Below are positions 1 through 64,000 of a stretch of 64,000 bases of DNA, piece by piece. The stretch is taken from contig JAQFVV010000001.1 in the NCBI GenBank assembly GCA_028023455.1, positions 5,146,001 through 5,210,000 on the forward strand, written 5' to 3'. Within the stretch, counting starts at the first letter, position 1. Every line of letters starts with the position of its first letter. The position numbers and the translations under genes were made by a program. The notes beneath the pieces were generated by a model, which worked only from the letters and a program-made list of their open reading frames with translations, was not told where the DNA came from and made no database searches. The stretch comes from Epiperipatus broadwayi (taxonomy: Eukaryota; Animalia; Onychophora).

Positions 1-473
1 TAATCCTATGTGTTTGAAAAGAAGGTTTTTAACAAATGTGTTTTACCAGTTCTTACTTATGGATCTCTGACTTGGACACTTAATAAAAGTGTAGTACAGT
101 GACTTTAAACCATTCAATGAAATATGGAGAGAAACTTCAAACCACTCAGTGAAATATGGAGAGATGCATGTTAGGAATAACAAGAACATGGGGGTGTTAC
201 TGACATCATTGAAAGAATTAAAACTGAAATAGAGTTGGTCTGGACATATTGCTAAAAGAGATGATAATAGATGGACAGTTGAAATCTTAAACTGGATTCC
301 AAGAGATTGTAAAAAAACCTAGAAAAAGATCACATGTGAGATGGATTGATGAAATAATGAAGTGTGTTGGGGTGATATAGAGAAGAGAGGCTAGAAATCA
401 GAGAAGATGGATTGAATTTGGAGAGAACTTCATCCAGCAGTGGATCGATAATAGTTGAAAATGATTATGATGA
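1..473 (+). mobile_element. RTE-clade LINE, decayed 3' end (RT C-terminal region plus (ATG)n tail)
   Basis: Translates with stops and frameshifts to ...CVLPVLTYGSLTWTLNKSVVQ...NMERCMLGIT...WSGHIAKRDDNRWTVEILNWIPRDC...RWIDEI...FIQQWIDNS*, the typical RTE C-terminus. It is followed by ATGATTATGATGA. A second copy lies at 18480. Confidence 0.85.
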
Positions 474-849
474 ATAAAGGATTGTTTGAAATAATGAATG
501 TATTTCATTAATAAACTTTTTCCTTTGAACAATTATGACAGCTAGAGCCAGAATTTATATATATATATATAATGAGAATTTCATTAGGCCATTTTAATTT
601 TTTACTGTAATCCAAACATTCTTATGTTTATTACATTTTATATACGTTAATACATTAAAAAGAAATAAAAATGTTATTGATCTCCTGCCCCCAAGCAGTG
701 TCTTATTTAGAAATAGCAGATTAATATTTTTTGACAGATTACTAGAGCACCTTTCAAGAAAATTTTTAAAAATGCTTCATCTTCATTGGATTTGTTTGTT
801 ATAAAAGAACATCCAAACAAAGATTCATTAGATGTATAAATAGTTTGAT

Positions 850-2030
850 CTGTGTATGCTATCATACTTCATTTTACAACATAGAAGACTTGCAATTTCT
901 CCATCAAATGTAACAATGGCATCTTGGTTATTGGAGTTTCTTTACTAGATAGTGTTTATAAGAAAGAAAAAAATCCAAATGCTTTGCAGTATTAAAAAAT
1001 AAAATTGTTTGGTATAGGGCTCATGGATAATTGAATGTCTGTAATGAATCAATAATGTGCATAATAGTAACAAATGCAAGAGGGGAAAGATATTTGATAT
1101 ACTGTGGATATATCAATGAATCCATATGCATCAGAGTATCTAGTGAAAATATCTAATATCATTAAGAAAAATAAAAAAGAGTTACATATATAGTTGCAAT
1201 AGATAATGCACCTAATGTTTTAGGAATGCATAATTTGTTATAAAACCATAAAGATGTGAATTAATATGACAATCTATGATTGTTTGCTATATTTTTGAAT
1301 CTCTTAGAGTAATATCTGTCCGTTTTTAAATCTGAATAAAATGTTATAAGTGTTCTCATAGCTCAAAGAATATTATGTCAGCTGAAAACTGTTGTAAATA
1401 ATTTAGTGGTTTATATGGATGCTTACATTAAGTGTTGCTTGCATTTCTAAAAGTCTGAACAAAAATTGATAGTAATATGCAACAAAAGTTGCCAAGGTTT
1501 TATGCTTAAAAATAATGTTCAAGATTGCATTTTGAAATTTATCACTAAGAGATTGATGAAGTAAAAAAATCATACGTTGGAAACAACTTAATTAATATAA
1601 TTGGAATGTGAAGATATTAAGAAATTTTTAGAGAAAAAATTTATGAATAAATATGACACAACTGTAATTCTAGTACATTTTTTTTTATTTGCAGACTTTG
1701 TCCAAAATATGTCATTAACATTGAACTTAATATAATGAAGTAAAGACAAAAAGAAATTGGGCTTGATTTTATAAGCTCAACATATGAACCAAATTTTGTA
1801 TTACCATTAGTAGTGAAGTTCTAAGAAAAAGCTCTATTATTCCAAGAATCATTTTCCAATGAATTTATAGTGCTATAGAGCCAAATAATTAGTCAATCTT
1901 TAATGTATTCTCCATTATTGAATGATTTTTGACTACTCAGGCATTTTCAGCTAGTGTAGAAAGAAATTTTATCTCTTAATTTAGTCCATTTTCAGAGTGG
2001 GAACTGAAAAAATCATAGAGTTTTTAATAT
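850..2030 (+). mobile_element. Decayed hAT-superfamily transposase remnant
   Basis: Broken frames give LDSVYKKEK..CFAVLKNKIV, CIIVTNARGERYL..TVDIS.NPYASEYLV, VAIDNAPNVLGMHNL, RW and AFSASVERNF..LVH..GTEK. These resemble hAT DDE segments and the C-terminal dimerisation motif (S.S.ER.FS). Ends and TIRs were not located. Confidence 0.7.
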
Positions 2031-2101
2031 CAATTTATTTATTTATTTTTCTGAAAAATTCTTTTTCATTTTATATTACTATTTATTCAGATTTAATTAT
2101 A

Positions 2102-3025
2102 CACTTGGGTCTCGTTTTATGCGGTAGATAGGTTCCACAAAAAACCCGCATTAAAAAAAATCGCACAAAAATAGACTTAATTTATCTTGAAAAATGGGGG
2201 ATAGGTGCTGTAAATTTCAGAATTCGCATAAAAGCAAAGCAACAAAGAAAAATTACTTTAAAATTCACATTAAAAAAAATAAGCAAATAAAGTATGACTA
2301 ATAAAAAATTTCAAATATTTGAAAAATATTAATACAAGACAAACTTTTTTTATTAACTACAGTATTTGATTTTACATTTTTCATACATATTTTAATTATT
2401 ACCGCTAGCGATCGTTTGTAAACTGGTAAGAAATCAGATTCGATGTGATGTATTGTGGCTTCTCCTTAAACGAAGTCAAGAATCTCTCGGCAATTATGAA
2501 CAGAGAAACATGTTAAGCCACTTTATTTTTATTCGTGATGTGATGTACAACTAGCACCATTTTCAGTCTTGTGCTGTGTTAATGGTTTTCTGTTTCTATA
2601 TTAAAAATATGATATCGCAATCAAAACATTATCATTAGAAAGATTATTTTCAGTTTATAAAATCTTTGTTTTTTATTTTAAAAATCTAAAAGATTATTTA
2701 TTTCTGTTATATATAACAAAATATGTTTTAAAAGTTTAAATTTTTTGAATATTTATTGCGATATTTTTATATGTAAGTATAAATCTATTATATTTACATA
2801 GAAGCCAAGTTCTAAATACAGCTTCAGGCCATATTCACGTTAGCAGCTATTAATATAACGTTATATTTTTGAAAAAAAAAAAAAAGTATTTCAAATCAAA
2901 ATAAGTTATTAATAATTTAAATTTCTTGATATCTAATAAATATAGTGAAATATGAAAGAAATCAAGAAGAATCGCATAACTTCAAAATCGCATTAAAATA
3001 ATCCGCATAAAACGAGACCCAGGTG
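2102..3025. mobile_element. Tc1/mariner(pogo)-type MITE, ~924 bp
   Basis: TIRs CAC(T/C)TGGGTCTCGTTTTATGCGG / CCGCATAAAACGAGACCCAGGTG, with TA on both sides (2100-2101, 3026-3027). No ORF. Confidence 0.85.
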
Positions 3026-5008
3026 TACATAGTAAATAGGACTAATGCTTCACATTGACTTATTATTTTCAATTTTGTCTATTTCTGTGTGTACTTTGTA
3101 TATTTTAGTATATATAGTCTACATATATTTAGATTTAATAGGAATAATAAGTAATGAAAAATTAATATTTTTTAAAAAAGTGTAAATTTATATAAATGTC
3201 CAATAATTTTGAATTGTTAATGTTAGAAAGGACTGAAACAGTGATCAAGTTCTCTAAGACATAAAATAATATTTTACAATGTTAATTAATACAATAAGCA
3301 CAATTCAATTTTAATATTAAAACTTTAGTGTGATAAAAGTACCCCCCACCCCCAATATAGTTTCAATCAAAATATCTGATTTTTTAACAGCTGTGGTCTT
3401 GATCAAACCATAATTCATCAATTATGCCTGTTATCAAACGATTTCTGCAGTAATTTGTGGTTTGACCACTGCTTGGCAGTCTATAAATTAATGTATATCT
3501 GAGCTGATGCTTGAGAAATATAAAATCTAAAGTAAACCATAAATAAGTATCAATATAATATCAAAAAATGAATGTAACTTATTGTTGTACATTGTACATT
3601 GTTAAAAAAAAAAATCAGTCTTAAGAAAACATGTCAGAAGAAATTGTTTTTTTTTTTTTTTGTATTTGTTTTAAAATAGTTCTTAGTAGTATGTAGATCT
3701 GTACTTAGTTTTATTTTCAGTTCAAAAATAATCACTCAAAAAGTAGATTGACTTTCTTTAACAAAATTAATAGTACCTTCCAAATGGTTAAAAAAAATTG
3801 AAATCCTCAGTGTCAGCTGTTCTACCTTCATCTGATATATATATTTTTATCAGCTTCCTCAATTCTTAATCCACTAACTATCATTTGATTAATTTCTTCC
3901 ATCTTGTTATTTGATTGTAAAAAAATACCATAGTCTTCTATTTCATGAAATTCTGAACTTTTTGAGAGAATTGCAAATTACAAATTATTGAGAACTATTA
4001 ACTTCAGGAAATAAAATTTTTCAGTACTTATGATGATGATTTAACATTGAACAATGAATTTAATGAGACCAAAATATTTGAATTTTTTTCAGTAGTTTTT
4101 GATATTTTTTTAAATATTTGCCTTATTTATTTGTTTTTCAAATGTTAATGTAAATAATAGTCTTTAAAACATTGGTGACTTCTCGATCTATGGGTTGAAT
4201 GACATATATTTGTTAAATTCTATACAATCAATCAAAATCCACATTTTAAATTTAATAATCCAAAATTCACATGACATTAAAATGTAGATTTTTGTTGTAA
4301 CAATATTTTTTTTATTTCCCATATAAAATAATCTTTAAGCTAGTAAGTTTTTTTTTAAAGATGTCCAAGCAACTGATAATGACAATTTGGAAACATTTTT
4401 CAAAGATCTAGGAGCTTCAGTTCAATAAATTAGTAAAGGCTTCAATTTTTTTAATCATCTTAAACATTTTCATCAACAAATAAATGTTAAGAGATAATTT
4501 GAAGATGCTTTAAATCTGGAGGCTGTTTTTTTCTTTTTGTGTGATGAAAATATGAGAAGATAACATTTATTTCCAATAAAATTCTCTTTCATTCAAGTTA
4601 AAAATTTGTATAGAGGCATTACTACCATCTCCCCCATCAGCACTTCCACTTTTTTTTTTTTTTTTGAGTTTTTATATTTTTAAATCATTAGTAACATGAT
4701 AAAGTCAACCCTTGGATGCAGGAAAATTTAATTTCTGTTATGTTCTATCCAAGCTCTTTGAAAATACAGTATCTAGAAAGAAAAATTGAGGGCATAAACA
4801 ATCAATAGAGATATTTAATCTAGACAGATAGTCATTATTGTATTCAATCTACAATGTTGTTGTCTCTTTTCCATGTTAATTCAGCCATTGAATGACAAAC
4901 GCTTTGATGCAACTCTTTCTTCCACCTCTATTATTTCTTAGATATGATCCAGGTATTCATAAATGATAAGGAAAATTTATATTTCATTCATAATTTTCCT
5001 TTTACTTT

Positions 5009-5110
5009 GCGTGGTTGGGTAGTTGGTAGAGCATCCAACTTAGGATTCGTAGGTCCCAGAATTGATTCTTACGCTTCTGAGCAATAAAGCCATATGCTCC
5101 CACTCCTTCC
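5009..5110 (+). mobile_element. Degenerate tRNA-derived SINE head
   Basis: A-box-like TGGGTAGTTGG and weak B-box-like GAATTGATTC. A similar head occurs on - near 9310-9360. Confidence 0.35.
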
Positions 5111-5521
5111 ATTTAATAACATCAATTTTAAATTTAAGCAGTAACTAGAGCAATTTTTTATTATTTAATGGCATGCAGTAGAAAAAAAGTTAATTAGATG
5201 TGCTGTAATACGGTTAGCTGTACAAAAGTTTACAAATATCTTTTGTTGTCACTCTCATGTTGGCAGGAAATGATCACAGCATAGTAAGCAGTATTTTAAA
5301 ATCATTTCGTATTTTTTGTTTTTTTATGACCACGCATATTTTTAAAATTTTTGCCTTGTGATTTATGATCTCCCAGATCGTGAAGCTTCCAATTCTGGAA
5401 GGAACTAAAGAATCTATCACGTTCGTAATCGCGTGATAACGTGAATTATGCAGACATACCAAAGAATATCTTTTTTATAACAATTATGGGTTATAATAAT
5501 TGATAATAAATTGACAAATAA

Positions 5522-5608
5522 AGAGGTCAGCGACAGCTGCTTTACAAGCAGTTGTCCCGGGTTAGCGGGTTTGCTTCCCGGCTGATGTTATGACACATAA
5601 GAAAAAAA
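5522..5608 (+). mobile_element. Short tRNA-derived SINE (same family as 34767-34870)
   Basis: GAGGTCAGCG...CCCGGGTTAGCGGGTTTGCTTCCCGGCTGATGTTATGACAC followed by an A-run; aligns with the 34.8-kb copy. Confidence 0.7.
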
Positions 5609-5831
5609 ATTAACTATTTTTCAAATTACGTATTTATTTATAATTTTGCATTCAAAATTAAAAGCAATAATTATAAGTCGCATTTATTTTGTATTAATAA
5701 ATACTAATGAATAGGGAAAGAGAAATATTTAATTAGTTTACATAAAGGAAAAAAAAAACGTATAGTGGAAGGACTGTAGAACAAGTTAAAATTAACTCAT
5801 TGTTTTTAAATTGAAAATAAAATTGCTAGTT

Positions 5832-5938
5832 CTTTTTTTTTTTCATATGTCATAGCATCGGCCGGGACGCAAACCCACAACCTTCTGCAACCAACTACTT
5901 GCTTGCATGGCGGCTGCGATACCTCTCAGCTTGTCGAA
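5832..5938 (-). mobile_element. Short tRNA-derived SINE (same family), convergent with the 5522 copy
   Basis: TGTCATAGCATCGGCCGGGACGCAAACCCACAACC is nearly identical to 34783-34816 and is preceded by a T-run (the poly-A on -). Confidence 0.75.
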
Positions 5939-6736
5939 GTCAAACAACATTTATTTTATATGCTTTTGATGAAAATCACTGATATATATATACAAAACTG
6001 TGAGTAATATATATATAGTCTCATAGATGTATGAGCATAGTCAGTAAATTTTGTTGTAAATTATAATTTAAAATATCAAAGTTTTTTTTTTAATGTATAA
6101 AAGTGGTGTTTTCCATTTTTTCTGCAATGGATCATTTAGTTTCTGATTGTAAATCAAACAACGATTCCCTTCTCTCTCTCTCTTTTTTTAAAAACTATTA
6201 CCTACGGAAAGAGGAGGTAAATCTGTACTGCTCTATTTGAATGAAAGCAATTTCCAGCTAGTGATTTTTAAAGTTGTCAATACACCCCCCCCCCCCTAAT
6301 TTAAGTACTTGAAATAATTATAGTTCACTGGCAGATATATTTTATTAGATGTCATATTTTACGATAGATGCTACTGTCATTTATATCAAAATAATAATAA
6401 TAAAAATAGATTTCGTTACTGTGAGATTGTTAACATTTGTTTTATTATATGTAATTAATTTTTGTGAGTATTATTAATTTAAATATTATACTTATATGAT
6501 TTAATTAAAGTATTTAATATTAAAAGATGTTTAAGATTTTTTTTCTAAATGTATGTATGTTTATATTCATATACACGCTATCTTTCTCATTTAAGTCTGT
6601 TTTTTGAAACTTTTACTATCTTGCAAAAGCTCACAAAAGATTTTGACAAAATTTGTTACATTTTGTTAATTATTTATAAGTTTAAATATAAGAAAACATT
6701 TTTAATTCAAGAATTGTATATATACCTAAGCTAAAT

Positions 6737-6998
6737 GTAATTAGAGGGAATTTTAACTGAGACTAGCTCTCTTCAGTCATCCACTACATCTTATATAACC
6801 GATACACATAAAGATTTGCTATTTTAATATAAGCTGAGCACTGATTATATGTGTGCGAGATGATGATCTGGACCAACTGATGAATTCTGGTTCAGTGTGA
6901 AATATGGATATTGGAGATGATTTATCTTTTTTACATGTATGTGGTCATGTGTATCCATTGTATAAAATGGAGTGGATGAATGAAGGGCTCTCTAATTA
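6737..6998 (+). mobile_element. Fold-back hammerhead retro-element, family D (decayed HHR at 6873-6914)
   Basis: The left ~75 bp is an inverted copy of the element's 3' end. The interior reads CCAA-CTGATGA-ATTCTG-GTT-CAGTGT-GAAA-TATGGATA-TTGG. It aligns with 29545-29760. Confidence 0.75.
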
Positions 6999-7338
6999 AA
7001 AAAAAAAAAAAATTTTTATAACATGATGCTACCTCCCCCTTCCCCTTTTGTTATAAAAACCATTGAAATGACATCTTTGGAGTAAAAATGATTGACAAGG
7101 TTGCCAATTGCTTTTAGTGAAATTATTTTATGCTATTACAAGCAAATCAGTGCTAAATAAATGACAGATCTCACAAAAATATCTGATTCACAATGCATGG
7201 AAAAATTTTAAATAACATTTTCTGCCTATAGAAAAATAAAGAATGTACCTCAAAGCTAAATGTGGTTCTATAGAATGCATGGTTCATGCAATGCACAAAT
7301 CATAGTGCATGTTTTTGTCTTACCAAATTAATATTTAA

Positions 7339-9116
7339 CCCTTAGAGACCTGAACGGCCATTTTGAATTCACAGAAAAAATTACAGGACATACAATTTTA
7401 AATGAAATGTCTAATTTATTACAATAAATAACAAATATATATACATTTTTAGAAAGTGCAAATATGAAAGAATGTAATGAAGCTGATAAAATAGTCATTA
7501 CCACAAAAAAATAATTAAAGAAAGGAGATTTTTCACATTTTTAAATATCTTTATTTTTACATTGGTTCACAAACTCTCAATTTTGAAAGATATAGCCTAA
7601 AATGACAATTTCATAGACAGCTTCATCACATTCGTCATAAAATGCAGAAAAAAATAATATATAACATGACCTACCTGTAATATATAACATGTTGGTTTAA
7701 TGTGGCAAAAGGTGACCATTTCAATTTTTTTTTCTGCTTGACACTCTATATGTTCTATTTTTGCAAGCAGTTGTTTTTCTAGGCCCTCTATGCGGGATAT
7801 CTATTAGAAATGCAAGGTTTTAGTGAGGATCAAAAAAAAAATAACAGTAATAACTATAGTAAATTCTAAGTTATGGGGGTAAAAAATAATGACTATATTA
7901 TTGAAAAATCAGGGGTGGGGCGAGATAAATTATGCATTATTTCATGGCAGATCATAATTGCCAAATATGCAAATAAATAATTTAAAAATTTGTTTCTAAA
8001 ATAAAATGAATAACAACATAGTAAATTCTAAGTTATGGGGGTAAAAAATAATGACTATATTATTGAAAAATCAGGGGTGGGGCGAGATAAATTATGCATT
8101 ATTTCATGGCAAATCATAATTGCCAAATATGCAAATAAATAATTTAAAAATTTGTTTCTAAAATAAAATGAATAACAACATAGTAAATAAAATAAAATAA
8201 ATAATCAAAAGGAATTACAACAATTATTATATATGAGTGGGAGATGATGTGTGTTTTTTTAGATTTTTGGGATTTTTTTTTTTTTTTTTTTTGTTTTTTT
8301 GAAAAAAAGGGGATGGTTTGAAAGAAGTTTTGAAATTTTTTGAAAATAAATTGAATGGGGAAAATCAATTTCAAAATAACTGATGATGATGATGTGGAGC
8401 AACTGGTAAGGGTGAGCTAAATTATGCATTATTACATAGGAAATCATAATAGCAAAGTATGCTATCAAATGAATAAAAAGTTATCTACAATGAAATGAAT
8501 AAAAACGTAGTAAATTCTAAGTTATGCATGTAAAAAATAATTACTACGTTATTGGAATATCATGAGGGTAAGAGTGAGCTAAATTATGCATTATTACATA
8601 GCAAACCATAATAGCAAAGTATGCTATAAAATGAATAAAAACTTATCTACAATGAAATGTATAAAAACAGTAAATAAAATAAAATAAATAACCCAAAGGA
8701 ATTACAAGCAATTATTATATATTAGTGGGAGATGATGATGATGAATGTTGAATACTTACAGGTAATGGGGAATACGAAACCTCAAAATCAAACACATCAA
8801 CAGAAAAGTTCGTTAGAATCGTAATTATGTTTAGCGGCGAAAATAATTGTTTTCTCCGTATATTTTTTTTATCAGTTGATAAAATCTAGAAAGATAAAAA
8901 AAATTACAAAATTTTAATAATGTACTTTACAAAAATTGCTATAAAAAATCTAATTTTCATCGCACAGAAAAAATTTTTAGACGTACAAAAAGATAGAAAA
9001 ATGGCGAAGAGAAAGAAAAAAAAGCGTAACTGTGACGTATACGGTTTGCACGCTATTGCGGTCGAAATTGCAAACTTTTTTTAAGGCGTAAAAAAGCGGT
9101 TTTCGGTCTCAAAGGG
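7339..9116. mobile_element. piggyBac-like non-autonomous element (~1.8 kb) with internal tandem repeats
   Basis: The left end is TTAA|CCCTTAGAGACC and the right end is GGTCTCAAAGGG|TTTTAA (12-bp TIR, 1 mismatch; right TSD imperfect). Confidence 0.55.
7856..8740. repeat. ~162-bp tandem units arranged as two pairs, each followed by a shared ~70-bp tail
   Basis: ATAGTAAATTCTAAGTTATG units start at 7856 and 8018 (near-identical). A diverged pair lies at ~8400-8670. The tail ...AAAGGAATTACAA...GTGGGAGATGATG occurs at ~8180-8250 and ~8670-8740. Confidence 0.85.
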
Positions 9117-9959
9117 TTTTAAACAATGATTGCCAAGTCATACAATGAACATGATTTTTAATTCATCTAATTCAAATTATTGGTTTTAATTTTTAAAGTT
9201 TTCTCTAATTATCTTATCAAACATCTTATATAGAATTTGAGAAATTATATTCATTTTCTTAATGATATACATTTTAATTAAAGTTAAAAATGATATATAT
9301 ATATTGTAGTCGTCGATCTTAGCCCAAGATCGAGCTCCACTGTTCTACCACTCAACCCACTGTTTTTCGTCACATGTATATAAACTATATGTATATTTCT
9401 GAGAAGCGTCTATAAAAGTTTATATTTATAAATCTCAAATAAAAATTTATATTAATTTTAAACATTGACTTTTATGGATGCGATTCAGATATGTATGTAT
9501 ATTAACGGAGCTTTTATATATATATATAAAAGCACAAACAAATCTTTTAAATAATTTTGTATTTTTATTCTTAGTTATATGTTATTTGTTTTATAAATAT
9601 TTTCTTCATAAAATATTCAAGATGGAAGATGGCTGTCCAAGAATAATTAAAGGGGTGGGATTCATGATTTTAAAAAGAATTTTTTTTAATTAAAGTTAAT
9701 GAAGGTAAAATTTAAAAACAAAGCTAATTGATTTTAGTTAGCTGATAACATTTTTTATCAAATCTATTTCCAATCTGGAAATTGATTTGAAATTATTTTT
9801 GGACAGTTATCTAACAATTCCATCTCCACTAACAATAGCTAAAATATTTCTGATAATTAAAGATCAAAAATTTAATTAAAAAAACATTCTTTGAACACCT
9901 TAGAGTTTTGTATAAATAAGGCCAAAAATCTATTGTGTCAGAGAGAGTAGGTCAATAGT

Positions 9960-11230
9960 CTTTAACAGACTTCACGTCTGTGTAATTTTTGAGGGGCTTC
10001 AGCTGCCTTTCCTCTCCGTCTTTGGCTCCAATCTTCGCCGTGCATGATGTAGCTTTTACCATTCAAGTGTTCCCGTGCTGTCCAAGAACCGCCGAGGCCA
10101 AGAGACACGTCAAAGAATGCCGCCTGCATACCAAATTCGTCTGTATTCCATAGATTGCTGAAGTAACCAGCCCAAAGACAATTGTATTACTTAATTCTAG
10201 CTTATAACTATGAATTTAATGTTTTCTTTATGTTAAACCTCCTTTCAATTCGCTAATCGGCGAGCATGTTAAATTCTTTTCTTTATATTGATTCTCTATA
10301 ACCCTAACTAATATTATTTTAAACTATTTAATCCAACTCACGCTTCATACTTTCCTTTATAATTTAGTGCGGTTATAATTTATTTTAAATGATATTTTTA
10401 TATCTTTCACTAAACTTTTATTTATAAATGCTAATCAAACCCAGTCCTACGAATTTAGAAGGGGGGGGGATTAATGAGTTCTTATTTATTTTTAACTAGT
10501 TCGCAAGACAGTTTTTCTTGTAAAATGAATATATGTTTTTTTAATATATTTTACCGTAAAAATTATACAAAATATATAAATATTTTTCAATCTGGAGTGG
10601 ATTTTGGTGTCCATTAGTTTTGTTAATTTCTTTATTCATCATCATTGCCAAAAGGGCTGGTGAACAAATTCTATTTTGTTGTTCGCACTTTTAAGTGCAC
10701 GAATTTTAGTTTATATATATTTAAACAAAATAGTAGTGATTCAAGAAGGGAGAGAAATGCACGCTTCATTAATTGTAGTTTTAACTTTAATAAATGACTT
10801 TATCTTACACGGGTCATTATTTTAACATAACAATACGTATTTGTTAAACCATTTAAGGTTTTATGTTAATATTTAAACTGAATGATTTCATATTCTTATT
10901 TTTAAAAGCGTTGTTAGCATGGGCCATTTTTCATATTACTAAGCTTTATCTAGAGATGTGCGTCGGAATGCCCGAGTCGTCTCTTCTTTGTTTCAGGTCG
11001 TAAATAGGGCGATGAATGTCCCTAGACCATATATATATACTCGCGTAATGAGAGCAATGCATGGGATAATTCCGGCAAAGTTCGGCCCAGTGCATCTCTG
11101 TCCGAGGACCTTTTGTCAACCGATTCCACAAAATGTGAGGTGGCAAGTCGGCTAGACTGTTTTACTTTCATAATATGATAAAGCATCTCAAGGAAATATT
11201 GGATCTGCAGATTTTCGGCTATTATGCTAG
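9960..11230. promoter_or_regulatory. CpG-retaining GC-rich islands (9960-10190, 10930-11160); candidate promoter, 5' exon or enhancer
   Basis: Local GC and CpG are far above background, with no TIR, tail or TSD visible. The ORFs here match nothing I recognise. Confidence 0.3.
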
Positions 11231-11914
11231 CACCACAGTTTCCCTAGAGTACGTTTTCTTTTAGCCTGTTTGACAAAATAAACTGTAATGATATGTAATA
11301 ATGAAATATTTTCTCTTTGTAATATTTTTAGTTGGAGTTTAATCCAACCTCTCATGAAGCTGTCCTCCCCTTTGTTAAATAAGCAATTCCCGTATTGATA
11401 TAATTTTCACAATATCTGATAGTTTAAATGTCGAAAATGTTTAATAAATAAATGTTTTAAATATATTCTGATCACAAAGTATCCTCATTTTAGTATTGTA
11501 AATAAAGTCCATAAATGAAAATATGTATCCAATGCCAAGGGCATTATATTCAAGTTCTATAATCAGCGAAACTCTTATTATTATATTTTTACATGTATTT
11601 CTAAATGTATAAACATCTACCAATCACCCAGATAAATTTATTTTTGTACATTGAATAAAATTCTATTTGAAATTTTTCAGTATTGTAACCGCCACACTAA
11701 ATTCATATCTGTCTAAATAAAATAATTGTACCAAGTTTTTTTTTTAATGTTTGTAATGAAAATAAAGTTTTAAATGCGTGAAGTTGAAAATATATATATA
11801 AAATCTTGAACTTTTTATCAAAATAAATATTTATACTTTAAACTTAATCCAGTTGTTCTACTCTCCATACTATTTATATTTATGTATGTTTTAACTTATA
11901 TCTTGGGTTCACTC

Positions 11915-12160
11915 AACCTCTCATCATCATCATCAGCTGAGTCTCATACAAAACGATGTAGCACTGGACCCGGAAATAATTGATTTATGTAGTATCATTG
12001 TACAGTGTTGTCCATAGTGTTATAGATTTGGGGAATGGGCAAACAGGTCTGAATTCATGATTGCTCCTGACCTGGGTATCTCGGGCATGATTGGATTCGG
12101 GTACTTTTACTTAGATTCTAAATCTTGTTGAATGGACATACATTTTCGACCGGCACAATA
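11915..12160 (-). mobile_element. Possible retroposon 3' end with (GAT)n tail
   Basis: A GC-richer block ends on - in CTCAGCTGATGATGATGATGAG, like the RTE tails in this window. Family not identified. Confidence 0.35.
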
Positions 12161-12739
12161 TATATCATATAACTTCATAAATTATAGTATTAGAATATGT
12201 TAAATTTAGTGCATTGTCTTTCATACACCCTCCATAAACTGTTTTTTTGAAATGCTCAACTATAGAGAGGCTTAAACTGAATAATTAATTTTTCATATAA
12301 TTAATCTTTAGTTTATATACAGTTTAGTAAAATAATATTATTTTTAGTTTAATTATTATTATTTTTTAAATATTTTTAGCTTAATTATTAAAGATAGAAA
12401 TATTAGAAATTTACTAAAATAATAAAATTATTTTGAGAAAAAAACAAACAAACTTATCTTTATGCTTTAATGTAAATAATTCCTGCTACAATGCTAAAAA
12501 TTAAATGGCAAAATAAAATTTAACATAATTATTATTAAAAATATTTTTAGAAATAATGAAAATCTTATTAAAATTAAAACAAAATTATTTTGAGTAGTAA
12601 AAAAAAATTTATTCTATATTTTAATAACATAATGTAAATTACTCTCACTGTAATGCTAAAAATGAAATAGTTAAATCAATGAATGATATAGGCTGACATA
12701 GCATATGATTGTGCAAAACATTTCAGATCATTTAAACTT

Positions 12740-13262
12740 AGGCAAAACTCCCCATACAGTAGTGCCACCCTGGGTGGCACTACTGTATGAGGAGTTTTGC
12801 CTTTGTTTACAACAAATTATGTGCTAGTGGTGATCATGTGATGTTTGATGGTTTAACACCAATCCTGCCTAATAGGATAGTGGCGGCTATGGTTGTTTAA
12901 GAGCCAAAGACACCAAAATGTATGGGTGCTGAATTGAGTTCAGAACTATATGACTATATAAGCTATTGAGCTTAGATTGAAGATATTAACAATGTTTTCA
13001 ATTTCATTCTCATAGTTTTGTAGTAAAGTAGAGTTAAAAGGTGGCTGCTGGAGGGTTGCATAAGATCCTAAGATCTAGGTGCAGTGCTCTCAAGCCAAAA
13101 ACTAGTCTGGGGATATTGGATGAGTAGGCACTAGATAGGGATTTTATGCACAAGCCTTCTGGCATCTATTGATTACTTTATTTGGCACAGGGTGGCACTA
13201 CTGTATGGGGAGTTTTGCCTTTGTTTACAACAAATGTGCTAGTATAGAGATGGTGATCATGT
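12740..13262 (+). mobile_element. Fold-back, partial-tandem retro-element, family B (HHR core deleted)
   Basis: 30-bp inverted arm, then an ~85-bp 3' tail, then a full ~410-bp monomer. Flanked by the 14-bp direct repeat GATCATTTAAACTT (12726-12739, 13263-13276). Aligns with 26404-26753. Confidence 0.8.
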
Positions 13263-14664
13263 GATCATTTAAACTTGTTCAGCCAACATCTGTCTTACAT
13301 TTTGTAAAGGTTTTGTTAGGATTTTAATTCTTTTATATGTTTATTTGTATTTTTAGCAATTAAAGTGATATATATTTAAAAAATTCTACACTATACTATA
13401 TAATATAATAACTTTAGCCATGAGCCTGAAAAATGAAAAATTAACTTGAATACAGTTCTTTCAAAAAAAATTTTACCCTAATCCCCCCAAAACATTAAAA
13501 TAACAAAATAAGAAAAAATAAATAAAAATTCATAAACATTCTTTCTAAAAAGAAATGATTTTCAAGTTAGAGAGCAATAAACATATGAGAGATCTAAGTT
13601 GTGAACATGAAATTTTTTTTTTTTTAAAAAAAAAGAGTGAAATAAAAAAAGCAATTTTCATTATATCACAGAACAGATGGAAGCTCTTTCTATTGTAGAT
13701 GAATAAAAAGGAGATAGAGGTTAGCATCAATGTAATATTTTTTTAATGATGCAGTGTTTAAAGCTGAATACAGGAAATAAATTTTGTTGTATCTATCTAT
13801 TTTTGAAATTGTATTATATTTTTGCTGCTTAAATTGTTGTATAGGATGGCTACTTTGCTCTAAGTTGTGAGTTTGGGATGCATTACTCCTAAATACATAC
13901 AGTACTATTGAATGAACACAGTATTTAATAAATGTGCTTCTTGAACCAATTAAGTTCATTGCATGGGGCTCTATTGTATTATGTTTTTATAAATAATAAT
14001 ATTGCTGTATAAATTAGTGTGCAAATTTTAAACAAAAATAAAATCCATCTTATATTTTTTTATATAATTTTTTTAAACAAAGATTACTGAAAGTATTAAT
14101 CATTGAATTCCTAATAATTTTTCTTTTTTAAAAAAATCAAAATATAAACTTAAACAAATTATTTAAATTTTAAATTCAAACAAAGATTTCTTTTTTCTGA
14201 AACTTTTTTTAAATTTTTATTCTAATGTAGATAATGGAATGATTGGTATTCTCTTTCTGCCATTTTGATAATTGGAGACATGTTTTCTTTCTTTTTTAAA
14301 GTTTAATAATGAAATACTGAGATTAATGCTAACCAGAAATAAATAACAGAATCTATCAATGTTTATTGTAAATCAAAAATGGAATTTTTAAATTTTAATT
14401 AAATTTAATATATATATTTCCACCAACAGTCTCTTCTACAACAAGAAATAAATTAAGTATTCAACTTCTTAATTTTAATAACTTTGGTTAATTTTATATG
14501 ATATACTCATATATAAATAAAGAAAAATCTAATAATCTATAGTGCTAATGAATATTTGATAAGATAAATGGATATAACAGTTGAGTGCCACAAAGTTTCA
14601 TTTGATCATGATTAATGATAGCATACAATAGCTTGTCACCTATTTAATGATAGTTTTTCTAGTA

Positions 14665-15060
14665 CACCTGGGTCTCGTTTTACACAATAGATAAGTTCCT
14701 CAGAAAACATGCGCAAATGAAATCGCGCAAAAATAGACGTAACTTACATTGAAAAAGAGGGGATGTGGTCTGTGATTTTTCAAAATTTGCGTAAAAGCAA
14801 AGCACCAACGTAAAATTACTTTAAAATTCGCGCAAAAAAAAAAAAATAAGGAAATAAAATATGACTAATAAAAAATTTCAAATTTGAAAAAAATTGATAC
14901 AAGACAAACTTTTTTTAACTATAATATTTAATTTTATTCAAAATAATATATTTTTATGCATAATTTACAGTACAGTAATTTACATTTTTTATACACGTTT
15001 TAATTATTATAGCTATTTGCCGAAAAACACATTCGTTTGCAAACAACTAGCACCAACTTC
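14665..15060. mobile_element. Left part of a second copy of the TA-MITE family seen at 2102
   Basis: TA|CACCTGGGTCTCGTTTTAC..., then ~280 bp aligning with 2102-2380. The right boundary is uncertain and may run to 15771. Confidence 0.7.
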
Positions 15061-15662
15061 ACACTCATGTTGTAACAGTGGTTTTCTGGTGACAACATAA
15101 TTAGTAATTAATCTTTGAGATGATGATTTTATTAATTGTTTATGAAACTAACAACTAAAAATTAAATTCTTATTTTTGTCTTTAATTTTCAATTCGGTTT
15201 AAAAATCAAATTTCACATTAATTTCAAGTCGCAGTAAGTAATTTTTAAATTGTTAAGTACAATTAAAAATCAGATTTTAATTTTTAATTGTCAAATTTAA
15301 TTATGCCCACTGCTATTACTGACGTTTTAAAAATAAACTTGTGGACACTAAATGATTAATAATTGATTATGTTCTTTTTTAAAAAGCAAAAACAGAATCT
15401 GATTTAAAATGCAAAATTAACACGTACAATGTTTGAACAAATTTACATTATAATCTTGTAAAATTTAATGTGTGTATACATAAAATGTGGAAATTATAAT
15501 TTTTAATTTCATTATTGCATAAAATCTTACTATTATAAAGCACTGAAAATATTGAAATTACTAAGATGAAAGTCGAATTCCAATAATGTGCTATTACTTT
15601 CAATATAACGTAAGTGCACGAAATTTATTATTTAAAGTAATAGCGCATTATCGGAGTTCATA

Positions 15663-15771
15663 CACCTGGGTCTCTTTTTACACGGACTTATTTAACACAC
15701 TTCCGGTGAAACACGAATCGCGTAACTTCAAAATCGTGTTAAATAAGTCTGCGTAAAAAAAGATCCAGGTG
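15663..15771. mobile_element. 109-bp mini-MITE of the same TA family
   Basis: TA|CACCTGGGTCTCTTTTTACACGGACTTATTTAACAC...GTGTTAAATAAGTCTGCGTAAAAAAAGATCCAGGTG|TA; ~36-bp imperfect TIRs. Confidence 0.8.
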
Positions 15772-16283
15772 TACTTTGCTATTAGAGTTACATAATCAAC
15801 TGAGTGTTTTTTTTTTTTTTTTGCATAATTTAGATACATAATAGTAAATCAATGTTTCAAATTATAACCTACCATAGTTTTATTATGTTACAATAAAATT
15901 CAAACTTTATTTGTCTCATTGATACTGATAGTGCATATAATGGTGAGTAAGTAGCGCATCACAGTTCTTAATGTAAAATATAAATGTGTATGAAATAGAA
16001 AACAACAATATGTCTCTATAGATGATTTGAACATTTATTTATTGAAAATGATTAGCTAATCTAAAAGTAAAAATAAGATTCATACTTTGATGATAAATAG
16101 AGCAAAAGTATATCTATTTATCTGTGTTAATATTAACCTGCAATGTCTAGAAGATGGTGTAGTAATATTCAGACTATAAGGCTTACTTCATACTACTTCA
16201 AAAAGATTAGTTATTTTATATAAATATAATTTTAAATTTGAATATTTTTTTTATTATAAGCATTATTTACAATATGCATTAAA

Positions 16284-17397
16284 CCAATGCACATGTGCTT
16301 TAAAGATAAATTATAAATGAATACTCTTACTTTTTTTCCATACACAAGATATAGTAATTTAGAAAGAATGGAATGAATCCACCCATTCTTTCAACCCAAA
16401 CATTTATGTATGGGCAAATCTTAAGCATATGGAACTGAGAGTGTGAAAATGTTAAGCAATTACTTTAAATTACATTCGTTATATTTGAACGAATGACGCC
16501 TGCAAAATCTTTACAATTTATGACCCATCATTCTTTAATTGAAATTAAACATATATAATGAGATATTATTTTATATAGTACTATGTTTTAATACTGTAAT
16601 AATGATATTAGCGATTAAGCCAATGCACATGCGCTTTAAAGATAAATTATAAATGAGTACTCTCACTTTTTTCCATACACAAGATATAATATTTTAGAAA
16701 GAATGGAGTGAATCCACCCATCCTATCACTATTACAGTATAAATTGTAAAGATTTTGCAGGCATCATTCGTTCAAACATAACAAATGTAATTTAAAGTGA
16801 TTGCCTAACACATTCACGCTCTCATTTCCATACGCTTAAGATTTGTCCATACATAAATGTTTGGGTTGAAAGAATGGGTGGATTCATTCCATTCTTTCTA
16901 AAATAGTATGTTTTGTGTATGGAAAAAAAGTGAGAGTATTCATTTATAATTTATCTTTAAAGCACATGTGCATTGGCTTAATCGCTAATATCACTATTAC
17001 AGTAATAAAACATAGTGCATGTGCATTGGGTTAATAGTGCTATATAAAATAATATCTCATTTTATATGTTTAATTTCAACTAAAGAATGACAGGTCGTAA
17101 ATTGTAAAGATTTCGCAGGCGTCATTCGTTCAAACATAACAAATGTAATTTAAAGTGATTGCTTAACACCTTCACACTCTCATTTCCATACGCTTAAGAT
17201 TTGTCCATACATAAATGTTTGGGTTGAAAGAATGGGTGGATTCATTCCATTCTTTCTAAAATACTATATTTTGTGTATGGAAAAAAGTGAGAGTATTCAT
17301 TTATAATTTATCTTTAAAGCACATATGCATTGGCTTAATTGCTAATGTCACTATTACAGTATTAAAACATAGCGCTATATAAAATAATATCTCATTT
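16284..17397. mobile_element. Inverted concatemer of a ~336-bp monomer (family C) with a 13-bp TSD
   Basis: About 1.3 monomers in one orientation (16284-16721; period 336) and about 1.9 monomers inverted (16740-17397). Exact direct repeat AATATGCATTAAA at 16271-16283 and 17398-17410. Confidence 0.85.
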
Positions 17398-18479
17398 AAT
17401 ATGCATTAAAATGTTTGTATAAAAAAAACAAAATGTATAACCATAATATTGCAAAAAGGAATAAATAAAATTTTTGTTGAACCATAATATCGCAAAAAGA
17501 AAGAAAATTATTTTTGTTTAACTAGATTCATTTGACTTATAATGATATAAATTTGATTTTTATTATTGTTGCCATTAACTATAATAACTTTTATAATATT
17601 ATTCTTAGAAAGTAGTAGAAAAAAATTATCATTTGAAAAAGATGAAAAAGACAGCAATTTAGACTGCAAACAGTATAAGGTAACACTCTACCTAAAAAAG
17701 GAGGCTTAAAATTTAAACTATGTGAGCTAAATTCAAACTAATATTGATTTTTGAAAAATAGAAACCTACTTAGGAAGATATTGAGAAGGATTCCTGTTCA
17801 TTAAAAAAATAATAATGTGAAATTAAGGCATTTAAATATTGATAGTATAATATACCATATGTACCTGCTAAGGGTTAATGGGATTAAGTTGCAAAACAAA
17901 CTAGGTATTGTTCATAACTTTTGCACCTTAAATTCAAAATACTATATTATCATTATTTGATAGCCGGAAACATAAGAATTCATTTTTATAAAATCATAAT
18001 GAGTCATTGCTATCAATATTCGGAATATCCAACTTTGATTTAAAAAAAGTTGTTAAATGGTTGATGTGATTGCATGTAAAACATAATATTATATAATATC
18101 ACACAACACACACACACACATATGCAAGTTTACCCGAGTTTATATCATTAGACTGAATAAATTAATAAAAAATGGCCCTAGGTAGATGAAATTTAAGACT
18201 TCTTCATATCGGATCATTTAGCTAAAAACTGATCCAGATGTACATGGCATTTATTAATTATTTATACAATATTTATATGTAAATGCTTATAGAGTTAAAG
18301 CAGATATATATAGAGAAAGGGAGAATCTACTATAATAAATTAAAAAATTATAATTGTGTGAACTCACAACTAGTAATTTTTTTTTCATTTATTGATCATG
18401 TTCTTCATCTTGAATTGAAATGTGTAGTCTTTGTTTTTCTCTCAACAGATTTTCTTAAGGAGAATATATATTTTTATTA

Positions 18480-18667
18480 TGGGATTCCCAGAGATTGTAA
18501 AAGACCTAGAAAGAGATCACATGTAAGATGGATGGTTGAAATAAGGAAGTGTGCTGGGTGATATAGAGAAGAGAGGCTAGAGATTGGATAATATGGATTG
18601 AACTTGGAGAGACCTTCATACTGCAATGGATTGATAATGGTTAAAAATGATGATGATCCATGATGAT
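18480..18667 (+). mobile_element. RTE LINE 3' fragment
   Basis: WIPRDCKRPRKRSHVRWMVEIRKCAG... matches 295-470 and ends in an ATGATGATGAT tail. Confidence 0.85.
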
Positions 18668-21600
18668 ATCTCCATTGACTTAATTTTTCTTAATATCCTA
18701 TTGATATTTAATATTTAAACTGGAAAGTAGTGATATAAATTTGAATATTGATAATAGTTGATCATAGTCATATCAGCAACTTATTTTAATTAAACTGAGA
18801 ACAAGAAAACAATTATGAATTAGTTTCTTAAACTGTGTTCAAATATTTATCAATGGACAAAAAAAAACCCCACTAGCTCATTTGTGCTCCTAGCTTATTT
18901 GTTTAATAATATACGTAGTTTAGTTGTAGTTAGTTGCTGTTTATGCGCACAGTGCTTCAAGGACCCCCCTCCCCGTTTTTCGACAATCTTTCTTCAAGAA
19001 CCATTTGCTATTTATACATGGAAACTTTTAAATAATATTCTTTTTAGTGATCATCTTATTCCCATTTTTTAAAAAAAATAAAAATTGTGTTTATTTTTAT
19101 GCAATAGTAGCAAATAATAAAAACATAATATGTCTTATGAGTTTTTTCTTAATCTTAAACATTAAAGAAGTCATAGTTATTTTAATATTTTTTCTTTAAA
19201 CACTTCTCAAATTGCTTATTAATTTTACTGTTATTGGAATATTTTATTAAAAGCTACTCCCATGGTTAAACAGACCATATACCATTCTCCTCTTTATACA
19301 TAAATCTCTATCAGATCCCTGTCTTCTAATTATTTTTACTTGTAAGATGAATAGAATTATTATTTTTATTGACATGCAGAATAATTTAGTTGAAAGACTT
19401 TCTGAGTGAATTGTTGTATGTTTGCCAAGTATATAACAGAACTCCACCTTTCAATTTTTTTTTAAAAAAATGAGGCCATAGTATTCTATAACTGGATGAT
19501 TGGGTGGAGTTGAGATCTGAGTGACTCCAGCAGTCTAAAAAGACTGCTGAAGAAAAACAGTTATTATTGATCCATTATTTGGTCATTTAATTTCTCTGGA
19601 GTAAAAGATGGGTTGATTTCAAATAAAATTAATTGAACAAAATATTATCACTTTTTCTACTTTACAATAAAGTAGAATTATATTAAAGAGGAATATATTA
19701 TAAATCATATTCCTAAGAAAAGAAGTAAATGTTTATGATATATAGATTAAATGATTTTTTTTTTTGTGTGTGTGTGGAGATATTTTATTTAATATTAACA
19801 ACAAGCACACTCACACATAATTATTCCTATATATATATAGTAAAGATTCATAGGTCTAGTATGTTTGGAGGAGCTACTTTTAAAAGTTTCGTTAAATTAC
19901 ATGTAAATAATTATAGCAGTAAGTTAAATATGCAAGGAAGTCTTGCAGAATGTACAGTTCATTCAAGTGACAGCAGTCAAGTTATACAATGAATATGTTT
20001 TATAAAAATTAATTGTTAATTCATCCAATTCAAATTATCAGCTTACTTTTCAAAGCTTTCTGATTTCTGGATATCACTATAATTGTCATATTGAATGGGA
20101 CAATATTTGAGATCTTACAATTGTTTTCACAAAGATACAAACTTTGATTAAATTTAAAATTGAAATATATTGAATACCTTCAAATTACAATATTAGAAAG
20201 CATTAAATTTAAACTTGATTTTCTTTCATGCAGTTTCTACAAATCAATTGCATTTTAAATTATTAATTTAAAGATTCCAGATAACTGACTGAAGCTTAAT
20301 TAAACTGTACAATTATTTTTTTTTGTGTAAGTGATCTTCAGTTTAAATAAAAATTTGTGGCAAAATAAAATTATTTTTTGCTTTATTTTATAAAAAATTT
20401 TTTTAGAAATAAAAAATTATATTAAAGCAAAATAATTTTAAAAATTAAAAAAAAAAAAAAAGAAAGCATATCTTTATGTTTTAATAATGTAATGAAAACA
20501 ATTCTAGATCTAATGCAGAAAATTATATGACTAAATCAAGAAATGCAAATGGTATGATGGATACTGTTAATTCATATAGCAAATGTTTTAGGTCATTTCC
20601 AGTTTTGTTGGTCCAACCTATTTCTGACATTTGTAAGAGTTTTCATATCAGTTTAATTCTCTTATTTGTTTATTCGTACCTACAGCATTGAAAATATATT
20701 TAAATATATGCTAGAAAAATGAAATTAGAAATCTTATGTGAGTGGCTGAAAGTAATTTTCAAGGTAGAGAATGCTATAACCATTTAAGTTCTGAGTATGG
20801 AATGTCTTTTTAAAAAATAAGAATGAAATAAAAAATGTGCAGGATTATGAGGAGCTTCCAATTATGCAGTTCACATTATATAATATTGTGAAATAGATTG
20901 GAAATAACAGTTCATGGTATCAATATATATTGTGCCCATTTCAATTTAGCCAGTGGCTAAAGTTGTAGACATGTGCCTGAAAGGAAATATGGAACCAAAA
21001 ATCATCATCATATTTTTATATAGGAAAGGAAGCTGTAGGACACACAAGTTTAAACCCTACAGGATTAAGTCCCAAAAGCCTAAGACAGAAAGAGAGGGGG
21101 AAAGTTATGTTCTTTATTTGTTTGTGTGCTAACAAAACTCAAAAAGAATAGTACATACCTTTTAGTTATTCAATAGTTCTTTTTAAAAGTAAGATTATAA
21201 CACATATAGGCAGTTGTCTGTGAACAAGCTATTTAGTTTGTCATTTTCATACTTCAAATATTAACTTTCTTCAAAATTAATCTACACTTGCTAAATTCTG
21301 CTATTTTTTTCTCTATTTCTATTTTGTTTTCCATGGTTATAATTTGGGTTTAAAAGTTTTAAGAATTTTATTTTAAATATTAAAAGTATAGTTTCTAAGA
21401 AACATTCAGATTATTTTAATAGGCCAGTTTTTATAAATGATTTGAGTGACAGAGTGTGTGTGGGTATATTGCATAAATAAATCTACAGTTACACATATTG
21501 GGAAAAAAAGAGACAATTCTGTTAAGTTATTTTTTTTTACTCAAAGGTTTTGTTGCTATAAAGACTTCTTGTTTATATCTGTATTTCTTAAAACTCACAA

Positions 21601-24600
21601 AGTGAGAAGTCCAGCTGAAAATCTTCACATCAGAGAGATCAAAGAGAAGAGATGGAATTTTATGGTACGAAATTTGTCATCAGGATGAGAAAAAAACCCC
21701 TTAAGATAATGTTCCTTCAATTCAGAATAATTTATCCAGAAATCATGTTATTGTGAATTTATTATTTTTTTTTACCAGCAGTTAAAGAAAAAAAACATGA
21801 TCAGTCTAATTAGATGAGTTGACTAAAAATAAAAATATAAAAGGGCCTGGAAAGTCAATTGGATTTGATTTTAAATAGTGAAACTGGGGAAAAGAAGAGC
21901 TTTAAATTCTGCAAGATATCAATTTGAAATTATTTTTTTTTATATAAATTTTTTTTTGAAGATTTATATAATATAGCTAAATGGCAGGTTAAAATCTATA
22001 TATATTTCATCTGGCTATCCAAGCAGCTATCAGCCAACACATCATATAAAAAATGTTTGAATCAAAAGTATTCTACACCTTATGACTGATTGGGAAAAAT
22101 AAGATTGAAGTGACTAACTGCTCATCCATATTTTAAGTAGAAGAAAACATTCACCTGCATTTGAAAGCTGAATGAAAATAAATAATCTGCTGATCAGTAT
22201 TAAACCATGCTAGTTGTTATCCCAGTGACTGAGTTTAAACCCCAGCAAAATTATAAATGAGAACAACAGATATCCTCCTCTATTAGAAGAATTATGCTGA
22301 ACAGGAAAAAAAGAAACAGTTCCAGTGCCAAATGGTTCCTACTGAAGCAAATAACTTCATCATCATCATTACCATAAAAGAGTTACAAGCTCAAGTCAAG
22401 CAAAAAAGTCTGTTCCAGTGAACTGTGGAAATTGATCATATACCCATGGTACAGATTGGTATGTGTTTGCTGTAAAATGTATAGACATTTAACAAGCCAA
22501 GTTTGAACTCTTGGAAGCCTCAACAAAATAAAAGGGACTGGTAATATGAGTTTTCATTATATATATTTTTTTATGATATCAGGGACTATTAGTAAAATTT
22601 TTAGCAATAATGTTTTATCTTTTCTTATGTCTGAACTTTAAGAACCAAAATCAAGTAAAAACACAAGCATTTCTTCAGTAATAATAGCTATAAGCTTGAT
22701 TAATGATTTTATGTATGCTAAAATTATTATACCCGCTTATTGATGAATTTTGTTTTCTAAAGGGTATTATTGTATATTAATCTAAATTTATGAAATGTTG
22801 TTAATATATAAAATATTTTTTTTTGTATTGTTTTTAAATAATATTTTATTCCTAATGGGGATCAACACACACATACACGTTAATATAACAATTATTGCCA
22901 TATGTATATAATTGCATATGAATGTGAGAATAATAGGCATATAGCATTAAAGATATTAGATTATGTTTTTTTTGCGTTAATGAGTAGCAATCTCAATAGC
23001 TTAGAAGGGGAGATAAATAATTCAAACTTGTTTCTGAAAATCTTTTTCTTTTCTATTTGACTAACACTTTTTCTAATTAATCATTCTACTTTATATGCAG
23101 TAATAAATGTTAATTTGTTTTATTAAATGAGGCGTATAGTGTCATTAAGAGTATTCTTTATTAGTTGTGATCATTCATCATCACTAGTGAATATTAACTG
23201 TTTAAGTTCTAATTAGATATACTAAAATTAGCCAAATCGTTATGAATTTCTAAAAACTAAATTTCATGTTAGGCTTAGTTCTAAAGCTGTGGCTGGAAGT
23301 ACCAGAAACATCATCATTGCCATCATCACATTTTTTAATTAATGAGCTAGATAAATGTTTAAAGGCCATAGATAAATAGTGATTTCATGGTATTTGGTTG
23401 TGTAAGTCATTATTATAACCACCATTCCAACATCTACATCATTCAAGGATGAGTGAATTGCCACCCTAAATTAATAGTGTAATATGAGCTAGCAAAACTT
23501 ATGAAAGTATTAAAAAGCATTTATCATATTAAAATCTAAGAGATAATTTGTCTGATGAATTTTATATACACCACTGTAGCTTAAGGATGTTTTGTGTTTA
23601 CTTTAATGTTAGTGCATACGGTGATATGAGTCTAAATCTGGTACATTTGAAAAAGCTATAGAATATAACTTTGTCTAGGTTCAGATAACCTAGTGGTGCC
23701 CTGCTAGACCATATTCATTTATTATTCACTTAGATATTCACTTAATATAAAACCAAGAGATAAAAGTGGGTAAAATTTACTGTTGGATTTATTGAGGAAA
23801 TATTTTTATTGGGTTATCAATGTACTCTCCCACTTGATGTTATTTCAGGAGTTATAATGTCTTAATAGTTTATTTAAGTTACAATGTGTTCCTACTTGTT
23901 TATTGAGGATATTATGGCTGCCTAACTAGGGTTTGAAATAGGCTAGATACCAGATAACTGAAATGACTAGTTTCTAATCATTATTATGATGATATTATTT
24001 TGCCATCTTGGAGTTGATTTATATCTATCTCATCATCACTTTTCTCCCTCAAGACACAAACATTATATATATATATTGTGGAAATATTAACTAGATATCA
24101 TATTTTAGCTACAATGTATTGAAAATCTTAAGTAGAAATTAATTTAAGTTACAATGCTCTTTTGATTGATAATTAATATTTTGGCTACAATGTATTTTAG
24201 TTACAATGATTTTAAGGACAACTTGTTTAAATATTTTAGTTACAAATGATGTTGAATTAAATATTTTAGTTACAATATATATTTTTAATACTTTTAAAGA
24301 TTTCTATTTTAATTTCCAGAGCAGTGTATAAAAAGTTGAAAACAGTAAATTATTTCTGTTTTTAATACTTCTAAAGTATTTTGCAATTGGAATTATTTTT
24401 ATATATATCTGTTTGGGTTTCAAAGATTAAAATAACAAATGTTTACTCTATCTTTATATAAGCATAGTAAACATGTTTTTTTATGAACAATTTAAGATTG
24501 TTGGTTATTTAAATTTCATGTTCTTTATTGAGTTAGTTCATCTCCCAATATTTCAGTTCTAATAATGTATTGATTCAATGAGGTACTTTTTTTGGACTGA

Positions 24601-25767
24601 CTATTGTTTACAGAGGGTGCATGAAGATGATATGATATTTAGATATTTATTTCAGCATAGCATGTGCACTGGAATTATTTTGAAGATTTCTCTTTTAATT
24701 ATTAGTGCAATGTTATAAAATTTGAAAACAGTACATTATTTTTTAATGCATTTTTATATTTATATTTTTGATTTTGAATTATACTTTTACTGTTTAAATG
24801 GTTATGTGGCATCGCAATTTTACTGTAGGGTAGAATCTGGAACAGATTATTACTAAAGATATATATTTCAATTAATGAATGTGCTTCTGGAATGAATTAT
24901 GTTTATTCCACTAGTCTCTACTATGCTACTAAATATTTTCTGGATATTTATCATTAATAGATTTAGACAATATCTTTAAAATAAAACCCATTATTCAGTT
25001 TCTATATGTTAAAAGTTAATTATTATGAGACTGTTGTATGCATGACAAATGCTATATAATAGTAATAATATATATATGCATATAATGCAATTTAATTTTA
25101 AAATTACAGAACATCTAAATCAATATAGCACTAAAACTAAATTCATATTACAACATCTAAATATGTTTGTTTATTGATATAAATATTTAAAAAATTACAT
25201 ATACAAATTAAAATATAAGCAAAAATAATTAACAAAAAAATAAAATATTTATTTTATGGACAAAAAGTATATTATTTATAATTAATAAACCAGAATTAAA
25301 TTTTGAAAAAAAAAAAATTAGCTAGAAAAACCTAATTAATATTAGCATTAGCAATATGCTTAAAAAGTAGTATGTATTAAAACTACAGAAAGGAATTTGC
25401 TGTTAACTGAAAGGAGACCCTGTAATTACACTGTGAGATCTTAAAACGAATGAAGGAGGATTATTTCTAATGTTTAAACCAATATTTTTTGACATTGCAG
25501 CAGTTATTACTATATGAAACTCATATAGTAAATAAACATTAATGGACTCCTCTCCGACATGCAGTGTGATGAGTCTATTGACTTTTGCCTCTGAGTTTAA
25601 AATCAAAAATACCATGGTCTATCTTTTCAATTATCTGATACTTGCTAATTGAAATATCAGTTAAATTTTCTTGAAGACAGGATGAATGTGTGTGTGAATG
25701 AACTTTTTTAAAAATATATATTTACAATCACAATAGACAAGTCTAAATTATGATCCTTATTTCCAAG

Positions 25768-26160
25768 AGGCTGTAAAGCCACCAACCATGGCAGCAGTTG
25801 ACAGCTGAAGATGGAGAAGCTAAAAATCCCATGGCTGTGAACCCACCAGACTGCCTTTCAATGACAATCTTTTATTTACATATTTACAAATGCAGGTCAA
25901 TTTCAAATGAAGGAAGTTTGTATGAATTGGAAGAACAGTCTAATATTAAATGGAGCATTAATAGTGTAGTTAAAAGAAAAAGTGAAATGACAATTAATTT
26001 AAAAAGTGAACATGTAATCCATTAGAAACGCAGAAATATTGAAAGCTTAAGTGAAGTGGAATTCATTATAAATAAAAAATGGAAGAACAACAACATCGTG
26101 GGAGATTGATGGTATATCAGCAAGAATGGCAATATTAATTATTCAAATTAACTGAAGATA
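25768..26160 (+). mobile_element. RTE LINE 5' fragment (start of the AP-endonuclease domain)
   Basis: GEAKNP...CRSISNEGSLYELEEQ.SNIKWSI...VKRKSEMTINLKSEHV...VEFIINKKWKNNNI...GISARMAILIIQIN, resembling the RTE APE N-terminus; frameshifted. Confidence 0.7.
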
Positions 26161-26359
26161 CCAAATGTAGATAATTCAGGGGTTTTTCCCCAACAAGTTC
26201 CCACTGTGATAAAAAGTAGAGAATTTTTATATGGATTTGCAAAATGATAAACAGAGCAAAACTCTCCATACAGTATTGCCACCTGTGCTAAACAGACTAA
26301 TCAATGATTGCCAGAAGGCCTGTGCATAAAATCCCTATCTAATGCCTACTCATCCAATA

Positions 26360-26401
26360 TCCCCAGACTAGTTTCTGGCTTGTGGCCTTCGTCAGTGAGG
26401 A
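26360..26401 (-). ncRNA. Type I hammerhead ribozyme motif (inverted-arm copy, family B)
   Basis: Reverse complement is TCCTCA-CTGACGA-AGGCCACAAGCCA-GAAA-CTAGT-C-TGGGGA, identical to the + copy. Confidence 0.7.
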
Positions 26402-26551
26402 GCCATATGACTATATAAGCTATTGAGTTTAGATTGAAAATATTTTTTGTGTTTTCAATTTCATTCTCAGGGTTTTGTAGTTAAGTAGAGATAAAAGGTG
26501 GTTGCTAGAGGGTTTGCATTAGATCCTAAGATCTAGATGCAGTGCTCTCAG

Positions 26552-26610
26552 ATCCAAAGCTCCTCACTGACGAAGGCCACAAGCCAGAAACTAGTCTGGG
26601 GATATTGGAT
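26552..26610 (+). ncRNA. Type I hammerhead ribozyme motif (family B)
   Basis: Helix I TCCTCA/TGGGGA, extended by ATCCAA/TTGGAT across an internal loop. Core CTGACGA; helix II GGC/GCC flanked by A's; GAAA; palindromic helix III ACTAGT; GUC cleavage triplet ending at 26596. Confidence 0.75.
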
Positions 26611-27129
26611 GAGTAGGCATTAGATAGGGATTTTATGCACAGGCCTTCTGGCATCCATTGATTACTCTGTTTAGCACAGGTGGCAATACTGTATGGAAAG
26701 TTTTGCTCTGTTTATCAACAATTAATGTGCTAGTATAGGAAATGTGATCATGTGATTTGCAAAATGTTTAATATATTACTGAGGATGAAGAAAAAAAAAA
26801 TTATCCAGCATAACTGATCTGGATAGTACACTAGATTAAAAACATTTATTTGGACATCTAGATACTATTGGAATATAAAATATGCTGAATGAAAAATAAA
26901 GTTTTGGGGGCATAGATGAAATGGATCTCATGCATTCTGAAGTAAAATTTACTGAAAAATATTAGTTCAGGAAAACATTCTATTTACTATTCACTCCATA
27001 TCAAAGAATTGTTTTGTGGCTTCTATTATGGGTGGAATATTTCAAGGATTATTCTGTGAATGACTCATTGATATAATTTTAATTTTGTGAATGTTTGTTT
27101 AATTGAATAACTATACAACATATTTTCAA

Positions 27130-27305
27130 ACAACTCAGACAAGTGAAGAAGAAATCAAAGTTTTATAATAAAGTTCAGATAGAAATTCATAAAATTTTCA
27201 GACAAGACATACTTTTAGTGATTAGTGACAGGAATAAGAAAGTTGGAAACAGAAAAGAAGAAAATGTTATTGATCAATATGGACTTTGAAGCTGAAGAAT
27301 GGCTG
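27130..27305 (+). mobile_element. BovB-like RTE endonuclease fragment
   Basis: TTQTSEEEI.FYNKVQIEIHKIFRQDILLVISDRNKKVGNRKEENVIDQYGL resembles the APE segment YAPT...FY..LQ......D.L...GD.NAKVG....G..G. Confidence 0.6.
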
Positions 27306-29231
27306 TTTTATTATATTTTTTTTGGTTAATATATCACAGTTCCTTTTTATCATATTCTTATTGCAGAAAAATTTTCTGTTTTTGATATCATTTATTATAT
27401 AGCACACTCATCTTGTTAAAGCCACATTTTTGCTTTTGGACAGAGTATTGATTTAAACTACAATATGATTTTAATAAATTTTAAATATAATCATCTCATA
27501 TATCATCAAAATTAGCAGAAATTTAAAATATTTTAGAATTAAAAGAGAAAAGGGGAAAGAAAACTAGTATATGCATACATTTAGGTCCATAGTTAAAATT
27601 CCAAATTTATATATGTTTATATTTTAAAATAAATAAATACAATTTGTTGCTTATAAATATATATTTTTAAGGGTTTAAAAGAAATTTAATTTTTTTTTTT
27701 TTTTTAATATTGGGATGATTTTGCTTTTTGACTATTTTATTCCTAAATAATCATTTAAAATCAGTTATTGTTCAAGAACAGTCGGCTTTGTTTCATATTT
27801 GATCTCAGACATCGGTTAGCTTGTGATTCTGGTTATCTGCTTGCTAACTAAAAATATTGCTGCTGAAAGTTTCAACATATTTTCTATCCTTTTGTCCATA
27901 AATTTTGTATTGCACAAAAGTTTTTAATACATACTTTATAAGACTTTTTTTTTTTTTACTTTTAAGAATGAGGTGTTTTATGAAAACTTTAAATAATGAA
28001 TAAAAATTAAACTAAGACAAAAAAATAGAAAACATATTTAAGCTAAAGGACTGGGCTTCAAAATTTCCAAGATAAAAAAAAACATATTACAGACTGAATT
28101 ATACATTTTTGCTTATTAATTTCTTATCATTTGTTTTTGGTCTACAAATAGACTAGCATTAATCCACAAATATGAGTTCAAATTCAGAAAATTTTCAATA
28201 AGTCCAGACATTCAAATATAAATCTATAATTATATCAACAAAATGAAAAATGCTGAAAAATTAAGCTTAAAATATTAACCATATATGAAACTTATTAGTA
28301 AATATTTATTAAAAAGATAATTTAATAAAATAATAAATTTAAGTTCATTACTTATATTTACTTAATCCAGAGAAGTTTTGCATTGGTACATGGCAGAAAT
28401 TTTATTACTGAATTGTAATAAAAGTTGTAAATGATGATAAAAAGAGGAATGTTTAAAAAGTTTAATTTATAATATTAATAAATACCTGTATTGCTTTAAA
28501 AACCATAATTAAGTAATTGAAAATACATTTTAATTTATTAACTATTTACTTCTGTCTACAATGGAGCCATAATATTTACTATATTTTATTTCAAGCTTCA
28601 ATTGCGTACATGGAACGTCATGTACAATAGCTTACTTTTGTTAATAAGTTTTGATTACAACAGAGTACATATTGTTTATTGAACTGCAAATATGCAGTAC
28701 ATTTCAACATGCATATATATATAACACAGACAGACACTTTTATATGTATAGTGTGCATATAGAAATTTATAGTGTAAACAAATTTTTTTAAAAAAGTAGT
28801 TATTAATAATCAATTGAGGTGATACATTTACATATATATTTACTACATGGGTGTTCATTTATTCACATTTACTTAATAATAAAAACCACTAGAATGAATA
28901 GTGAAATTCCAACTTTCTTCATAATTAAATATGCTCTTGGTGATATCTTACTTTTTCAATAAGTCTTGTTAATCATAATTATGCTCTCTCTAATAGCTAC
29001 TGCTGTATTTATAAAACTTATTAAATTTACAATTTTGTAGATTTTTTTATTATTTATTTACATTTTTTTTTGGGATAGCATATAATTAAAATAGCATATA
29101 TTGGGATTCACTGTACTTAAAATTTTGTTTTGTCAAATAGTAAAAAATTATTATAAAAGTTTCAATGTCTTTGTATGATGAACTATAAAAATGAATGCTA
29201 CATGAAAATTATTTTTCTGTCTAAATTTTGG

Positions 29232-29761
29232 GATTTGAACACAAACTTTCAAGCTCCCTTCAGCTATCCACTTTATCTTATATAACTGATACACATGACC
29301 ACATACATGTGGAAAAGATAAATGATCTTCAATATATGTATTTCATGCTAAACCAGCACTCACCATTTGGTCCAGGTCATCATTTCTCCCACACATATAT
29401 AATTAATGCTATGTTTTCAAACTTTAATAGACAGGCTTCAATCTTCTCCACTCTCCAATTCTTCAGCCATCTATATTATTGAAAATTTGATAATGGAAGA
29501 GTTGGAGAGTGGAGAAGATTGAAGCCTGTCCATTAAAATTTTGAAGATTTTCTATCTTAATAAAAACTGAGCACTGATTATATATTTATATGTGTGTGTG
29601 TAGAAATAATGATCTGGACAAACTGATGAGTGCTGGTTCAGCATGAAATACTACACTGGAGATCATTTATATTTTTCACATGAACTTGGTCATATGTATC
29701 AGTTATATAAGATAGCTGAAGGGAATTTGAAAGTCTGTGTTCAAATTCCCTTCTAATTACA
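29232..29761. mobile_element. ~530-bp palindromic family D element with two outward-facing decayed hammerheads (29321-29380 on -, 29608-29667 on +)
   Basis: The arms mirror each other around a ~30-bp loop (~29465-29496). Possible 12-bp TSD TCTAAA(T/G)TTT(G/A)G at 29220-29231 and 29762-29773 (10/12 match). Confidence 0.8.
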
Positions 29762-32700
29762 TCTAAAGTTTAGTATATACATTATACTCATATTCAAATA
29801 TTAAATATTTAGTGTAGAAATTTGAACATTTGGATTATTCATACCGAGCAAATAATGAATGAAGTAACATGACTTTTTAATAAATAACTTTTTTTATAAA
29901 GAGGAAATGTATTTTGAAAACATAATGAAAATTGTTACTTTTTTCAAAAAAGAAATTTTTAATATACAATTGCACTGCAAATAAATGCACATTTATATAC
30001 TTATAGATAAATTAAAAATTGTCATAAAAAGTGTATTGATATTATTCAGTATATCATATTGCATTAAGTGGATGATGTAATATTTTACAGCTATTTTACT
30101 TACACTTTTTTGATATTTTGCTTAAAAATTTCTGTGTAGATAATTGGGATTTTCATGTAGCTTATGGATAACTTTCAATTCATTCATAAAAATGTGTTAT
30201 AGGTAGTAATGTGATCATATGTTATTGTTTTTGTTTAAATCTTGGCTGATGTACTAATTTTCCAATCTGATATGAAAAACTTGACTAAATAAAATTTGTT
30301 ATTGAAAATAAACTTTTGATGTAGAATCCCATAGGGGGTGGGGGTGGGGTGAGTATTGTACAGATAAGTTGTTGATTTGCACAGAGTTTAAGAGTAAATT
30401 TAACTTGTTTAAACATACATTATGGATATTAAACTCTGATTATGGATTTCTTTTAGTAGCTAATGTAATAATTTGACATTGGAAGTCATCACAACTTGAT
30501 AAAATTTATTATTTGTTTAATTTATTATTGAAATGACTTTTATTTTTAGAAGTTGTTTAATTTCTTTATAAAACCTAGATAAAAAAACTGACCAAAATTT
30601 CTCTTTTTGTAATGTCAATTAAAGGGAATAGGATTAGACATTAGAGGTTGCTATTACATTTTATCATTCATTTATTATTGAAAATAAACTTTTAGCATAG
30701 ACTTGTAGTTTTTACTGTTTCAAAATTATGAAATAGATGGAAAAATTGTATATCTCATGGTATTCTTTTTTGACTCATTTTAAATTAAATTAATGGAAAT
30801 ATATTTTCACATATAGAATAGAAAGTTTTTTGTTTTTGTATGTCCTATACAGTTGAAAAAAAAATCTATATGATTATATGTATGCACATATATGTGTTAC
30901 ATGTATTTACATAGTATTCAGATTTTAATTTGATTTTTTTTAACAATTCAACTTTTTTATTAATGCATGTGCTGCAGGAGCATGTAATTCCATACTGGTT
31001 AATGTGAAAGTGTTTGAAAAAAGGATATGAAATTTTTGCAATTAGGATTATGATAGTGTACAAAAGATACTTTTGGACTTTTGTAAGTTTATTTAGAAAG
31101 TCCTGTAATAAGTTATTTAATACTTTTATTCAAAATTTCTTTATTAAATATGTGAGCTATATTTGTGTAAATAATATCCACATTTTATATACTCCATGAA
31201 GTATTCTCATAACAATAACCTTAATAATAATTGAATACATTGTAACTCAAAAAGTCATATGATATTGGAGCATCAGAAGTGACAATATTCAAGTCAGCCA
31301 TTTTAACAACATATTAAACCATGCAGTGCTCTGAATTTGTTGATTCTTCTTTAGTAAGGCAATATTGAATAATAATGTCTGATTTAGAAACTTATACAAC
31401 ATCCATTCATAGATCCTTTTATATTAAACTATAGAAATTAACAACTAGAAAGTTGTTTAATGCAGTGATAACATGTAGTCTTAAAAGTTAACAGTTCTTG
31501 GATTGAAGCTACACTGATCACTTTGATGCTCATACATGATATGACTGCTCAAACAATCACTATTTGATTATGTGTTGTCCTATGCAGTTTAGGGCCATGG
31601 TCAATGATGGACTCAAAAATTAAAGATTTCCAGATTAAAATTTAACCAATCACTTTGGGAGTCAAATGTCACCCAAACTTCCAAGAAATAATCTTTTGAT
31701 TATTAATTTTTTTAAAATTGCCCCACTTTGCTTGCCATTAAAATATATAATTAATGAATTAGTTTATATCATATCTGGGTAAGTAAGTTGACTTTTATTC
31801 TCATCTTTAATTGTTGCTGCAAATATATTAATAATCATGTAAGGATTGTAGCATTTTACTTTATCATTTTATTTTTTATTATGACTGTACCAATTGTATA
31901 CAAAGCATGTTCTGTCTCTTAGTATAGTTGTTCAAATATTTTACAGCAATCCATCTCTCCTCAATCTTGTTTTTTTTTTTTTTTAGTTTGCTTTTTAAGT
32001 GAAAACTTTCTCTACATTGCTAAATCGCAGAACATTTCAAGTTGATTCTACAAAGCAATACACAATAATTAAACCCCTTATATAGTATTTTATCCCAATC
32101 ACTATCTTATTACAGGCTGCAAAACAAACAGATTTGAATTAATTTATATTAAATAATCTGTTATTTGAAGGTCAACTGATATTCAGTCATCAAAATGAGA
32201 GAATATGTATAACAGGTCCACTTCAGATGTTTTCTTTCATTGCTTTAGCTTTTGACCCTGCTTTTTTTTCCATTATCTAACTTATACTATCTTGGAAAAC
32301 AGTTATAATTTGTTACCATTAATAGCACCATTATCAGACATTGCCAAATGGAATATATCATTATATATAAAAATATATGTTGGCAAATATCAACCAGATG
32401 AACTCACTATTGTACCACCAATGAATATATGGGTTAAAAAAAACATATTCTACGTTACGTATATAATCATTTAATAATAAATGATCAAATTGATTTTAAA
32501 TGAAAAAAAAATGAGAATAATAAAATATAAATTATATGTTTTTAGAGTTTTTTTTTTTAAATGCAAACTTGCAAAAATAAAGTATTGCTTCACATTTGTC
32601 TTTTAAAAATGAAAGACAGTTTTATTATTAAAGAGTGAATAGGGTGGGGGATATAATTCTTAATTAAAAGCTAAAACAAGCTCTCCTTTTTATAAATAAA

Positions 32701-34766
32701 GAAATAATAATGAAAGTATGTAAAAATGAAATTAAATTAAAAATATAATTTGTAACATTTTTAATTTTTGCAATTCATTAAAGATTACTTGGCTGATAAA
32801 AAGAAAAGATAACTTCCATTTGAACTAATCAAAGAAACAAAGGAAAAGACTACAGGAACTATCTTATTGAAGTATTAGATTAATCTAAGCAAGAGATTAA
32901 ATTAAAATGGAATGAAAAAATTAATTAAGGAAATATAAAATTAATTAAATTAGATCGAAGGACGATAAAGAGAAACAATGAGAAAGAAACATAAAAGGAC
33001 TGAGAGATGATTGAGTGTCATTATTATCATTATTATTGCCAGTCAGATTGTTTCAGACACAGTAAAATTATTCTTCACCACTGCTGTATTATTAAAAATT
33101 TTAAAGAGTTGGTGAAAAGCTATTCACATTTCCAGTATGCGTGTGCATAGACCCATCTTCACTGAAGGCTGACCTAGCAGCATGCAGAGGTAAACCACAA
33201 CCGAAGTATATGGCTAGTCACCGATCCCAGTTTTCAATACCATCAGATGTTCTCCACCTGGAACTCATGCTGTCTCGTGATCTGTGAACTACCAATAATC
33301 TCTCATTTGAAACTGGAAAATCACTAATAAGCCAAAACCATCGATGGAAAGAAAAGGCCAACCAGTTAGTAATCAACAGATAAGAAAACAAACAAGGAAC
33401 TGAATTCATAAAGTATGAAGCACTATCCAAAATCCTAGGTAAATATAATTCTTATTCTCCGATGCTAAAGATTCATTCATATAAGTGAATGAACGAACTT
33501 TAATACACTCTAATAGTTACAGTCGACATAATCTTTAATATTACATTCTTATATTTGTATTATATTATACGTAGGTGTGTGTATATAATTTTTTTATTGT
33601 ATCATGGTATAATTATGCTGATGTGTAAAATAAAATGTTTACTTGTTGTCCGATCGATTCTCTCTCTTATAACTGCATCACTAGTAGGTTAAGTTATAAT
33701 TAACTACAAAGTATTGGGCAAGATGTGTCAGAGATTTTCCCCCACAATAGAGAAAAGGAGGTAGCTTGGGATGTATCAAGTGCTGGATTGTGCACTTGTA
33801 GTCTGGGTATGCTGACTATATAATCTGTGGTTACCTGGCACCTGAGGTTAACCCTCAAAACAAATAAAGTGCTTGGATGGCAGGGGTTTAAATCTAGCAG
33901 TTGAGAAGTGCTATAGACTGGAAATGTGATTATACTTCGTATAGCTTCGGTCTGAGGGTAGGTACCGTGGATGTTTAATCTATCTGTGGTATTATACTTC
34001 TCTGCTTGATGGGCCAGTCTGCTGCTATAGTGGAAATGCAGCATGAGTTAAAATTGAGATTTAAAGAAACTGGTCAGAGTGATTTTCTCTGACCTGGTTC
34101 ACTATATTTCATAGCAGATATTAACTTATCACCACATTTATCATTTAATTTTAAAATATAAGAAATAAGTTTAAATGATTTTCAAAGATTCGGAGTCTTA
34201 TATGAGCAGCACAAATATGTTGACTACCATTTACAGGTAAATCTATTTCATATACAGAAGCGATTTAAACATTTGAGATTATTCAAATGGAAGAAAGAAA
34301 AGTCATTGCAAATATAAACAAATCAAAAAGTAGTTTCTCAAAATATGCAACTCTCTAATCACAAGATTTTATAGATTGATAACAAATTATTGAAATTGGA
34401 TACATTATCAGATACATCTCAAATGCAATTCAACATAACACAGAAGATCTCAACTCAGGAAATCATAAACAAAATATTAGAGTTTCATTGCAACAATATT
34501 GAGTAATTGTTTTTTTTTTTCATTTAACATTTTTTTTTACTAAACATCAATTATTCTAGTAACCATGGATATAAACTTTACAAGCTATAGATTTCCAGAA
34601 GACTTATTATATGAAATAATAAACACAAATACCATAGTCCAACATATTATCACAAATAATTGATGTATACATGCCATATACTGGAGCGTGTGTGTGTACA
34701 TGAAAGTAAAAGTAGCAGAAATGTGAATCACTAAAGTTGAGTCACATGTTTTCTGTCTTTGTAATT

Positions 34767-34870
34767 TTTTTTTTTTTTTAAGTGTCATAGCATCGGCCGG
34801 GACGCGAACCCGCAACCCGGGCAACTACCTACAAGGCGGTCGCGCTGACCTCTCGACCACCAATGCAAGA
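34767..34870 (-). mobile_element. Young short tRNA-derived SINE with poly-A and a 10-bp TSD
   Basis: On -: TGGTGGTCGAGAGG (A-box)...GGGTTCGCGTCCC (B-box)...ATGACACTT plus an A-run. Direct repeat CTTTGTAATT at 34757-34766 and 34871-34880. CpGs are intact. Confidence 0.8.
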
Positions 34871-35264
34871 CTTTGTAATTATGATTTGTTTTTCTCAAAA
34901 CAAGTATTTATATATAATCAATGAAATGGTCCACATTTATTACAAACTGTTTTTTTCTATGTCTGCATTGATTGCCCCTGAAACTGTGACAAACTTGCCT
35001 AAATTTGAAGAAATACGTTTTTACTTAAGAGTATTTGTTCAAATATATTATTTTAAAAATAATTTATTATAGTATGACTATATGTTTTTATGCATATATT
35101 TGTTTAAAACTTTCTTTATACAATTTTTAAAATACAATGTTTTTTTTTCATGTAGAATATATCGTTAATTTTTTTCTTTTGTAATACTATTTTATTTTCC
35201 AGTTGGCCTAACAATTGGCAGTAAATCTTTTTTCCATTTTTTTTTTTTGGTCCAGTGTCTTTAG

Positions 35265-35348
35265 GTGTAGACGCTATGACCAACCAGACCATGCTTGGGT
35301 TGTTTTGGCTAGACAACAGCAACTCCTCCTGCGGGAGCCACACCCTAT
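35265..35348 (+). other. Candidate upstream exon of the KLF gene (frame and donor unresolved)
   Basis: GC-rich island behind pyrimidine-rich acceptors (CCAG at 35256, TTAG at 35264), with two open frames. No convincing phase-1 donor was found to join 35575. Confidence 0.25.
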
Positions 35349-35574
35349 GTTTATACTTAGTTTATTTCTGTCTGCATTGCCACACCAGTTAATGAAATTA
35401 GTCTGAATCGTAATATTGTTTGTGAGATTTTAGCCACATATGAAATTTGTTACAACTTTTTGTTGTTTTTATTTTAAGAATGCAGAGTAAGAGACAAAGC
35501 ATAGTAAAATATTGTTTTTGTGTTACGACCTTGTTTTCAATCTGTTTAATTAGTTTTACCTTTTTCATTTTTAG

Positions 35575-35671
35575 AATCACACGACGATCATCCGACAGTT
35601 ACGCTGGAATCTGTGAATAGGATAGGATCTACTGCACTATTGTCTTTGCAAAGGATCAAAGAGGCTTCTTT
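35575..35671 (+). CDS. dar1: Dar1-like Kruppel-like factor, internal coding exon (SHDDHPTVTLESVNRIGSTALLSLQRIKEAS)
   Basis: Acceptor TTTTTCATTTTTAG, donor GTAAGT, 97 nt. Only one frame is open, and its phase-2 end joins 35890 in frame. From memory the LESVNRIG...LQRIK motif occurs in insect Dar1 proteins. Confidence 0.75.
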
Positions 35672-35889
35672 GTAAGTAATGTTGCTATATACTGTTTATT
35701 TTTTTTAATCACTTAAAATATATAAATTGCTCGTTTTATTTTGAAAGAAATAGGAAGACATTTTTTTTTTTTACTCGTTTGTTATTATTGTGACCTTTTA
35801 GTAAAAATTTAACTATATATATTTAAAATAAATAAATAATTAAGTGAACATTGTAGTTTTAAATATATATATTTTATATGTATGTGAAG

Positions 35890-36080
35890 AGCACTTGGAA
35901 ATCCTATGAACAATCATCCTCGGATTATGCCACCAACTGGGTCAGTGATGGCAGCGCCCTCATCAGAAGTATTTAACGACACATTAAAAAGAAGAAAGGT
36001 GCACAAGTGTGATTTTGAAGGGTGTGAAAAGGTTTACACTAAAAGCTCCCACTTAAAGGCACATAAACGAACACATACAG
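35890..36080 (+). CDS. dar1: Dar1-like KLF, exon with the basic region and zinc finger 1
   Basis: [15 protein letters not shown]...[32 protein letters not shown]. Donor GTAAAT at 36081. The acceptor AG at 35888-35889 is weak but in frame; the ATG at 35906 is an alternative start. Confidence 0.9.
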
Positions 36081-36282
36081 GTAAATAATTTTAATATAAA
36101 GTTGATTTAGTATGGCGAATATGTACACACAAAAATGTAAACAGTAGGTTTATGCACGCATGTATATAAAGTATATGAATTTAATTAATAAAAAAGCTTA
36201 TTTATTAAGTCGGTGATGCAAATTTTTTCGTTTATGTGTAACATTATAAAAATTGAGTTGATCTTGTAAAGTGACATCTCAA

Positions 36283-36525
36283 ATTTATAATGTTGCTCGT
36301 ATTTCGAAGAAAGACTTTAGACCTAATGAATTACCACTAATTGATGATGACAATGTGCCTTGTGTATGAAACTTGAAATATATTAGTATCATTATTGTAA
36401 AGTAACAAATCATATTTATAATGTTGCTCATTTCTTGAAAAAAGGCTTTAGGTCTAGGGAACTATCGCCAGCTGATGGCTGATTATGTGCTCTGTGTATA
36501 AAACTTTAAATATTTTAATTTCATT
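36283..36525. repeat. Diverged 131-bp tandem duplication
   Basis: ATTTATAATGTTGCTC starts at 36283 and 36414, and the downstream blocks align loosely. Confidence 0.65.
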
Positions 36526-37325
36526 ACATATTATATATACTAAGCGTAAACTTATTGTATAATTGATTGACAATTTTTTTTAGCTACCACATGCATATTA
36601 TTGTCTGGCTCATCATGACCTTTGTTGCAATTTTTTCAGTATTCTTTTTTATCTGAATTTATAAATGAATCATTTAATATAATTGTAATTATATATTGGA
36701 CTATTTCCATTATATAATATTAATTGTTTAATGTTCTTAGAAAAAATCAAACTTCATTTAAACTTCTCAAATGCACTCATCTGTTAGTAATACCACACAG
36801 GTTAGTAGGACAACCACATGCAATTGTACAAGTTGTGTGAGCACAAAGGTGCTTCATCATTGAGTTCTCATGTCGCCTTATACATAAATGAAAATATGTA
36901 ATTTTCTGAAACACTATTGTTAGAAACATGTTTTGGTTGTAATATTTATTTAAGTAGGATTACTGTTCTCAAAATATACTACATATGTTGTGCTAAATTG
37001 AACAGATCAGTGGCCATATCAGCACACAATAATTCATAAAATTTATACAAAATGAAAATGTTTAGAATTCTGAACTAAATATGAGGATTACTTTTTTACG
37101 TAGTTTTATGATATTTGTTCTAATATAATACATATATGCTCTACCATTGTGCTAAATTGAATAGATCAATGGTATATTGCCATGATAATTTATTAAATTT
37201 ACATGTAAATGAAAATGTTTAGATTTCTGAATCACTTTTATTTAAATATCTTAATTTGTATAAAAATAACTCAACACTATTTAAAAAATATTGCCTCATA
37301 ATAATTACAGTAATTATGCATTATG

Positions 37326-38138
37326 TTGTTGAAAACAATTGTATAGTAATTACTTTTATCATCATATTTTATAAGTATCAGTATAGAATGTTCTATCTAG
37401 TGGTAATGGTAGAATATCAGACTCAGAAATATGGGCTCCTGGGATAGATTCCAGTGCTGTTTATAACGAGCATTCATTCTTTTTAAAACCAATATATATA
37501 TATTTACATGTTTTACTAATCTGCTTTTCCTTGGATTTGAACTGCTAGGAAGTTTGTTTCCTAGCTAAAGATTCATAATTGATCCATAATATTACTCAAA
37601 TACATGACAGTCCAAATTCAAGGAAAATAGAATCACTGAAAAAAATTTTTCCTAAAAAGATATTGTGAGCATTTCTTCTCTTAATCCTTAACCCCTATAT
37701 CAGACTGTATAGTGTGAATATAATAATATTGTTGAAAACAATTGTATAGTAATTACTTTTATCATCATATTTTATAAGTATCAGTATAGAATGTTCTATC
37801 TAGTGGTAATGGTAGAATATCAGACTCAGAAATATGGGCTTCTGGGATAGATTCCAGTGCTGTTTATAACGAGCATTCATTCTTTTTAAAACCAATATAA
37901 TATATATATATTTTTTACATGTTTTACTAATCTGCTTTTCCTTGGATTTGAACTGCTAGGAAGTTTGTTTCCTAGCTAAAGATTCATAATTGATCTATCA
38001 TATTACTCAAATACATGACAGTCCAAATTCAAGGAAAATAGAATCAGTGAAAAAATATTTCTTAAAAAGATATTGTGAGCATTTCTTTTCTTAATCCTTA
38101 ACCCCTATATCAGACTGTATAAGTGTGAATATAATAAT
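37326..38138. repeat. Recent ~403-bp tandem duplication containing a tRNA-SINE-like head
   Basis: Copies start at 37326 and 37729 with only scattered differences. Each contains TAGTGGTAATGG...GGATAGATTCC. Confidence 0.92.
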
Positions 38139-38365
38139 GTATAGCATGTATAATAGAACTAAGTTATTATACTGAAATGAGCATATAAAAATTAAATCAT
38201 GAAGTAGTGTAAATATTCTACTATCGAACAAATATTTGAGAAAATTTTGTTAATAGAAAATGTAAATAAGTTATGCATGAGAGAGTCTGAATGAAATTAA
38301 GAGTAACAAATAAGAGTTATTTTTAACAAACTAATTAATATGCTGGTTAGAGTGGACCTAGTTAA

Positions 38366-39124
38366 CCTTTCAATAGGGTTCAACGCATTGCTGCGTCAAA
38401 GGCTTTGGATCGCTCTAAATCGGTTATTTTTTGAGCTATAGTGACGTATTTATACCCATTGGAAACTTTAGAAAAAGTTCCGTAAGATGCTGCCATCTCT
38501 TGAATTATTTTACAAGTAAAAAATCAATATTAGGAGGGTTTTAAGTTGAACAAGAGGAAGGCCAATGCTGATTGGTTGGATAATTTATTCTCAATCTATT
38601 CTCAATTCTTATTGGCTGATGATTTCAATAAATATGTTTTCACTGCTGAAAATGAAAATATATGTTTTAGAGTGTTTTTTTTAATTATTTTTCGTACATA
38701 TTATAGATTATCTGCTGAAAATATAGTTATTTTACAAAAGTAGTAAGGTTTTATTAAAAAATTATATACTTTACACGATTGTAAATTAAAAATTTTACTA
38801 AAAAATTCTTTAAAAATTCGTAACGGTAGATCTGGGAGGGATATAAATGACATTTACTTTGCTTGTAATTTATTCGTAATGTTTTCTTTGATTTTTCCGC
38901 TTTTGAATATTTCTATAAAATAAAAAAATAAAAATATATTTTTGAAAAAACATTCGTTTACTTTCCTAACATTACAAATAATTAATATACTTTTTGAAAA
39001 CGAAACTAAAATTAATATATATTAAAAGATGAAAATATTTCAATCAAAGAGTTTGTCAATTGACCAATTAAAACTTTCAGAGTTTTACCTCTCTTGGCCA
39101 ATAATGAAGTGCCCCACGAAAAGG
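38366..39124. mobile_element. piggyBac-like MITE, 759 bp
   Basis: TTAA|CCTTTCAATAGGG ... CCCCACGAAAAGG|TTAA; TTAA on both sides. Confidence 0.65.
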
Positions 39125-42100
39125 TTAAAGCTAGTCGTTATTTCTCACAAGGAAATTTCTAACAGTTATTTTGTGACTGCTAAATTCAGGAGTTAATATG
39201 TAAATAAAAAGGTAAAAGTGTAAATGATTTTAATTTTTTGATGTTCTACTGTTTCTGTATCTTTAACTAAACAAAACTATAGAATTCATTTTGTTTTAAT
39301 TCAGAAATTTTATTTTATGGAATTGGAGGTGCTGGAATTTAACTTATACAAAGGCACTTCTTCTCCATGTAGCAACCCTGAAGATTACTATATAACAATA
39401 TTTTGAATGGTATTACTTTTTAGATGTTGCTGACTTGACCAATGGTAGCACTAGCAAGAGATTCAAATCTGGAACTTTTAGATTCTTGAATAGAATTTGA
39501 GGCAGCAGTCAGTAAAAATTTAATATATTTATTTATGACCATCTTTATGATGTCTCTATTGTTTTCTTAAGAGCAATGTTAATAAGTGTTTTTCCAAACA
39601 TTATGAATTATCATACAAGTTGACTTAATGGCCCATTGCCATGTGAGCAGCTTCTTTAAATTTTTGTTTATGCCTTTTCCTCTCTCCAATATTTTTGACT
39701 TTCCCCAATTGAACATATGCTCATCGTTACATATATGGTTTGCTGAATATATTTAAAGTAGCAGACCCACGTATGTACAAAATTTGGGAAAATACAAAAA
39801 TATTGTACAAAGAAGAAAATTTAAAGATGCTGCTATCAAGTCCACTCCATAAGTCAGTGTAGTATGATAATTCATAATGTTTGAAAATAATTTTTTAATC
39901 TTGCTCTCAAGAAAAATATGGAGAAATTAAGATGACTCTTGTAGATAAGATTATGAAATTTCTACTGACTGTTTATTATCTTTGACAGAACAGTCTAATT
40001 GGTTAAAATTTATTACTTTAAATTCAATATCTATGAATCTAAAAGTCCTATATTCTCAATTGTTTTGTTAGTACCATCACTGGTCAGGCCAACAATACCT
40101 GAAGAAGAAAGGAGAATAGTACCATTCAAATTATTAATATGCATACTAATTCATGCTCTATGACAATAGTTGAATGTATTTGAAAATTTTAATCAAATAA
40201 AGTTTGAATTTTTCTAAAAACATTTAACAATTAATATTAGTTGATGAAAATAGTCCAACATATAATTACCACTATAATACCATCATCACAAACTTTAAAA
40301 CAAATATTAAATATAAATTCATTTAGTTAACATGCTCAAACCAGTACTTTGTCTTTTCTGATTTTCATTTGATAGTCTTATTTCTATTATTATTTGAAAG
40401 TTTATTGTATATATATATGAGTCATAAAATAAAACCAGCAGTTTGGCTATAGAAATCAGTTATATTTTTATGTGTATTACTATACTACATTTTCTCTACT
40501 TCAAGTAAAATTGTTAATGGTCTATTATGTATAACATTTAATATATTATTTACAGTGAACACAGTCGAAAGGGAGTTTTATATTCTAATTCATATTCAAT
40601 GAGATCACTGTATCTAAACCGTAACATAGATATTGAAATTCATGAATAATAGTGCACACTATATAGTATTTTTGACATCTTTATAAAATTTATACACATA
40701 ACAGTAAAAATTAGTAGAATATAATAATTCAATTATGGAAAGGACATTGCAGTAATAAATTGAGAGAGAAAAAAAGAGCATAAATAGTCAAAATAAGAGT
40801 CATAGATCACATGACCCTATCTCTTAAGCTTGTAAGTTATAAACAATGAGGATCGCCAATTCCTCAACAAGCTTTGTGATAAATGCTTAGCCAGCACTTA
40901 AAATATCTCTGTCAGCAAACCTCCCACCCCTACCCCTGACCTTGTGTAATTTGTTCACTCCTTTTTTACTTTCAATAAAAATAAAAACTTATTAGTCTTC
41001 ATTTTATTCATGATGAAAATTTATAATAATGAAGTATAGAAAATACTATAACTAAATATTATTTTAAGTTAATACCCATTTCTGAATCTATATAACCATC
41101 CCATATCCACAATAAATGATTGATATTACTATTTTCAGAGATAGTAAATGCTTTTTAAGATAATATTTTACTGTTTACAGTCTTCTTGTTCTTATCCTTC
41201 ACCCACAAATGTAGTAGTTTTCCACTTTTCACTTAATACTTGTCATGTATTATGAATGTACTTTTAATAGTACTTAAATGCACAAACAATCTTAGCACAT
41301 ATTTATTTTCTTTATATTATTTCATGAATTGATGATTCATTTATATTAAATATATAGCCAATTTCATCACACAAACATTTTCCCTTCAAAACTAAGTCAG
41401 TTATTTTCATGTCCTCACACAAACCAACACCACTATCATTAAATTAATGCTTTTTCTAGGATTGAAACATTGTGATTAAATGAATATGTAAGACCTTGAG
41501 AATGTTTGAGATAAAAAAAATGGCTGCTGTTATATAGGATAATAATTATATGCATAAAATTTATGGCTTTCTATCTTTTTAAATATTTTTTTTAAAGTTA
41601 GGTTTCGAGAGTGAAAATAGAATAATTTCACCATATTTGGAAAAAAGTAATTATTGTTGGAAGTGTTTTGTGATTTCAGATAGAGTTTTTTTTTTTTTCT
41701 GTTTTTGAACCATAAATTGTTTAATTGCTTTTAGTCAAGCAAAATAATGTCAAGTGATTTTTTAGAATCAAGTTATTGGTCTTTTTTATAAGAATTTCAT
41801 TTTAAATCGAGTGTTTATCCAACCCTCTAATAGAATGAAGCAATTATGCCTGAATATCTAATTTATATGAATTTAGAAAAAAGTTATAAAAAAGTTATAT
41901 AAATACTAAAATCTTTTTTTATTATCTAGCTGATGGATTATCTAGACTTTTCTTTTTTATTCTTCTTAGAGTTTATATTTTAATTTGTATTGTTTCAATA
42001 TTTTATTTAATTAAATCATATGATATATATTTATTTTTGTCATGGATTATTAATATTTGATATTATTCTTTCATATTTATTAATTGCAAGAGCTTGTCAC

Positions 42101-42991
42101 TGCATTTCTTTTATTCTTATGCAAAATCAAGCTTATATACATTTGCTACCATTTAATTGTATATATGAATGAATTATTTCCACAAAAACTTTCATGCTGG
42201 TCTTATTTATTTTTTAATTGTATTTAAGCACCCATTTACTTTAAGAAAATATTATTTGTGCTTTTGATTCAATTCAGTTTTGCAATCCAGTAGAACAGTT
42301 ATTGTTTCATTTTTGTTTAAATTCATTGATTTAACATCATGCTTTATGGAAATAATATCATTTTCATATTTAATTCCAAAACATGTTTTTGCTATTAGCT
42401 AGGTTTTGTCACAGTTTTGAAAGAAAACAAAGGAAAAGAATTGCTAATGAGCAACGATATCTATTCTCAACTACAGTGAAAAGTCATTTGATTTTATAGT
42501 ATGATATAATAAGTGATTCAGTTAATATTCTAATTGTTTGATTTTCATCCAAGCACTGTTCAAGCTCATACTTGAAAATTTCAGCACTTGTAAAGTACAG
42601 CTAATGAATATAAAATTAGTTCAGAAAATTACTTTTGATATTACTATTTAAGCGAACTGAAGATATTTTGATTCTTGGAAGAAGCTTAGATTTTTATTTC
42701 AAGTTGCTGGTTAATAGTTATCTGTCTGCTTTAGTCAACAAAGCTACAATATCTCTTATATTATTAATGTAGATTAATAAGTGTTGCATAATCTATAAAA
42801 ACAAAACTGGCCTAATTATCTTAGTTAGCTGTCTATTTTAGTCAGTAAAACTACAATATTAATGTAGGTTAATGAGTGTTGCATAGTCTATAAAAACAGA
42901 ATGATTGTAACATGGCACACATTCATCACTAAGAGGGAGAATGTTATATTGTCAGCCCTAAGCTTAAAATTTATATTTTATTGATCTACAA

Positions 42992-43324
42992 CAGGGGTCC
43001 CCAACCTTTTTGCACTTAAGAGCACATTCTATAATACCAGCCAGGAGGTGGGCATCATTTATTTTTTCAACCAGATGACGGGCATAGTTGGATATTGTTA
43101 ATAACACACATAATGTACAAAAAAAATATTTATTTCAAAAATAAAATTTTAACATATAATAATATGCCCTACAATTTGATTACACATAATACAATAATTT
43201 ATAAGAAACTTTAAAAATTAAATTTATTTGTATCAGATAAGTAATTTTTTATCATGTTGGCGGGCACACGTAAAATGGTCTGCGGGTGCCATGTTGCCCG
43301 CGGGCATAAGGTTGGGGACCCCTG
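42992..43324. mobile_element. hAT MITE, 333 bp
   Basis: Perfect 17-bp TIR CAGGGGTCCCCAACCTT / AAGGTTGGGGACCCCTG and a perfect 8-bp TSD ATCTACAA (42984-42991, 43325-43332). Confidence 0.93.
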
Positions 43325-46300
43325 ATCTACAATAACACATCTTATGCTCATGACTTGGGAATTCAATCTATGTCAGTGAATCTTGATAATTATTTTAGTG
43401 TCATGAGTAGGCCTAGGATTATCTTCAGATTGCTGACGTATAATCACTTTAGTTATTCACCCATTTTGGTCAATAAATGGAATACTGATAAGTGTTGATG
43501 CACAGTCTATAAAAACAAAAGATTATTTTGACATTATGTAGCCTTTATCACTGAAGAGGAAAGTGTTATCATTTTGTTTAAGCTTAGAATTTATCTTTTA
43601 TAATTTAATTTCATTCAAAAGCATAAAGAGAATGGGATGTAGCATGCAAGAATATATAGAATCAAACATATAATGCATACCACAAGCTGAAATAGAAAAC
43701 ATTCAAATCACCAATCACAATGTTAAGATATTTCAGCAACACCTTCTGCGAATAAATATAAATTCTGAACTTCAAACAGCTAAACTTAAAAGGATATCCA
43801 TTTATCCACAGTGGGTGTTACTAAAATATCTTAACATGATTGATGATTTGAAGAATCAAATATATATGCAAACTAAGACAAAAATCTGGTCATTCATGCC
43901 AAGTACAAATATAAAAATTAATTATTTCTTTTTCTGGAGAAGGATTGAAGCAAAAAATCAACATTTTAGTTAAAAGAATAACAAGTAGAATACAATAAAT
44001 AATGTATTTTGTTTAGAAGGAAGAAAATATAATTTTTCATTATGCAATATTCCCCATTTACATATTTTTAAATTTTATAAATAAATATTCACTTTATACA
44101 GATAAAACATCATTAATCCCAAATCTTTGGTTCTAGGACTTTCTTTTTTTGATTTATAAATTTTTAAGATTTCAAAAATATATCTCATTATAAACCCAAG
44201 TTCATGCTAAAATGTAAAAACATTTATAAAATCTGTAAGCTGGTTTATAAATATTTATCAAATTCGGTATAGATTTTTTTTTTATAACCATAATTAAAAT
44301 AGTAAATCAAAACAATTTAAGGTTTAAAATGAGGTTAAATTTCTATTTAGCAATTCAGTGTAATCTTTTTTAAAAGATTAATTATGAAATTGATTATAAA
44401 CTGAATAGAGTAATAAACTCATTGCATTTAAGCTTATTAATTTATAAGCATGTATTAATTTTTTTTTTCCATTTGTTTGTAAATTTTGTGCACAAACTAG
44501 AAATTGCCATTGAAATTTTGTTTGGATAATAGAAGTTTTTGAATAATAGGCATTCAACTTAACAGTATGCTATTTCTATAATTTATATGTGAATCAAAAT
44601 GTATTTTGACTACTTTTATTTTGATTATTTAATTTTTTGTTGAGATCATAGCTAATATCTTGTCTATTGAAACGACAAAATTTTACTCCACTTTGCATCA
44701 GATAAACTTTTATTGTTAAGCCATGTGTAAGTACTTGTTTCAAAATAAGAATTATAACACATATATTATGGAAACATGAAATCTTGCTTAACTAACTATA
44801 AGTAACCCTTGCAAAATTTCTATTTTCTAGTAAAATAGATCATCTTTGAGATAATTGGAATATAAAGAATATTCAAATAAAACACACAATATGTTTATAA
44901 ATGTATTAAAATAAGCATTTTTACAGAACACTTGTTAGTATTAGTGATTTTAATCATCTATTGTATACTTCATGTTATATACACAATCATTATTAGATTA
45001 TGGGGAATTTGTAGCGTGAGTCTTTAAAGTTCTATTGCATTGATCATATGAAGACATAAAATATTCCAATTTTTATATAATTAGCATTCTGGTCTTGTTA
45101 TTGATTGTTATATGTAGGGCAGTTACTAAACTTTAGCGCTAGTTGACACATTGTTATTTTATTGCAAATTGGCACAGCACTGTTATAGTTTATGTGTGTT
45201 AATAATAGTCTCTACAATAGCTTTCCAAAAAGCTAATGAAATTTGCTTTGTGTAACATTTATAGTTAATGGTGTTCCATTATTGTCATATTTGTGCTCAT
45301 TATATATCATTTTTTCACTGATGGATAAATAGAGATTGCCATCATGTTATATTAAAGCTCATTAATATTATTTGTTAAACCATATGCTTATATAAGATAA
45401 ATTTAATATTAGACACTAATCATATATACAGATATAAGAATGTTTTATTTTTTGTTAATGTATAAAAAAAAAAATTTTTTTTTTTTTTTATATTAAAATT
45501 TACTATATCAGTAAATATTAAAATAATCAAATAGAAGAAAGTACAAAGAAGTCTTTAACAGATTCCATAAAAAAAAAAAAAAAAGATTTTTTAGAATATT
45601 AGGGATCATCAAGGCATAAATAAATGTGGAAGATGATAGTTGCAGGAAGAACTCAGTTGATCTGGGAAGATAATACCTGAACATGTACAGAAGCCTAAAC
45701 AAATCAGGAAATAGAACTTAGTAAAGGATCAATCATCTACAATGGCTACAACCAGTATGTGATAGCACTATAAATTTCCATATATTATAATATTATAAAA
45801 ATTTTAAATTGAACAGGTGTTTAATAAATTTAGCTTGCTTAGTGTAAATTTTTATGCCACTTTTTTTTGGAGTTTAGCAAAATCCCAGTGTAAATATAAA
45901 TATTTTTTCTCTGTATTTTGCAATCTGTGGTTATTTTTTTTTTGTGATAAATATTATAATACTTATTTGTAAATAATGCTTACAATAATGAAAATCAAAT
46001 TTATTTCATTATAATAATTGATCATAAAAAAATCAATCAAGTGATATGCTAATCAAAATAACTTTATTTCTCCATTTTTTGTATTTTATGATAATATTTT
46101 TAAAATCTTTAATACAAGAATTATAAAATTTATTGTAAAGAATGCTTATGATAAACCAAATCAAATTTGGGATAATTATTTAAAACAAATACTTTTATTA
46201 ATAACAGTGAGATATCGCTTGCAGCATTTATGCTGTAAAATTATATTGTAGCAATTAGAGAGTAAAGAATAAGAAAGTAATCAAAAATATGATATTAAGA

Positions 46301-48083
46301 AATCAAATATTTTTTTGCTTAATGACTTTCTTAAAAAATTAGATCACAGAAGTTTTTTTTATGTATCCTGAAACATTTCCAAGAGTTAATAGTAAATGCT
46401 TAATTTAGATTTAAATATATTGATTACAAAAAAAAAAAGTATTTGTTTATCTCAATAAACATGTGCATTATTGTTATGAGAATTCAAATTAGTTTTTCTT
46501 TTCAGTTTGAAATATGATTTTTATAGGTGCCAACTCATATTAGTTGGTGATTGGATTATTTTCAATGTTGGTCTTCATTTTCCAACAAATTCTTAATGCT
46601 AATGTTATGTAGATTTTAATGCTTTCAAAAAATATTAATTTAAAAAAGAAAAGAATTTAGAAAACTTTATTAATTGCAATAGGAATAATATAACTATCAT
46701 ATATTATATAGTAAAAAATAATTCTGGAAGAAAATTAAATAATCAGGATTTGAAAATGGGAAATTAGTTTTTTTTCTCTCATCTAATATGGATGCATTTC
46801 TCTAATCTTTCTGGATTATTTTTCTAGATTAAAAGAATGTACACTAATAGTTTAATAGGCTTCCTTAAAGATCTGTGCCTTTAAAGCATCTAAATACTAT
46901 TGAAAATTTGCCAATATTAAATGCAAATAATGAAATATAACAATATTATAATCTATTTTCAATATATTTTGCATATTCAACTTATTTTTATATTCATGCA
47001 GCACAGCATTTTTAGAGTAATAGTAATAATAATAATAAAAAGATTTGCTGAATTTTTTTTATAAAGTACATGTTTGCTTATTTATCATTTTTTCTTCTTT
47101 CACTTATTAGTATTCTGTAAAATTTATTAACAGAATTTTTAATTACTAAATTTTACAGGATTCTGCAACAATCTTTGATTATTATCTTTAATTTTTAAAG
47201 ATTATTTTGTAGGGAAAAAAATGAAAATCATGATTTAAGAAAGCCAATTATCAACCAAGAAAGAAAATAAAAATGCACATATTATTCATGTTACTTAGCT
47301 AATTTACTAATTAAAAATATATATTTTACATTTTAAAATGTGTGCCTGCCAATTTTTATCATATTGTATTTATTGCAACAACCATTCCTTAACAATAATT
47401 TGTTATCTATAGTTAATAAAACTTGGAAATTAATAAAAAATTTAATTTTTACATTTTTTAAAAAAAATTTACAGTGCAACTGTTAGTTTTATTATAATAA
47501 AATAGTAACACTAGACCTTTTATAACCTATGTTTCTAAAGTCATCTAATGTCTTCTCAAACTTTAATTTTGCTAAGGATTGTATTATAAATATAGAAATA
47601 CTTATTAAAGTTGTTTAATTAATATTAAGTCTTTAAAATAATGTATATGTTTATTTTTACACAACTATAATTTTTTTTACAAGAAATCAAAGCAAGAATT
47701 AATTTACTTTCACTTATTAATTTTCTTCTCTTTTTTTTTCTAGTTCTAAATGCATATCAGTTTATACTGTCATTTTTTTCTTCAGTTCAATATAATTTTT
47801 ATTTTTTTAAATTTTAAGTCATGAAAAATTGTTCTTTCTTTAGTGACTGGATTAATTACAGCTTTGATCATGATTTAATTAAATAGAACTAAACTAAGAA
47901 ATAAACAAAATAGACAGCTCATTGCAATTAGACTTATGAATTTTTAGCTATTTTCTGAACTTAAATTTTTGTTTTTAATTATTTATTTACTATTAAAATT
48001 GTATCAGATGTATACCTACTTTACATATATGTTAAAAACATCTGTATTATATGTTTGTTAAAAATACATATATGATTTGTTAT

Positions 48084-48530
48084 AATTGTTACATTTTCAT
48101 TTACCAATGTCAAACTCCCTCCACTCACAACTTTGACACCATCTGTTTTAGATAAATACACTAATGATTATTACTAATCATTTTTGAAACTAAATATTAT
48201 CTCTAGCACAGATATAAACTTTAAACCTCAGTTAAAGATTAATATATGTTTTTTTAAATTTACACACACGGAGTTATTCACCTTTCTCTGTCCCGTATGT
48301 AATTTCTTTATAGATATAATAAACACCTCCACACTTCCCCATTCTTTTCAAATTCATATAAATAAAGATATAATAAAAGACAAATGACTCCCAAGATGCA
48401 TTTCGTGCTGAACCAGCACTCATCAGTTGGCCCAGGTCACTATCTCTAATATATATCTCTATTATATGCAAAGTATTTATCTAGAGTAAATTGTTACATT
48501 TTCATTTACCATTGTCAAACTCACAACTTT
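48084..48530. repeat. ~42-51-bp direct repeats (48084-48134, 48489-48530) bracketing the hammerhead block
   Basis: AATTGTTACATTTTCATTTACCA(A/T)TGTCAAACTC[cctccactc]ACAACTTT occurs on both sides. Confidence 0.75.
48391..48430 (-). ncRNA. Intact minimal type I hammerhead ribozyme (family D variant), antisense in the KLF intron
   Basis: On -: CCAA-CTGATGA-GTGCTG-GTT-CAGCAC-GAAA-TGCAT-C-TTGG. All core bases are present, with a perfect 6-bp helix II, helix I CCAA/TTGG (plus distal GTGAC/GTCAT) and palindromic helix III ATGCAT. Predicted cut between 48395 and 48394. Confidence 0.85.
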
Positions 48531-49915
48531 ATCCATGATTTTTATTAAAAACAGGAGACATACTGTATTCTTAAATGTATATATTTTCAAAATTAAATAT
48601 ATGATATTTATGTAAATCATAACTTGTTAAAATAAGTCTCTGGGAATCATAATTTTGTTCTTATTAAAAGAATTTCAGGGATATTACTTTTCCAATTAAT
48701 ACTTTACATTTGTATAAATATAATTATTTAAAAATATTATGCTTTTGCTAGTAATGTGAGAAATAGAAACATTTTTTCATATTGTCAGAAAGAGACTGAT
48801 TTTCAGTTGTTATTTCTATATCCTTTATTTCATTATTTTATCTTGGCATGTGTTAAATATTTATAAACCAGATATATGTTTTAAGAATCACAATTATGTT
48901 CTACCAGACAAAATATAATCCTGAATCATATTCAAATTTGATTATTTTCTCCTGCAAGTTTTGATGATTCATACTTTTTTTTAAAAATGCATCTATCAAC
49001 TTTTTTTTTACTTTTTCTTTTAATTTCACAATCTCCTCTAATATAGTTTTCATGGTTCTATGTGTCAAGAATATATCTAGTTCAATATTTTTTTCAGTTT
49101 TGTTCAATAAATTATTTTTTTAAATCAAATTTTACAATCCTTCTATATATATAAATACATATACTTCTCCAAATACATATGTCAATTCTTTTATCTTTCT
49201 TTTTTTAATTATCAAAGTTTTTATTCTTTACAAAGTTATACTCTAAATAAGCATCATTCAATAAATAGCTACATAATTTTGTGCTCTCATTAAAAGCTTG
49301 TTAGTCATTGCAATTTTAATTTTTCCATGATACTTCTTTTGATAATTAAGCAGCTTCCAAATATTAGATTAATGTATTGCATGATCATTTGGTCTCTTTT
49401 TTGTTTTGCAGAATACACTACAGCAGAAAACTTGATATGAGGTCTAACCCATGCTCATAAAAAATAAAATGGTGTCTATAAGTCACAAGTAAAAAGAGAT
49501 ATTAAACAAGATCTAATGTCACAATAATGCAACTAGATTGTTTCATTTAATGTAAATGAAGTTGTATTTAAGTAATAGCATATTTTCATTTGGAAATTGT
49601 TAGACTGCTAAAATGAATGAGTTAATATCAAGTTTCTTATTAAACTGAAAAAATCTGCAAAAGAAATTTTTCAATTTTTGATGTGGCATAGATAATTTCA
49701 AGAAGGCATAGTAAGCATGAAAGGCAATCTCAACAGTTTTTAGCAAATGATCTATATTGAAGGATGGCAGCATCGTATGCTGTTATGTGGCAACACAGAA
49801 CTTATTTTGGAGCTGAACACAGCTAATTGTATTAATTTGGTAAATAAAAAAAATTACAGATAATAATATATGAATATATTGTATTTTATGTTGTTTGCCA
49901 TGAAAAACATTATAA

Positions 49916-50128
<213 letters not shown>

Positions 50129-53100
50129 GATTTAGTTTTAAACATTGTAAGTATTAAATTTTTCATGTTCAGTTTCAACGTTTTTTCATTTTTTGTTTAA
50201 AATGTGTATATATATTTAATGAAATAGAAATTAATGAAGAAAAAAAAAATTAGTTTGTAATATATATATATATATAAAAAGAAATTAAGAACAATTCAGA
50301 AATGCAAATTTATTTTAAAAAAATAAATAAAATGGTTTACTTATTTCAAATTTAAATTATTAAATCAAATTTTTTGAAAAACAGAATATAAAATTGCTGT
50401 TTTTGTATAACAATATTTTAAAATTAATAATACTTTATATCTTTTGATATAATTATTATTATTATTTTAATTTCTGAAATATTGATGCTTTTGAACTGTG
50501 GCACAGGTTTTTATATAGAACAAGAAAAACTGTCATACGAATACTTGATCAGGTTAAAATTGTTCTATTTTTGTCATATTATAAAATGATGTCTAGAAAT
50601 TCCAGGTCAGTCAATCTCAACTCTTCCCTTTGCTCAAATTTTTTATGAATTCCTGAGTAATAAACTATTTGATTTGCCATGCATGGTTTGGGATAATGGT
50701 AAGATTCTGGAACTCATATGAACTTCTGAAAAATAAATCATTCAGTTATTTTTTTATTTATTCCTTAGAAAAGTGTATAATGCTTGGAAAGGTTAATGGT
50801 AGGTATATAGATTCATTCATCTCAATAATGACTGTGCCTTTGAGTATTCTGAAAAGAGATGGATAGATCATTCAGGAGAAACCTTACTTATATGGAACAA
50901 TTTACAATTATTAAATTATATTAACTGCTTAGCAAAAAGTCGCCATATATGCTTTGAAGATTTTCAGTTAGATAAAAAAAATTACATGACCTTTTATCTA
51001 TAAAATAAATTGTCATATCATGTTTCAATCTTCAAAAATATTACATCTAAATATTAGTGATTATCAATGAATTTTATGTCTTGTTTTTTTCTATGACACC
51101 TGACATATTTACTCTTATATTCTCATAAATTCTGTCAGAATATATATATGATTGTCATTTAGTAAACAACATTTTTAGATTCAGAAAAATGAAGCAACAT
51201 TAATGAAAATGATATATGAAGCTCATTCTTTTAAAAGTGATTAACATTGGCTTTCCAATCAAATTATGTATGCCAATCACTTAAGAAAAACACACAGCTC
51301 AATTTAATACTAAATTTGACCGTATGATAAACATTTATGTCATAAAGACATTAAGTATTGAACATATAGATCTAATTTATTTTTATGATTGGGTTTATGG
51401 TTTACATGAAATTGATAAAAGTTTATCAAAAGACAGATATGCAAAAATAGTTTAGATATTTGGTTGAATAATTTCTGACAAATTTTGGTACTATTGCTAA
51501 TTTCTAGTTTCTTTGTAGAAGATTTTGAAAAGTGACATTGGGACAAATGGTTTAATGACTAAAGTGATTATGTAAGGTAATAGCTTGAGATTCTGGCTAC
51601 TTATTTTTAAATGAAATTTTATTCTTTCAGAATTGAGAAATTTATTTATTGAATAATTCTTATATATTTCAATTGCTTATTTTACAAAATTGTTTTGTTA
51701 ATTTTAGATTATTGATATGTGTTTATTTTATAATAGCTATTTAAAATGTTTCTCCGCCATTAATTGTGTTGATTTGTAATTGTTTATGTAGGCTTTACCT
51801 GCGTTCAAGATCTCATCACAAAAATGACTCATTTATTGTCTTTATACACATATGAACAATTTTCTCTGAAGGCAGATTGAATAACTAGGCAATAAAATAT
51901 TGTGATCAAGTGATAAAATTTGATCATTATTAGTGATAGTTCACTATTGCTTCCTTCCATAATGCAATTCATTTTAGCAACTCAATTTTAGAGCCATATA
52001 GTAAACATTAATGAGCAGACATTATTAAGATGCAATAAAATAATGATTGTTCTGATGGAGTGGAGAACAAGTTGAGCATAAGACAAACAACAAAGCTAGA
52101 ATAAATCGTATTTTAATTATTATTTATAGGGAAAGATATCTCACAATGTAAGAGTACCATAATTAGATATTTAAACTATTTTATATATTTACTAGTGAGT
52201 CCTGTAACAGCAGTCATTATTAATTAATGTGATGAATTCACTATTGGGTTAATTGATAATTTTTTGAAATTTCCCAGAATATTCCCCCCCCCCCCCAATC
52301 ATTTTATTTAATTTAAAAAAAAAAAAAAAACAAGTACTATTTTATAATACCCCTGAATATATTCTATTTGGTATTGCCTTTTTTAAAATTAAGTTTATTG
52401 TTTTTTAAGAAAAAAAAAGGTATATAAAATTTATATTAAAATTTCTCTTCTGTAAAAATTTATTTACTTTTACTGTTATTACAATTCTTATTAGAACTTA
52501 ATATGTATAATAAATTTTAAAATCATTGGAAACCTTAGTAATTATTACTGAAGTAATTAATTAAATTTTAATAAATTAATTCTTATATTGCTACACTATT
52601 TTTTGATTGTTTATAATTGAAAATGGGAACTAAAAATTATAATTTACATTACTAGCATATGAGTATCAGGTAATTTCTCTCCAGCTTTCCATAATATATA
52701 CTTTATATATATTATTATTATCATCATTTAGTGTTTCTCTGTAATGATCTATGACATTTAGTTTTTCAAACTTCTAAATGGCATGTTCTTTATTGTAATT
52801 ATGGATCTATTTGTCTTATTGCTAACCATCATTTTCTTTTAGCATTAACTTTTCCAATATTATGTTCACTTTTATAAAATTAAATTATCCTGGTATGATT
52901 TAAAATAACACAATTTCACTTTGATCATCCATCTATTCTTAGTTTGCAATATTATTGTCAAATGAAAGAAAGATAAAAGTTAAAAATTGATGATTTCTAT
53001 GTTTTCACTATCAATTTTAAAGTTATTTGCTATTTTATCATCATATTCTTTAATCTTTTTGTATTTAGCTACAATTTTATTTTTTAACTTTCTTGTCTTC

Positions 53101-53496
53101 ATATTTCTTCTATAAGTGTTGTGTCAGCACATCTAATGTTGATATTTTTTTCATAATCCAAAATCCATAGTTATCTTCGTTTCGTATTGAGCTCTACCCG
53201 ACTGCAAATTCTAACCGTCGTGTTTAGCATAAATACTTAAGTTAATTATATTGTTGCAAACTATTATATTTATTTTTGGAAATAAAAACCAGGATTACAA
53301 AAGTATATTGCAATTTAATATTAATGAAAACTGGATTGTAATCTTTGTTCTTTATGAATCTTTTCATTTTATAATCAAAATGTTTAATTGTAAAGTCTTA
53401 CAGGATAGAAACTGCAGTCAATTTTAGATATTATTAATTTACAGTTATATCTTTTTTATTTAGATAATATATAAATGTATTTTTATTTTGTTACAG

Positions 53497-54503
53497 AATA
53501 GGCAGTAACTCACCCAGAAGCTGTATAATGGGAGGAAGCATACACTCGAGAATAACATTACTGGTTGTTGGTCGCTATATGGCCTCTGTGTGATAGTGCT
53601 TTCTCTTCCATCCTAGTAAACAACTTCTAGATCAAAGCAACCATCATCCTCAGCAAAGAAGATTAAGATGAACCAACTTGCCATTTTAATATTAAACTTC
53701 TGTATGTAGAATGTTGTATAGTTTGCTCTTGTATATTATTGATCAGTCGCATGTTTATTATTATTCTCAAAGTATAGAAGTGACAAAGAACAAATTCTCA
53801 TCTCAGCCTGTGAAATATTTTCTGAAGCTGTTGTCAAGGAACACCACAATTACAAGCAATATAGAAATTTATTTTAAAAATAAGCATTAAATGCATATTT
53901 ATTTACATTTTTATATATTTAAAAAAAATTAATTTAATTTACGAATGAATTTTAGGTTTATTAGCCTGTGTTCTGACATATTAAATGTTAGATCATATTA
54001 TATTTGTTGAAAAGTAATCTATGAATATATATACACATGCATATATATATATATGTATGATTTTGTAGATGGCATTGATTCTATCTTGAAGCAGTTAGAC
54101 ATTAATGGTCAAGACAAGCATTCAGAGGCATAACAGATTCATTTCTTTTTTTTTTAAAAAATAGTTTTGACATGTGTCCAAGTTATAATTTTGCTTACTG
54201 AACATTTACTCCCCCAAAAACCTTGGAAAATTTGTTCAGGGAGTTAAATGACTCAGAATATTTCTGGATGAATTCCCTCTGAGGAAAATTAAAAAAAAGC
54301 TTGAAGGAGAAGTTGAGGGAATTTAATTGACCAATTACATGGAACTATTATGTTAATATTTTAGAGATTCAAACTTTATTTGATTTCACAAGTAATTAAC
54401 CACATGATTTACATTAACTGCTCAAAAGATAGAATCAGTATATATTCACTATATATTTGTGCAATTATTGCATTTTTTAAAAAATTCTGTTATATTTAAT
54501 AAA
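53497..54503 (+). other. Probable non-coding 3'-UTR exon of the KLF gene
   Basis: Donor GTAAGT at 50147 (18 nt after the stop) and acceptor TTTTATTTTGTTACAG ending 53496, followed by a GC-richer non-coding block. The 3' end is a guess (AATAAA near 54498). Confidence 0.5.
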
Positions 54504-57249
54504 TGCTTTTTTTTTTTTTTTTTTAGCAATCCTTGTACATGCATGAATAGGAAATTCAACATTGACTCTTTTATTATTGGTGTTGGATTGCCTTGTGAAG
54601 TGTCCCTTTAACAAATAAATTTATTTCTGCTGTTGAACAGTATAATTAATTTATGAACAAGTAGGGAACAAAAAATATTTCACATTTTACTTTATGAACA
54701 AGTTTCTGCCTTTTTCCCCATTGGCCTAGAAACAAATATTTTTTTATATATGTATACATATAAATATATTTAAAATATATGCGTGTATGTGAATTTGTAA
54801 TGGTTTGTATATTATGGGAATTTTTTTTTTTTTTTGTAAAAAAAAATTACATTTTTAAAACTAACAAATGTTATTCCCTAATTATATTACTCTTATTTTT
54901 ATTAGGACACACACAAAAAAAAACTTATTGTAATTATTAAATCTACTTAGTAAATTTAATTTTTACCATATAAAAATTTAATAGAATCCTTTATTGTTAA
55001 TACAATTTTTTTTTTCTTTCCAAATAGTAAAAAATATATATATAATATTCACACATTTTTATAATTTTTTTTTATTTAAACGATTTGATTCTGAGATTTA
55101 TTATATATCTACAATTTGATTATGTTTAAATATTACATTTTTTTTTGTAAGAAAAAAACAACAACATTCTCATTGCTTTGTTTACGTTATTTCATTAGTT
55201 TTTGTTTCGGCAGATGCAACATTTCTAGAATCACATCTAGATTTCCTTATGAAGTTATCATAATATTAATAGAATTGATGAAATTATATATTTTTTAAAA
55301 GTTTTATTTAAAGCTAGTTGTTGCCTTGTCATATTTTTTATATTCATCAATATTTCATTTTTTTTATTCTCTTGTTTTAAGCTTTACTAAATTTCTTCAA
55401 CTATAATTGTGATGTCTTCATCATGTTTAATGTTAATATTTCTTTTATCAATTCATCTTTATCGTTATTCAGTTCAGCTTTTTTTAATTTACATATTCAA
55501 TGTGTAATGAGAGGTTTATTTACAAAGAAGAATTTATTTTATTTACATTGAGTATCCTAAAGCACACACATCTTTGTAATTTCTGGATTTTGTGTTTTTT
55601 GCTGAAAATCAATCCAAGCAACATTAAATCAATTCTAGAAAATTTGTGGATATAAAATTTTTTTAAAAAGTAAAAAAAAATCTTCTTGCATATTTATATA
55701 AATTTTGTAACAGAATCCGATTCAATATTTATTGAAACCAAAATTAACATCATATTTTTAAAGTGATAAGGCTATTAATGTAATTCACTTGTTCAGTAAT
55801 TTAATTTAGACACATTTAAATACTTCTTAAATTTGCAAGACATTTAGTATATTGATTATGTAGTAGGAATTTTAGGATCTCTCTTCTTTACACTGTTTTT
55901 AAGTGAAATATGTGATTAGAAAAAATAATTATGAAAACTGATATATCTATGTTATCGAAATAATTATTTTTTTGCAAATTTTAATAAATGCATTCTTACA
56001 ATGTAAGCAATGAGGATCTTTTTACTGAGAGCTTAATGCAGTTCATTACTAAATTTGACATATATTGCAAATAACATTTGTTAAAGTTGCTTTAATATTT
56101 AAAATAATTTTGTTTATGAACTGTAAAATTACATGTTAATATATTTTTATTGTACGAGTTGTATTATTCTAGATTGTAACTTATCCTCTTTCTTCTTCTA
56201 CAGTAATGTTTAGAGTCAGGTGTATCATATTACAAGTTTTAGTCTTCTAAGTTTGAGAAATATATGTAAAAAAGTTTTTTTCCTTTAATTAAAAAATATC
56301 TATTAGTAACTTTATTTTTTAAAAAACTAAATATTAAAATAATTCAAAAAGGTTATTAATACTAAATAATATAAAAAATAAACTTGTGACTATATTCAAG
56401 TCTTACTTTTAAATTGTCTCAATATTCTCTAAGCATTTACCTGTATTTATTTTTAATTACCTTGTGAACAATTTGCCATCTCTTCCTTCATCCAATATTA
56501 TAAATAATGTTAAATATTGTAAAATATACTTATAACTCGATACCTCTCATTATATCATGTACTAATAACATTACTATGTTATCCATTATCATGACTAAAT
56601 CATTTGTTGTGATAGAAGTATATCACTTTTATTTACATCTAAATTTAGAATTATAATGTGAAAATTATAATATTATTAATATATAAGACTATGAAAGATG
56701 GAATGTTCTGAATATATTATGTGGCAATGTTGGAATTTGTTTTTGTTTTAAAATAGTTTAAAATTGAAAATTCATTTTAAAACTGATTAAGACCAATAAT
56801 ATTTTTTAAAAAGTTATATTACAATTTCACCCTATACATTTTTATAGGAATTTAATTTTGCAATTACTCAGAATCAGATTGTTTTTAATTATTATTTAAA
56901 AATAAAAATCGATTTAAATATCATTAATGAAATTCTGGATTTGCTGGAGAATTATTTATTGTATTTCTATAAATAGAATTCTTTGTCAAATATCTGAAAT
57001 TATTGTTCTGCTGCAATATGTAAATTAATTTTTATTGCATTAGTTAGAACAATTAATTGGTTTTAATATTAAAAAAAATTAATTTAGTTATAAGAATTAT
57101 GAATTCTTGTCTATATTAATTTAAAGTCAGTATTTATTATTTTATTTAAAAAAAAAAAAAAAAATAGAGATTAAGTAGTTTTTTTATTAGACTGCAATAA
57201 CGAATAAGAAAATTACTCTTTAAAAAAATAACTTATTTATAGAACTTCT

Positions 57250-57350
57250 ATTAGTAGAAATGCAGTAGAAATTTTATTAGAGAAAGATAAATTGTATTAT
57301 TAATCAAGCAGAATCCCGGTGTAATCCGCTTGTAAATTAGCTCAATTTTT
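57250..57350 (+). mobile_element. Possible Tc1 transposase N-terminal remnant
   Basis: IRER*IVLLIKQNPGV...KLAQ resembles the Tc1 HTH segment. Short, and no TIR found. Confidence 0.3.
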
Positions 57351-58498
57351 TTAAAGAACTGTTTTGGATAATGAACAAATTAAATAAATTATAATATTCT
57401 GGCAGGTCTCACATCATTTCGCAATATATCTTTCTCCTTTAAACTATATTATTAATATTAACTATTATTTTTTCATTGTTTTCTCAAAAATCTTAAATAC
57501 AACTCTGCTGCTATGTATATTTCAAACAAAAATACTTTTTTTTTTTTTAATAACACTTTATTTTCCACTTAACACGATCTCAATGCAATATGGCCATCGT
57601 GGTAGCAATATCAAAATTATTGTATACTTTTTTTGATTTTCATAAAGAACAAAACATTGAATTGAGATTCCAGCAGAATCTATTTATAAAGTTGTTGTTC
57701 ATAAATGCAATTATTTTTTTGTCTGTGTGTATGTGTGAACAAAAGTGCTAATGTGATAATTGGGATGTCCTGCCCTTGCCACCACATCATCATGCTCAAT
57801 AAACCCTTGGACAACACAGTAAACAAGTACTGGACTATGAACAAAAAATTTTTTTATCTGTTGTTAATTATTGTAAATCTATTAAATAAATTATTCAAAT
57901 CTTGTTTTTGTTTCATATGTTTATTTAATTTTAAATGCAATATTACATAGATAATACAGTAATGTGATTTTTATCATAAGAGAATCGTATCAATTTTTTT
58001 AAATTATATTTTTAAATTTAGAATAATTCTATGCATTGCTTAAAGGCAATAGAATATTATGATCAAGCAATGACAATGGACAAGCTTAATAATAGTTTCA
58101 CCAAAATTTATTCTTGTAAGTTAATTTTAATTGCAAAATTATCAGTGATAGGATGGAATTAGGGAGAATGAAAGCAATTCAGTTTTTTTTTTTGTAATTA
58201 ATTAAATATTCATTTATAAAATATTAAATTAGAAATTAGTTTATTTAAAAATTAAATCAATCTATTCTATTTTGCAAATTCTTCAATTACTTTATTATAT
58301 ATATTCCCTTGTGATTATTAAATAAATTAGATAATAAAGACTTCTCTATTGACATTAAAGCTACTTTTGATAGATGATCTTATTCAATAACATTTTGGAT
58401 ATAATTTTTAATTCTATTAAGCACTGAAAATGATCTTTCTATAGATATAGTAATAGAAGATGTAGCCAAGATTTAAGTACAAAGTAATATCTGAATTA

Positions 58499-58556
58499 AC
58501 ACAGCCAAAACTCTCCATACAGTACTGCATGTGATCATGTGATGTTTAGTGGTTTG
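58499..58556 (+). mobile_element. 58-bp minimal family B fold-back insertion
   Basis: Inverted arm ...AAAACTCTCCATACAGTA joined to the tail GTGATCATGTGATGTTTAGTGGTTT. 12-bp direct repeat ATAT(C/T)TGAATTA at 58487-58498 and 58557-58568. Confidence 0.7.
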
Positions 58557-61041
58557 ATATTTGAATTATAAACATACTAATTTCTTGAATATGAAAAATT
58601 AAAGTATCCATTATAAACAAACTTTAAATTTCCTTAAGAATGTATCTTCAGGGAATTTTCTGCAATAAGTTTGAAACATTTTATATATTAATCACTTTGA
58701 GAGAAAGTAAACATGATATTCTATACACTGGTCACTATTTGTACGAAAAGATAATCTAAAATTTCCAAGAAAAGTCCTGTCATTATTTTTTGAATCATGT
58801 TTTCAGTTCTAAGGCATTTTTTCAATAGAATATACTTTACCAGGCCATGCTCAAATATTACTTATTTTACTCAGCATGTCTGGAAATGAATACTAGTGTA
58901 TGAAGAACATGGAAGAAAGATAACACTAAGAAATACTGAATACTCAGTTCTTTTATCTACTGTTTCTCATATCAATTTATTCTTTTCTAGCTGTAACTGA
59001 TGTTTGAGCAATAAATAAACTTTGTGTTTGTAATTATGATAAGCAATAAATATTTCAAACTGAATGCCATCAATACAATAAAATGAAATCAAGTTGAACA
59101 ATCTTATTAACTTATATGTAGAAATCCTAATCAATCTAAATAATTATCATTCATTCCCAGGAACTGACATATAGAACAATCTCTTCTTTCTGAGCTAAGA
59201 AGTCTGATCATAGACTATATAAATAAAGATCTCTTGTCATATTTAAACCATACTATATATAATGTACAATGTAGAAATTTAAATAATATATCCTTTCATG
59301 AAAGATGACTATTTTAAATCCAATCATTTGCAAAGTGTAAGGCACTATCAGTTTCTCTACTTTCCATTCTCTGAAATGTTTAAATATTTATACTTGTTAT
59401 CAATTGTAATATCTACAAATCCTATAATTATTCATGAACTTTTCCATTTAAATAGTAATTAAGCATAGTTGATAACTGTGAAATATTCCTACAATCAGTA
59501 GACTAATCAAGTGATATAACAAATAAAGCACTTTATATCATTAAAAATATTTCAATAGAACTTTATTAAATCATTCTGTATTTAATTACAAATAGGCATG
59601 CAGAATTTAAATAATAATTCAACTGATTACTTAAATTCATGGCAATTAACCAAATACAAGAGGTACAAGTTACTTTAATATTTTATTAATGTAGTTATAT
59701 TTCATTAAATATATATAAACAAAATAAAAAATATTACCATTAATGTTTTTTTTTCCACAAGTACTTAATTAATTTTGGAGATTAAAAAAAAAACAACAAA
59801 AAAAAACTGCATTCTTTGAATCCAAAGGATTAATCTTGTGTACTTTTGAAATGTTTCTCCGTTCATGTGTTCAAACAAAAAATTTTTTTTTTTAATTTTG
59901 TAAGGAAAATAAAAATTTTGTGAATGTTTTTATTCTGTTTATATTAACATGCAACATACCTTTGTAGAGCTATTTCAAATAGCTCGGCTATTTTACAAAT
60001 AATTATTAAACTATCGTAAGCATAAGATATAGATGTTAACATAAAAATATTAAATAAACTATAATAAATTTTTACAGTTTAGAAAAATCACATGAATTTG
60101 CTCTAAACATACAATTTAAAATGTAACACTTTTATAATGAAAAGCTACTAAATGGGAATAAGATCATTTTGATTTTGCTTATTAGATGCAAAAGACTTGA
60201 ACTTTCTACATAAATATGTAGATAGTGATTTTTGAATATTTAAATGTACAAAGGCAAATTAAGTGTAAATGGATTTTATATTTTACAAATCTCTTATAAA
60301 GGAATAGGATTTTTCTTTTAAATATGTTTAAAACAATACCCAATAGAAATGACAATATATTGCATATCAAATAAAGTATCATGACTTTCCAAAACTTATA
60401 TTTAACACCTAGTTTAACAACAATAATTCACTCATTCTAAAGCCCTTTACTAAGCATTAATTCATCAGTCATTTTTACTTTTTTTATATAGTTTAAACAT
60501 TAAGAATTGAAATCAAATTTATGTTACTTGTATAGCTGTACAAGTCTTTTAAGCACATTTTTAGAAAAAGGATAATACTCAATATGATTTCGTATTTTAT
60601 ATTATTCAAGCTAATGATTTAAATGTTTCAACCTATAATAATTATACATCAGTGGTTTGGCTTCAAAACTTTAAGGTATTGTAACATTTAAACCATTAGT
60701 TTAAAAGATACAGATAAATATATGAAATTCAATGCTCCTCTGATATAGGTTAATAGATGAAAATAGTCTAGATTTGAGTGACATTATCATCTGGTGATTA
60801 TCCCGATGCCTTAAGAGTAGAATAGTTATTGCTGTTAATGCAGATGTTAAATTTAGGCTAGAAGTCTTGATATTTTGATATCTGTCACCATTTTGCTAAA
60901 AATGCCTACAACTAGCATATAATTCAAATTACTAAAATATCTAATAATTGACCTAGTGTTAGAATCATATGGCTAATTAACAAATTTGGCTTAGGCTCAA
61001 AATCTTAAGAGTATTGAAATTCATTAACTTTGATCAGATTC

Positions 61042-61369
61042 ATGGATATTACCATCATTGATTGGATTTAGTTTTGAGTAATTATTGCATTGATAAATTT
61101 AATAATATCGGAAAAGAATAATAAAGATGAAGAAAAAAATTACTTTTTGACTGTGGATTTGATCCATTTAGATCAAGACAATTTCCTTCTTTAGGTTTTT
61201 TTTTGTTGCAATTATTTTTTCACTTTTTGATATTGAAATTGTTTTAATTCTTCCATTTCCTAATAAAATAGAATTAAATGAAATTAAAAGCATATATTAT
61301 ATTGGTCAAATTTTTTGAATTGTATTAATTTATGAGTGAATTGAAGAAGCATTAGATTGAGCTGTTTAA
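61042..61369 (+). pseudogene. ND3: NUMT: mitochondrial nad3 pseudogene
   Basis: In the invertebrate mitochondrial code: SEKNNKDEEK..(FE)CGFDPF...RFF.VAII..FDIEIVLILPFP...YEWIEEALDWAV*; frameshifted. The start is approximate. Confidence 0.9.
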
Positions 61370-61401
61370 TTGCTTAACAATTTACTATATATTTAGTTTT
61401 G

Positions 61402-61476
61402 AACTTTTGAATAACTTGAATTCCATATACTTTGTTTTCAAAACAAATTCTTTATAAATAATTTTATCCAAAAGTT
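61402..61476 (-). pseudogene. trnS2: NUMT: mitochondrial tRNA-Ser(UGA)-like sequence
   Basis: On -: anticodon arm TTTGT-TTTGAAA-ACAAA, T-arm GAAT/ATTC and possible acceptor AACTTTT/AAAAGTT. It lies directly after cob, the usual trnS2 position, and overlaps the cob 3' end. Confidence 0.65.
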
Positions 61477-62426
61477 TATCGAAAAAAATTATAGAAAATA
61501 ATATAATAAAATAGAAGTGTAAATAAGATTTGCTCCAATTTATGTTAATAGATATATGACTAATGTAACTTCAAAATAAAAGTTGATTAATTTGGGTAAA
61601 TGAAAAAAATAATATGAAAAAAAATGGGAAGGAAAAATAAAATTATAATAGATATTCATTTGGAATTGAGTGAACGATTGCATATGCAAAAAGAAATATT
61701 TTGGTTCAATATGAATTGGAGTAACTAGATTTGCTGGAATAAAATTTTCTGGATCTCTCAAAAAAGTAGGGGGGGGGGGATTAAAAATGATAATTGAAAA
61801 ATATTAATGAAGTGGATTTTTATCTATGCTTGAATTTAATCCAAATAGATTATATTACTTCCTGATTGATGAAGGAATAATAAATGAATTATTGCTATTG
61901 TAGTAATGAATGGTATTAAAAAATGAAGTGAAAAAAATAATGCTGCATTACCAACAGCAAAGCCTCTTCATAATCAATTAACAATTACTGTTCAAAAATA
62001 AGAGATTGATGATAATAAATTAATAATTATGATTGTTTCTCAAAAAAATATTTGTCCTCAAGGGAAAACATCCTAAAAAGACTACTGCTATTATAAATAA
62101 TAATATATTTCCAAAATTTCATGTATAAAGTAATTTACGAGAATTATAATAAATTTCTTCCAACATGGATATATAAACAAATAATAAAAGAAGATTCATT
62201 ATTTCTGTGGAAAAATCAGATTAATTAACTCCAATGAACATCCTTGAAATTTATTTGATCTGAATAGTGTATTACTAACATAATTCCAGTTAGGATTTGA
62301 AATAATGAAATACCAAGAAGTGATCCATAATTTCATAAATATAAAATATTTGATGGGATTGGAAGATCAATATTATTTATGATTTTTATTAATGGGTGAA
62401 TTTTTTATTCAGATTTTTATAACAAT
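61455..62426 (-). pseudogene. CYTB: NUMT: cytochrome b pseudogene with deletions and frameshifts
   Basis: [60 protein letters not shown] and LLT.IGA are all recognisable. Confidence 0.95.
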
Positions 62427-62437
62427 TGAATATGTTT

Positions 62438-62940
62438 TTAATTTAAAATAATTATTACTATTCTTAAGCTAATAGGAAGAAAGATTTTTCAAGTAAGAAA
62501 TATGAGTATCATATTGAGATAGGGAAAATAATAGAAATTTTCCAATTACATATTTTAAGCATAATAATTTAGAAATTTAAAGCAATTTTAAAATATTTTT
62601 AAAACAAGTAGTAAGTCAAAGTGGATTATAAAACATATTTTCTTTAAATTTAAAAATTTAGTGCCAGAAACGAGATTTTGAGTATTTTATCATTTCAGAA
62701 TACAGAATTTGAATTCTAAAAATTGTTCTTGCCTAATTAGAAATGTGATTGGAGAAATTAGAAGTACAGAAGAAATTGCTGGAAATATGAGACTATCACA
62801 ATAAGATAGTTCGAGAAAAAGCCGAAATAATAACATTTTTCCTAAATTTACATTATTAAAGTACCAAGTAAATTTGTATTAAGTAAGTAAATCAGACAAT
62901 TAGTCATCAAACAATATTTCTCATAATGAGTTTTGATAAT
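62438..62940 (-). pseudogene. ND1: NUMT: nad1 pseudogene (C-terminal part)
   Basis: MFLTWKIFLPISLSMVMIILN* at the 3' end; LVSG, (Q)TI.Y..SL and NLG segments upstream. The distal boundary is approximate. Confidence 0.75.
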
Positions 62941-64000
62941 AACATACTAACAAATTAATAATTTTAATCTTTCTTACTAGTGTTATTAGAATCTCACCAA
63001 AGGTAACTTGCCAAATTGATGACAAGTTAAAACATAAAAACATGAATTAGTATATCCTGTCATCTGATATTATAACACACTGGAGACTCAACTCTTACTA
63101 AACATTAAATAATCTATGGAAACTAAATACCATTCCAATACACTAGCAAGTTTCTTATGCGACTTTCTACAAGGCATTGTATCCATTCAATGATCATTTT
63201 CATTCAAATTATATTCAAGCTACTGGCCTGAAAATTTAAAATAACCTAAGATTCATAATTTCAACTAGCTAATTTGTGTACGCATATGGTTTGACAATAA
63301 ATCAGTGAATAAAAATATATTTAAAGAAAAATTTTGCTAAATCTGCATGAAGTTCATAGCTTCTGAGATTTTAAATACTATAGTTTCGTTAATTAAGAAA
63401 ATGTTGGATGAATCCTTTTCTTATGAAATATTTAGTTACCACCACACTAAAGCAAAATTCTTTTGTATATTTTCAAATAGGTGAAAATTACAAAAATCTT
63501 GTATAATTTCAGCATCTTTTAATGCTATTCATTAACATATAATGTCATTCTGAACATAAGATTTGAATTTTATAACTATAGCAAACTATAATAAGTGATA
63601 GTAAAGAATTACTACTCGATAACATTCTTGCTATGATACTTATTGCAATTATTAAATTTATCATTATGCAAAATTTTTTAATTTATTTAATATGTAATAT
63701 AGCATATGAATGAATGAGAGTACTGAAATACCATCCATATAGAATATGAAATAAGAAATGATACATACACATATAATACAGTTTAATACCCCAACACTTT
63801 TCTCTTAAAATTTTTTTACCTTGTATTTTGGATTAAGAGTACTTCATTTACTTAATAACAAGTGTTAAGGTGTTAATCTAGTGTATTACATAATATTAAC
63901 TGTTTGGAAATGTTATATATAATAAGCCTTCTAATTATAAGCTACGACAATACAATGACCATAGCAATTTTAACAGAATTCTCTTCAACTGTACCATTTT

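Follow-up and report, generated by a model that had tools for sequence, protein, structure and literature searches.

PLE insertions carry a characteristic set of marks, i.e. heavy 5' truncation, partial tandems (pseudo-LTRs), TSDs of variable length, in many cases a 5'-truncated copy placed in inverted orientation at the 5' end, and a tail of 30–40 bp at one end only (Craig et al., PMC8557442). Hammerheads are absent from entire PLE clades and from the non-autonomous elements derived from these, the Naiad and Chlamys clades lack them yet form the same structures, and non-autonomous Chlamys elements give rise to multicopy head-to-tail insertions (PMC8557442). A PLE protein assayed in vitro cleaved and extended both DNA strands at AT-rich sites (Frangieh et al., PMC11167929). 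Reverse transcription by PLEs starts at two adjacent internal RNA sites, the tail being the stretch between them, and hammerhead cleavage is dispensable for insertion in vitro (PMC11167929). Animal non-LTR retrozymes (PMC7229834; bioRxiv 10.64898/2026.07.22.740005) consist of non-coding tandem units of 170–400 nt with low GC content and TSDs of >4 bp, occur alongside co-resident PLEs, and have the presence of a type I hammerhead in every unit as their defining feature.

The window analysed here is the whole 64,000-nt stretch of contig JAQFVV010000001.1 (positions 5,146,001 to 5,210,000, forward strand) from the onychophoran Epiperipatus broadwayi (GCA_028023455.1), with a GC content of ~26%. 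Positions 16284–17397 hold an insertion made of a non-coding monomer, termed M (~335 nt), for which a sister family, M2 (~339 nt), was found elsewhere in the genome. Both are likely to be high-copy, non-coding, non-autonomous retroelements that are inserted by a PLE reverse transcriptase and GIY-YIG endonuclease via PLE-type TPRT. M represents an atypical case within a known class of elements rather than a novel system. It shows five of six tested features of PLE-type insertion; the sixth, similarity to a partner, gave no match in 26 PLE loci. Like the animal retrozymes, M and M2 have low-GC tandem units of retrozyme size (335–339 nt) with no ORF of ≥40 aa and with TSDs of 9–15 bp, but neither has a hammerhead. 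Autonomous PLEs, including Naiad (PMC8557442; PMC11167929), share with M the partial tandem, the inverted 5'-truncated copy, the one-sided tail, the variable TSD and the AT-rich targets, whereas M lacks an ORF, is ten times shorter and has no similarity to the sampled PLEs. Non-autonomous Chlamys elements (i.e. MRC1 of Chlamydomonas; PMC8557442) are hammerhead-less like M and reliant on a PLE reverse transcriptase and endonuclease, as is proposed for M. They differ in belonging to green algae, in being served by PLEs with an N-terminal endonuclease and in sharing 3' ends with identified partners, whereas M resides in an animal genome in which the endonuclease of the sampled PLEs is C-terminal.

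Layout and target site of the insertion in the window

Direct reading and a repeat finder resolved 16284–17397 into M alone, with ~1.3 units in one orientation and ~1.9 units in the opposite one. This agrees with the initial annotation, which had described ~3.2 monomer copies, part of them inverted, within a 13-bp TSD, and mapping to M gave the same result. M is numbered from the last complete unit (17063–17397, 335 nt). The two TSD copies (AATATGCATTAAA; repeat D13) form an exact 13-bp direct repeat at 16271–16283 and 17398–17410 and abut the element boundaries exactly, the last 5–6 nt of the left copy being also monomer-like (i.e. microhomology). No ORF of ≥40 aa was present in the element, and its arms and units are 92–96% identical to each other.

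The inverted 5' arm (16284–16728, minus strand, ~1.33 units), delimited by BLAST and nhmmer mapping to M and by inverted repeats I1–I6, runs from M272 to M1 (16284–16557) and then from M333 to M163 (16558–16728), with a period of 335–336. Its outer end lies at M272–277, 58–63 nt before the far end (M335) as compared to the ~64 nt reported initially, and falls inside the secondary initiation zone described below. The direct arm (16740–17397, plus strand, ~1.9 units), mapped in the same way, comprises M36–M335 followed by M1–M335 and stops at the fixed 3' end of the family. This terminus (...GCTATATAAAATAATATCTCA(TTT), 17374–17397, plus strand), which is common to 30 of 30 loci (M330–335), is read as the primary start site of reverse transcription.

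Two anomalies were observed in this copy. The apparent period of the direct arm is 357–358 because of an internal 22-nt insertion (17014–17035, plus strand; repeat D6, alignment A1) that is private to the window copy, duplicates M259–277 and has AGTG microhomology on both sides. The arm junction (16726–16743, plus strand; repeat D8 and the printed sequence) contains an 11-nt filler with overlaps of 3–4 nt on each side and matches M286–303 at 17 of 18 positions. Both anomalies map to secondary hot spots, M277 for the 22-nt insertion and M303 for the filler. The filler may be a template-switch scar and the 22-nt insertion a second one, ending at hot spot M277, such that both would reflect re-initiation by the reverse transcriptase at preferred internal sites.

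Both flanks (~16133–16283 and 17398–17880) consist of an older repeat with 72–80% identity and >1,300 candidates in the genome. A copy of this repeat on contig C43 (~8534315–8534889) passes through the insertion point without M. A contig assembled from public run X6 joins 16274 to 17405; the 13-mer is present once in this contig, which therefore supports the TSD. This contig was rejected as an empty allele, as three of the 13 duplicated bases differ and its flanks are the older repeat. The X6 contig and the C43 copy are paralogous uninterrupted sites, which back insertion and duplication without showing polymorphism; a second-haplotype contig for an allelic empty-site test of the window flanks does not exist. 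The right flank also contains 2.1 copies of a 41-bp tandem repeat (17439–17522).

Insertion anatomy of M and M2 in the genome

A first search yielded >4,000 M candidates in the 5.6-Gb genome, the best copies being 93–96% identical. M was mapped onto 30 loci with their flanks (L001–L030), which are the top-scoring matches of one query ending at M335, such that insertions with other ends or of less than one unit lie outside the sample. All 30 end at M330–335 (...AATATCTCA, also given as ...GCTATATAAAATAATATCTCA or ...AUAUCUCA) followed by 0–3 T, and none of the 30 carries M sequence past this end. Neither a poly(A) nor a microsatellite tail was found on these insertions; the 3' end reads ...ATCTCA(TT) and is followed directly by the TSD, with an overlap of 0–3 nt between the two. 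The 5' starts are variable, giving total lengths of 330–1145 bp (~1.0–3.4 units), and 29 of the 30 loci hold more than one unit. The tandem junction CTCA-TTATATATG was no more variable than the rest of the unit, indicating that the template was continuous over unit boundaries with no fresh joining per event.

An inverted 5' arm was present in 13 of the 30 loci (~40%). Its outer end fell at M274–303 in 11 of these 13, i.e. ~25–60 nt short of the main end, and three further loci from the genome-search table fit the same zone. Arm junctions showed 0–3 nt of microhomology or 1–2 nt of filler. The secondary initiation zone is diffuse (M274–308) with no single sharp site, which counts against a Penelope-type reading, and the resulting offset of ~30–60 nt is more diffuse than the published PLE tail of 30–40 bp. 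Credible TSDs of 9–15 bp were identified in ~12 of the 30 loci by scoring against decoy sites, for which control scores were ≤9 and below those of the credible TSDs. Clean TSDs accompanied 9–10 of the 13 inverted-arm insertions as compared to 2–3 of the 17 direct-only copies. Their scarcity in the latter also counts against a Penelope-type reading, and the contrast may arise if the 5' junction is resolved differently when one strand alone primes. A test for a common 5' region upstream of M in direct-only copies found none.

The sister family M2 was first encountered as a copy adjoining a PLE copy (L049), with 74% identity to M by BLAST. It has >1,400 candidates in the genome and a unit of ~339 nt, and the majority sequences of the two families are 77% identical, with 23% of aligned positions differing. 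Both readable M2 insertions obey the rule seen for M, in that the primary site terminates one arm while the other stops within the secondary zone. One of them (L057:129–1387) has a period of 339 nt and a TSD of 9–11 bp (TTAAGTGAATC); the other (L049, ~5854–6216) has a TSD of 13 bp (ATATTTATATCAT).

The initial annotation had attributed the window insertion to a single target-primed retrotransposition event on a template of more than one unit. This claim held, as the TSD encloses the whole composite, the 3' end is fixed and the 5' ends vary, and it is backed by the same architecture at 13 of 30 M and two of two M2 loci. A genome-wide BLAST and tabulation had been proposed as a check; tabulation of the 30 top-scoring loci returned one fixed 3' end, variable 5' starts, inverted arms in 13 of 30 loci and TSDs of 9–15 bp. 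Long satellite arrays, or TIR-bounded MITEs without TSDs, had been named as the contrary outcome; all 32 insertions examined are of ≤3.4 units, and credible TSDs flank ~12 of the 30 M loci and both M2 insertions.

RNA structure, ribozyme searches and transcripts

The M monomer has an MFE fold of -72 kcal/mol (z = -3.6). This fold contains both of the helices described in the initial annotation, i.e. the long stem 17176–17191/17275–17294 and the 10-bp hairpin 17226–17235/17247–17256. The long stem closes a central three-way domain (17176–17294, plus strand) around two hairpins, one of which is 17226–17256. A stem-loop, GAAUGAC...GUCAUUC (17085–17127, plus strand), is predicted by the folds just downstream of the unit junction. 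Pairing is retained between M and M2 in the junction region, in this stem-loop (M23–65) and in the central domain, and, with respect to the stem covariation asked for initially, compensatory changes were seen between these two lineages. Four base pairs of the alignment fold are changed on both sides and still paired. When the structure was predicted from M only, 17 of 25 changed pairs still paired in M2, and six of the eight pairs changed on both sides stayed paired as compared to 0–3 when the pairing was slid by 1–3 columns. Conservation of pairing across these two lineages moderately favours a selected RNA structure. The stem-loop at 17085–17127 is a candidate part of a recognition element for the reverse transcriptase, and the likely role of all three conserved parts, i.e. 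the junction, this stem-loop and the three-way domain, is in such recognition and in RNA stability, rather than in self-cleavage.

A hammerhead core (CUGANGA...GAAA) was sought on both strands of 16284–17397 with the pattern CTGANGA...GAAA...TH and gave no match. The known self-cleaving classes represented in Rfam include hammerhead, HDV-like, twister, twister-sister, pistol, hatchet, hairpin, VS and hovlinc. A cmscan against all 4,227 Rfam families, for which the tandem copies present every circular permutation of the unit, returned no ribozyme family at the gathering score in the window, at E ≤ 10 in 16000–17700 or at E ≤ 1 in the whole window and the M2 locus L057. Rfam also gave no match to a tRNA, 7SL or 5S head in M. 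The initial description of the monomer as having no recognisable ribozyme is consequently sustained by both the motif search and the Infernal comparison with Rfam, and the accompanying check for a SINE likewise revealed neither a Pol III head nor an A-rich tail.

Two candidate ribozymes were considered and rejected. The central domain contains CUUAAGA...GAAA, one base off the hammerhead core. In the conserved fold, however, CUUAAGA and GAAA each take part in base pairing, the second helix has additional bases next to it, GAAA is replaced by GAAU in M2, and the Rfam hammerhead models are silent. The other candidate, an HDV-like motif located downstream of the unit junction, was dismissed as well. 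HDV-like ribozymes conserve a G at position +1, and here +1 is U in an AT-rich region with no Rfam match.

Hammerheads do occur elsewhere in the window. An insertion at 26247–26753 is flanked by a 13-bp TSD (GATTTGCAAAATG; 26234–26246 and 26754–26766), so that the whole spans 26234–26766, and comprises inverted arms (26247–26403 and 26559–26717) with a 36-nt tail on the right side only; hammerhead motifs lie at 26366–26395 (minus strand) and 26567–26596 (plus strand). The layout that M had been said to share with the hammerhead families of the window was confirmed for this one. Its fixed 3' end lies 157 nt downstream of the ribozyme cut, indicating that, in a family that does have a ribozyme, the position of the insertion end is still not determined by ribozyme cleavage. 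Three further minimal motifs of the type I hammerhead, in which the third helix is very short, were noted at 6877–6910 (plus), 29623–29653 (plus) and 48395–48426 (minus). Rfam under-detects the hammerheads of this genome, since these three motifs are missed at E ≤ 1. A near-perfect hairpin of ~100 nt (29427–29537), situated between inverted copies of the second hammerhead family (motif 29623–29653), matched several microRNA precursor models with E = 7.7e-9, all below their gathering scores. Rather than a microRNA gene, this hairpin may represent the point at which the two arms of a further Penelope-type insertion meet.

Evidence at the RNA level was drawn from assembled contigs of public runs. 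M-family contigs were found in four runs (X5, X6, X7 and X8) from two organisms and cover both arms. Contigs of X8 have adapter-like sequence directly before 16388 and 16393 (plus strand), which we take to be the Illumina small-RNA 5' adapter. If this identity is right, the M family yields small RNAs, including antisense ones, in the related organism. Contigs of four runs end at 17063 (M1), but these ends were not accepted as the 5' terminus of an RNA starting at the unit junction. Assembly-graph contigs break just after a copy-variable position, M335 is A or T within the family, and one such contig continues into the inverted junction of another copy.

Probable insertion by PLE machinery and alternative origins

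Potential donors of the enzymes are abundant, with >10,000 candidates for PF01541 (GIY-YIG) in the genome. PLE ORFs of 800–901 aa (L043–L048) contain YVDD, match solved reverse transcriptases at residues 498–626 and have a C-terminal GIY...YIG. The main PLE family (L043:2301–8618; G000:C12394) has two intact 901-aa ORFs arranged as a tandem of 3135-nt period. The ORFs are preceded by an inverted 5' arm and followed by an optional 50-nt tail; neither the regex nor Rfam detected a hammerhead in this family. Residues K, N and I are extremely frequent in its proteins. The AT-biased PLE ORFs gave no matches in Pfam or NCBIfam, and the assignment as PLEs is based on the whole-genome PF01541 matches, the visible motifs and the matches to solved reverse transcriptases. 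An autonomous PLE sharing the junction or 3' region of M was not present in 26 PLE loci, which sample few PLE families. The partner search combined short-word BLAST with a scan that tolerated mismatches in the junction motif and with covariance model R1 (M300–M70) over 245 kb, and matched M and M2 copies only. The lack of a partner match counts against a Penelope-type reading.

The observed end positions, TSDs and architecture suggest a path for insertion of the window copy. A transcript of more than one unit, holding an internal junction and the downstream stem-loop, would be bound by a PLE protein; the template would be continuous RNA in the form of a tandem transcript or of a circle. Staggered cleavage by the endonuclease, offset by 13 bp, would open an AT-rich site. 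One DNA end would prime cDNA synthesis at the main site, CUCA (M332), and copy 1.9 units, while the other would prime in the secondary zone (M274–308; here M272–277) and copy 1.33 units. Both cDNAs would extend toward the RNA 5' end and be joined in head-to-head orientation, a short filler between them arising from a template switch. The order of priming, the identity of the enzyme and the nature of the template are inferred. One feature fits this path less readily and counts against the favoured explanation. Typical M source copies are of 1.1–1.5 units, yet insertions reach 2–3 units, and these would need either a circle or in-register template switching across the terminal redundancy.

M carries no hammerhead and probably needs none. 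Its fixed end requires no RNA cleavage, because hammerhead-less PLEs exist, insertion proceeds without cleavage in vitro, and the neighbouring hammerhead family shows the 157-nt offset. The initial annotation had taken the missing hammerhead to point to a different ribozyme or to a system not yet described. This step was not upheld, as the architecture is the published signature of PLEs (PMC8557442), and it is further weakened by the hammerhead-less PLE clades (PMC8557442), by the dispensability of cleavage (PMC11167929) and by the 157-nt offset next door.

A retrozyme-like origin would have an undescribed self-cleaving motif, or a host nuclease with a ligase, produce unit-length circles that are then copied by rolling reverse transcription. 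Such circles would explain perfect tandem junctions in insertions of up to 3.4 units as compared to sources of 1.1–1.5 units, and would suit a strongly structured monomer (z = -3.6) whose three-way domain has compensatory changes between M and M2; hammerhead retrozymes of similar size have been reported as circular RNAs in animals (PMC7229834). We nevertheless hold this origin to be rather improbable, given the lack of any known ribozyme at E ≤ 10 or by motif in the searches above, the base-paired state of CUUAAGA...GAAA and its GAAU form in M2, a fixed end in the neighbouring hammerhead family that lies 157 nt off the cut site, the finding that cleavage is unneeded for PLE insertion in vitro (PMC11167929) and the formation of the same structures by hammerhead-less clades (PMC8557442). 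A slightly lower probability is given to M and M2 being 'retrozymes without a hammerhead', for which the three-way domain or the junction would mediate unit-length processing and circularisation, through a new motif or with the assistance of a protein, and the PLE machinery would copy a small non-hammerhead circle. The chance of a new ribozyme or circularisation route is altogether small.

Retrotransposition of the L1 type also gives TSDs of 9–15 bp, 5' truncation and 5' inversions. These traits, and the microhomology of 0–3 nt at the 3' junction and at arm junctions, would be shared by M if it were a SINE-like passenger of a LINE with an AP-type endonuclease and its inverted arms arose by twin priming. 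This too is unlikely, because M insertions have neither a poly(A) or microsatellite tail nor a tRNA, 7SL or 5S head, and because multi-unit tandems are not a trait of LINEs or SINEs. The outer ends of the inverted arms moreover fall together within a single 35-nt zone rather than being spread out, and the one-sided tail is common to the hammerhead family and the true PLEs of this genome. The 5' inversions of L1 twin priming thus resemble M in the inverted 5' segment, the variable TSDs and the junction microhomology, whereas M differs in lacking poly(A), in forming tandem multimers and in placing the second priming within a defined zone. An origin at the DNA level would likewise give inverted arms and tandem units, whether as a piece of satellite, as a DNA transposon of the foldback or MITE type, or through local duplication in inverted orientation. 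This origin is hardly credible for a family in which none of the 32 insertions examined exceeds 3.4 units and their flanks are unrelated, a fixed end is paired with a variable one, the arms differ in length and are circularly permuted, TSD length varies, and an uninterrupted paralogue of the target repeat exists.

In annotation, M-like elements are easily taken for satellites, MITEs or LTRs. M also offers a compact natural template of 335 nt, with mapped primary and secondary starts, for studying internal initiation by PLEs. Animal retrozymes are thought to depend on their hammerhead, whereas two abundant families of this genome share the PLE-type insertion anatomy of the co-resident hammerhead families without a ribozyme. 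M and M2 would thereby provide in-vivo, genome-scale support for the dispensability of hammerhead cleavage (PMC11167929) and for the proposal that hammerheads may be no more than passengers of PLEs (PMC8557442).
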